NCBI RefSeq assembly: GCF_009834535.1
Contig: NC_045696.1
Span: 51,462,001 to 51,526,000, forward strand
Reading direction: 5' to 3'
DNA from: Camelus ferus
Lineage: Eukaryota
Length of the DNA stretch: 64,000 bases
The first letter of the stretch is position 1. Each line of letters opens with the position of its first letter. Made by a program: the position numbers and the translations under genes. Shown one piece after another: positions 1 to 64,000 of this stretch. The notes beneath the pieces were generated by a model, which was given only the letters and a program-made list of their open reading frames with translations, ran no database searches and was not told the origin of the DNA.

Positions 1-409
1 TCTCCAAACCCTCAGCCCTGGATTACCAGGGTGCTGAATTGGGGAGTTTAAAATAAGAGACCCTTTCAATTAAGTAAAACCCTTAAGAGGAAAACAATCA
101 ACTTTTTTACAAATCCCAGGAATAGAAACAGCTTTTTGATTTTCCACCTTTTAATTCTGCCTAAATATAGATTCTAGAGCCCATGAGGATCTAATTTTGG
201 GGAAAAAAAGAGAAAGAGAACAGGTTTCTACTGACCAGAAAATAAGGAGAAAATGAACACAGTTTCCTTAGGGGTTCAGGTTTTTAAATAAGAGAGGGTT
301 CAGAGTTTTAATGCGTATTCTTAGAGAACCACGGAACCCCAAGCTGATTAAATAACCTGTCAGAAAAACACTGTGTTTTAAATTAGAAACAGAAAGAGAA
401 ATTACTTAC

Positions 410-471
410 CCTGGAAATTTCTTCTGGTTTCTGGAGACCGTGGGGTTTAGCACCTCAGGTCCTGCAGCCAT
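410..471 (-). CDS. Candidate first coding exon segment of an unidentified minus-strand gene (MAAGPEVLNPTVSRNQKKFP, phase-2 donor)
   Basis: ATG at 471 in strong Kozak context (AAAATGG-like: A at -3, G at +4), open to a consensus donor CAGG|GTAAGT at 409; two more donor-like sites at 490 and 510; non-repetitive surroundings. Protein not recognised. Confidence 0.3.
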
Positions 472-1624
472 TTACTGACAGCAGACATACCCAAGCAAAG
501 CAAACTTTACCTTTCCCAGGACACAGAAGCTGTGAAAATAAGCAGAAAGAAAATCACCCATTTTTGCCTCTAAGGTGAAATCACTTGTATGCTGCTCTTC
601 CAGCTTCCCTATTAGACCTTACTGCATGTTTCATAGCTGCTTTTGAATGCATCGTTTTCTCTAGAGGATTTGGGAGGGACCCTAACTGAGTGTTGCTTGG
701 GTCAGCCCTTCAGAGGCTCTGTCCTTGGTGCTGAAAGAGAGTTGTGGCAGGCAGAAGCAGGATCCGTTTTCTACCTCGCTCTCCTCTCTTCCCTCTGCCT
801 CTATGTGCTCGGTGCTATGCTTTTTAGTACATGTGTGTTTCCCCTTCAGTGCTCTTTTGAATCCCAGTTTTTCCATTGTCTTTACTTCTATACTTTAATT
901 TCTCTTGAATAATTTTCACCTTCCTCAGTTTAATTCTCATTCCGGCTTTTGGTGGGTGTAAAGATGATTGGTATAGAAGAAGGAACAGATCAACAAATTG
1001 ATACAAGTGGTTAATAGAAATCAGTACAATTTAAAACACAATTGACAGAGTAATTGAACTTGGAGGTGTAAGCCTGTCTTGGAAAGTAACGTTAAAGGAA
1101 ATATATTACAGTGGGTGCAAAACTGAGGCATGAAGTATAACTAGTGATAAAGATGAAATAAGCTTGATACTGTGAGAAATGTTAAAGGTTTATTTAACAG
1201 GACTCCTTGTTTTCAGAGAACTTTACAAAAATATTGGCCAATTCATTCTTACTGCTCCTCTGAGATACATGCGAGTATTATTTCTTCATTTAACTTTAGA
1301 CCTGGCTAAAGGGAGATGCAATGAAGGGCAATGTCTGTGAAAGTCAGTCTCTGAGGCAACAGTAGAATTTAGACAATCTTCATTCATGGGCACCTTCTCT
1401 TATAATATTTAACCATAGAATCCTAACTATTCCCTACTCTCTTGTTTTTGATTTCTTCTCCTTCCTTCAGAAAGTGTGGTAATTCTTTCACCACTTTCTC
1501 TGCCAGTAGTCCATTTGCTTGGCAGCTGCAGGGCAGACTGTCCTGGGGAAGCTAGTCCTAGTCTGACAATGATGGAGACCTCTTCTGGCTGAGAAAAGCA
1601 GCAGCAACATGGTCTAAATACTGC

Positions 1625-1880
1625 TATTAATAACAGCTATCATTTATTGAGCACATTCTATTAGCCAGTCATTTTAACGCATTCTCTCTTTTAATCTTTC
1701 AACAACCCTAAAAGGTAGGTACTGCTTTTACATCTATAATTTATATATAGGATAATAGAAGCTTAGAGAAGTTGAAATTATTTCTGAAAGTCACACAGCT
1801 AACAAGTAGTTAGCTAGAGCCAGAATTTGGATCTAGACATCTTAATTCTGGAGCATGTTCTCTTAACTGCTATGCTACAT
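1625..1880 (-). mobile_element. MIR SINE
   Basis: Reverse-complement MIR hallmarks (catttattgagc...aacaaccct...ggtaggtact...gtcacacagct...ttaactgctatgct). Confidence 0.85.
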
Positions 1881-2076
1881 TTCTCCCAAAGGTGGAAAAC
1901 ATAGATTTCCTGGGAGACTGACAATATGTCATAGAGAGTAAGAGTTATGATGACAAAAATGATGATATCAATGATACAATATTGTTATGGTGACTTACAA
2001 TTTATGAGGCATTTTCTAATTCATGTTCCCATCTACATCTTACATAAATCCTCCTGATGCCCATTTCTACAGAGGT

Positions 2077-2463
2077 TATTTTGGGTTGAATTGTATGCCT
2101 CCTAAATGCATATGTTGAAGCCTTAACCTCAGAATGTGATTATATTTGGAGATAAGGCCTTTAAAGAAGTTATCAAGTAAAAATGAGGCTGTTACGGTAT
2201 GCCCTTATCCAGTCTGACTGGTGTCCTTATAAGAAGAGGGGGAGACACCGGGGTGACACATACAGAGGAAAGGCCATGCACGTGAGGACACAGCAAGGAG
2301 GTAGCGTTCTGCAAGCCAAGAAGAGAGTCCTTAGGAGAAACTAAACTTGCCAACAAGTTGATTTTGAACTTCTAGCCTCCAGGATTGTGAGAAAATTAAT
2401 TTGTGTTGTTTAAGCCACCCAGTCTGTGGGATTTTGCTGTGTAAACCCTAGCAAACTAATACC
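2077..2463 (+). mobile_element. MLT1B-like MaLR solo LTR inserted into a MIR fragment
   Basis: gggttgaattgt...atatgttgaag...tttaagccacccagtctgtgg...ctagcaaactaatac; 5-bp TSD GAGGT at 2072-2076 and 2464-2468; MIR sequence on both flanks. Confidence 0.9.
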
Positions 2464-4519
2464 GAGGTTTAGTGAGGTCAGGTGACATATTCAAGGTTGC
2501 TCATGATTTATGGGGCATAAATGTACCGATATGTGGCATAACTATATTGAGCATGCCCTAAAACTGGAGCTCCCAGCTTGAATGTAAATCCCCAGAGTCT
2601 TCTTTCCTTGGATTTGAGGACCAAGAAGATATGCACTGTCAAGGTTTGGCCTGCCAGATATGCAAAAGCAGAGAGTGTGAGTAGAATTAAGCAGAGTCAT
2701 ATTGAAGAACTCAGGGCCTTAATTGCTCATTTTCAGCATCATGGTTCCACTTTGAGTATCCTATGTTTATTTTCTTTACCATTTGATGATAACTCTGCCT
2801 GATAATGCATGAATGAAGCAGGAAAGCTCATATTTCTAAACCTTCAGTGTTGAGAGTATGTGATGTATCCTCACAGAGGACATATAAATGTGGTGGGCAA
2901 AATTTTCCTCAGCATTTTTGTAATGCCTTCTTTGGCAAAGTTCAAAGGACGAGAAAGAGGGATAAAGTCTTATTCTAATTCTATGCAGGAGCAACAGATA
3001 GAGAAATTAACTGATGTGCACAAAGTCACACATCTAGGCAGCCAACTCAGTCTCCACTCAGCTGTCTCTCTGGTAGATTCCCTGACTGCCTTGGAGACGG
3101 GAAGGGAATGGTGAATGAGGGGGGTCCTTTCTCTCAGAACAGCAGTGTAGGTGAAGATCAGCAATTGCTCCTTTTAGTCTAACACTTTTCATTCATACAA
3201 CACTGAACAAGTTTCATTCTTTCAAGTAAATGGAACTCTTATTCATGGTTGACATTGAAGATTTTGAGATCTGCCTTGAGGGAAGGACTCCAGAACGCCT
3301 ACAGAACAGACATGCTTGGGCAGAAATCAAGAAAAATACAGATCATTCTCTTCATTTTCCTTCCAGGAGCCCATCTCAATAGCATGACTGGAACATTCTC
3401 CTGTGCCAGTCAAACCTGCTTCATCAGGGAAGTCTATCCTTTGAACCTGAGCTGGGAGGTTTAGAGCCAGAGTTGAGAGGTAATGGGTTTCTGATACATG
3501 GGCAGGCTCAGTGGTTTTGTTTGAAAGAGAATTGGTGTGATATATTACCTTCTAGTCTTTGAAATGCTGCTCCGAGGTAGCAGTTCTTTAGTTTCATCAC
3601 AGGAATCTTGCCTTCAGCACCAAACATTGAGTGAAACGTGACTTTCTCACATTGCTTTAAACTGCCACAGAGCTCACACTCAGCAGGACTGTATGGAGAC
3701 CAAATGAGGCTGTGTGGGGAGCCAATTTTCAGGACCCTGAATGAACAGAGGGACATTTTGTTTCCTTGTATCAACATGACTAGCATTTCTTACTGTGAAC
3801 TGATAGATTTGATTATCGTGATGATCTTAAATTGCATGAATACTATCAAAGAATAGCCCTTTGCTGTGCTTTTCACTGGATTCAGGCCTCACGTTGTAGA
3901 TTGCAAATATAATTTGGCAAATACAGTAAGTGGACCAAGCAATATGGTTGCTTCTTCCCAAGCCAACCCCCATTGCTCGCTGATAACACTGTAGTCTTCC
4001 CATAGATGAGAAAGCCTTAGGTTTTATGTTTGAACTCACTCTGCTGCTGTAATAAATTTATTGAAAGAGAAAAATAGCTCAACTTATTTATTATTGTCTA
4101 GTACTGGGCTCCAGTCTATCTTTTACAAGAGAATAGCAACAAGTTACAGAGGAAGCTTCCCAACCAATCAGATTAGTACCCTCTCCACTCTTTTACAAAT
4201 AGATTAAGAAGGAAGTAAATAAGTGACATTGTCTTATGTTTGCATCAACTTTTCTGTGTGCTTGCAGGTTACTTTCTTTTTATGCTTCCATCTTCATTTG
4301 TCCACCTATTTTCTTCCTGTTTTTCCTACCCTCCATCAGATAATCTTTCATTCCTTTACCTTTTTCTCATCCCCCCTCCTCAATATTCTATTTCTTTTTT
4401 CTTCCCCCAAATACATGTATATATTGGGGAAGAAATGGGATTGGGTGTGGGCTAGAAATAGAGAAATTTGTATCTTAATTACTTTGTCATTTGTTTAGAA
4501 AGGACTTTGGGTTGATGAG

Positions 4520-5055
4520 TATGGCAGGTTGTATCTCCTAAAGATGATCACAATGATATCACCCATCCTTCACGCTCTCCTGGAACCTTGCCACTCCACC
4601 ATCAAGAGGTGGAGTCTATGTCTCTCTTCTTGAATCTGGTAGGCCTTTGTAACTGCCTTGACTAATAGAATGTGGCAGAGGTGATGCTATGTGATTTCCA
4701 ACGTCAGGCTCTGAAAATGCCATGTACTTCCATTTTGTTCTCTTGAGACACTTGCTCTTGGAACTCAGTCACCATGCTGTGAGAAAGCCCGGGTAGCCCC
4801 TGCAGGGATTTACATGGTGGGGAATCGAGACAGTTGTCCCACAGCCCTGGCTGAGCTTTCAGCTGAAAGCCAGTATCCACTTGCCAGGCATGAGAGTCAT
4901 TTTGTAAGTGGCTCCTCCAGTCTCCAGTTGATGCCATGTAGAGTGAGATAAGCTATCTCTGCAAAGCTCTGCCCAAATTTCAGATTCATGAGCACAATAA
5001 ATGTTTGATACTGTTTTAAGCCAATACTTTCATTGTATAGCAGTAAGTATTACAC
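4520..5055 (+). mobile_element. MLT1H/G-like MaLR LTR
   Basis: ccatcaagaggtggagtctat...cttgaatctgg...aatagaatgtggcaga...ttttaagcca motifs. Confidence 0.8.
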
Positions 5056-5211
5056 TGAGATTCAGTCTTTCTAGAACTTGTCATACTTAGTGTTCAAAGG
5101 AACACATCTCAAATTCTATCAAGTCCCATCACATTTTGAAGCAATCGCCATATAATTATTTAGTGTGTTTTGTTTGAATCTCATATGCTTTTAGGTACCG
5201 ATTTTATAAAA

Positions 5212-5378
5212 CTGTGTTACTCAAAGTGTGGGCCATGTACCAGGAGCAGCAATAATAGCTTCACTTAGGAAGTTGTTAGAAATGGAAAATCTTGAGTACG
5301 ACCCCAGACTTGCTGAATCTAGAATCTGCATCTTTACAAGATGCTCAGGTTATTCATTAAAATTTGAGACACACTAGT
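5212..5378. mobile_element. MER5A-like hAT-Charlie MITE
   Basis: ctcaaagtgtgg...ttgttagaaat...ccccagacttgctgaatc...aatctgcat...tttgaga. Confidence 0.75.
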
Positions 5379-5561
5379 CTAAAGAACAAACCCTTAAAAG
5401 AGATGCAGTTATAGACACTACATGAAGAGCATATTATTTGGTTTCCACTTGTTTTTATTGCTTCCCTGGGAATCAGGAGGCTGTATGTGTGTGTGTCGGG
5501 GGTGGGGTGGGGGGGAGATGAGGGAGATGGAGGAGAAATGTTGTGACAGAAGTAGAAATAG

Positions 5562-5682
5562 GGAGGAGGGTATAGCTCAAGTGGTAAAGCGCATGCTTAG
5601 CATGCACGAGGTCCTGGGTTCAATCCCCCATACCTCCTCCAAACATAAAGAAATGAATAAACCTAATACCTCAAGAAGAAGA
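5562..5682 (+). mobile_element. tRNA-Ala-derived SINE (camelid vic-1-like)
   Basis: GGGTATAGCTCAAGTGG (A box)...GGTTCAATCCC (B box), A-rich tail; perfect 14-bp TSD AGAAGTAGAAATAG at 5548-5561 and 5683-5696. Confidence 0.92.
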
Positions 5683-6869
5683 AGAAGTAGAAATAGCTGG
5701 GAAAGCAAGAATCTGGGAGCCCAAAAGGGGCTGAGAAACTCTAGACTGGGTGAGGCATATTTCAACTATTTTCATTAATGGGTGAGGGACATTATGGGGA
5801 ATAAGATGGAGGGACAGGAGAGGTTCTTCAACTTTTTCATAGTTGACAACATTCTATTATAGACTAGGTTCTGCTTTTCTTTTTTGCAGTTACCTGCATA
5901 TATATATGAAAAATAGATGTTTATTTTGTAAAAATATAGTTTTAAACCCTTTCTCAGGAGGAAATGTTCTCTAAGATTAGAAATGACTATGATTACTGTT
6001 GTCATAAACTGAGGTTGGAGTGTTCACACACCATGCCTGTCTTGGGTAGGTGCCTTTGTAATAGTTTGATCCCTGCCCTAGAGCACAAAGGAGCTCCTTT
6101 ATCTTCATATCTGATTTTTTCAAGATTCTCAGCATGTATAAAGTATATTTGCAGTCCACTCTCTATGGGCTACATTTTTCTAATCCTCAAAAGTTCAGTT
6201 CTCCCCAGTAGACAGGACTTGTAGAACTTTGTATGTTAATGACAATAATCTTGCATTCAGTGGTAGCTTTTGTCCCCTCCACAGTCCCTTTGCAAACTTG
6301 TCATTGATGTCCAGATATCCTAGTTCACTGCCATGATTGAAATACAGTCATTCCCAGAGTAAAGAAAAATGACAGACTATTACAAAGTAGCTGGTTTGAA
6401 GAGGACAAATATTAGCATCTAAACACGGGTATTTGGTGTCACTAGAACTCCTGGGGGAATTTTTAAAAATTCAGATTTATTGGGATGGCATTCCTAGTCC
6501 TAGAAATGCTCATTTCCTCCTCTTTCCTATCTTATTTTCTCTTAAGAGAGGGTTTCTTTCCCAAACTGGCTTTCAATTGTCCTATGGATGTTACAACTAT
6601 TTCAAGGATGCCATATTAAAGTGCTGATGGTCATCAGTTTCTGGTAACATTAGGGTACTTAGTGGACCCATAACTGGTAGCTCAGGCACATGGATTGTGC
6701 TTGTACCCATCCTGATTACAGCCCTGAAATGAGATACTAGAGAATTTCAATGTAGTCATGCTGCCTATGCCTTAGGAAGAGGAAAGAAGAAAATATGGGG
6801 TATGCTCCTCTCTCCACAAAGGTATCCCAGTGTGCTTCCTAAAATATAAGGGACAGAATCAAGTTTATT

Positions 6870-7350
6870 GTTTTGGCTGGGGCTTTGACAAACAACAGAA
6901 AACCCTTTTCTCAACTGAATTAAATGTTAAGGAGTTGATTATCTCTTGTAAGATGTGCAGAAGTAGGTGACTTTACACTAATTAATTAGGGATCATTTTT
7001 ATCTTTCTGCTCTGCCAATCTCAGCATACAGGTCTTGTTCTCAGGCTGGCTTGCCTAATGGTCACATGATAGCTGCAGCAGCTCCAGGTGTTCATATTTC
7101 TACAACAACATCCAGAAGTGAAGAGACCTGCTTTTGAGATTAGGAAACCCATTCCAAGCAGTTCCACACCAAATTCTCTTTATGTTTCATTTGCCAGATT
7201 TATATCATATGTCCATGCTTGAACCAATCACTAGCAAAGGGAATGGAAACACTGCTATTGACAGATTTATCAGGATATTCTCCTGAGTCACAGGGAAAAG
7301 CTTGGATAACTGAATAAAACATGAGGTTTTGCTAACAAGGAAGAAGGTAG
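6870..7350 (-). mobile_element. Old MaLR LTR (MLT1K/L-like)
   Basis: aacagaaaaccc...gatagctgcagcagctccagg...tcatttgccaga...tgaaccaatcactagcaaagggaatgg pattern. Confidence 0.6.
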
Positions 7351-7829
7351 AAAGTGGCAAATGGCTACCCTTGAGATTAAATGAACCCCCATGTTAAAGA
7401 GAATAATCTAAAATGCTATAAGGAATATCATTACAGCATTAAAATGATTTTAAAAAGAATAACAATAATCATGCCACTCAAATTAATTTCATTTTGCAAA
7501 TTTTATTTATCTTTGTCCACACGCACACCTACTTTTACATAGCTGAAATCTTAATTTTGTAGTCATTGTTTATTATGTAAAGAAATTGTGAGTAATATAT
7601 GTTTACATTTTACATTGCTGTTATATTTAATGACTAAATTCCCTTTTAGTTATTTAGTCATGTCATCCTGAGTTGACATAACATTTTAATCCAGCGTCTA
7701 TCGTTTGAATCTTTTACTGTTATTAATATCACTGTGATAAAGCTTTAAACTGATATTTATATTAAGCAAACATGAAGTGTAAGGTTGTTACTAACACACA
7801 GGAAAAGTGATGGTAAGTAGCTGAAAAAT

Positions 7830-7985
7830 CATCAGACTTGGAGACTAGAGCTTTGTCTCTGCTATGTGCTTGCTGTGTGCCATTTGACTGGTTTATCAAC
7901 TTTTGGCCTCCAGTTCTTTCACTTGGAAAGATGAAGTTGGAAAAAATAAGTTCTAAGATCATTTCCAGCCCTAACTGTCCATAAT
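7830..7985 (+). mobile_element. MIR3-like SINE
   Basis: gctgtgtg...cagtt...tctaagatcatttccagccctaa 3' end. Confidence 0.6.
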
Positions 7986-9069
7986 TTTATGAATTCTAAG
8001 ATTCTTTGGAAAGCATCAGTGCTTGGGCCTCAGGCTAGGGTACGTACTTAATAGAGGCAAAGAGATTGAAAACTGGTGGCCACGTTGTGCCCGGTCACAT
8101 TTAACTTGGGTTTAGCCAGCACATTTTTATGTAAAGTGAATGCAAATGTTTTTTAGAGAGAGCAGGCACTGTCCATTCTGGCCGTAGTTTTCTCAGCTCT
8201 GTCATTTCACACTTTCTACTTTCAGGGCTACCCAGTTGCCCCGAAGGGCTTTGAGTTTGCAGCTTCTGGAAGGACGTAAGACTGTAGTGGTTAAATAAAT
8301 CACCCACCTGAACCCAGCACCCAGGTTTCCATGGAAGTCTTCCTTCGGAGGACTGTGAAAGGCAGCCTTACTTGTTTGCAAGATCTATTGATGGTTTCCA
8401 TGCTATGCACATAAACACCTTGTCAGGCACCAGAGACAGGTTGGAGAGGATGATTGATGGGAGTGGGCTTGTGAAATCACACCTGCTGTCACAGCAGATG
8501 GGGAAAGAAGCCGGAGTCACCTGTGGAGTTGCTGATCTTTTTTGAAAATTCACTTCTAAAAACGTTACTTTAGCTCTTTTACATACTTTGGAAAGAGCTA
8601 GTATTACAAACCAGACGCTAGGGGAACGACTACTGTATGAGTTTTCAGGAGTATAATTTCAGTAAAACAGCAAGAAGCCTTCACCAACCAGGTGAACTGG
8701 TGTTTGAGCTCCAGGGTGGTAAAGCAACTCTTTTTTTGCCAAGCAAAAAAAAAATGTCATTCAAGCTGCAGTTTCTGGCTGGCTGCCCGCTGGCCATATA
8801 GGCCTGTCCTCAGTTATTTTATCCCAATCCATGCAGAGCATTGCCTTTGGAGCACAGAATGCAATCCAGAGAGGGAAAAAGAGAGAAAATAACTATGCAC
8901 AGAGAAAAACCAATGAATGGGCCATGGGAAGCATGGACCATTACACCAAGAGGGAATCCATGTGGATCTGAGGAAATGCTCTGAGGTCTGCGTTTTGACC
9001 TCATTTGTCGTTGGCCCTGTTCTACACAACTTCGCCTCATGTTATGCTAATTTTACCTGATAGCCAGTT

Positions 9070-10260
9070 AAGAAAATTCATTCAACAGCCAGTTACTGAG
9101 TTTATGCTACATTCATTGCACTGTTTCATGGAAGGCACAAAAATGTGTGTTTGGGTGGGTAGAACATGCACAGGCCCTCAGCTAAGAAGCAAGGGAAGAG
9201 TTTAACGGGACTAAGCAGGAGGCTTCAAGGCAGAGGACTCAAGGTGGGATATAATCAAATTCAAATGAACCCTTCAGATAGAGCTGTGTATGAGGAAGAG
9301 AGAAAGCCCACCAACTGAGTGGACTGGGAAGACTTTCCAGAGAAGCTGGAAATTGACTTGGGTGTGACAGTGCCTAGGAGTGAGGCTTGAGCTAGGGTCT
9401 GGTGAAGGAGAACAGCATCCCCGACCAGACTCCAAAGTCGCAGGCAGTTCAATTTTTCATTCATTCTCTGTTTGTTCAACAAATATTTCCTGAGCATCAA
9501 TTTGATGCCAGATCTGTTTTAGGCCTGAGGATACAGTGGATAATCATGACACACAGATCCTTCCTCTGGTAGAGGAAGAAAGAGAATGAAACCAACTAAC
9601 AAAAGAAAGTCTCAGGTAGTGGTGAGCATTACACAGAGATGTAGAGTTGGATGATGTGACAGTGATTGGGTGACTATGGTAGAGTAGGTGTTTTTCTTGC
9701 TTCTCTGAAAAGGTGATGGCTAATCTCAGATCTGAACAACAGAAAAGCAGTCAGCTGTGCAAAGGTCGGGGGAAGGGTATTCTTGGCAGAGGGAACAGCT
9801 GGTGCGGAGGCCCTGAGATGGAAACATGTTTGGCACATTTGAGAAGGCCAGTGTCACTGGAGTGTAGTGGATGACAGGAGGGTGGAACAAGGTGAGGCCG
9901 GAGAGGGAGCATGCCAGATGGTATCAGAGTTTGGATTTTATTCTAAGTGGGATGGAAGCCATTTGAAGCCTTAAGCTGAGAAATGATATATTTGATATGC
10001 AGATCTCTCTGGCTGCTGTATGAGAATGGATCACAGCAGGAGCAAGAGAAGAAGCAATGATGGGTGAAGAGGCCACTGTGGCAATCCAGAGCACGTGGGT
10101 GGTTCCTCGGACTCCACTGGTGGTGCTGGAGATGGGGGAGAGGTAAATCCATTTTGGTTAGATATAGACAGATTGGATATAGAGTTGACAGGACTTATGG
10201 ATAGACTGGATATGGGCACGAGGGAAATCGAGCTGCCAAGACAGTGATGGAATTGGACTT
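9070..10260 (-). mobile_element. L2 LINE 3' fragments (two adjacent)
   Basis: ttcattc...ttcaacaaatatttcctgagca...gatacag termini near 9076 and 9456, followed by purine-rich L2 body (ggcagagggaacagc...aaggccagtgt...tggattttattctaag). Confidence 0.8.
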
Positions 10261-10354
10261 GGTTATTAAGAATGTGCAAGCTTCTCTGAAATGCTGATGG
10301 AAACTCTGTCATCTATCATGAACAGCACTGAGGTCTCCAAACAAAAGTAAACAT

Positions 10355-10932
10355 ATTGTGGAAATAAATGAAGACCAACTAAGTGAGAAACCAAAGGCAG
10401 TTCATTCAGAGCGTGCTATGTCAAGGGAATCAGCCACTACCATGTGTGTTTTGGTAGAGGTTCAAAATTAGGCAGACACCCAAAGGCAGGCAGCTTTTTA
10501 GTGACAAAAAGGGAAGACTTCCGGCATGCCCTGGTTGGCAGCTGTTGGCATGAGGAAGCTCTAAGTGGGCTGCCGGGAAGCAGGTCGCCCTGGGTGATTC
10601 GTTAGGGGTGAATATTTGGCTTTCTCTGGTTGGTTCTAAGTTGGAAGTGGGGACAAATATTAGGGAATTCATCAAGTTATTATTGATTAGTTATTATGAT
10701 CAGTTATTAATCAAACCCTGGCCAATTTTTCTGAAGATTGTTACATATGCTTCCTGGATTGTCTCTAGAGATAGCAGCCTGACTTCCTGCAAGTCTAATT
10801 TGTAGCAAGATGGCTTCCAGAGTTATTAGAAATGATGGGTTGGTTTCCTGGACAGGTTGTTGCAGGTGGTAGGGCAAAGTTCTATTTTTATATATGGTCT
10901 GACCATTGTCTGAATGTATATTCAGTCTTTCA
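10355..10932 (-). mobile_element. ERV-type solo LTR (family uncertain)
   Basis: About 580-bp block with LTR-like composition ending in ...TTTCA; TSD not clear. Confidence 0.5.
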
Positions 10933-11239
10933 ATGTCTTGATTAAACTTATTTTTATTTTTGAAGCAGGTCATAAATTTCTATATATTCCTTTCTCCAAG
11001 CTCCTGCATATCTGCTCTCTCCACCTGTCCATGATTTCCTGTTTTTCTCTCTGTTTCAATCTCAGTTTTCTACTAGAGATTAGGCTCCCCTTCAGTGGCT
11101 TATACAGTTCTCACCTCTCTTGGGTGACTATTTTATGACAGATACTAATTGAGCTTTCAATCCCAAGACCCGGGGTTGCTTATTGACATTTATAGCCACC
11201 GATTCCAATTGTCAAAATGACATTCTCTAGGGTGCAAAG

Positions 11240-11497
11240 CATGGTTTACCAAATAGGACCAGTAGGTGCACTTTGTTACTGGTCTGAGACAAGATCAGTG
11301 CAGAAAATGAGAGTAAGCATTCTCTCAAGAAGAAACATTTATAATAATTTGACAAAATAATTTTATCTGTGTTAAACATAATATTTAAAGTTTAGACTTA
11401 TATGCTTTTTTTTTCATTTCACCAATACAGTGTATGGATTGGAAAAAAATTTTTTAAAGCCCTGAACTTTCATACATATAGTTTGAGAAGTTCTGTG
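11240..11497. mobile_element. hAT-Charlie (Charlie4-like) fragment
   Basis: ttgttactggtc...agaaaatgagagtaagcat...atagtttgagaag terminal pattern. Confidence 0.55.
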
Positions 11498-11936
11498 CTA
11501 GCTTTCTGACAGTGGCCAGCACCAGGATATCTGGCATGAGGAGAGAAGTAAAGAGGACGGCGGGCAGTTAATACTTCCGTGGGCCGTCAGGGACAATGGC
11601 TGGCCTCGCTGACGAAGGGATGCTTCTCCAGCTGGGAAGAATCCCTCTCCCCGCCTCTCAGAGGGGATTTTGAGTCAGCTGGGCCTGCATTGGACTTCTG
11701 CTTCTCAAGCTCTGCTGACACAGAGCATCCCTACTGCGTATGCGGGCCTTTATGGCTTGGTGGGCACAGGTGGGGTGGGGAGGGGTTGGGGAGGAATGCA
11801 CTTTACTTGTATCCTAACTGGAATTCTTCTCGAACACTCTCCCCTCCCCTTCCTGGGGTTTATGTGTACCTAAACCTTGGAGTCCTTCATACATTAGAGA
11901 CAAAGGGATACAATATCAAGGTCTAGCAAGGAAATA

Positions 11937-12080
11937 TTTTTTAAAAATCATTTTTATTTATTTATTTTTTGAGGGGGAGAGGTAATTAGGTTTATTCATT
12001 TTAATGGAGGTGCTGGGGATTGAACCCAGGACCTTGTGCATGCCAAGCGGGCGCTCTACCACTGAGCTACACTCTCCCTA
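11937..12080 (-). mobile_element. tRNA-derived SINE (vic-1-like)
   Basis: ggggattgaacccaggaccttgtgcatg...ctctaccactgagctac with T-rich tail on the left; AAGGAAAT on both flanks as a probable TSD. Confidence 0.9.
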
Positions 12081-14074
12081 CTAAGGAAATCTTAAAATAA
12101 GCATCTTAAATTTCATTTTTTTCCAGTCTTTTTGTGGGTGTAAATGAACACATACAAGAGTTGGAGTGTGTGAGCCAGTTTCAGTTAGCTTTTTTTGTGG
12201 AGTTCGCTGAGTAGATACAACTTAGATTGTCTTGTTGCTCTATTCTTTTGTCACCACACATTCTGGAGTTTTCTGATCAGTTTTAGTTTAAAATATTCTA
12301 TCCTATGAGTAAATTCTTATCTGTCAGATCGTGTGTTCTGATTTTTGGTTCATAAAATATGGTCAAAGTGTCAACTAGCTTCTACCCCTGTTCACCTGGC
12401 TGCCCGAGATAGCACACCCTAAATGATATCCCAAAATGACACAGCCAGTGTCACTTTTGTCCACCTTAGTTTCCATCCAACTGGTGGTTCTCCCATTTAT
12501 CTGTGTCAGAAGGCATGCCATGGCAGGATTCCCTAACCCTGAACCCACTGTGCTTTCTGCCCTTCATGTCTCTAAAGAAGGCCAGCGTTCCTGATCTAAC
12601 ACAACCGTGTTGTCAGCTTTCCGTGTGATGAACTTGGACTTACTACCTGCTTTCTTCTGTCCCTTTGAAGGCAGGCATGCTGTCTTGTCTGGGAAAAGTC
12701 ACTTCCTACCTTGCCTCCTTCCGTAGGAAAGACAGACATAGTCTTGTAGCCTATTGCAAAGATTTTTTTTTCCCCTTTGAAATCACTTAAGTAAAACAAA
12801 GTCTCCTCTTGCTTTCAAGTCATTTTTCACTAATGTTCAGAGCAAAATCTGCTTCATGCAGTCATCCACAATGAAAAGGGAACAACTTTCCTAAGACTTG
12901 GGGGAGGCCTGTCTGCTCTGTTCTTAGGAAATTCCCCCAGGCAGGTATCTCCAGTCAGCTCTAATCTGCTCATCAGTGATTTTCTTTCAAAAGTAACCAC
13001 TTGAGGTTGAGCCAGAGACTTGTCAAGCGATTGGTCCTTGTGGGGAACCAGGAAGAAGGGAAGTTGGGTGGGTGAAGATGGGGGGGCTATGGAGGAGCTT
13101 ATGAATCTGCTGCTAAATAGCAGTGAAACCTTTTCTGAAGGAAGACTCCATGAATTCTAGGAGGAGACTATTATTTCACGCAGTTGCTTTGTTTTATTTT
13201 TATTTTGTCTTATTTGCAGTAACTGAGAGATACTTTCCAAAATCTCTGTAAAATGAAGGCCAAGTATGTAGTCAAGGGATGTCAAGTGATACTGTGTTGG
13301 CTCACCAGACACGACCAAGGACAATGACAAACCCTGCAAAAGTGTGAACGTCAACATGAGGCAGTGTTAAATGTTTGTAATCACACAGTCAGTAAAATGT
13401 ATAACATCATGAAAATACCTCAAATACAAGTTAGCCACGCAAAGTAACTAAGTTCCACAGCCGTCTTTATTTCTCATGAGATAATAGAGATGGGCAAATA
13501 GAGACACTAAAACATCAAGTGACTTTTAAGTTATTGGCCTTGTGGTTGAAAATCTAGATAGTTTCACTTTGGGGTTTGAAGTTAGTGCAAAGTGAGGAGG
13601 CATAACTAGTATGTTGCAATGTTGGACAGTGCAATTAGGGTTCAAAAGGGTTAAACAGAAAGCATTTATAACACTATCAAACAGTTTAAAATTATAAAAC
13701 ATCTTGGTCGCATGTAAAATACCAATTGATCTAAGCAGAGTATGGGGAGATCTGACTTGACATTACTTATGGGACTAAGGCTTTGGGGGCAATGATTGAC
13801 TAGATTGTAAGTTTAAAAAGATCTAGCGGTCTGATTAAAGAAAATGTCCACAAAACTTCAAAACTGTGCAGCCTTAGGCAGTATAAACAAAAGTTTACGA
13901 AATTAGGGAGGAAACATTCCCTTTGTGGCCCAGACTGCCGCTGTAACCTTTAGAATGTCATTGTGGAACAAGAGCACAGTTTGAGCAGGGTGGCCACGTT
14001 GGTGGAGCCATCGGTATCCATTATGCAGGACTAATGCAGTGTCTTTCATGCTAACTATGCTTCATAATCACCCC

Positions 14075-16010
14075 TGATTTTTTTTTTAAATTGGACTATA
14101 ATTGGTGAAATGCCCATATTTAAAATATGCAGTTTGAATGGTTTTAACATAAGTTGAATACCCTTGAAAATATCTCTATGATCAAGGTAGTCAACATATT
14201 CATCACCCCTAGAAGTTTCCTGTGCCCATTGTAATCCTGCGCAACTATCCTTTCTGTGTCCAACCCCCTCCCCCAGGCAACCACTGCTCTGCTTTCTGTT
14301 CATATAAATAGTTTGCATTGTGAAGAATTTTTATTTAAACAGAACCATACAGCATGTATTCTTTTTTACCTTTCACTTGGCATAGTTATTTTGTTTTATA
14401 TCCATTCATGTTGTGGTTTGTATCAATAGTTCATTTCTTTTTAATGTTGAGTAGTATTCCGCTGTTAATCCATATCCAGTTTTTGGTTATTAGAAGCCAT
14501 GAACATACACATACACATCTTTGTATAGATGGGTGCTTCTTTTCTCTTGGATACATTCCTCAGAGTGGAATGGTTGGACCATGTAATAGATGTAAAAGAG
14601 TACCACACTGTTTTCCAAAGTGTTTGTACTATTTTACATTCCCACCAACAGTGTATGAAAGTTCCAGTTCCTCCACATCTTTATCGACACTTACATGGCC
14701 AGCCTTTGAAATTTTAGTCTTACTGATAGATGAGAGGTGATATTCCATTGTGGTTTTCACTTGTGTTTCTCTAATGAAAAGTGATGTTGGGCATATTTTA
14801 TGTGTTTATTTACCACCTATATATTTTTGTGTTGGTGAAGTGTCTGTTCAAATCTTTCCCCCATTTTATGTTGGACATTTATTTTCTTATTATTGAGTTT
14901 TGAGAGTTCATTATGCATTCTCGATACAAGCTCCTTATCTGATATATACTTTGCAAGTATATTCTTTCCAGTCTATATCTGTCTTTTCATTCTTTTAATA
15001 GTGTGTTTTGAAGGGCAAAAGTTTAATATTTTGATGAAATCCAATTTAGCAATACTTTCTTTTTAATGTATTATGTTTTGATGTCTTATATAAGAAATTG
15101 TGCCTAACCCAAGGTCAGAGACTTTCTTGGTTTTTTTTTTTTTTCTAGAGATTTCATAGTATTAAGTTTTATATTTAGGTCTATGATATATTTTGGGTTA
15201 GTTTTTGTTTACAGTACAAGACATGGATTGAAGCTCATATTTTAACATAAAGATGCCTATTTTCCCCTACCATTACTTGTTGAAATGGCTTTTCTTTCTC
15301 CATTGTGTTACCTTTGTTCCTTTGTCAAAAATGAGTGTCCCTGTATGTACAGGTGTATTTCTGGGATCTGTTTTTCATTCCATTGATATATTTGTCTATC
15401 AATGAAAACAATCATGATTCCAGTACTACACACCCTTGATTACTATAGCTAAGCTTCGAAATTAGGTAGTGTCAGACCTCTCTGGCTTTGTCCTTCTTTC
15501 TTAAAGTTGTTTGGCTGTTTCAGGTACTCTGTATTTCCATGCAAACTTTAAAATCAGCTTGTTCCCCAAAACTATATAGGGGTTTTAGCTGGAGTTGCAT
15601 TTATTCCATGGATCAATTTAGGAACTCCCTATCAATGTTGAATCTTTCCACATGTGAACAAAGATATGTTTCTTCATTTATTTAGGTCTTTCTTAGTTTT
15701 TCTCAGCAATATTTTATAGTTTTTAGTGTATAGGTCTTTCATTTATTTTCTCAGATATATTTCTAAGGGTTTAATATTCTTAATTCTATTGTATATTACA
15801 TTGTTTTATAATTTCAATTTCCTATTATTTGTTGGTGATGTATAGAAATGTACATTGTTTTTTACATTTGATCTTGTATCCTAGAAACTTGCACTTATTG
15901 GTTCCAGTGGGGTTTTTTTTGGGTAGGTTCTTTTGGATTTTATACATAGATAATCATGTCATTTGAAAATAATGACAGTTTTATTTTTTCCAATCTGGCT
16001 GACTTTTATT
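14075..16010 (-). mobile_element. Old L1 (L1MB/L1MC-type) 3' UTR and ORF2 end
   Basis: Antisense L1 motifs (cccaggcaaccact, tacattcccaccaacagtgtatg, gaagtgtctgttcaaatc, ttgatcttgtatcct); many stops. Confidence 0.9.
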
Positions 16011-16089
16011 TCTCTTCCCCTTTGTTTCTCTGTCTCTGTCTCTCTCTTTCTGGCTCTCTGTCTATGTTTCTATAAACATACATATATTT

Positions 16090-16380
16090 AAAAATTCTTT
16101 CTATGGTTCATTTTTGATAATTCCCGTTTTTATATCAAGTTCACTAATATTTTCTTCTGTGATGTCTAACCTGCCATTAATGCTATTCAATCAATTTTTC
16201 ATCTCCCAAATTGTAGTTTTCATGTCTAGAAATTCAATTTGGCTATTCTTCCTTTGCATACCTCAACTTAATTTTTTGATTATAAAGAATGCAGTTGCAA
16301 TAATGGCTTTAATGACCTTATCTGCCAAATTTAATATCTGTGTCAGTTCTGGGTCGCTTTTGATTGATTTCTCCCCCACT
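16090..16380 (-). mobile_element. Old L1 ORF1-region fragment
   Basis: tcaagttcactaat...ttcttctgtgatgtctaacctgccattaat...tctagaaattcaatttgg. Confidence 0.6.
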
Positions 16381-16995
16381 CGCATTATGGAGAGTTAATA
16401 ACTATTGGAAATAACTCCTGAATGAAATTAAAAAATCTTCTGGTTTAACAACTGATTAGCAGGCCTAAAATTAAACAGTCCAAAATATAGTATCACATCA
16501 GGAGATTCATGAAAAATGTCTTTAAAGAGAGGCATATATATTATTAATTGATTGTTAAGAACTTGAAAGTAGAAAGTATGCTATTGATGAGAGGAAGGAA
16601 AAAATATCTCTATGAATAAAAATATAATAAGAACAGCAACAACAAAGAGATGTAATTAGAAATTCAGAGACAACTGAGTGCATATGAGAAAGTCACATTG
16701 TAAATATGAAGTAAATGACACTGTATGATTAGAACAATTGATGGAAATGAAAAAGTAGCACTTTTTGAAATAATGAAGCAAAATTTCAGGTAGTTCAGGA
16801 AAATGAAGTGGCTCAACTAATGTTTCGTATTCATGTGTGGTTTCTTTGGGCCTGTTATAATTACTAGATTTGATCATGTTCCTGTGATGTATTTAGTGTA
16901 CCCTCTTGAAACTAATTTTTCTTTTTTACAGGCTATTTTTCCTTTCAGAGGAGCCTGTCCCTATTAATTTTTTTCAAAGTTTCAACTTTTGTTCT

Positions 16996-17145
16996 TTTTT
17001 TTTTTTTTTTTCTTTTTTTGGTGGGGGTGGGTGGAGGTAATTAGGTTTATGTATTTATTTATTTTTAGAGGCGGTATTGGGGATTGGACCCAGGACTCTG
17101 TGCATGCTAAGCATGTGCTCTACCACTTGAGCTATACCCTTCCCC
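16996..17145 (-). mobile_element. tRNA-derived SINE (vic-1-like)
   Basis: ggggattggacccaggac...gcatgctaagcatgtgctctaccacttgagctataccc, poly-T tail, flanks TGTTCTTTTT / TGCTCTTTTT. Confidence 0.92.
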
Positions 17146-17402
17146 TGCTCTTTTTTTAAATTAAAAAATATTTTTGCTCTTGCTGTTTAATCTTAATGGT
17201 TGGTATCTTCAGATGCTTAAGAGACAGTTGATGAAGTATTAGTTCTAGAAACTTAAACTTATGCCCATTAAGAAGCACATTTTAAAAAACTCTCACACAA
17301 TCATTTAACCTTCTTAATGTTTTTTCTTTTTTTATACCTCAAAAATTTCTTCCTGTTTCAAAGAAATAATTTTCTGAAGTTCATTGATGAGGTTTCCTTT
17401 TA

Positions 17403-18709
17403 TGGATGGTCTTTGACTTCTAATGGTTCGACTTAAGATTTTTCGACTTTATAATGGTGTGAAAGCTATTCAGTAAGGACTATACTTGGAATTTTGCATT
17501 TTAATCTTTCCCCGGGCTAGTGATGTGTGGTAAGATGCTCTCTGGTGCATCCGTGTTGCTGCAAATGGCATTATTTTTTCCTTTTCTTTTATTCTTTTAA
17601 TGGCTGAGTAGTATTCCATTGTATAAATATAGCACAACTTCTTTATCCAGTCATCTGCTGATGGGCATTTAGGTTGTTTCCATGTCTTAACTATTGTAAA
17701 CAGTACTGCTATGAACACTGGGGTGCATGTATCTTTTCAAATTAGAGTTCCCTCAGGATATATGCCCAGGAGTGGGATTGCTAGATCATGTGGTCAGTCT
17801 GTTTTTAGTTTTTTGAGGAATCTCTATACTATTTTCCAAACTGGCTGCACCAAAGTACATTCCCACCAACCATGCAGGAGGGTTCCCTTTTCTCTACCCC
17901 TCTCCAGCATTTATCCTGGAGATCATCATTCTAAGTGAAGTAAGCCAGAAAAAGAAAGAAAAATACCATATAATATCACTCATATGTGGAATCAAAAAAA
18001 AAAAAAAAAAAGACACAAATGAACTTATTTACAAAACAGAAGCAGACTCACAGACATAGAAAACAAACTTATGGTTACCAGAGGGGAAAGAGGGTGGGAA
18101 GGGATAAATTGGGAGTTCAAGATTTACAGATACTAACTACTGTATATAAAATAGGTAAACAGCAAGTTTCTTCTGTATAGCACAGGGAACTATATTCAAT
18201 ATCTTGTAGTAACCTATAAAGAAAAAGAATATGAAAATGCATATATGTATGTATATGTATGCTTGAAACTTTATGCTGTACATCAGAAATTGACACAACC
18301 TTGTTAACTGACTGTACTTCAACTGAAAACAAAAAGAAGATTCTCCCTGGTGATGCTGGGGCAGTGGCATTGAGCTGCAGCTCCCAGGCAGCCACACAAT
18401 CACGGGAATAAACAACCAATATACCTGCAACCATCTGTACCCATACAACCATTCTGGTTTTACTTTTGGAACAGTATTCAATAAATTACATGAAATAGTC
18501 AACACTTGATTACAAAATAGGCTTTGTGTTAGATGATTTTGCCTAACTGTAGGCCAATGTAAGTCTCCTGAGCATGTTTAAGGTAGCTGAGTTAAGCTCT
18601 GATATTTGGTAGGTTAGGTGTATTTAAAGACATTTTCAACTTAGGATACTTTCAACTTCTGATGAGTTTACTGGGATGTAACCCCATCATAAGTTGAGAA
18701 AGATCTGTA
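17403..18709. mobile_element. Tigger3-like TcMar DNA transposon split by an L1 insertion (pieces about 17403-17547 and 18337-18709)
   Basis: gatggtctttgacttctaatgg left end and ccatcataagttgagaaagatctgTA right end (inverted termini, TA target); internal Tigger3-like text continues across the L1. Confidence 0.8.
17548..18336 (+). mobile_element. 5'-inverted L1 3' end (artiodactyl-type): 17548-17914 antisense, 17915-18336 sense
   Basis: Antisense part translates to the L1 ORF2 C-terminus ([20 protein letters not shown]...); sense part is the following ORF2 end and 3' UTR with A-rich tail; 16-bp TSD AAGATGCTCTCTGGTG / AAGATTCTCCCTGGTG. Confidence 0.92.
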
Positions 18710-19339
18710 GTCGCTTTCTCTTGCTATTTCTTTCTATTCTTAAGGGAAAAGCTGTCTGTTAGAGTGTTATACAATTTGAACACACACAGGGGTTCCTTTG
18801 CCTGGTCCAGCTGTTGAATAATCATCATGAATAGTACCAAATTGAGTCTTATTTCCTACCAAGGAGGGTTAGAACAGACTTGGTCCTCATAATTAGTCAT
18901 ATCCAGGAAGCACTGTGCTCAATTTAAAGATGCTGGCACCGTCATACTGACTTTTCAAAAACATTTGTAACATAAGGTGACCTGGTTACAAGAAGCTACC
19001 AGGAAGATTTTAATTGCTTGAGGAACTTCATCTGATTCTTGCAGTGACTCCAGTTATGGCTATTATCCAGTTCACACCTCCTTTCTCTACCCCACTTCAT
19101 CAGTTGAATGAAGCAAGGTCATATATTAGTACAATAGCATTCACATAGCAACTATCCATTAAATGTTTGAATGAAGAAATAAATGGTCTATTTTATTCAC
19201 CAGATACCTGGAAACTAAAGTTGAATAATTCTTCCTTCATTTAAAGTTCCATAGACAGATGTTTATAAGCTTTGGTAGGAAAGTAATAGTGCTCTCAAAT
19301 AATATTTGCTGCCAATAATTGCACTCTTTGATATTTATC

Positions 19340-19560
19340 AGGCTCTTTCTAAATCCTTTATATGCATTATTGCATTTATATCTACAATACATTGTGACCT
19401 AGGCATTGTTATCCTCATTTTATAGAGGAAGAAACTGAAGCCTTAGAGAGATTGGGTAACCAGCTCATGGTCATCTTCTCAAGGGACTGCAGAGCTGGGA
19501 TTCAAACCACAGGGTGCTTGGATTCAAGCCCTGAGCCCTTAACCACTGGTCTAGATTGCC
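19340..19560 (-). mobile_element. MIR SINE
   Basis: atcctcattttatagaggaagaaactgaagc...agagctgggattcaaacc...cttaaccact. Confidence 0.85.
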
Positions 19561-19944
19561 TTGGGAAAGGCCTGAGGGGAACTGAGGTGAAAGATGATCT
19601 AACAAAGGCAAATTTGACTTTTGCATGAGTTTTACCTGAGACTATGAGCTGATGTCTGTCCCCCCAAGTATCATAGGGGAATATGGTAATGTCTCCCCTA
19701 ATTCTTTCTCAGATTGTTACAGCTAAGAATCTGTGGAAAATATAAGTGCCCTAGAAATGACAACCAAGGAAGTAGCTGTTGGTGAAAGCAAATCTGACCT
19801 CCCTCATCCTCTCCACAACCTTTTTCATATCCCAAGTCTGACAGGGCTATACTCCAAGGCATTCAAACTGTTTCCTGTACGAGTCTCTGCTGATGGTTGA
19901 GAATTTAACATTACCATTTGTTGAGTACCGTTTGTTGAGTGGTT

Positions 19945-20830
19945 TAAAAAAGAATTGTGGTAAAATGTGCATAACATAAAGTTTGCCATTTTAATCATTT
20001 TTAAGTGTATGATTCAATGCCATTAATTACACTCACAATGTTACGCAGCCATCACTACTGTGTATTTCCTTTCATCATCTCAAACAGAAACTCTGTATTC
20101 ATTAAGCAATACCTCCTCATTCCTCCCTTTTCCCAGTCCCTGGTAACTTCTAATGTACTCTCTGTCACAATGGTTTTACCTATTCTAGATATTTCATGTA
20201 AGTGGAATCATACAACATTTGTCCTTTTGTATCTGGCTCACTTCACTTAAAATAATATTTTCAGGGTTCATCTATGTTGTAGCATGTTTCAGAACTTCAT
20301 TCCTTTTAATGGCTGTATAATATTCCATTGTATGTGTATACCACAATTTGCTTATCCTTTCAGCTGTTGATAGACACTTATGTTGTTTCTGCCTTTGGCT
20401 GTTGTGAATAATACTGTTATGAACATTGACATACAAATATTTGTTTCAGTTCCTGTTTCAATTCTTTGGGTTTATACCTAGGAGTAGAATTGCTGGGTCA
20501 TATGGTAATTCTATGTTTAACGTTTTGAGGAACAAACTCTTTTCCACAGCAGCTATACCATTCATATGCCATCAGCAATGTATGAAGGTTCCAATTTCTT
20601 CACATCTTTATCAGTACTTGTTATTTCTTTTTTCAAAAATAGTAGCAGGGGAGAGGGGGAGGGTATAGTGCAGTGGTAAAGTGCATGCTTAGTGTGCACG
20701 AGGTCCTGGGTTCAATCCTGAGTACCTCCATTAAGAAAATAAATAAATAAAGGAAAATAAATAAAAACACAGTTCCCCTCCCCCCGCCCCAATAATAGGC
20801 ATCTTAGTAGATATGAAATGGTATCTCATT
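19945..20830 (-). mobile_element. L1MB-type 3' UTR, interrupted by a SINE
   Basis: ttgtggtaaaat...ataacataaa...cagtccctggtaac...tatacctaggagtagaattgctgggtcatatggtaattctatg...atgaaatggtatctcatt. Confidence 0.9.
20648..20790 (+). mobile_element. tRNA-derived SINE (vic-1-like)
   Basis: gggagggtatagtgcagtggtaaagtgcatgcttag...gtcctgggttcaatcc followed by (AAAT)n tail. Confidence 0.9.
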
Positions 20831-21631
20831 TTGGATACTGACAGAACCTCACCTTGGGCTCAAGTAGCCTCTCAAGGTAACTGTGCCTGGGATGGCCAGA
20901 CACTCTTTGAATGGGACCACTGGTCCATCCAGTAGAATCTAAATCTTTCTCCCTCCTGGCCTGTTGTGAGTCTCCTCTGTGCCTTTGCTTCTCTTGCTCA
21001 GGGCAATTTACTCTTCAGCATGCCTGGTAACTCCAAGAAGAGACTCTGGCAAATTCAAGTCTCTTCTCTAGTGTAAAAATGATAAACAATTAGCAGCGAA
21101 TGTAGAAGACTTCTGGTCCAACATCTGTATTATCTTATCACAGTCTCTTTGAAATTCTCCAGTGTTGAAGAATTTCTGTCACCCTTGGAAAGAGCCTATC
21201 CCATTGTTGGATAACTTTTGTTGGAAATATCTTTTTTTGCTTTTAGGGTCTCTGTGTTTTCCGTGACTTCTACCCATCGGTCTTTGTTCTCTCCCTGGGG
21301 CAGCCCTAGGGTTGTTCTTGTTCTTCTCCCACATTGGCAGCCATTCCAATAACTGAAGGCAGCTCTCGACTCAAGTGACTTCAAGACTTGTTTATATCAT
21401 GTTCTTGAACCTGCTCATCTCATTCAATTTGAGAGAGTCTGTATGTCTATGGTTAAGGAGGGTGTTTTTCCTCCTAACCGTACAGACATCTTGAAATGTG
21501 TTGCATCTATGAAGTCTACCTTTCTCCATCAGTTTGTACTGTGATTTATGAGTGAGAGGCTTCACATACTCAAGGAGATGTTGCTAATGTTATGTTTACA
21601 GATCTATGTATATAACTTTACGTACGTTATG

Positions 21632-21633
<2 letters not shown>

Positions 21634-21685
<52 letters not shown>
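21634..21685. repeat. (CA)n microsatellite
   Basis: About 25 uninterrupted CA units. Confidence 0.97.
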
Positions 21686-21688
<3 letters not shown>

Positions 21689-22194
21689 CATTACTAACAA
21701 GTGTTAACATCTAATTTCCTCACCCTGTAAAGAGAATCCAGCACTGCAGTAAAGCCTTACTCTCCCATCGCCTTCATAGGCATGGCAGTAGAGAGAGTAA
21801 AGAACTTACATTTTCCAGTCCCACAGTACCTGATTAATCTAAGGGTGTCAGATAGCACTGTCTATGCTTGGAGTTGATCAAACTGATTCGAAGTGAACTT
21901 CCTGCCTCTCAAGCCAGTGGAAGCTTGGAATAGATTTTATGATTAAAGAAATAAGGAGATATAACATTTCACACCTGGGTGCTGTGGAGTAAAATTCATA
22001 CCACTGCTTATGATTATTTGGTTATATCTTGTTTATGGAGGTTTTCATAGTGGATTGTCCAATTGAAATTTTAACACTACACCAAGGAGCTTGTCTATTT
22101 TAAGCATGTGTCTAAATAGAGACGGTCTTTTAGAGGTGGTTAATCTGTATTCCTGTGGCTCTTCCCAGTTTATGAAACATTATTTTTTGTTTCC

Positions 22195-22330
22195 TCCAAT
22201 AATATTATAGGCAGGGCTCATTACCTTCAATTTTAAAGATGAAGAGACAGAGCCTCAGAGAGATGAAGGGACTATCCCAAAGTCACACTGGTGAGCGGCC
22301 TTCAGATGCAGACTTTGGATTCCAAGTCAT
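22195..22330 (-). mobile_element. MIR fragment
   Basis: aattttaaagatgaagagacagagcctcagagagatgaagggact...cccaaagtcacac. Confidence 0.75.
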
Positions 22331-22559
22331 GAGTGTGATCTCAGCACAGAGTGGGGCACAGCAGGAGGCTGTGATGCTGGAGATGTTGCTAATGTTATGA
22401 ACCCCATAGATTCAGCCCCATGCCCTACTCTGTGTAGTAGTGAGAAGCTCCGGCAATGGAACTTCCAGGCTGCCTTTTTTCAGCTGGTACCAGAAAGGGT
22501 GGTTAAGGGTGAGGAATATCAGAACTGCCTCTTTTGTGGCCTCCTATAGGAGAAATAGC

Positions 22560-22795
22560 TTTTTTATAATGAAAGTATAATTTATACACAGCAAAATGCA
22601 GACACTGAGTGTACACTTTGATCAGTTTCAACAAATGCAGATACTCATATAACCCACATATAATCAAGATGTAGAACATTTCTATCACTCCAGAAACATT
22701 TCCATCACTTGGTGTCTCATCACAATCAACCCCTGCTCTCCCAATCAGGTTTTCCTGCTAAATAACCTCAGTTCTGATTTCTGTCCCATAGATTC
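22560..22795 (-). mobile_element. Old L1 3' UTR fragment
   Basis: tataatttatacacagcaaaatgcag...atcaagatgtagaacattt...ttctgatttct. Confidence 0.7.
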
Positions 22796-24788
22796 AGAGA
22801 ACTGCTTTCAGATAGTTCTGTTTTGGTCACCTATGGGAAAGGCTAGACTGGCAGCAGGGACTGTGTCATCTCTTTTGGTTGCCATGGTCATCCTGGTAGC
22901 AGGCTGCATGTGAGCCCCTTGGATAAAGCTGCCAGCTTATGTCACTAAACAGAAGCAGTGTCTCTGTGACAACAGCTCCCTTCTGCATTCACTAGGCAAT
23001 GTGACATTTAAGCAGCTTTGAGACCTCGCCTGAGGCTTTTGTTGGTTTGCCCATAACATACCCCTGGAATCAAGTTATTTTGTTGAGACAAAATGAAACA
23101 GCAGCCCCATCCCCTTCTCCCTCTGGGGAGAGTGGGTTATAAGCTCATAATCTACTCTGGGGTTCCCTCTTAAGGGACCGATTCCCCTGCACACAGGGCT
23201 GGGAAGACTGAGTCATGCTCTAAAACCCATGAGCCAACATCATTGTTTTCAATGGCACCCATCACTACTCCCATTTATTTAGTGGTGACGCTGTGGTGAT
23301 TCTGTCTAGGTGACCTGCCTATGGAGGCCACTTTCTTTTGAGGAGGGAAATAGGTTTGGGAAATTGAACTCTACCCAGAAGGTGGCAGGTAACTGAGTGG
23401 ACTCAGACTTTCTAAGGAGAAAGACCCTGCAGCCCAGTCCTGTGTCCCATACCTGAGCCCCATTTCTAGCCCAGGAAGCTCTCTCAGGGGGTGGGGTCAG
23501 CCAGGATGGCCCCCCTCCCACCTCCACAACTGTTCTTGCAAGTTCTTCGTCTGCTGTCTTCTCACACACAGCTTGAGTGAGGCCAGTTTGTACTTGGAGA
23601 AAGATCCAGCTCATGATTTTCCCATCCTCGGCTGAGACCACTCTCCGCCCTCATTAGGGAAGGTGCTGGGAGAGGCTGCAGTGGAGCACATTGCCCAGCC
23701 CAGCTGGAGGCAGCAGCCGGAGGGAGGGATCCATTTCTCTGGAAAGTGTCCCCGATGTGCTCTTCTTGGCCGTGCCAGTGAAGAGCAGGGATGGGGACCA
23801 GTTCATCTGCACATTCCTGGTCATGAAAGAGAGAATGGATCTAGATTATAACTGGTTTTCATTTGTGATTGCTTATCTTTGCTTCCAACTGGAAAGCTAG
23901 AGTGGGGTTGGCACTCAGCCATGGCCGCAGGGACTCTCAGCCTTTTCATAAATGCATGGAGAAATGGGGTATCACCATGGACAGGGGGCCACGGGTCAGG
24001 TGGGGCCCAAGGACCTTATGATTTAAGAAAAAGGTTCCAGATTCTTCTTATTTCCTTGATAACTGATAAGTCAATTTTCCCAGTTACTTTTCTATTACCC
24101 CCATCTTATTCAAAACTGCACAGATTCAAATAACCCCACTTCATCTATACAAAACACATAAAAAGAAAAGACAGACTATCAAGATTCTGCTTGATTAACG
24201 TCTTGGGAGATAGCTCACATGAGTCTTCAGGGAGGAAAATAAATGGCTCTGAGCCTGGGCTGTGTTCCTAAGGCCGACCTTGTCACTGCCTACGCGGGGA
24301 AGGCGACGGAGGGGATGAAAGCTCTGGCCCCAGCGTGATTACAGTTGTACCCTTTACAGGACACGGCCGTGTTTCTGGCATTCAATTATGTTTGCTGTGC
24401 ATGCGTGCATACACTCACACACTCGCGCACAGGGCTGGAACTGAAATCATCTCAAGTGAGAATTCTTGTGATGCATTTAAGGGGCCTTGCGTTTGACAGG
24501 TTGCTACCTAGTTATGGACTAAAATCTCACCAGGCACCCCCATAGCTTATCGCCTGTCATTTCAAAACAAAGACATCCTGCTTCCCCTTTCTGTGTCACA
24601 TCTCATCGGCTCATTCTCAGCAGAATCTTACTTTCATTAGGAGCTCGGTGCCACCTCCCTGACTTTCATCAGATGAGAACTTGAAAAAGAAAAAGAAACC
24701 CCCCCCCAAAAAAAAAACCCATTCCATGTTTTGACTTGGATTCTAGGTGTTATTCTCTCAGTCCAGCTTGAAAGAAAAAAAGCCCACC

Positions 24789-24802
24789 CCACGAGGGGGC
24801 AG
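24789..24802 (+). promoter_or_regulatory. Candidate CTCF site
   Basis: CCACGAGGGGGCAG closely matches the CTCF core consensus, within non-repetitive sequence. Motif match only. Confidence 0.35.
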
Positions 24803-26394
24803 GCTGCTTTCCTGTCTTCTGCCACCACACAGCCTCTGAAGTGTGTGAAGAAGAGAGGAAGAGACAATTAACACTCAGCCCCAATCTGCATTTCCTTTTT
24901 AGCTGCCATTTACACGCTGCTCAGGTTTTGAAAACCAGCATTTCATGCTACTCCCCAGAGAGCCAGCACCAGCTTTAGCAGGATCCATCTGCACAGCAGT
25001 CACAGTGCTGAAATCTTCAGCCAACCCAGAATTCATCTATTTATTTTTTATTTTTTGAAAAAATGAGGGAGAGAGGGAGGGTGAGCTGCGTGAGCCAGCG
25101 AGCTGGGTGAAAAGAACAGATTAGAATCTAGTCACATTTAACACATACACTTGACCAGTCCCTGCGCTGGTCTAGGCAGGCGTGAGTCCGTGGAGTTTTC
25201 CTTTGATCACCTTCTAGATTAGTGTGAGCGGCAGATGAATGAGCGAGGGCCCTGTGACAACAGGGGACGGCAGGCCGCGGCAGGAAGGACACACTGTCTG
25301 AGCCCCTGCACCGCTCATCAGCCTGCGTGTCAGCCGGCTCTCGGCTCTCACTGATGGGAGGGAGTGGAGAGAAACGCCGTCCTGGGAAGTCGCTGCTGGT
25401 GTGGGACGAGTTACAGGATGCTTCTGGAGGAGGGAGATGTGTATCATCAACTCCTCAGGTCGGGCCAACTTGCTTTATTTCCTCCAGCCCGTAAAGGGTT
25501 GAGAAGTGAAGCATCATAGCTTTGATAACCTTTGTTATTTTATCATTATTATTTTTTAAACTGAATTCAACACCACAGGAGGTCACAGAGTCAATGGTCA
25601 CAGCTGGCTTTTAAAAAGGGGTTGAGTCATTTTGTGATTGGTAAAACTGAGACTCAGCCTGAGATGGGGGTAATCAAATTTCCTGCTTCAAGGCATCAGT
25701 TGATCACAACAGGGGTCAGAAAGAAGTGTTTTTCTCATACAAGTCCTGGCACAAATATCTAGGTGAAGCAAAGCAAAGCAAAGCAAAAAAAAAAAAAAAA
25801 AAAAAAAAAGCCAACTTTTTTTTTTTTTGAGAGAACAGCAGAGCTGAAAAGCCCAATGAGTGCTCTAATTCCATCTAGCTCTGCTCAGATGGCAGTTGTG
25901 ATTATAGTGTTACAGACACATTTCCCAACTAAGCAGGGCAAGATGGTACTCTCTGCTTGGGCCCTGATTTCCCCATGGATGGGCACAGGTGTGCTCAGAT
26001 GGGGGAAATACTTCAGGGCAGGAGTAGGATGTAGGGTGAGCACATGTCAGTTGAAATAGAAATTGGTGAGTTAAAAAGAAAAAGATTCACAGTAGCCCAG
26101 CGTGCGCCATGGGCGCCGTGACAGATCAGGCCAAGCCACGTGCTCTCGGGAGACGAGGGTGTCTGCGGCTCTCGCAGCAGCACAGATGTGTAAGTCGGCC
26201 TGCTCAGCCCACCAGAGGTGGCAAAAATAAGGCTATGATAAACAGCTTTTGTTTTTCTGGCTGTGTCCTTACTAGGTGGGACCTCCAATCCTTCAAACTC
26301 TCAAAATAGTCTTTGGAGTCGCCCGTGACAAGGATGTCCCACTTCTGCTGTTCTGAATAATGCCACCAGAGTCAGACTGCGTGGGTTCAAGTCC

Positions 26395-28440
26395 CAAATT
26401 CATTCAGTCAAAGTACATTTAAAAGGAGGACCCGCTATGAATGGGATGCTATCTGCAGGCTGAGAAACAGCAGTTCAGGTCCTCAGGTAATGCAGGCTCC
26501 TGTGAAGGAAGACACATGTAAATAAATAAATGACTGAGTCCATCATATTCCAGACAGAGATCAGTGCTAGGGAGAAATGTGCCCTGGGGGGTGGTTGGGG
26601 AGAATGATGCTAGATCAACTAGGCAGTGAGGGGCTTACTTCTGAGGTGAGTTTTCAGTACAGACTGAAAGGAACAAACCATCTAGGGGACAGAATCCTGC
26701 AGGAGAGGGCAGCAGGCATGAGGCCGGGGAGCGGGGGCAGGGCGTGCTCAGTGCATCCCAGGAAGGGTGAGGAGGCCAGCTGACTACACAAGTCTAGCTG
26801 TCAAAGGGGAGGTGGCGGCTGGACTTTTCCCCCGGGGATGATTGCAGCTAGAGAAGGGAAAGGACCTGAAGGCTGAAACCCTGGGAGATTCCTATATCTA
26901 AATGTTGAGGGAGACGAGGAGGAACAAACAAAGGAGGCTGAGCTGGCCAGCTGGTGAGAGAGCTGTGTTCTGGGAGGGAAGGGAAGGAAGCATTTTAAGA
27001 AGGAAGATGTGAGCCCCTGAGTCAAACGCTACTGGAAGTTCAAGTTAGGATGAGAATTTGCCAGTGCATTTAGCAATGGGTGGCCACTGGTGGCCTTGAC
27101 AAGAGCTGTTTTAGTAGAATGAAGGGAACAAAACTCTACTTGACAGAAAAGAATTGGAGAGAGTGAAGACAAGCATTTTGAGGAGTTTTGTCATGAAGGG
27201 GAACAGAAATGGAGTAGTAGTTTGATTTAGATGTGAGATCAAAGGAAGTTTTTTGCTTGTTTGTGTTTTTGATCAGAGAAATAACATCATATTTGTAAAC
27301 GGGTTCAGTAGAGAAGGAAAAAGGCGCAGAAGCAATGTTGTAGGGTGGGCACGAAGGGGAAGGGGCACAGTGCAAAGCGGAGGGGTTGGCTTTAGGCAGA
27401 AGACGGACAGTCCATCACAGCAACACGTGGGAAGGTAAAGTACGTGGACACAAGTGCAGAAGAAATGTAGATGTGAAGGTAGAAACTTGTGTAAGTCCTT
27501 TCTCTGATTGATTCAGTTTTCTCAGGGAAGTGAAGTTATCTGCAAAGGTAATTCCCAAGGAGGAGGAGAGGGTGTTGGAGGTTGGAGGAGAGAGAGAACA
27601 GGTGCAGTGGTTCCCGGTGGACTGGGGAAATACAGTGACTGACAGGTGGCACTGGGGACCCACGTGGGGCTTGTGATAACGACTGAAGTGAGACCAGTCA
27701 TCAAGGTTGTTTCCTTCGGTGCCGTTTAACCGCACAAGTACAGGCATGGAGAAAGGAGAGAGTCGGCTTGAACGAGGCCGAGGGTTTTGCCAGCTGAGTA
27801 CATGAAGGGAGAGCCGGCTGAGGCTGTTGAAGGTACATGCAGGGAGTAACACAACGATGGAATCTAGGCTAGGAAAGAGGGTGAAGGGGAGGGGAGGGGT
27901 GAGAGGCTAGTCACAAGGTGCCAGGAACCGTGTCTTGTCCGTCCTGGTGTGGTCCAAGAATTGTTGGAGCTGGGAGCCCAGAAAAGATGAGCTGGCAAGA
28001 GAGGAGGCAGCTGTCCCAGAGGGAGGTGTTGGAACAGAGTGCAGCTGCTTTGCAGTTGGTGATGTCTAGGCGGCGGCCTGAACACGGGCTGGCTGGCCGA
28101 GGTGGGTAGCCGTGAAGTCGCTGGAGCAGAGGCGCTGAAAGAGTGCGGGAATGGCGCTTGGGGAGGAGCATCTCCCTGCCAGGCGGCTACCCCTCGAGGC
28201 CCCCTTCCTGTTGTGGTTTACATGGGTGGTGCCTTCTGGAGCCCAACTCCCTGAAGTTTACTTGGATGTTGAAAGCACCAAAAATTATGGTAGAAGTAGC
28301 TTTGGAAATAGTCCAACTAATTAAAATCTTCAAGGAATGTGTGGGAGGGAGGCAGCGGTCAGTAATCAGGAGGGGAGAGGGCCAGTAAGGAGGAAGCCCA
28401 GCTCACCCCCTGCTTGGGGACTCTGGAGGAATGGGAGGGA
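26395..28440 (-). mobile_element. Long L2 LINE remnant
   Basis: L2 3' end (attcattcagtc...) then typical antisense L2 text (catttagcaatgg...ccttgacaagagctgttttagtagaatg...gttttctcagggaagt). Confidence 0.7.
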
Positions 28441-28469
28441 AGACAGACCACGTGGGTGGCTGCTTGTTC

Positions 28470-28640
28470 TCTGCGTGTTTGTTATGTGACTCTGGGGGAA
28501 TTGTTTAACTTCTTTATGCCTCAGTTTCCCCAAATGTAAAATGGAGAAAGTAACTGTCCTTTACAGTTACATGGAGTTGTCCTGAGGATTCAACGAGGTA
28601 ATGTATGAAATGTGATTATCGTGTGGCATACGGCCCTGAG
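28470..28640 (+). mobile_element. MIR SINE
   Basis: tgtgact...tgcctcagtttccccaaatgtaaaatgg...gaggatt...aatgtatgaaa. Confidence 0.8.
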
Positions 28641-29984
28641 TGGGTTTTTTTTTTTTTAATTGAAACAGTTTTATCAGTTATCTGGGTCACCAGAGCCCCA
28701 GTATTTTTGAAGGGACAGAATGCGCACTTGGTGGGTTCTGGGGAGCTTCTCAAAGAGAGCGAGATGCAGGCTGAGACTGGACGAAGATGCCGACTTAGCC
28801 ATGAGAGGTTCAGAGGGGAGGGTGAGAAAAGCAGGCCCGCTGCCAAGACGGAGCAATTAAATATGTAGAGGGCTGAGAGGCTTGACAGAAAAAATGGAAG
28901 TAAAGCATGTTTCTAATCAGAGCCGCGATGAGGGCTGCCTGGAGGCTCTATTGGTAATTGATGTGCCTCTGACAATAATTAGAAACAATTTCTGGGGACT
29001 TACGGGGTAGAGTCACCTAGTGGTGTTATTTACCATGGAGGGCAGTGTCTGGAGTGAAAATGGATGTTACTGTTTCCTCAGAACCCATTAGAAGGCGACT
29101 TCATGGTGAATAGATTTTTCAAGATATTTGACATTCACTGACTTTCTTTTTAACTCCTCTCAGTCACAGAGGCCATTACTGTAATGACAACACCTGGATT
29201 TATCTCTGTTAATGGCAGGAGACATGTGAGAGATAAGTCCTCTCTGTGCGGGCCCCAAGCTCATGAATTTAACCGTTCTGCCTCCCCGAGCCGCTGAGCC
29301 CTGAGGGTTCTGGGAGTGCAGGTGGCCTGGAGTGCAGCCTCAGACCAAGAGTGACTCACCCTCAAAAGGCAAGGGACAGGATTAGCATGAGTGGTGTTGC
29401 CTTTTTCCAGTGTGACCTTTATTTTATGTCACTTGGGATTAAGTGAGATAATGTATGTGAAGTGCTGAGCTCAGAGCCTAGCACAGAGCAAGCACTCAGA
29501 AAGTGTTGACTCATTAATTGTTACTTTTCTGTTTTATTCTGACAAGGCTTAGGGGCCTTCCATATTTGGCTTTCTTCCAAGCCCTGAGGGTGTGGGAGGA
29601 ATTAGGGGTGAGTCAGTGGCATTATTGGGCCATGAAACTAGTGGGTTATATTCTCCTGGCGAGGCCCAAGTTTCAGTGGCTTGAGTTTTTCCTTGCGTGG
29701 GCTTTTCTTGGGGCATCAGCCTGTAGGCGAGATGCCAAGTGGTGGTTCACCAGCAAGGGTGTCACACGGGAGTTTGAACTTAAAGCTTTCTATGTCAGAC
29801 AATGTGCATTTGTCTTCTGCCCTCTCTGCACTGGCAGCCAAGTGAGAGCAGTGATGTGGTGCTCAAGGAGCGGGACATGGAGTGTGACACCTGTAATTGT
29901 AACCCAGGCTCCAGGCCAAAGGAGCAAAGCCCACTTCACCAGGATGAGAAGCAATAGTGAAGGCTTTTTGAGGTCTAAACTCTA

Positions 29985-30150
29985 CAGATGGTTCTCAAAA
30001 AGAATGTTACTGGCATTTCGGGAGGGACGGTTCTTTGCTGGGTGGCACTGCCCCAAGCAATGCAGGATATATGGTGCCTGTGGCCAGCTGCCCAGTAAAT
30101 GTTAGGAGGAGCTCTCACCTCACAGGTGCTGCAGTAACCAAAAAGACCCC
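29985..30150. mobile_element. hAT-Charlie (MER20-like) fragment
   Basis: ggttctcaa...ggcattt...ttctttg...tgcaggat...cccagtaaatg...aaccaaaaa. Confidence 0.55.
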
Positions 30151-30600
30151 CCCCCCCATGTCTTAACCTTCTCAGGATGGGAACCCCAGTATGAGGGACA
30201 ACATGCCTAGTACATCCTCTCTGCAATACACCTGCACACCAGCCTCCCGGCCTTGGTGGGGCCCCTTCCTGCTCCTGGGTCTTGAATAGGGGAGGCTAAC
30301 TGTGTGAGTCTCGTGGTTGAACAAATATTTAAAGATCGCAAATGCTGACTGCCTCCTCCTTGGGGATGTGACCCTCTCTGAAAGGACTGTACTAGTCACC
30401 CTGCCCCCAGTGGGACATGTAGGTGTCTCACTTCATTACATGCCACTAGCAGAGGGGAGGATTGACTTTGAGGCTAATGAAGCTTAAGATTTGGAGTCTC
30501 TTCCAAGGCCCGTGTATGGCAGAAACTTGATAAAATCCCCACCTTTCAATCCTAACATTTATATGACATTATGATCATTTGAGAAGTTTGGCTGTGGGAT

Positions 30601-31178
30601 TGAGACAGGAGGGAAGGGAGCAGGGACAACCATTAAAAGAATGACACAGCAGTGAGCACCACGATGGCAGAAGACTCAACCCCCAGTAGACCTTGAGCTT
30701 CATTATATGCTCATTGTAATACTTTAGCATGGTGAATGGCACTCCCGTGGGTGCCATGACAGTTCTGAGGTTAACCATAAAAGGTCATAAAGTGGGTGGT
30801 GGCCCAGTACCTGGGAATCCCAGCCCCTTCCCCAAAGTCATTGGTATAATCTTCCCACTTGTTAACATATGAAGTTACCGAGCCCGTAAAAAGGAGCAAC
30901 CCCTCACCTCGTGTCCACTCTCCCTTCTGAGTAAAATGGCCTGCATCCTGCCTATGGAACGTGTATCTCCTAGGCCCCTCTGTTGCTCTCTCTTGTCCTG
31001 GGAGATGACCCACACTCTGTCTGTGGACTGTGCATCTCTCTTAATAAATCTACCTTCACCCTACTATGGCTGGCTCTAGAATTCTTTCTTGCACGAAGCT
31101 AAGGACCCTCACTTGATGGGGCTCGTCCCAGGGACTCGGACACGGCCATCCTCTTGTGCCCCATTTTTTCCTTCACCA
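30601..31178 (+). mobile_element. ERV1 solo LTR, MER41-like
   Basis: TG...CA termini, near-TSD GGAT/GAAT, AATAAA near 31043, GGTGCCATGACAGTT core, gaattctttcttgcacgaag U5 motif. Confidence 0.8.
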
Positions 31179-31184
31179 GAATGA

Positions 31185-31400
31185 TATTAAGAATAGCTAC
31201 AAATTATTACCAAATTATGGTGTGCCAGGCACCATATTCAAGAGTCCTGTGAGTTCATTTTTTTCATTATTATCTTCTTTACGATTGAGGATTGAGATGC
31301 AGAGAGGTTAATGCCTTACTTAAGGTCACACAGCCAACAGGCTTAAGAGTCAGGATTCGAACTCCGACGTTTCTGATTCCAAAGCCTCTGCATTTGGCAG
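31185..31400 (-). mobile_element. MIR SINE
   Basis: tgtgccaggcac...agagaggtta...aaggtcacacagc...gtcaggattcgaactc. Confidence 0.8.
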
Positions 31401-32639
31401 CATGCCTCTCAAGCGGGGGAATAATTAATACAAGGAGGGGCAGGTCAAGCAAAGAGAAGAGCTAGGTGAGGGGGACAGGGGACATCAGCCTGAGGGAAGT
31501 TGAAGAGTGTGGCAAGTCCAGCCCAATCTGGAAGTGACTCTGAAGACAACAGCGCTGCTGCCGTCCTCGTGCTGACCAGAGTGCGTGAAGCTATCAGACC
31601 CGCCGGCTCAGGAGCCAGGCAAATAGACAGAAAAAGCAGCAGCCAGCATTTCGCCCAGGGTACGGGAGGGGACAGCTGTTTGAGAAGAGTTGTTGGTAAA
31701 GATTCGGTACTTGGAGTACATGTTGGACAAGCACAGGTATCAAGAGTGCACGGTTTCAGGAAGCAAACTCACGCACACAAGAAAGATACACCCCAGCGTG
31801 GGCTCATGTGAGGCAATAGCAGTGCCCAACAAAGAAGAGAATTCCAGAGAAGCCAGAAAGAAACACATTTTCTTACCCAGTTTTTTGGTGGGGAAGAGTT
31901 TGAAATGTACAAACCCCTTTAAATCATCATTCATTGTGGTGTACAATTATGCTTAAATAAGCTATGTGCAATATTCATTACATAATGTAGATTTATTATC
32001 AACAACCCCCTTTTATGTCATCATAAAGAGCCACTGAGTAATTTGACAATTAGCAAAATGAGAAATGCACATGCTCTGTGAGCCACTTGTTGGAATGTGT
32101 CTTACAGAACCACGCGCTTGGGCACAAAAGCTATCTGGACAAAGATATTTAGTATAGCCTTGGTTGAATAAATGATGGTTTAGCAGACAGTGGATGATTA
32201 TGCAATTAGTAAAAAAGTTTTGAATAGATGTTATATCAAGTAAAATAAAGCAATAGGTAAAATACTCCTATTGTGCAACATGAAACACAGTCTTCTTATT
32301 TAAAAACCATTGTTTCGGTAAGTATATGCCCGCACATATTTGTGTAAACATTAAAGAAAAAAGTCTGGCAGGACCTTTGAGAGCTGAAGTCAGAAGTAAG
32401 AAGGAATTTTCAGTTTTTACTTTATTCCCTTACTCAAAAGGTAGACATGATAGGATTGTGGGTGATTTTAATTTCCTTTTTGTGCCTTTTCTGTGTTTTT
32501 CCAAATTTCCTATAACGAACCTGTGTTGCTTTTATGATTGAGCTTCTTTTTTTTTTTTTTTTTTGTGGGGGGGATTGTTCTTTTTTTCTTTTTTTGATGG
32601 CTTGGGTGCATTTTATTGGTTTTCTTTCAGAAGAGATTG

Positions 32640-32965
32640 CTTTTTATATATTTTTTGTTTTATAATTACATAAAATACTTACACACCTCAAAAGTCAAGT
32701 TTACAAGACATAATCAAAAAGTCTAACTCCTGTCCCTATTCCCTTTACCCTATTTCCTCCCTCCCTTTTTAAGTAACTTTTCATTTAATGGTTTACTCTG
32801 CCATTGTATACAAGTGCACCCTGCTTCTCTGATAAATGATAAAGTATCTGCTTTTCTCCACATTGCTTTTTTTCACTTAACAGTACATCCTAAAGCTACT
32901 CCTCATTCCTTGTAACAGCTGCATAGAACTCATCATGTGTTGGTACCATAGTTTATTCTACTAGT
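32640..32965 (-). mobile_element. L1ME-type fragment
   Basis: ttgctttttttcacttaacagta...taacagctgcatag...taccatagtttatt. Confidence 0.6.
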
Positions 32966-33009
32966 CGAGCTTCAGATTTTGAAGCTTGTACATCATGAAG
33001 CTACACCTT

Positions 33010-33250
33010 GAAGATGTAGAGGCTAAGCATATGGGTCTGGAGTCAGATCACCTGGGTTCACATCCCAGCTCTGCTGCTCTGTCGTGGATGCTGACCGTAG
33101 TGGGTGAGTTCACCTCTCTGGGACACAGTTTCCTCATTTGTAACATGGAGATAATAAGTGTGAACGCCATGAGATTGTTGGGAGGATTCAGTGAGACCCT
33201 TTGTGTAAGGGGTGTGGTCAGAATTTGGGAAGTGCTGGCCATTACTGTTG
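33010..33250 (+). mobile_element. MIR SINE
   Basis: tctggagtcaga..cctgggttca..tcccagctctgc...cagtttcctcatttgtaa.atgg. Confidence 0.85.
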
Positions 33251-34619
33251 AGTGCAGACCTCTCTACAGGAGAGATGAAGCTCGGAGACGCAGACAAGTA
33301 CGTTGATGTTGAGCAAAGGGCTATGCTTTGCTGTCTTCATCTGCTATTGGAGGGACATGACCCAACTGGAGGCTGAAACTCGCCGATGAGCAAATGAAAG
33401 GTGGCAGGACTTTGATCAAGGTGCTTTTCTTCTCTCAATAAAGCCACAGGGAAAAGGTCCAGATTACCATTTTGTTTGGGTTTTTCCCCACCTTTCTTGT
33501 GGTCCAGCAAGGTTTTCCTTCCTCCTGTAAGCTTCACTCCAGTCTGATTTTCTGCAAATAAAGTCTGAATGTTTTCAAAGAGGACCTGCCCTTTCCTACT
33601 CCACTGGGAGGCAGGGACAAGGGGAGTCCACCTTTCCCCAGGATCTGCAGTCCCTTTAGCAAATCTGGCCGCGGCTAGACCTGTCGCCGAGTCTCTCTTC
33701 AACTTTCTTCATTCTGATGCTTGAATAAATGATCAGGCTTTAGGAGCAGGTTCTGCCCACGGTGGAAATTGGTTTCTTAGAATTTACTGTTGGGCTCTAA
33801 AGCTGTGGACATTGAAAACAACTCATGGCCCTATTTAAGATTTCTTTCAGGTAAGTCATAAGCCAGACACGTCTACATTTTGACTGGTCAGTATAACAGG
33901 GAAGCCTCCAAGTCACTGAAAATGGTCACTTGGATGCCATCTAAGGACAACTACATCCTGAAAAGTAACCCAACACGTGAAGCTCCAGGTCTGAGGGTGG
34001 CCCTCCCTCTTGTTGGGTTAGACTGTGGCCATGCCAGTCTGCCTCTTGAGAGCCCTCACAGCTCTGAGAATACAGGGCAGGCACAGATGGCCAAGTGCCT
34101 CACGGTGTGGCCCCAGTCATGACAGCCAGCCTCTCCTCCCGCCAACTTCGCTTCCCTGTGCTCTGCCCCTGGCCCCTAAGCTATCACGAGAGACTCGCGC
34201 TTCTCTGACATCTGAGTCGTGTTTCCCTCTCCAAGCCCGCTCGCGCACGCCCACCCAGAGCGTTTTGTGTTGCTTCTCTGATTGGCTAATTCCAGTGCAT
34301 TCTGAATGACCCAACTGAACTGTAATATGCTCTGTAATGTCTTTCTAGAGCCTTCTACACAGAATTGATTGTCTCCACTTTGGTGTTGCCTAACACTTTG
34401 TTCATATGTATCTCTTATTTTCTTTTAAAATTTATTAATATTTTATTTACTAATTTATTATATGATTTTATTATCTATATCGTGGTGGGTTGTATAGTTA
34501 ATCAGCACTCCTCAAACCTCAGTGGGCAAAAGATTTAAAAGCAGCAGCTACAAGAACAATCTATTGAACACCTATGGTGTGCAGGCTTAGGACTGGAAAA
34601 ATCGTGGACTACCCAGCGT

Positions 34620-34772
34620 GTACCTTATGATATTGTGTCCCCTTTCCCAGACTGGGACCTCTGATCAGGTAGCTCTGCCGCGGAGCCTGGGAGTCTGCGT
34701 GTATTAATTAATTATAACCCCACTTGCTTCTGATTCAAGTGGTCAGCGAGACACACTTTGGGGAACAGTGTA
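34620..34772. mobile_element. MER5-like fragment inside an L2 remnant
   Basis: gcctgggagtctgc...ttctga...cacactttg...cagtg. Confidence 0.55.
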
Positions 34773-36333
34773 GTAAAGTTACAGCTTATATGAATGTATT
34801 GAATATCATTTATAATATAGCTTTGAATCCAAGAGTTCTGAGTCTGGCATGTGAGGACCAGTCAATAGCTAGTGAGTGAAGCTAACCAACCGTCTAGGAC
34901 CCTCATCTCACTGATGGCTTGCGGTTCTCTTCCAGTCTTTGAATAAATGGCATAGCAGTCCCTATGCAGTTGATAAACAAGTACATGGGGGAACTCGATT
35001 CTGCAGTACATGGGAAAATGTGTTAGGCGCTCTAATTGCAGGATAAAGAAAGTACTATTGGGCAACAGAAGAGGGAGAAATTAATTTTGACTGGAATAAT
35101 TAATTTATAGCTAGCAGTTGAATCAGATGCCAAAAGCAAACAAACACACACAGGTGTTCAGGATTGTTTTTCTGACACCATTTGCTAGTCATTTGTGTGC
35201 TGCCTTCCATGAGCAGGGTGCAACTGGAGATCTGTGAATGCCAATCTTTGAGACAAGGAGCTGCCAAGGAAGACTCTGATATGGTCAAAGAATTTTATTT
35301 TGTATTTCAGAAAGCTCATTACAATTATACCTGAATAGACAATATTGTGATATATTCAATTCCAAGCCCAAGAAAATCACAGTTTGGGGAAAAGGCTTTG
35401 CAGAGGTTTCACAATGACTTACTTTCAGAGAATCTTGACATTCCCCATAAGAAGAATGAAGTCATGCAAATTGTATGTAATCAATCAGTTCTAGAATAGT
35501 CTATTTGACCAAGCAGTGGACTTTTGGCAAGTCTCTCTCTTCCTGTAGCGGTGCTTTGGTGACTGGCTGAGGATTTAGTCACAGGAGCTAGAGAAAGACC
35601 CTGGGATTTAGCAAGAAATAACCACATTTAAACCAGATGTATTCATTGAATGTATGTATTCATTAACAAATTCTAGAACTATCTGTTGCACACCTACTAT
35701 ATGTCAAGCATAGCTGTTAAGCACCAGGAGTCGTTACTCCACAAAACAGGCCCTGACCTCACGCTCTCGTGTACAGCCTGGGAATCTGCATATATTTAAC
35801 TATAACCCCACTTGTTTCTGATCCAAAGTGCTCTTTGGGCACAGTCTACTGGAAGTTACAGCAAAACAAACAGGTAAGTATAAGACAGTGTGACGACTCT
35901 ATGTTGGAGTGTGTACAGAGTGCTCTAAGAGGAGTATCTATTCACATTTGAAGCGACTGGTAAAAGTAGTTAAGACTTTGTTTCGTGGCCGCAAAAGTAG
36001 GGGCAATGAGGAATTCTTTGGGAGCGTCTGTATGCAGACTCACAGGACAGTCAGGAGAGGGAGTGCAAAGTCAGTTATCAGGGGTAGCAAAAAGGCGATT
36101 GGAGGTAGCAGTGTAAGGACTGCCTGTGGGCGATCCTTCCTGACAATGATCCTTTAGCCTGGTGTCTCTAAAGGCGGGACGCAGGTTTGCTGTGTGATAG
36201 GCTGTGTCAAGGGTACTGCCCAGAGACTAATGCTCACGGATGTGAAATGGCGTGGCCCTGGAACAAGGCCTCCAGGTAGGCTGAACAGGTCTCTGCCTAG
36301 TGCCCCGGGGGCTTACAGTTCACTCTTTGAGCT

Positions 36334-36806
36334 CTGTATTGGTGGATTCAGCTTCATAGAACAGAAACGTTCTAGTTGAATTCACGATTTAAGCAGAAAT
36401 ATTTCTAGATCTTAACATTAGTAGATATTTAGTGACTACAAAATTACTTGTGGGCTGGAAGACCTGGCTTCAGGATGAGCTTCCAGAAATCTTTCCAGCC
36501 CCAGAGACATCTACTTCTCAGCTCTAATCAGAGCAGTTGCGTTTCTGCTGCAGGAGGTTGCTGAATTACGAAGCTGCTGACTCCAGAACACGCTGCCTCT
36601 GCCTCAGTCCACTGCCAGCAAATTGTTGGCTGCTCTCTCTCCCTCCTTTCAGCTTTATCCAGGGAAAATTGAGTCTTTCTGGAAACCTAGCTGCAAGGAA
36701 ATCTGGGAAATGTAGTTTTTGGCTTTCTGGACTCTTCAGCATAGGAAGGCACACTAGGAGGAGGTTAGAATAAATTTGGAGCAAGCTAATTACAGTATCC
36801 ACTACA
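36334..36806 (-). mobile_element. Old ERVL/MaLR LTR (LTR33/MLT1J-like)
   Basis: TGTATT...CTACA termini; ctagctgcaaggaaatctgggaaatgtagtttt motif. Confidence 0.6.
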
Positions 36807-37529
36807 GGTGCATATCCCCCCTAGGTCTAATCAGGTGCTATGGGGAGATAGAAAGCCCAAAGAACATACCCAACTCCCACTGCTTTAATTAATAGGATGA
36901 GGGACCTGGGGATATAATAGGATGAGGATCCTTTGGCCCTGAAGGGTCGGGGACTTGAGCGAACCTGAGTACTTTTTCAAAGGTTGTGGGAGCTGGAGTT
37001 GACAAGGTGTGATGGGAAGGGCCAGGCACAGGCAACAGAGTATTAAGAGTGCGATGGGAGATGTGAAAGGAGTAATGAGGGTACAGAATTCAGAGATGTA
37101 GCAGAGCCTCAGTGGAAGAGAAAGCTATTGAGATTTCAAGAGCAGGAAGTCAGGAATGGCCACCTGGCTATTCTGATTAATTCTGCTAGAAGCCATGATA
37201 TTGACCCATTGCTGAACTAATCAGGAGGGCATACATATACCACCCAACTTCCTGGTCACTCGCTGGTTGATTTTAGCCTCAAGATTTCCTGAGAGACAGA
37301 TCACTCAATTTGATTACCTTACTGGGCAGCTTTCCTTCTGAAATAGGCTTTGCCCTTGTCTCCCCTGATGGGGATTGGGTCATGAGCCCCATCTGCAGCC
37401 CAGTTTGACCCAGATTCTGAGCTAATCGTGACAGAGGCAGGAGGTGAAAGAACCCCAGCCTCATCATTCAGGAATATTCAGAATGAAAACTAGATGCCAA
37501 CAGACCTGGGGTGTGGACCATCATAGATG

Positions 37530-38030
37530 CATTCCTTTATTCACACACTTAACCCCGTTTGTTGAGTCCCTGTCAGGCAGCAGGCTCAGGCAGGCTCTGC
37601 ACGGAGATGCACTGGCCAGGAGTCAGGCTCCCCAGGTGGACAAGTGATGAAAGAGCAGATCAGCAGAGAGAACAGAATGTGCACAAGCCCTGTGGCTGAA
37701 GTGGGAGTAACAAGAGGTGGCATGAGGGATGGGTAGGGCCTGATTGGACCCATTAGGGAATTTTGTCTTCTCCTAGGGGGAAAGGAAGCCATTGAGAAGG
37801 GTTATAAAGGGGAGGCTGGGCACGATCAGATCATATTTGTTATTAGTTTCATGTTTTCTTTCTTTCTTAAAGGACTGATAGAATGGGGAGGGGCAAAAGT
37901 GGATGCTGGGAGACCAGGTAGGAAGCTTTTGCAGTGGTGGTAAAGTGAAGAAATGAAAATAAATCAGAGGGTGCTGATGATCAAGAAGAGGCAGGGATAG
38001 GACAGAGATATTTAGAGGAGGAAGATGAAA
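37530..38030 (-). mobile_element. L2 fragment
   Basis: gaagccattgagaag...gatgctgggagaccaggtaggaagct...agagatatttagagg. Confidence 0.6.
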
Positions 38031-38259
38031 ATATGAGAAAGAACGGTTGTGTTCTTTCTCTCTCCTCTAGTTATGTCAAACTATTTTCACTTTTGACTTG
38101 GTTTACTTTTTTCATATTTATCTTTTCAACTTATATCCTTGTATAAGAAAATCAAAGGGAATAGATTTATTTGAGACAAGTTACATCACAATGTGGATAT
38201 GCTTATATAGGACCTGTGCCCAAGACTTTGAAGTGGTATAAAAATCTATATTATATACA

Positions 38260-38482
38260 GTGCCATCATTAAGAGCGTGGATTTTGCAGACAGAATATTA
38301 GCTGTGTGACCCCTAAAGAGCTATTTCATCTTTCTAAGCTTCAGATTCACTGTCTAAAAAATGGGGATAAAAATAACTTGGTGGGTTGCTCTGAGAATTA
38401 AATGAGATAATCCATATAAGGCCATTAGCAGAGAGCCTGGCATAATGAAACTGCTCAGTGAATGTTAACTAGCATTATTATT
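38260..38482 (+). mobile_element. MIR SINE
   Basis: ttaagagcgtgga...tagctgtgtgacc...aaaatggggata...attaaatgagataat...gcctggcata. Confidence 0.85.
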
Positions 38483-39814
38483 CATAGCTTTTAGCTGACC
38501 ATCTCCTAGGCAGTTGATTGATGCTCTTATAGGCCTTCAGAGCCAGCACTGAGCACTGTACAAACAGTTCTTGCATGACAGACTTGTGCACAGATTGCAA
38601 GGACTCTGAAAAGGTGGTTCAACATATTGAATTGAATTCTGCCTGTTTTCTCCCAAGTCAGGTTCTGCCTCCGAGACTGTGCAGAACTTGTTGGAGACAC
38701 ACTGCCTGGTGGGGAGGCTGGGGAGGGGAGGGGGCAAGGGGATTGATGAGGGGAAGACTATGATGAGGAACACAGGATTTCTGCTCCTCTTGGCTAATTT
38801 TGGCAGTGGTTTTACTGTGGTGCATTTTTTAAAAATAGGGCTCTGATTTGTTTTCTATTCCTCATTCATTTAGTGAACAATTACAATGTGCTAAGCATTG
38901 TTACAGGTACTGGAGAAACAGCCATGAACAAAGTCCCAGCTTCCGTGGAGTTTAAATTTTGGTGGGGTTATCATGCTTGTTAGTAAATTTTATTCTCCTA
39001 GAAGTCTTAGCTGGCCCAAAATTCGTCCTCCGTGATAGCAATGAAAGGAACCCATGGAACACATTGCCTGTTCTAATCCATACTGAAAAGAAAGTTCTGT
39101 TGTGTGGAGTTTGGCGCTTACTCCTTTTGGGGAATTCAGTTTGTATTTTGTAAGGGGGGCACCAACAGAGAAGTTAATAACCTCAATGGACATTCTTCCT
39201 ATTAATCCTCAAAATACTCATATGCATAATATATTATCGTCATAGATGAAGAAACCGAGGCTAAGAGGGTAAGTGATTTTCCTAGTGGAGGTGGGACTCA
39301 AGATTTAGACTTCACATCTCCTGCTTTATTTCTTTCTTTTATAAATTGAGAGTTCTTTGCTCAACTGCAAACAAATAAATTCAATGGCATTAGCCCACTT
39401 GACAGTTGACTTGATGTTGGTGGTTGGAATTTCTGGTTAATAGCGTTTACACTTTCAGATGGACCAGTCTTCATGGAATGTGACACAGCTTAGTGGTTCC
39501 CAAATGCTAGTCCATGGACCAGTGATGGCGTATGACAAAGTTGTCACCAATCTCAGCCAAATGCAAAATAAATTTAAGTTAAAGGCTGTTTCTCTCATAA
39601 TCTGTCTGCCCGAATTTCCACTGTGGAATGATCATGTCAGTAGGAGGTTGTTAGGTTTTTGTTTGTTTGTTTGTTTGTTTGTTTTAAATGTTACTTTACA
39701 AAATAAAAAGTTGGCAAGCCTATGTCTGTCAATTCTTTTTTTGTTAAAGTTTACCGTTTGGTAAAAGGCTGGGGAAACCTGATATAGCTAAACTAACTAA
39801 ATGAAAAATAGAAG

Positions 39815-41090
39815 TTCTGTTTCTGGCAATATGGAATACTAGATATTAAAAAAAATCCTTCTGGTGCAGAGCACCTAAAAAAGAATGTAAAATTGGAAAA
39901 ATTATATATTTTAAAAAATGCATAGTTGTATTGGCAAGAAAGGAAAATTCCTAGAGGCCAAAAATGACAAGAAAGCAGAAATCAGAGAAAACTACATTTG
40001 GGAGAGAGGAAACAAATCTCCAGGTGTTAGCAAGGTGGAAAATAGGACCAAAGACTCTTGCCTAAAGCTAGTGTTACCAAAAGATGACATCCTTAGTGAA
40101 AACAGGAGATAGAAAAAAAAAAAATAGCGCCTCTCAAAGGAAGCCCAGTAAATACAACTGCCTGTCTCACCCTTAGGATACAAGGAAGGGTAAATTTCTC
40201 CTGAGAAATTCATAACCGTGAGTTAGTCATTGGATTTAAGGCTAGAATTCCCACCACTAATAGGAGCTGAGAAATCCCAAGGTGAGAATTCAAAATAATC
40301 TGAGTTGCTTAGTGCTTCCAAGTGCCTGATTGGAGCAAACGTGAATTTTCTCCGAAAGCACGTACTTTGATTTCAGGCCTCAAAAAATTCCTGCAGTTAT
40401 AGTTCCAATTAACATTGGCTCAAAATTAAAAATCACAAAATAAATGAGGAAATAAGATGTCACAGGAAGACATCAAGAGAAACATCAAGAAGTAGAATCA
40501 GAACTTTAAAAACTTCAGATATTAGAAAAATCAGATACAATATATAAGATAGAAGTTTTGAAAAGATAAGAAATTACCAACAATATTTATTTAAAAAGAA
40601 TCAATTAGAACTTGTATAAATGAAAAATATAAAGACTGGCATTTGAAAGTTTCAGTTGCACAGGTGAAAAGAGAGTTAATGAATGCGAAGATAGATATTT
40701 TCAGATTACTCTGAAAGCTCACAGGAACAAAGAGATTGCAAATATGGGTGGTAAATTAAAGAGAAAGGGAAGATAAAGTGAGAAGGTACAATATACACCT
40801 AGTTGAAATTACAGAAAGCAGTAATAGAGATAATGGCGGAGATGCATATCCCAAGTGATAGTGAATGAAAAATTTCCAGAATTGATAAATACAGGAATCC
40901 TCAGATTCAGAAATTCTTATGAGAACCAAGCATGATAAATTAGAAAACCACACCTAGATATTTTAATCATATTAAAATGATGGAGTATCAAAGATAAACA
41001 GGTCTTTAAAGAAGCTATAGAGAAAAGAAAAATAACCTATAAAGGAATGATAAGCTGACAGCTGATTTCTCAACAGCATCAATGGACATG
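39815..41090 (+). mobile_element. Old L1 5' UTR/ORF1 remnant (L1ME/HAL1-like)
   Basis: A-rich decayed ORF1 text: gaaaaatttccagaattgat...tcctcagattca...cacacctaga...ctgacagctgatttctcaacag. Confidence 0.7.
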
Positions 41091-41784
41091 AGAGGTACAC
41101 ATTCACAATCCTTCACTGAAAAGTAGTTAACAAGCCAAAAGTCCCCTCTAAAGAGTTACATCTCAAAAGCTCTACATTGCATTAGCTTTAAGAAAACACC
41201 CTTTCCCCTGGAAGCTGAATGAACTGCTCCAAACTTGGAATTTAAATATGAGCATTTCTCCTTTATTTTTCCAATTAGCCACTTGTTCACACGTCCCACG
41301 TGCCTCATTATTATGAAGCTCAGCATTCTTCTGACAGTTCTTATGCCCCCTGGATTAAACTGACAAAGAACATTGAGTACTTACTTCCAAGTGGGTTAGT
41401 CCTCTTCTAATGCCAAATGTAGCGACAAACGAAATGCAGTTTATACCACCCAGTGCAGTTACTTTTTCATTGCCATACGTATTGCTGTTGAATTTTGCCT
41501 TGAAAAATTCCATGGATATTTGTCCCACACAAGGACAAACTTGGAATTTAAATATGGACATTTCCTCTCATTTTTCTAGTTAGCCCCTTGACTGCTCACA
41601 TGTCTCAAAGGCATTATCATGAAGCTCAACCTCTCCTCCTGAGAACCCTGCTGCCCTTTAAATTGACTTGTCTAAGAACAGTGGGCACTTACTCCTAAGT
41701 CTGCTTAGTCTGCACCTGTGTGACCAGAGGAGGCTGTTCAGTGACTCTCACAGAAAGGAGACCTCTAGATGGTATTTTCCCCTC

Positions 41785-42128
41785 TGCTATAGGTCTCTCT
41801 CCAATATTCCTATATTGGGCCCTTATATGTGATCGTATTTGGAGATGAGGTCTTTGGGATGCGATTAGGTCAGAGAATGGAGCCCTCATGAATGGGATAA
41901 TTACCCTCATAAGGGAGACCCTAGAGAGCTCCCTTGTCCCTTCCACCACGTGAGGACACAGTGAGGAGACGGTCATCTAATGAACCGGGAAATGGTCTCT
42001 CACCAGACACCGACTCTGCCAGCACCTTGATCTGAACTTCCCAATCTCCAGAACTGTGAAAATAAACTTCTCCTGTTTATAAGCTACTCAGCTGATAGTA
42101 CCTCATTACAGCAGCCCAAACTAAGACA
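41785..42128 (+). mobile_element. MLT1A0-like solo LTR
   Basis: TG...CA; gagccctcatgaatgggat...ccacgtgaggacacag...ctccagaactgtga...aactaagaca; TSD CCCTC/CTCTC. Confidence 0.88.
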
Positions 42129-43084
42129 CTCTCCTAAGCTAGTAAGGTTTTCTTTACTTCCCCTTCACAGTTCACGTTCAGGAACGGACCCCAAATGGGC
42201 AGAATTTACTTATATCATGGCATAGCTGCCAATTGATTTTGCTAGAGAACAAAACTCACAAAATCAGTCTCTTGCGGGGCAGCTCCTTTGGGCAAACTAC
42301 TTCAGCTGAAATACCTGAACAGAATTTTACCTGTGGCTTATAGGTTTGTTTGTGGGAAAAGGCCACTCCTTGTTTATTTCTAAACAGGGAAACTATTTCT
42401 GATGGTATATAATCCCCAATGAAATAATGTTAACAAGTAGTCACACACACTGTGAGGGAGAGCACAGGCAAATCATAAGGTAGAACCAGCGGGTATCAAA
42501 CTTGTTTTCCTTACTGGAAACTACGTGTGATTGCTTGGCTTGAATATTGTATTGGAAAAAAGCAGCTACGCTTCTCTTCATTCAGAACATGAACATATGT
42601 CACAGAGTCTGAAAGGAAATCCAGCATCACCAAACCCCATTCACACGGCAGCAAACATTTAGAAATCAGCTGAGGCCAGCAGACGTGTGTGTGTATGTGT
42701 GTGTATGTGTGTGTGTACACACAACATATTGACATTAACACCAAAGTACTTTCCTTGTGATCAACTCCTAGGAGATAAAAACCTGACACCTAAAATCTAA
42801 CCACTTGCTAAAGGGCATTTATAAATTACTAGGGTTTTAAAGGAAATGTTCATTGAAGAGTGGCAATGCTGAATACTCAGTTTTCATGTGTATTATTCTA
42901 TGTATGTGTTGACTGATTTTTAAACTACCTTATCATTTATTAAGTGTGGCCAAGTAGCTCTGAATTCTTATCTTCAGCTGCTTTTATTTTTTAAGGCATA
43001 GTAACACCAGGACTTTAAAAATCCTGTAATAAAATTCATGTTTTATAAGAAATAAGAGGAGTCACTTTTACCTCAAGGTGCCAT

Positions 43085-43620
43085 TTTTATTAAAATATTC
43101 AAAACATTTATTGCAAAAAGAATACACGCTCTTTGTTTTTTAAAACTGCAAACAATATAGTATATATAAAGTATACTATATATAGTAAAAACTGAAAGTT
43201 CCCTACAACCCTGATCCATCTCATTCCTCACGGATAGTCACTGTTAACAGTGTCAAGGCCATCTTTCCAGATCTAGACTTATTTCCTGCAACTTGCTCTT
43301 TTACCTAACACTGGACCTGGGAGATGTTTTAACAGTGCAATATACAGAGATACCTTACTGTTCCACAGTATTTCATAGAACAGATGTACCGTAACTTCCC
43401 TACTGATGGACATTTAGATTGTTTTCAACATAAAACATTTTCAAGATATTCAAAAGAAAACAATATAAAACCTTTGTTTCATATATAAAAACAAAATCAC
43501 AGTGATATTTTTTTGTCCACATATCTGTACATTTGTGAGAACAGTTCTCTAGGCTCAATTTCTAGAAATTGAATTAAATGTCAAAGGGTCTGCATTTTTA
43601 CATTTTAATACACTGTATGC
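43085..43620 (-). mobile_element. L1ME-type fragment
   Basis: cactgttaacag...ccctactgatggacatttagattgtttt...tcaaagggtctgcatttt. Confidence 0.65.
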
Positions 43621-44236
43621 ATTTTTTTAATTTAAAAATTGTTCCTAAGTTTTTCATTAGCTAAAAGTTAGCTGTCTTTTATCTGGTTTGCTGTACCTCT
43701 AGTTTAACCTCTAGAAAACTGCTGACACGGTTTAGAGAAGCTCTTCTACCTAGGCATGACTAAGGAGGCTGGGAGATCACGGAGGAGAGAATTAAGGCTC
43801 ACGTGGGGAAGCTGCACAGCTACACAAGCATGAATCAAAACACGTCCCTGAATCAAAACAAACAAGTGTATTGAAGTCCAGAAAAAAATGAAAGTGCTGG
43901 GTGTTCAGGGTCACCTGAAGAAAGAGATTAAAAAAAAAAAAAAGAAAAAAAAAACCCCGAAAGCCTTAAATAGTCTTAAATGATGCAGTAAAATGTGCCC
44001 ATTCATATATGGATCCTTACCTCCTTAAACAGAAAATAATTTTATGTGGCTGTTATTTTTAATATTCTAATTTCTTAGAAGTTTCAAGTATTTAATGTCT
44101 TAAGCCTGCCTGTTTCTCACAAAGACTTATGGTCCTCAAGATCAGAGACAATGTTTTAAAACAAAGAGTGCTTTCAACAAATCTTTATAGAGCATCCTTC
44201 AACTGCCCAACTCGCCCCTCATAGACAGATGTGAAT

Positions 44237-44251
44237 ATATATATACACATA

Positions 44252-44289
<38 letters not shown>
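44237..44289. repeat. (TA)n/(CA)n microsatellite in the presumptive ZNF 3' UTR
   Basis: Directly visible. Confidence 0.9.
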
Positions 44290-44290
<1 letters not shown>

Positions 44291-44714
44291 TCCAGCTCCT
44301 GGAACCAAAACTCTCAGTTCCGAGTTGGCAAGGACTGAAGTCCTGGGCAGGGACAGGATACAACAGCAGCTCAAGACTTAGCTACTATATTGCTATATAT
44401 GAGACAAATAAAGGGTCCAGGCCCTTTTACCTTTCAGATATCCTCAAAATAAAGAACCAAATTCAAATCTTCATAGGCTTGGCTTTCAAAAAGTCTGAAA
44501 GAAGCTATGTATACATTTTTCTTTTCTCTTCTACAGCACCCTCCTCCTCGTTCTTTTCCAAATATTCCTGAGATGGTTCAGTGATATAACCTATGGAGAG
44601 AGCTGTGGCAGAAGTTCTGTTCTAAATGCACGATAACCAAGAGGCTTCTCTCCTGAATGAATTCTCAGATGCCAAGTAAAGATAGGCCCTGCGGTTTTCC
44701 TTAGCAGTTATAAT

Positions 44715-44960
44715 CGAAAGGTCTTTTCCCAGTAGAAGCGCTCTGATGTTGACTGAGGTAGGCCCACCTGCAGAAGGTCTTCCCACGTGTCTTACATTCG
44801 GAGAGTTTCTCTCCAGCATGAGATCTCTGATGCTGAGTGAGGACAACAAGGCTTTTGTGTAGTCACTGCATTCAGAGCGCTTCTCTATTGCAGGGCTCAA
44901 ATGTCAAGGGAAAGAAAAGCTTTCACAAGAGGCTCTTCCACATTACTTGCACTCAAAGGT
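44715..44960 (-). pseudogene. Two to three decayed C2H2 finger relics after the frameshifted end of the ZNF ORF
   Basis: Shifted frames read [16 protein letters not shown]..., EKRSECSDYTKA..., LTQHQRSHAGEKLSECKTRGKTFCRWAYLSQHQSASTGKRPF. Confidence 0.8.
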
Positions 44961-45913
44961 TTTTTCTCTGCATGGGCCTTAGTATGCCGGACAAACACAG
45001 AGCGGTGGGCAAAGGCCTTTCCACAATCCCTGCACTCATAGGGCTTCTCTCCAGTGTGACTCCGTTTGTGTCGAGTGAGGGAATAGCCATAGTAAAAACT
45101 TTTACCACAATCTTTACACTTATAGGGCTTTTGTGTGGCATGGGTCTGGCCATGTCGGAAAAAAACAGAGTAGTAGGTGAAGGTCTTTCCACATTCTCTG
45201 CACTTGTAGGGCTTCTCCCCAGTGTGAGTCTTCATGTGTCGAGTTAAGGAAGAGTTGTAGTGAAAGGCTTTCCCACATTCTTCACAACCAAAGGGTTTTT
45301 CTCCTGTGTGGGTCATAATATGCTGGACGAAAACGGAGTGGTAGTTGAAGGTCTTTCCACATTCACTGCACTTGTAGGGCTTCTGGCCAGTGTGAATCCG
45401 CTGGTGGTACATGAGGTGTGACCTCCGGCTGAAGGCCTTCCCACACTCTGCACACTTGTAGGGCTTCTCCCCAGTGTGAATCCTCACGTGCCGGACAAAG
45501 TCCACCTTTTCACGAAAGGCTTTCCCACACTCCTGGCAACCATAAGGCTTCACTCCAGTGTGAATCCGCTGATGCCGAACGAGGCGGCAATTCTTGTTAA
45601 ACAGTTTCCCGCATTCTTTGCATTCGTAGAGGGTCTTCCCTGCATGAACCAAGGTGTCTTTACTTGGTTCCTGTGAATCACATTCACGGAGAGCATCTGC
45701 AGAGTCTCGCTTTTGTGAAACCCCTGAGCACAGACTATCTTCTGTGCCCAGCCCACTGGGTTCCCAGCTCATTTCCATAAGGAGGCTCTCCTTGTGGGAG
45801 GCTGTAACTGGCTTTAAGTGCCCGTCCTGCATTTCAAACAGCCCTTCCTGATCTCTGGTTTGCCCCAATCTGGAGAGCCTTCTGGCTCCCTGAGTCAGTA
45901 CTCCCTGTAGCAA
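44897..45913 (-). CDS. KRAB-less C2H2 zinc-finger protein, 8 fingers, ZNF599/ZNF543-family-like; first in-frame ATG at 45832
   Basis: Eight CxxC-x12-HxxxH fingers with TGEKP[YF]-type linkers; spacer [10 protein letters not shown]...[11 protein letters not shown] resembles recalled ZNF599/ZNF543 last-exon spacers. Orthology not established. Confidence 0.85.
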
Positions 45914-45939
45914 GGACAGGTGCTTCAGCAGAAGGCCTC

Positions 45940-46320
45940 TCTTCCCCGTCTCTTACCGTGCCTCAGCTGTTAGGTCCACTCTAGTTTGGAAACCGCATGG
46001 CCCAGTGAGGCAAGAAGTCCGCAGGTCTCTCCAGCGTCCCTTCCCAGAACAGGGTCTCTGGGCCTGGTCCGGCTGCCGCCCTCCACACGTCCAACACTGC
46101 TGCCCCGGATGCGGCTGCAACCAGCAAGACAAAGGGCCGCGTGGTACCGGCTTCCGCGTGGCACCGGCTTCCGCGTGGCACCGGCTTCCGCGGGGCACCG
46201 GCTTCCGCATGCGCAGAGCGCGCCTCTGACTACAGATACCAAGGAGCCCCGCGCTCAGCCGCCGCCAGGACTACAAATCCCAGAGGCCCCAGTATACTCT
46301 TTTACTTTCGGAAATTGAAT
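45940..46320 (-). promoter_or_regulatory. CpG-island promoter and putative first exon of the ZNF gene
   Basis: Densest CpG cluster in the window; NRF1-like GCATGCGCA 46207-46215; ZNF143/THAP11-type ACTACAAATCCCAGAGGCC 46270-46288 and a weaker copy 46229-46249; four CGGAAG ETS cores; donor CACG|GTAAGA at 45956. Confidence 0.85.
46141..46208. repeat. 17-bp tandem repeat, 4 copies (GTGGCACCGGCTTCCGC)
   Basis: Units 46141-57, 46158-74, 46175-91, 46192-208; at most one mismatch each. Confidence 0.97.
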
Positions 46321-48667
46321 TGTCAGTTACTCTAGAAGGAAGTTCACAAGTGTGGTTGGAAGTTCAACCCAGTTTGTCAGGGAAAACCTCCAAACATGCA
46401 AGCAAACGTGTACGCGAGGAATTTGGTCCTGGAGGGTGTGGGGAGCGACAGGGTCTTATTTACAGCTTTATTTTTTCCGCTGACCCACATCAAGCCGTCT
46501 CCAGGGGCTGGGTGTTAAAGTCAGCTCGGCTGGAAATTCAGGATCTCTTTTCCGTCGCTGATGGTTCTGTCATTAGTAAAACCACATTGAGGTTTGGCCT
46601 CTCCTCTGAAAGGTCTTTCCAAAGAGAAGCTTTCCCACACCTGTCCCAGGAGATGTGTACCAGAAGGTTCACAGTAGCAGACACCTGGAGGGAGCCCAGA
46701 GAAGAGGATGAATAAAGGTCTTCTCCACAGGATGGAACATGATTCAGCAACTCAAGAGGGCTCTAGCCCTGCTGCTGCAGTGGTGGAATCCGAAGCATTA
46801 CAATTTACGTTGCAGAATCTTCAAACAGTAGGGGCCCATCAGTGCCAAGTCCCTCTGGAACTGGTGAGGAGGGGAGACCATCATGTAGAGGATGGTGACA
46901 CTGGTTTAGCAGGACCTTGATCCACTGCCCTCCTCTGCCCAAACTCGAGGTGGTTATTAAGGTGAAGAGAGGATCTTGGAACCGGACAAGGAGAGGCTCA
47001 GTGGAAAAAAGAGGCTTGATGGTCATTGACATCAGTGAAGTGCTAGAACCTCTGCCATCTTTACTGTTCCTGGCAGCTGTTTGGACTGTTCTTCTCTGAG
47101 AATCTGACCAGCTCAAGAAGAGAGACCTAAAGATACTGACATTGCAGGTCTCCCAGTGAAATGATCAGGCAGGTTGACTTTCAGCGAACACTTAAACTTT
47201 GTTTCATTTGTCTGTCTCCAGTGCTTGCCAGAACTGACAACGACAATATTGAAGAGGAAGGGTGATAGCAGATGTTCTTTTCCTTTTCCTGATGTAAAAA
47301 AAATTCTTCTAATATTTTACAATTGAGAATGTGTATAGTATGGATTTTGTTGGTATCACCTGTTTGATCACCTTCATAAAATATATAAATATTAGAGAAA
47401 TTAAAGACCTGGGAAAATCCAACAGAGTTTTCTCACCCAAAGGATTTGGTGGAAGTCAGAATACAGGGCAGAGAGCTCAGCTGTGTTTTCCAGACAGTAA
47501 TACTTTCTCTAGGATGGGAGGCGGTAGTAGATGGCCATGACTTAGGTGGCCATGCATGAACTGGTCTGAATAGGTGCTGGACCATCTTGCCCAGACAGGT
47601 GTCCCTGTCAGTCTCAGGATGCTACACATTTGAGACAACATTCTCTCCAACAGTGGTTCTCCAGGTGTGGCCCTTGGTCTCAGTTGTGTCCACTTTCAAG
47701 AGTTCAGGAAAGTCTGATCACTAAACACTGGCATCATAGTCACAATGATGTGGACAATTACAAAATAAGTTGGCTTTGCTTCTTAGAAAAGTGCAATTTT
47801 CTTCTTTAGTGAATTTGTCTCTTAGTATATAGTTTTAATGATATAGAACAGTTTCCTAAATGATTGGTACTTTCAGTCATTTAAGCCACAGTAGCAAGTA
47901 ACCTGAATCTCTCAGCAGGTAGTTGGTATAAGTTAGGTCACATGAATACCTATACTATACTCAGAGTCTGCCATCTGAGAATTCTCAGGAGGGCTTTTCA
48001 TGAGGGCTCATCTGTCAGCCTGGGCTACTGCAGGTGACTTAACCATTGTGAGTGTAGACTGTCACCTGCAATTTTTGGTTCTTGGACACACCTGTGGGTA
48101 GAGTGTCCACCACTGTTCGTCTGCCCCCCTTTAAGCATTATAGTCCAAGCACGAACATAGACTTTTTCTTTAGTATTAAACAAAGCTGTGAGTTTATTAA
48201 AACTTTGTTGAACACTGGGGGTTGCAGAGGGACTTCCACATAGAGAATAACTTACAATAACTGGCCTTTTTCCATGGCTGTTCTTAGACCCCTTGGTTCT
48301 CAGTCTGTGCTCCTCCAGCCTCCGTAGGACCGCTTTTATGTATAGAGCCCATTCTTCCCACTTAAGGAAGAGGCCAGGTTTCCACTGCCACCCAGAAACA
48401 ACTTAAACATGCCTCACTTCCCCAGACCCTAAGCCCAAGTCAAGGTTCAGAGAGAGGAAGAAATTTCCTTCTCAAACCCAATTCAGGCCTGTCTTCCCCA
48501 TTTTTTGTTCCCACCTTTTACCTTTATGGATGACTTGGTGTAGTATCTACTTCCTTTAGCAGAGACTCCTCCTCCATTCACACAGTATTGGCCTTACCTT
48601 GTGTCTCCAATAGTACATCCCTTAGAGTACATAATAGAGCAACATTTCTACAAGATATCATACTTAC

Positions 48668-48830
48668 TATTGTGGGTTGAATTGCATCCCCCCAAAATAC
48701 GTTGAAGTTTTAACCCCCAGTACCTGTGAATGTGACTTTATTTAGAAATAGGATCTTTGCAGATTATCAAGTTTAAGATGAGGTCATTAGGGTGGGCCCT
48801 AGTCTAATACGGTTATGACCTTTCAAAAAA
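48668..48830 (+). mobile_element. 5' part of MLT1C/B-like LTR, truncated
   Basis: gggttgaattgcatcccccc...aacccccagtacctgtgaatgtgac...gaggtcattagggtgggccct. Confidence 0.85.
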
Positions 48831-48879
48831 GTTTCAGAAAAAGAGAGAAAGCTCTTTTCATTAAGAAGAGTGAGTGATT

Positions 48880-50175
48880 ATCTTGGGAAAGAATAGTGCT
48901 TTCAACATATGGTGCTGGGACAGGTGGATCCACATGTGAAAGAAAGAATTTGGATCCTTATCTTACCTATATACAAAAATTAATTCAAAATGGGTCATAG
49001 AATCAAAGGTAAGAACTAAAACTATAAAACCTTAGAAGAAAACATAGGAGTTACTTTCTGTCATCTTTGGCTAGGTAATGGTTTCTTAGACATGGTACCA
49101 AAAGCATGAGCAGCAAAAGAAAAAATAAAAATTTTTCATCAAAAATCATCAAAATTAAAAACTTTTCTGTTTCAAAGGATATCACTGATAAAGTAAAAAG
49201 GCAAACCATAGACTAGGAGAAAATATTTGTGAATGGTATATTTGATGAGGGATTTGTAGCCAGAATGTATAAATAACTCTTGCAACTAAATAATCAAAAG
49301 ACAAAAAGCCCAATTTAAATGGGCAAAGGATTTGAATAGTTATTTCTCCATAAAGGATAAACAAATAGCCAATAAACAGCACATGAGAAGATGCACTCAC
49401 ATCATTAAGCATTAGGGAAGTGAAAATCAAAACCACAATGAGAAAACCACTTCACACCTACCAGGATGACTAAAATTAAGAAGACAAGAGCGAGTGTTGG
49501 TGAGCATGTGGAGAAATTGTAAACCTTATACATCACTGGTGGGAATGTAAAGTGGTGAAGACATTTTTGAAAGAGGTCTTGTGTAGTCTTGTAGTTCCTC
49601 AAAAATTTAAATGTAGAGTTACCACAGGACCCAGAAACTTTACTCCTAGGTCTATACCCAAGAGAAATGAAAAAAAATATGTCCGCATAAAAACCTGTAC
49701 ATAAATGTTCATAGCAGCATGATTTATAACAACAAAAAAGTGGAAACAACTCAAATGTCTGTCAATTGATTAATGGATAAGTAAAATATGATATATCCAT
49801 ACAGTGGAATATTATTCAGTCATGAAGAGTGAAGTATTGATAGGCGCTCCAACATGGAAACACTTTGAAAACATCATGCTATGTGAAAGAATTCAGTCAC
49901 AAAAGAACACAGGTTGTCTGATTCTGTCTATATGAATTGTCCAGAATACATGCATCTATAGAGACAGAAAGTAGGGCTAGGGGTGAGAAGAAGGGATGGG
50001 TTGACTGCTAAGGGTTATAGGGCTTCAAAACTTTGGGGGTGAGGAATATGCTCTAAAATTATATTGTGATAGTTGGGCAACTCTCTGAGTATGCACAAAA
50101 CCATTTGAATTCTATATTTTAAATGGGTAAATTTTATGTACATGAACTACATCTCAATAAGACTTAAAAAATAAA
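48880..50175 (+). mobile_element. L1MB-type ORF2 end and 3' UTR
   Basis: ttcaac..atggtgctggga...tagaagaaaacatagg...aaatgttcatagcagcat...atctcaataa. Confidence 0.92.
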
Positions 50176-50425
50176 GAACTATATTCAAGTTTTCAAAGAA
50201 CATTTCATTTCAGGCATATAGATAATAATAAAATGACCACTCATATACTTATCATGCAGCTTAAAGAAAATCCTACAGATGTCATGGAAACCTCTTGTGT
50301 ATTCTGTCTTGATTCAATTAACCTAACACCACCTCTGGAAGCAGCTAGGTTGTTTACTAGAAGTGAACATGATATTTTATCATTTGTTATCATTTCTTAA
50401 GTGTTTTATCCTATTGCTACATTTG

Positions 50426-50429
<4 letters not shown>

Positions 50430-50473
<44 letters not shown>
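50430..50473. repeat. (TA)n microsatellite
   Basis: About 22 TA units. Confidence 0.95.
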
Positions 50474-50476
<3 letters not shown>

Positions 50477-52139
50477 GAAAACATAGATATTTATTTATAA
50501 ACAGTATATAACTTGATACTCATATATTACTCCTTTTGTTTTTAACTTTTCTAAAGGTTAGATTGTTCAGTTTTAAATAAAACCTTGTATAGGACAGCCA
50601 CAGTGTAATTTAGGCTGTGTTTCCACAAGCCATGTGCAGATCTTCTTTCAGAAGCCCCAAGAAAGGTGAAGATCATTCTGCCTACAAGGTACAGGGTCAG
50701 TTAGGAAATTTCCCTCCTTGAATGACAGCTGCTCCATCACCTCTACTTCTCAGTGGTTTCCACTTCTTTTCAGAGGTGTTTCAATATGGTTAATGTTCCA
50801 CCAGTGAACTGTGTTTCATATATTCTAAAAAAAATGTGCATTTTATTTTCTAGACCTGTTTTGTTGCCAGTTAGCAGACACAGAATAGTCCCATCACTTC
50901 ATCTTAGAATCTGAGTCCCTGAGTCCAGCTCTGACAGTAAAGGATCCCAGTTCTGTCGCTGAGAAGACCTGGAGCAGGTCATTTCTACCTGGGAAGTCAC
51001 TGGGCATGGCAGGGTGCCCTTGGACTTCTCTCCCACCCAGTGCTAGGTCCTTCCTTCATGGGTCCATCTGTGCTCATAGGCCTAGACTCTGCAAATTTAT
51101 CCTCTACAAACATTCAGGTCAGAGAAATCTTCCCTCACCCCATCAGGTCTGTCTACCAGACTGTGTAAAGCACGAAGAGGGAGGAGGAAGCAGAGGAACT
51201 TACAGTGTGAGTACATCCAGGGCTGTGCTGTGGACCACAACGCTCCCTCCCCTTTTTACTTGGTGCTGATTGAAGAGGGGAACAGAGGAGTCAGAAGCAG
51301 GCCTGGGAAACAGAAGAGAACTAGGTGGCACCTAGCCCTGCCAAGATACTCCCCTTCTGCTGCTGCTGCCAACCCCCACACCTGATTGCCCGGTGGGGAT
51401 ACCACTCCTGTCCTGGGTCACATCCTGCAGATAATCTTGAATGCAGCCAGTTCCACTCCTCCCACCATAGCAGGCTTGTGAAGCTGGCCCTTTAAATACC
51501 TCCAGAAGAAGACAGTGGAAGAGAAAGGAAAAAGCAGATGTGCCCTGGGCTCTTAGCAGCAGGGTCCCCTGACCTGCAGCCTGGAAAATAAAAATCAAAA
51601 TAGTGACTTTTAAAGAGACTGACATAGGTGATATATTTCAGTGCTGGCACATTTTCTGCCCTCAGAAGGAAAAAACAAAAGCAAGTCCAGCAGAAAGGAA
51701 AGGTCTTGAAATGTTTTTAGAGGTGGGTTAAAACAGCTTTAAGCGCTGGTGGCCTTTGGATTGCTCCCCTTCCCCATCCCAGGCTCCTGGAGGAGGGAGG
51801 CCCAGTGGGAGCTTAAGATTGTATTTCAAGCAAAAGGAAACAAAGAAACAACTAAATCTCCCCAGGCACTTCTGGTGGTCTGCCAGATTTTAGAAACTTA
51901 TTAACTCAATTTCCTTCTTCCTCCTGTGGAACAGGCCTCCTGAAGTAGCATCCTTTCCGGAGTCACACGTGCCTTCCTTCACCTCTGGCTGTGCTCCGCC
52001 CCTGTTTTCATTCCCTCTCTAAGTATCCCAGGCCAACTAAAATGTCCTTTCCTCTAAAAATGCGGATTCTCCATGTTAGGAATAAATTCTCTTTATATTT
52101 CCCTAGTCCTTTATTCTTTATCTCTTTTTGTAATAACCA

Positions 52140-53096
52140 TTTTAAAAATTTGAAGCACAGTTAATTTACAATGTTGTGTTAGTTTCAGGAGTACAGCAAA
52201 GTGATTCAGTTATACATATTTCTTTTCAGATTCTTTTCTATTATGGGTTATTACAAGATAGTGAATATAATTCCCTGTGCTATACAGTAGGTCCTTGTTC
52301 TTCATATTTTATGTAGTAGTGTGTATATGTTAATCCTAAACTTCTAATTTATCTCTCCCCCCATCCCCGCTTTCCCCTTTGGTAACCATAAGTTTGTTTT
52401 CTATGTCTGTGTGAATGAAAAATATTGCCAGCCGTATCAGTAAACTAAAGGATGCTGTGGCCATCAAGTCATCAGCTGCTACACCACCCCCAACAGTGCA
52501 CTCAAGGGAACTCAGGATGGAGACAAGCAGACAGCCCGGCCTCTGCCACCCCCAACGGTGCACCCTGAGGGAACTCAGTATATGAAAGACAGGATGCTGG
52601 AGCTAGATAGCTAGGTGTATATCAAAGGGATGATTTCAGTGAGCCAGACTTTTGCACCTTTCCCATACAAAGGAAAGTGCTAAATTCCTTAACTTGAGAC
52701 ATTAGATTTTTCTTCAATTAACAGTAATCATTTGATGTTCCACCTGGTCTTTGTGGCAAAACTCTTATCTATCCTGGCTCCTCTGGAACACTCTCTTAGA
52801 ACGAGCTGAGAGGCTACCTCCCGGGTTTGAGTCCTCAGAAAGTCCACCATATAAAACATAACTCTCAACTTTTAGGCTGTGCACTTTTTAGTCAACACTG
52901 TTTCTGTTTTGTAAATAAGCTCATTTGTATCATTTTTTAAGATTCCACATATAAGTGATAACATATGATATTTGTCTTTGTCTGACTTACTTCACTTAAT
53001 ATGATCATCTCTAGGTCCATTCATGTTGCTGCAAATGCCATTATTTTGTTCTTTTTTATGGCTGAGTAGTATTCCATTATATATATAACAGTAATC

Positions 53097-53131
<35 letters not shown>

Positions 53132-54041
53132 CCACAACTTCTTTATCCAGTCATCTGTTGATGAACATTTAGGTTGTTTCCATGTCTTGGCTATTGTTAG
53201 AAAATGTCTTAATTTCATTATTTTACATGAAGCTGTCCAGTTTTCCCCGCACCACTTATTGAAGAGACTGTCTTTTCTCCATTGTATATTCTTGCTTCCT
53301 TTGTTGTAGATTAATTGACCATGAGTGTATGGGTTTATTTCTGGGCTTTCTATCCTGTTCCATTGATCTATGTGTCTGTTTTTGTGCCAGTTCCATACTG
53401 TTTTGATTGCTGTAGCTTTGTAGTATGGTCTGAAGTCAGGAGAGAGTTATTCCTCCCACTCTGTTCTTCTCTGTCAATATTGTCTTGGCTATTTGGGGTC
53501 TTTTGTGTTTCCACACAAATTTTAACATTTTTTTTTTGTTCCAGTTCTGTGAAAAATGCCATTGGTAATTTAATAGGGATTGCATTGAATCTGTACATTT
53601 CTTTGGGTAGTATGGTCATTTTAATAATATTGATTTTACCAACCCAAGAACACAGTATATCTTTCCATCTTTTGTGTCATCTTCATCAGTGTCTTATAGT
53701 TGTCAGACTACAAGTACTTTGCTTCCTTAAGTAGATTTATTCCTAGGTATTTAGTTCTTTATTGATATGATGGTAAATGGGATTCTTTCCTTAATCTCAC
53801 TTTCTAATATTTCTTTGTTAGTGCATAGGAATACCACAAATTTCTGTATACTAGTTTTTTATCTAGCTACTTTACTGAATTTATTCATGAGTTCTAGTGG
53901 TTTTCTGGTAGTGTCAGCATTTTGGAAGTCCTAGCCACAGCAGTCAGAGAAGAAAAAGAAATAAAAGGAATCCAAATTGGAAAAGAAGAAGTAAAACTGT
54001 CACTGTTGGCAGATGATATGCTACTACACATCGAATATCCT
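52140..54041 (-). mobile_element. Artiodactyl-type L1, 5'-inverted, internally deleted and interrupted by an LTR
   Basis: 3' UTR 52140-52409 and 52898-53200, ORF2 53200-53915 ([20 protein letters not shown]), then a plus-strand RT piece 53916-54041 ([22 protein letters not shown]). Confidence 0.92.
52410..52897 (+). mobile_element. ERV solo LTR inside the L1 3' UTR
   Basis: TG...CA block interrupting contiguous L1 text; probable TSD CTGT; internal duplication ccacccccaac.gtgca...gggaactcag. Confidence 0.8.
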
Positions 54042-55999
54042 TTATCTTCTGTCATCACGTTCACCTCCTGCCTGGTGATGAGAGTAATGGTGCCGGAGCC
54101 TCGCCCTCCCCAGACCTTAGCTCACAAGAGCTGAATGTCTGTTGAATTTACCTTTCTATCTCCCAGAGTAAGAAATACTGTGCCTTGCATGTGGGCCATG
54201 AGCGAATACATTTCTTGTCCAAATTGATTCCTTTTATAACTTAGAAAAAAGGATTTTTTCAGCTTTTGACCAATTAAGGGAAGAATGGGCCTAAGATAAG
54301 ACTGATCTGCCTGCGCAGAAGTCTTTCAGCACCATTTACTGCTTCAAACAGTATAAAGCCTAACAAACAACCAACAAACCCCCCAAAACATCGCAGGAGT
54401 AAAGCATATCCACTGGTTATCTGTTTCGGGAGCCAACTTCACTTCATGAGGCTCAGCTCTGTTTCTGCCTCGTGAGGGAGCAGTCTACTTTCAACACAGA
54501 AGCAAATCGTTCCTCCTGCCACAGTTCAGGACCAGCTCCTCCTCCTTTTCAGCTTGTGGGAGTTGCTGCTGGGCGCTGGAGCTACTTGAGGAACTCAACA
54601 CCTGCCTCTCAGATGCCCAGTGGATTCTGAATTCCTTCCCCATAGCATTTGCTATAGGGACGGATGAGTGTCTGTTTTTCTCAGAAGATATTCTTTCTGA
54701 CTGAAGGTTTCCCGTGTGCCTTTTGTCTGTTCTACTTGTCTGTCACTTGCTGACAGATTGCCTGACTCCTCAGGTTTTCATATAAATAAAGAAGTAATTA
54801 AATAAATATTTATTTGTTTATTGGCATGTTTCCCATTACCAGGCCAACAGCAAATCCTTCAGAGGTTGTTATAAGATGTCAAAGTCTCACTCTGTAACAT
54901 CCCACGAAAAACATTCAGAAATAGGAAACAGAGAATGCTTCGTTGCTTCTTGGTCTAGGAGGGTTTGACAACTCAAAGTGACAGTTTCTTCACTGAAAGT
55001 GGGGGATTAAATCAAATTATCCTGACCTATGAATTTCCCCTCACTACTTTTAGGCTATCTCAGTTAGTCTGCTGGGAGACTATAGGTCATGGGTCATACA
55101 GGTCCAAATGTGGAAAAAAAAAAAAAAAAGAAAGAAAGAAAAGAATAAATCTCCGGGTAGGAAGGGAATAGTAAAAAGAAAATGTTATCAGAAGCACAAT
55201 TCGTTAATTTATTGAACCATAATTACATTTATAACTCCAATTTGAGATTTCAAGGGCAAATATCCGACGGACCACTGTATTCCATTTTAATTCAATATTT
55301 CTCTGGATTCCCCACCTCAAAGTTCTCAAAGTCCTTTGCCAAAAAGTCTAGTCCAGTCTTGAAAGTTTCTAAGCATCTGGATGGATGATCACACCATCTC
55401 TAAGAACTCTTTAACTCCTCCCATTCCAATGTTTCCCAATAAGCCACTCCCAGCCACAGGATGTGGGCTACGATGAGGAAGGAGGGACACTGCACATAAC
55501 CCATACTGAAGTCTAATATGGGATCCCCACACTGTGCCTTCCCATTCTGGGCTGTGCTAGCTCTTGTTTTCTTGTCCAAAACAGGTTGCTCCATGGAGCT
55601 TATCTGGGGATGCGCTAGAATTTTTTTTTTGATCTTTGGTAGACGTAAGACTGATTTTTGTAGTGCTGGTCTCTGGAATTAGCCTTATACAATTCAGCCT
55701 CATTTATTCCAGCCCAGTCTGTCTCTCCAGACTCTTCAGAAGACAGTGCTCAGTTTTATAGGTTTTTTTTTTTTTTTTTATTGTGCCCAAAGTTTGATAT
55801 TCCTCCGTAGGAGTTGGTAGAGAATAGCTCTTCATTACTCTGAGTACTTCCCTGAACCCAGGAGCAAGCCTTCCCTGGGGAACCCTCTTTTCAACATTCT
55901 CCACAGAGAGGTCTACATCCTCTAAAACACCCAACTGGTCTGATCCCTCAGTACTTCTTAAATAGCCTTTTTGATTTATTCATTAAAGCTTCATTGATG

Positions 56000-56340
56000 G
56001 ACTCTGGTTATGGCCAAGATAGAATAGCTCCATTTCTCACTAGTCCTCCCTCTTTTAACTAAAAAAATTCCAGACGTAATGTAGCAAACACAGGGAGACT
56101 CTGAAAGGTAGGAAGAAAATGGTATGCTACCTTGAATCTCAGGACTTGAGGAAAGATACAATGGTGAGTTCCCTGGACTTTCTTTTTGCCACCAATATAG
56201 CCCAAACTACAGAGTACCAGAGCAGCCTTCAACCTGGAACCCCTGACAGGTGAGGACAAAAAAGGCTCCAAAAAAATTCTTCTCTCTCTAGTCAAAAGAC
56301 TGGAACAGAAAGTCTTTTTGATAATACCTGGCTTACTCTG
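56000..56340 (+). mobile_element. Old L1 5' UTR fragment
   Basis: ctctggttatggccaagat...agactctgaaaggtagga...ggacttgagga...atggtgagttccctgg. Confidence 0.55.
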
Positions 56341-56449
56341 GCCAAATAGTCAATACATTAGAAAAACAGTAATCAATGTGTAGTGACAGATGGATAAAGT
56401 ACAAGAGTGAATGAAGAGACAAGAGGGGAGATGTAAGCAGGGTGTACAC

Positions 56450-56960
56450 GTGAGGAGGACCTTGAGTGCCAGATGAAGCACCTTTGTTAAAAGTCTTTGG
56501 ACTTTGTTTTGTGGATTTAGAGACATTAGAGACTTGATTTAAGAAAGTAACAACAGGCTCAGGTTTGAGTTTTAGGCGGATCACTCCAAGGGCTAATGGG
56601 AGGCAATGGCAGTATTCCAAGTGAGAGATGAGGAAAGCTTCCGTTTGGGCAGAGACTCTGGAGAAGTAGAGGTGGGGAAAGATTCCAGAAGTGCAAGGAC
56701 TTGGTAATTGGATGTTGGAGGTAATGGTAAAGAAAAAACAAGGTGTCCAGAATGACATCTAGGTTACTAATTGGATGACTGTGTAGATAGCATGTCATTA
56801 ATGGAGACAGCAAGGGGAATGAGCCTGTTTGGAGGTGGAAATGTTGAATTTGTTGAGTGCACCTTTGAACATGGTGAGTCTGAGGTACCTGTGGGTCACC
56901 CAGGGAGAGAACTCCTCCCACACCATCAGCTGTACAGGTCAGAAGGGAGCAGGCTGGGAG
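56450..56960 (-). mobile_element. L2 fragment
   Basis: ggacttggtaattggatgt...gtccagaatgac...tttgaacatggtgagtctgaggtacctgtgg. Confidence 0.75.
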
Positions 56961-59762
56961 GAAGAAGTAGATTTAGTACCCAATTAGCATGTCGCTGACA
57001 ACCTGGGGACTCCTAGTCCTGTGCACATCAGTCAGGGATACATGACACACCCATAATTTTCCCCTGGAGCACAGAGTTATTTGGTCCAACCAGGGCCTTT
57101 TGGTCATTTTCTTTCCATGGTGCTATACATCTAAGAAAGAGCCTAGAATTTTTTTTTTTTTTAAACTGAGCAGCTAGTACATTTAATTAGATTAATTAAA
57201 CTCTCAGGGAGCTCCTGTCTTAAGTTGCACTCTTTGAACAGAGGTAAGGATTTATAAGACATAAATGGGAGCAACCCCACTGCCCCCAAAATACCCCTCT
57301 GATGTCTGGCTGGAGAGGGAAAGGATGAATCACTGTTGTAACACCAGGCATATTAAACGAGAGTTGAACAGGACACTAGTCTTACTTTTAGTTCAGTTGA
57401 GGGAAAAGGGAACTTTTGCCTACAAAAGAAGTGATGATGGCCAGAAACAGCCTTGACAGTGTGCCTTTCTCCAAAGATCCCGATAACCTTGAATCAGCCA
57501 GCAGCATATAGATCTCACATCAGCAGACATCAGATTAGGAAGTCAGCGGCTCTGCTCCCAAACCTTGCAGACACTCCTTTGTGTGCAGGAGCAGGGAAAG
57601 TATGATTCACACTCACAACCCTGACAATAAAGGCAGTCCCTGGAAAAGGATACAACTTTCCCACAAAGGTGATACTAAAATGTAATTAGTTAATCATTAA
57701 TACTATTACTTAAACCAGAGAAGAGATGAGGTGGTTGGTTATGAACTTAAGAGATGCCTTATGTTGAGCGAGAACAGGGAAATTTTAAAATTAAGTTGGT
57801 TATTAATGATTTGTTAAGCCCCAGTAGCTTGGTAAGCTCTGCAGTTGGTGCGTTAGGGAACACAAGGATGCAAAAGACACTGGCCCTACATTCTACAGTG
57901 TGGCGGGAGAGAGAGACAGACAGGTAGAAGTGAAGTTGCTGTTAAAATCGCTCCATGCCCTTTGAAGTCGCAAAGAAGATACTCAAAGACATGAGATAGA
58001 ATGCTTGTATTTATTCTGTGATTCTATTCATTTTAACTCATTTAAGCATTTTGGTTCTTAACACAGCCCGTGGAGGTTAATGAGTGGGATAACTCACAAT
58101 TTACTGATGAAGAAACTTAGTTCAGACAATTCCTAGTGCATGAGGTTATAAGACTTAGAAGTGGCAGGGTCTGTGACACCTCCTTGACTTGCCTTGTGGA
58201 AATGGCTTGCTGGTAATACGCAAGGAAATAGCACTGGGCCAGAAGACGCTTTGCCTGCCCAGGGCATGGACAAAGAGGGCAAATCCAGGGCAAGGAGCAA
58301 AGCAATGACTTTTCTCTTTTTAATCTGAGTTTCCCAGGCCTCCTCTGTAGATACCAATGGGGGCTCATTAACATAATAATTCAAATCTCACTCCCCTTTG
58401 CCCCCATCTGTTGGGGTAAGCTTCCTGCCCCTGGAACATTCTTCGCTAGCGATTTCTTGGAGGCCCAAGCCTGGGAAGAGGGTTCACATGGACTCTATGC
58501 CAGTGAAAACAGGCATCTCGCAGGATATGCTGTGGAAAAGGGGAGAAATATTTCCTTTCTTAGTGATAAACTCAGTTATAAGTGGGCCTTAAAGTAGGGA
58601 AGGGAATAGATCTTTAATTTTTTATTTGAAAGCCCCACCTATCATCAGAATCCAGGATCCAGACCATGTCTAAGGGCTGGGAGCTAGGATGGATCCAAGT
58701 GACATGGGCCACTCAGAATCTGACAACCACAGAGATTCTGAGAGCCGAGGCTTTGTTCGGAAGTCAGCCTGTCAGTGCCTTGTGCTGTCTTCTCTCTCCT
58801 GGGCTTTCCAGTCTCTTCAGCAAATAGGTTTCAGGCAGGCCTGCCCCATCTGGGTCACATAAGCCCATTTTCCAATTTTTAAAATAAAAAGAAGAGCCCG
58901 AGATGGGAGCAGGGAGAGTGGTATGCAAGATACAGAATGGCAGCTGAGGTGTGGGAGTGAGGGGTCTCAGCCCAGTAAAATAGCTCAAAAAGGAAAACAG
59001 AGGGGATGACAAAATGCCTTCCAAACTCAATGAAAAGACGGGGTGGGGATAGAAACTGGGGAAGTCAGGACTCCCTGTGACCAGAAGCAGCAGCCAAGCT
59101 AGTGAAGAAGGACCCACAACACCAAAGGTGGTGTGTTTGGACCCCCTAGGAAAGAATCTGAATGACTGATGGAGTCAGGTGTCCTGAAAGGGACCATTTG
59201 GTTTTTATAAACCTGCATCACAGCCCCCAAGAAGCAGAGAGGAACCCAGGGACCTGAGAATAACTGTAGGGTTTATCAAGCTCTTTTCATCTGGGTCAAG
59301 GTGACTGAGCAGTAGGCAATCTTGTGAGTGATATGACTGAACTATAAACAGCTTGCAGCAGTTTTAAAAAGGGCCCCAAAGTCTTTGAGACTCTTTCCTT
59401 TGAGAAGTAGGTTCCACGTCCCCTCTTCTTGAATCTGGGCGGGTTTGTGACTGCTTTGACCAACAGAGCATGGCAGTGGAGGTGCTATGCAACTTTTGAG
59501 GCTAGATCATTAAAGGTCATGTCTAGTTCTCTGGAGGCACCAGCCTCCAAGTAAAAAAATCTGACAACCCCCAGATGGCCACGATGGAGAAGTCGTGTGA
59601 CGGCTCTTCAGTCAACAGGCACAGCTGAGCTCAGCCTTCCAGCCATCCCCACCTAGCACCAGACAGGTGACTGAAGCTATTTTGGACCCTCCAGACCATC
59701 CCATCTGCCAACTGAGTGACACTGAGTGACATCAGGGAATGCACAAGGAACAAAAAACTCAC

Positions 59763-60542
59763 TGTATGACTTGAATTGTATTCCCCTCAAAGTTCATATG
59801 TTGAAATCCTACTCACCCCCAACCCGGTACCACTCAATGTGACTGTATTTGGACATAGGGCCTTTAAAGAGGTGATTAACATAAAATGAAGTTATACGAG
59901 TGAGCCCTAATCCAGTATGACTGGTGCCCTTATAAGAAGAGATCAGGACACAGACACAGGCGGAGGGAAAGACCCTGTGAAGACGTATGTATAAGGTGGC
60001 CATCTACAAGCTAAGGAGAGGCCTGTTAAAGAAAATTCCCCACAGACATCTTACTGATGTGGTAGGCTTCATCCCGCAGCATCCAATCTAGCAGAAAGAA
60101 TGGCGCTCCAAAGAGCTGTACAAAGTGAACGGGTTTTAAAGACCAAAGTGAGCTGAAACAAGGACGTTATACTGGGCATTTGCTGATCAATTAAGCAGGA
60201 TTACTTTTCTTATGTGGAGCGAAGGGGAGTCTTGGAACTGGTTCAGGTAACTTGTGCTGAGCAGGCAAACCTTCATCCACTGGCCTAACCATTCTTTTCT
60301 GGGAGAGCTGGCTGAGCAATGAAAGTTAGTTAATTTTTGGTTTGCAGATGTGGGGCTTAGTATGAGTGACTCCATCTTGGGCCTAATCTGGTTACTTTAA
60401 TAGGCCTCAGAAGAAAGCAACCCTGCCTGCCAATACCTCCATCTTGGACTTTTAGCCTTCGGAACCGTGAGGAAATTAATCTCTGTGTTTAAAGCATGCA
60501 GTCTGTGGTCATTTATTATGGCAGCCTTAGTAAACAAATATA
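59763..60542 (+). mobile_element. MLT1B-like LTR nested in the MLT1G-like LTR
   Basis: Perfect TSD CTCAC at 59758-59762 and 60543-60547; MLT1B-like text interrupted at GAGAGGCC|TCAGAAGAAA. Confidence 0.88.
60024..60402 (-). mobile_element. ERV1 solo LTR nested in the MLT1B-like LTR
   Basis: Inverted termini TGTTAAAG...CTTTAATA; 4-bp TSD GGCC at 60020-60023 and 60403-60406; gactccatcttg motif. Confidence 0.82.
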
Positions 60543-61294
60543 CTCACCCAGCTAAGAATTTGTCACAGAAATTGTGAAAGATAACGTAATGGCTGCTGTT
60601 TGAAGTCCCTGAGGTTTTGGGTGGTCTGTCCCACAGCCGTTGGCATGGAGTGTGCTGGGGCTTCTAAAGGGCCCCTTCTGGGGATATCGAGTTTTCTGTC
60701 CACATTGGCAACTCAGGGTAGACTGCAGGGGGCATCCTCGAAGAACCGATACTACCAGAGAGAGAGAGGGTGGAGTGAAAGGCCAGAGCCCAGACTTGGG
60801 GCTTTGGTGGCACTTGAAAACCAGAAACTTTTAACAGAGGTTTAAAAATATTTTCTCATTAGTCCGGGAAAAATAGAAAAAACTGCATACAGTGCAGCTT
60901 TATATAGCGATCTCGTGGCTATGTCATTTGGTCAGGTGGGATTCCTTGGGAGAGAGAATTACAGTACTGGATTGCAGGCTGAGGGCCCCATCTGACCTAC
61001 ATTCTGATTTTTTAGAAGAGTGATTATAGCTCTGGAGGCAGGGGTGAGGTCTCATGGCCTCCACCAGGAAGCACTTTTCTTAGCCTTGGGGGATATTACA
61101 TTACAGCTAATTACAGGCTGTCTGCTAAGATTTTCTAATTACTTCACTTACGTTAGTTTTGCTTTCCTAAGGAGTCCATAAATTTTTGGAAAGCATCTTG
61201 AGGACAGGGGTGCACATGTCTGGGTTTTCTACCCGGGCAGAGCCCAACTCGGTGGCAGCCACCCAGAAGACATCGGAGAGCAGAGGGGGCAGAA

Positions 61295-61510
61295 GAACGT
61301 AAGTCACTGTAAATGTGGGCGCTGGGGTCAGCCTGGTTGGGTTCAAATCCAAATTTTACTTCTTATTAGCTTCGTGACTTTGGGCAAATTATCTAACCTT
61401 TCCCAACTCATTTCCTCATCTGCAAAATAGGAAGACCAATACTACCTAACAGTACCAGCTTATAAAACAGTTGGAACTGTGCCTGTTCACATGGTAAATA
61501 CTCACATTCA
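61295..61510 (+). mobile_element. MIR SINE
   Basis: gggttcaaatcc...gtgactttgggcaaatta...tttcctcatctgcaaaat...catggtaaatactca. Confidence 0.8.
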
Positions 61511-62059
61511 GAAACATTTTTTTTTCTCTCATTTGATTGTAAAAGTTAAAGAGCTCCTACCTACTTGCTACTGTCAGGTTTGGGTTTGCATGTGGGGAGA
61601 GGAGCAGGGAGCAGAAGTTTCTGGAGTTCAGGGGGTATGGGTTTTGGAGAGATCTACCTCCCAGCTCCCCTTTGTGTAGCCTGGGTGAATTTGCAAACAC
61701 GCACATCTGTGACATAGGCCCATGGGGCAAAGGTTTCCAAGGCAAAGCTGTCACTGCCTCGCTCCCCATACTCTCACTCTCAAGTTGACAAATCCCAGGT
61801 GACCATCTGGCTCCTGTATTAGACTGGAGGCTGCCACCAAAGCCAGAGGACTAAAACATCTACCTCGGCCCTCGCAGCAGCTCTGAGAAATTAAAAGGGA
61901 GCAAGTTAATTAGAAAATGCTTAATTAGGAAGCCAGTTCCTTAGAAGAAAGGGAATTAACTGAAAAATAGACCTTAATCAAAAGACGTGGAGCACAAAAA
62001 TCTGGTGTTGGACTTGGCTTGTACTAGCTTGTTCGAGGCGACTGGGCACTTCCCAACCT

Positions 62060-62196
62060 TTGTGTTCTGTGACAGTGTTTTGATAGCTTGAAATCACCAC
62101 TATGGGAATATTTACACCAATGACAGTGACAAAGGCTACAAACCTGGGACTTTTTTCTTGGAGATTTTTTGTTAATCATTTACTATCACACAATTG
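62060..62196. mobile_element. MER63-like hAT fragment
   Basis: agcttgaaatc...gggaatatttacacca...gctacaaa...catttac...cacaca. Confidence 0.65.
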
Positions 62197-62239
62197 TGAA
62201 GATCTAACTTGTGCTCCCGGTCAGATGTTCCACGTGCCT

Positions 62240-63244
62240 CTGTTTAGTGGACAGAGGAACCCCTACATTTGGAAGAGCACCAAAGTGTGAGTCCTTGTCA
62301 CTGGATGTGAAAGAATTCATGCAGCAGAGGCAGAGGGACCAAGTGAACAGCCACTTTATTGCTCAGAAGGGGAAATGGAAAGAGGGTGCTCGAGCACAGA
62401 GAAGGAAAGCAAAATGCTTTTGTGGGGAGAGGAAGTGCTCGAATGAGGAACTGTCAGCCAATATGACCAGCAGAGACAGCTCCAGCCAAGTCGGGCCACG
62501 TGGACCTTTATGGGAGGTGTTTGTCATCATGTCTTCCTTTCAGGTGTGCTGGGGCCCATCAGTCCTTGTATGGGCTTTTCAGCCCTTGTATGGGCTTTTC
62601 CAGTTGTCATGGTAAGCCCCAACTGTCATGGCACCGGTGGGTGTGTCATTTAGCATGCTAATACATTACAATGACTATATAACGAAGCTCAAGGTCCACT
62701 GGAAGTGAAATCCTCCACCATCTTGGACTCCATTGGTTCTAACCAGTTCTTGTTTCTTCTCATTGCAACTGCCTCCTGAGACTTAGATGAGGGTAATTGG
62801 TTTCAAGTCGAAGGAGAGGCAGGGGTAGGATCCTGGAGGACAACAGCCTTGGTATCAAAAAGGAAAGCTGACTTTAATCAAAATGCTGGCAATCTGGTGG
62901 ATCCAGTGATCCCCACAAAAATTGCCTCTGAAGATTCTGCTCAGCCATAAACAAGACTCAGGGCTTGGTGGGGAGGTGCTTAGCTCCTGTAGAAGAACGT
63001 AAAGATTATGTATATTCCTTCAGGAGGAACCAAGATCCTGCCCCAGGGCTGCCCTATTATTTCTTGACTGTTCCTCCCTCGTCTCTGCGTTCCCTCCCTT
63101 CCCTGGTTAGCAACTCTTCGAGCCTGCAATCTGGAACTCTGGGAAGGGCAAGGAAGCTGCATGAAGCCTATTTCCTACAAAAGAGAAATTGGGGACAAAA
63201 AGAATTTGTATCAGGGAGGGCCCATAGAATCCTACTCCCTTTCA
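62240..63244 (-). mobile_element. ERV1 LTR(s): MER41-like segment (about 62240-62850) joined to a second LTR segment (about 62850-63244)
   Basis: 62621-62700 is the reverse complement of the MER41-like core at 30688-30765; minus-strand AATAAA near 62356; ends ...CCCTTTCA. Confidence 0.7.
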
Positions 63245-63814
63245 GCTCTGGTTCTAGAAATTTTAGTGGAAGCACAGTCTTGCAATGTCTTGATTCCTTC
63301 AAAGCTGATGTCTCCAAACTAATTTGCACAAGCTGAATCAGTGAGGGTGCAAAATGAAGATCTCACTCTTGTCATTTAAGTATTTATATCTGATATCTAA
63401 TTTTTGTTCTATTCTCAGTTTCTGTTTTATAATGTAGAAAATACATTATTACAGACACATATAAACATATTTTATGTGAATATACACATTTGAGAGGTCA
63501 TTGCTTAAGTTTAAAAAAGCTGATGGTGTATGAAATAAGAAGGAAAAAATGTGGAGACTATTGTTTTAGGGTAAAAGAAAAGATAATTAATACTAAGAAA
63601 TTCAGACAGGATGATTCAGGAGTAGGGCTCGTGCGTATGTTGTGGGCATGGGGGTGACATTAGAAATGAGATGTGAAAATAAAAGGTAGAAAGTGTGGCC
63701 TCATTAGGGTGAAGTATTTAATTAATATGCAAGAAAGAAGGTGGGTCAGTGCAGGGTTTGAGGTAGTGAGATGGGTTCCTCCTCCAAGATCTGGAAGGAG
63801 CATCCTTGCCAGGC

Positions 63815-63997
63815 GACTTCACAACTGCTCCATCACTTGGGGGGCTTGTTACAGTGGAGACTACTGCCCCCAAGCCCCCACCCCAGGGATTTGGATTCAG
63901 TAGGTCTGGGACGGGGCCCAGGCAGGAATCTGTATTTCTTTCAAGTTTTTAAGTGACGTGATGCTGCCTGGCCAGGTCCACATTTTGAAAACCAGAG
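63815..63997. mobile_element. MER5A MITE
   Basis: cttgtta...cccaccccag...gattcagtaggtctgg...ggggccca...aatctgtatttc...gatgctgc...tttgaaaacca. Confidence 0.85.
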
Positions 63998-64000
63998 ATT

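Follow-up and report, generated by a model that had tools for sequence, protein, structure and literature searches.

The window analysed here (the whole 64,000-nt stretch of Camelus ferus contig NC_045696.1, positions 51,462,001 to 51,526,000) contains a single zinc-finger array, carried on the minus strand by an open frame at 44897-45952 that spans 351 codons from stop to stop and 311 codons when counted from the ATG at 45832. The frame adjoins a CpG island with promoter-type motifs on its 5' side and decayed fingers on its 3' side:

43086..43112, minus strand: first downstream AATAAA signals (43112 and 43091), candidate 3' end
44700..44966, minus strand: further finger relics found by sequence comparison, with stops and out of frame
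44897..45832, minus strand: ORF of 311 codons; other in-frame ATGs at 45778 (293 codons) and 45772 (291 codons)
44972..45628, minus strand: eight C2H2 fingers, all intact, fingerprint KCRR EVDR RSHY YSVQ YSSR YSVR YYSR HSVR
45631..45929, minus strand: ZNF550/ZNF599-type spacer by homology, with ~22 codons absent across the KRAB-B/finger-exon boundary
~45801..46600, either strand: CpG island over promoter, leader and KRAB relic, the strongest of the window
46137..46208, minus strand: 17-nt tandem repeat, 4.2 copies, with ETS-like GCGGAAGC in each copy
46205..46214, plus strand: NRF1-like site with one mismatch, the only match in the window; contains the minus-strand ATG 46210
46270..46283, plus strand: THAP11/ZNF143 SBS2-type core ACTACAAATCCCAG, exact match

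An earlier note on this DNA had described an eight-finger ORF with all Cys and His ligands in place, decayed fingers next to its 3' end and no neighbouring zinc-finger genes, and our analysis agrees on each point: the eight fingers are intact, the adjacent relics carry stops and are out of frame, and no second finger array was found in any frame of the 64-kb window. Tandem fingers with TGEKP-type linkers within a single exon, a feature of the KRAB-ZNF family, are present, and the final 24 residues of the ORF are a shifted reading of the dead finger 9. Apart from the relic described below, no other KRAB was found in the window, and a Pfam scan of 43 other window ORFs of at least 95 codons gave just two weak matches below cut-off and no clear gene; an upstream ORF at 46808-47164 had no PDB match. 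The ESM Atlas contains the 311-aa protein letter for letter and otherwise returned generic finger clusters when searched with the camel protein, and none of four start variants of the ORF was present in a 15-billion protein collection.

CpG observed/expected reached 1.04 in 46111-46320 compared with 0.22 window-wide. The ratio was 0.47 in the finger exon (44960-45630, 19 sites) and 0.16 in the spacer; retention in the finger exon would fit either arginine-codon selection or low germ-line methylation. The ZNF143, NRF1 and ETS motifs that the earlier note had placed in a CpG-island promoter are indeed there, but the four GCGGAAGC copies are not independent, because a single 17-nt tandem repeat produced them. 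The NRF1-like motif was present in 8 of 100 shuffles. The ACTACAAATCCCAG core, matching the SBS2-type motif defined for THAP11/ZNF143 sites (PMC3627581), has two exact matches in the entire window. The other, at 36703-36716 (minus strand), is outside any CpG island; SBS2 cores of this kind occur in MLT1J elements (PMC3627581).

We compared sequencing runs by the share they hold of the stretch's 209 words, leaving out runs with small shares. Four runs on record as RNA (two studies) hold 0.88, 0.87, 0.74 and 0.49. Such counts of words, made on contigs, may stem from DNA; they are compatible with an unspliced transcript over most of the stretch. A share of 0.96-0.97 was reached by 14 of the 24 listed runs, eight of these being possibly source runs; the six not flagged as source come from five studies with two organism labels. 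With the AATAAA signals at 43112 and 43091 as the candidate 3' end, the transcript would be ~3.1 kb long. Two upstream starts precede the ORF: ATG 45998 opens a 5-codon ORF inside the KRAB-B relic, and ATG 46210 (minus strand) opens 85 codons that end at TAA 45955-45953, just above the ORF, and would hinder translation if transcripts begin above it. We consider the camel ORF probably still protein-coding.

Elsewhere, the window holds related tRNA-derived SINE copies at 5566-5680 (plus strand), 12005-12076 (minus strand), ~17000-17145 and 20657-20734, which we take to resemble a camelid SINE family, and a solo-LTR-like element at ~30640-31150 with a related inverted piece at 62621-62726 (78% alike over 106 nt). 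Several 400-nt bins in 24200-27800 show mild CpG enrichment and could be upstream regulatory DNA of a neighbouring gene. A hairpin-capable sequence at 25785-25828 consists of a run of 25 A, a 6-nt gap and 13 T, and a short local duplication (41230-41269 and 41536-41575) is 83% alike at a distance of 306 nt. Old, presumably L1-like fragments lie upstream of the promoter at ~48850-50200 and 52900-54000.

A decayed KRAB domain in the 5' leader

Immediately above the spacer, the minus strand carries a decayed KRAB-A and KRAB-B (46078-45930) joined without an intron:

45930..46001, minus strand: decayed KRAB-B, directly fused to KRAB-A, with a stop at 45972-45970 and a frameshift near 45953
46002..46078, minus strand: decayed KRAB-A with two frameshifts, from frameshift-aware profile alignment
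46079..46127, minus strand: possible weak remnant of the parent's first coding exon and the KRAB-A start; alignment unstable, start codon unrecognisable

The first trace of this relic was a match of the N-termini of the nearest relatives to 46029-45949, just above the ORF. Using a KRAB-A+B profile built from eight proteins and a frameshift-aware alignment over the entire window, we obtained a top score of 68.4 at the relic, with the runner-up at 42.8, and none of 1,000 dinucleotide shuffles attained it (shuffle maximum 39.0). The score of KRAB-A alone was reached by 0 of 500 shuffles; KRAB-B alone falls short of significance, with 19 of 500 shuffles attaining its score. Past the last residue of the Pfam KRAB box (the G of SLG), the alignment continues into KRAB-B gap-free and codon-exact, given the phase that we assume for the KRAB-A/KRAB-B intron. 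A longer profile runs through the KRAB-B end, skips ~22 codons and is then collinear along the spacer up to finger 1. Damage to the relic amounts to three frameshifts, one stop and deletions, and an intact in-frame KRAB-A, the criterion for a repressor, is absent: besides the frameshifts and the stop, 8 of 22 invariant columns are altered.

The earlier note had reported no KRAB-A/B exon, placed a first-exon donor at 45956 and proposed that a deletion or relocation had removed the KRAB exons. The relic contradicts the first and last of these statements, with decayed, spliced KRAB remains forming the 5' leader; GTAAGA does stand at 45956-45951, but as the G-K-R codons inside KRAB-B and not at the end of exon 1. 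The HMM scan for KRAB that the note proposed gave a blank with Pfam (0 of 3 single frames match), because frameshifts, stop and deletions break every single frame, and it took a frameshift-aware profile to find the relic; this blank also explains why the KRAB was overlooked. As a predicted protein, the product is nonetheless what the note supposed, a KRAB-less, DNA-binding-only chain with a dead KRAB and intact fingers.

KRAB-A and KRAB-B are separate exons in the KRAB-ZNF family (PMC2443715, PMC2865497). Because their exact exon-exon join lies within a solitary gene, it argues for an mRNA-derived origin, and the locus is, on this sequence evidence, highly likely to be an RNA-derived copy of a KRAB zinc-finger gene. 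It is the sole clean junction of three, those of exon 1 with KRAB-A and of KRAB-B with the finger exon being hidden by deletions. In agreement with the earlier note, we found no convincing poly-A tail (no T-run of at least 10 between 32564 and the gene) and no convincing target-site duplication in a search for 12-mer repeat pairs, which gave chance-level pairs only; an old copy would be expected to have lost such marks. We therefore regard 'old retrogene' as a likely but not proven description, which the junction and selection tests support and the tail and duplication tests do not.

Decay of this kind has a partial counterpart in human ZNF252, whose 5' part carries a broken, out-of-frame KRAB and whose finger array is cut by a stop, leaving further fingers in the 3' UTR (PMC2865497). 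ZNF252 differs in having kept its introns and cluster position and in its recent decay, whereas the camel locus is intronless, solitary and old. KRAB domains have repeatedly been lost through degeneration (PMC2443715; ZNF252 in PMC2865497).

Relatives, parent and promoter

Four protein searches gave no close KRAB-bearing parent, and no protein named ZNF80, among the matches listed. With the full-length protein, 6,668 of 8,000 candidates were significant, generic finger proteins swamping the search, and none of the best 120 exceeded 57% identity; a search of 50% representatives (14,481 matches) was swamped by generic fingers, with no parent among the best 150. Spacer-centred searches matched 11 of 158 and 37 of 7,722 candidates, again with no parent among the matches listed. 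These searches group the spacer with ZNF550, ZNF805 and one dugong KRAB protein (KAM9225355.1), which has the same finger 1-2 pattern and is weakly grouped with the camel protein (82/82). The spacer is 51-53% identical to ZNF550 proteins, the KRAB relic fits the KRAB-A/B of the ZNF599/ZNF550/ZNF805 group, and from finger 1 onwards the ZNF599 fingerprint is collinear with that of the camel, agreeing at 16 of 32 contact positions. Unlike the camel locus, ZNF599, ZNF550, ZNF805 and the dugong gene have an intact, repressing KRAB in separate exons; all are too distant to qualify as the parent. ZNF599 binds Tigger6a (PMC10547255 supplement).

The sole close relative found among the matches listed is a frameshifted sister copy, 72% identical over the spacer and finger 1, that groups with the camel protein with support of 99/93. 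It is without fingers 4-7 and frameshifted past finger 2; two of its six variants end in the camel-type shifted tail and four stop in finger 9. The lack of fingers 4-7 in the sister had raised the idea of a camel expansion, which we rejected because these fingers exist in human ZNF80 and in ZNF599.

A promoter inherited from the parent is recorded for ~3% of expressed retrocopies (PMC4772013), the carrying along of a promoter with an upstream-initiated mRNA has been described for retrogenes (PMC2386082), and CpG islands are rare at retrocopies (PMC10100218). We lean towards a CpG-island promoter inherited from the parent transcript; alternatively, the island may have pre-existed at the insertion site. 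The camel locus resembles promoter-inheriting and orphan retrogenes in being intronless, with a CpG-island promoter and a parent that was not found (PMC2386082, PMC4772013). Orphan retrogenes are described as taking over what the parent did; the camel copy, by contrast, is without a repressor domain and so could not stand in for its parent by the same means.

Likeness to human ZNF80 and signs of selection on the fingers

Compared in register, the camel array shares 26 of 32 contact positions with human ZNF80, with fingers 2, 4, 5, 6 and 7 identical. The next-best fingerprints were those of ZNF599 (16 of 32) and of the best of 307 fetched finger proteins (15 of 32), and the EVDR finger occurs in just two places in the multi-species fingerprint table of PMC3971581. 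The comparison with ZNF80 was made on the published fingerprint table in the supplement of that paper. Human ZNF80, on the minus strand at 3q13.31, is listed with 273 aa, seven fingers, no effector domain and a span of 2.95 kb (PMC2443715 supplement); it lies between DRD3 and TIGIT (PMC8351692). The two loci have in common, besides the fingerprint, the lack of an effector domain, eight finger positions, a solitary location, the minus strand and a size of ~3 kb, and a solitary gene without effector domain, the trait of the ZNF80 group, is what we see in camel. They differ in that finger 8 is intact in camel, the camel protein is longer (291-311 compared to 273 aa), and an LTR promoter is reported for human whereas the camel gene adjoins a CpG-island promoter. 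Neither DRD3 nor TIGIT is within the 64-kb window by motif search and Pfam on 43 ORFs, a DRD3-type receptor motif being absent from it. We conclude that the camel locus is very probably the ortholog of human ZNF80.

ZNF80 is catalogued as primate-only, with no dog or mouse ortholog, in PMC3971581, and its human expression is attributed to an ERV9/LTR12C LTR (PMC7641743, citing Di Cristofano 1995). Our literature search met no account of a ZNF80 retro-origin or of a non-primate ortholog, and four supplement files of PMC6442393 are without a ZNF80 entry; supplementary lists may already class it as a retrogene.

Several comparisons bear on selection. Invariant positions are changed at 0 of 56 sites in the fingers vs 8 of 22 in the KRAB relic 400 nt away (Fisher p = 1.4e-5), a test in which C and H positions are partly circular; the G, K and F finger positions alone gave 0 of 24. 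In neutral simulations (1,500 runs per rate, with an assumed 1 indel per 15 substitutions), the frame and all 32 zinc ligands survived in 3-5% of runs at 0.02 changes per site, in 0.07-0.3% at 0.04 and in 0 of 1,500 at 0.06. On the camel side, 9 of 93 spacer sites have changed since the split from the sister, which we estimate by hand as ~0.04-0.06 changes per site. Sharing of at least 26 of 32 fingerprint positions has, again by hand, p ~3e-4 under neutrality, at a neutral camel-human identity of 50%, and this shared human fingerprint is the strongest sign of selection on the camel fingers.

Other comparisons were less decisive. The camel branch is shorter than that of the frameshifted sister (0.12 vs 0.28), but their derived changes (11 vs 18, p = 0.26) do not differ significantly, nor do the differences in the spacer (26 of 93) and in fingers 1-2 (10 of 50; p = 0.32). 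Finger 8 is without sign of constraint (three second-position vs two third-position changes), and its linker is also drifting. Pairwise dN/dS of fingers within the array was dropped as a measure, the duplications being old (dS 0.5-0.7 or saturated) and older than the copy. The suggestion that the fingers are under selection thus gains from the invariant-site contrast and the ZNF80 fingerprint and gains nothing significant from the sister rate tests. What such tests can show is long-term selection, not present function.

Competing readings and meaning of the locus

We favour the reading that this is a functional KRAB-less retrogene, the camel ortholog of ZNF80, descended from an RNA-copied KRAB-ZNF gene whose repressor decayed while its fingers were kept, with a probability of roughly two in three. 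An unlikely account, with the same origin and identity, is that the locus in camel has become a processed pseudogene, still transcribed, with its open frame left over from earlier selection. Non-significant rate tests, the drift in finger 8 and its linker, start variants absent from the 15-billion protein collection and a dead sister copy would all fit, as would the one catalogue without a dog or mouse ortholog, implying a gene dispensable in some lineages. Against this stand eight of eight intact fingers, where human is listed with seven, the 26 of 32 contacts common to human, the contrast with the KRAB relic and the kept CpG island.

In-place intron loss, by recombination of an original solitary KRAB-ZNF gene with its own cDNA, would keep the native promoter and leave neither tail nor duplication, in line with the full promoter directly upstream and with the failure to find tail, duplication or parent. 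It is improbable, needing an already dispersed gene and several introns lost together, and simultaneous multi-intron loss via a gene's own cDNA is rare in mammals. The relatives are moreover clustered, as are 89% of KRAB genes (PMC2443715). The earlier note's model, in which the KRAB exons were lost through deletion or relocation of genomic DNA and exon 1 with its donor came to abut the finger exon, could appeal to the GTAAGA 20-30 nt above the spacer homology and to real deletions at two of three junctions; with KRAB-A and KRAB-B present and fused in frame register, a DNA route would require precise intron loss plus two large deletions, and we give it very little credence. Least plausible by far is an assembly collapse near 45940: it is not possible to locate the 3% of words that the DNA runs lack, but the six runs not flagged as source agree across five studies, and a collapse would not create a codon-exact KRAB-A/B join.

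Under the retrogene reading, a ZNF599/ZNF550-type mRNA would have been reverse-transcribed and inserted before the camel-human split. The promoter, a CpG island with sites of the ZNF143/THAP11, NRF1 and ETS types, would most simply have been carried over on a parent transcript that began further upstream. Both KRAB boxes then decayed into what is now the 5' leader, a decay seen directly, and fingers 9 and beyond died, leaving the relics. Translation would start at a spacer methionine and yield an eight-finger protein of ~290-310 residues that lacks a repressor domain. The protein would occupy DNA sites without recruiting TRIM28/KAP1, as a neutral occupant or weak activator at a motif common to human ZNF80; judged from its sequence, it most likely works like other KRAB-derived finger-only proteins, unlike KRAB repressors. 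Competition with KRAB paralogs, as the earlier note envisaged, is unsupported because no KRAB protein of the same specificity was found: no parent emerged among the matches listed, and ZNF599 shares only 16 of 32 contacts.

A broader and more tentative history, which we put at slightly under even odds, would make ZNF80 as a whole an orphan retrogene that arose no later than the camel-human split from a now lost ZNF599-like repressor, with the parental CpG-island promoter carried along. It would have shed its KRAB, kept its DNA-contact residues and read the same motif without a KRAB ever since, and the human ERV9 LTR would be a later addition or replacement.

Retrogenes, inherited promoters and KRAB degeneration are each already known, and the apparent novelty lies in where ZNF80 came from and how old it is; the locus is a case study and adds no new mechanism. 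If the reading is true, a gene that one multi-species catalogue confines to primates and records without any link to KRAB genes would gain an origin and a far greater age. It would also allow an ancestral CpG-island promoter and a later LTR promoter to be compared on one gene, name a testable binding motif common to camel and human, and document how a repressor can turn into a plain DNA-binding protein, with the intermediate still legible in the leader.
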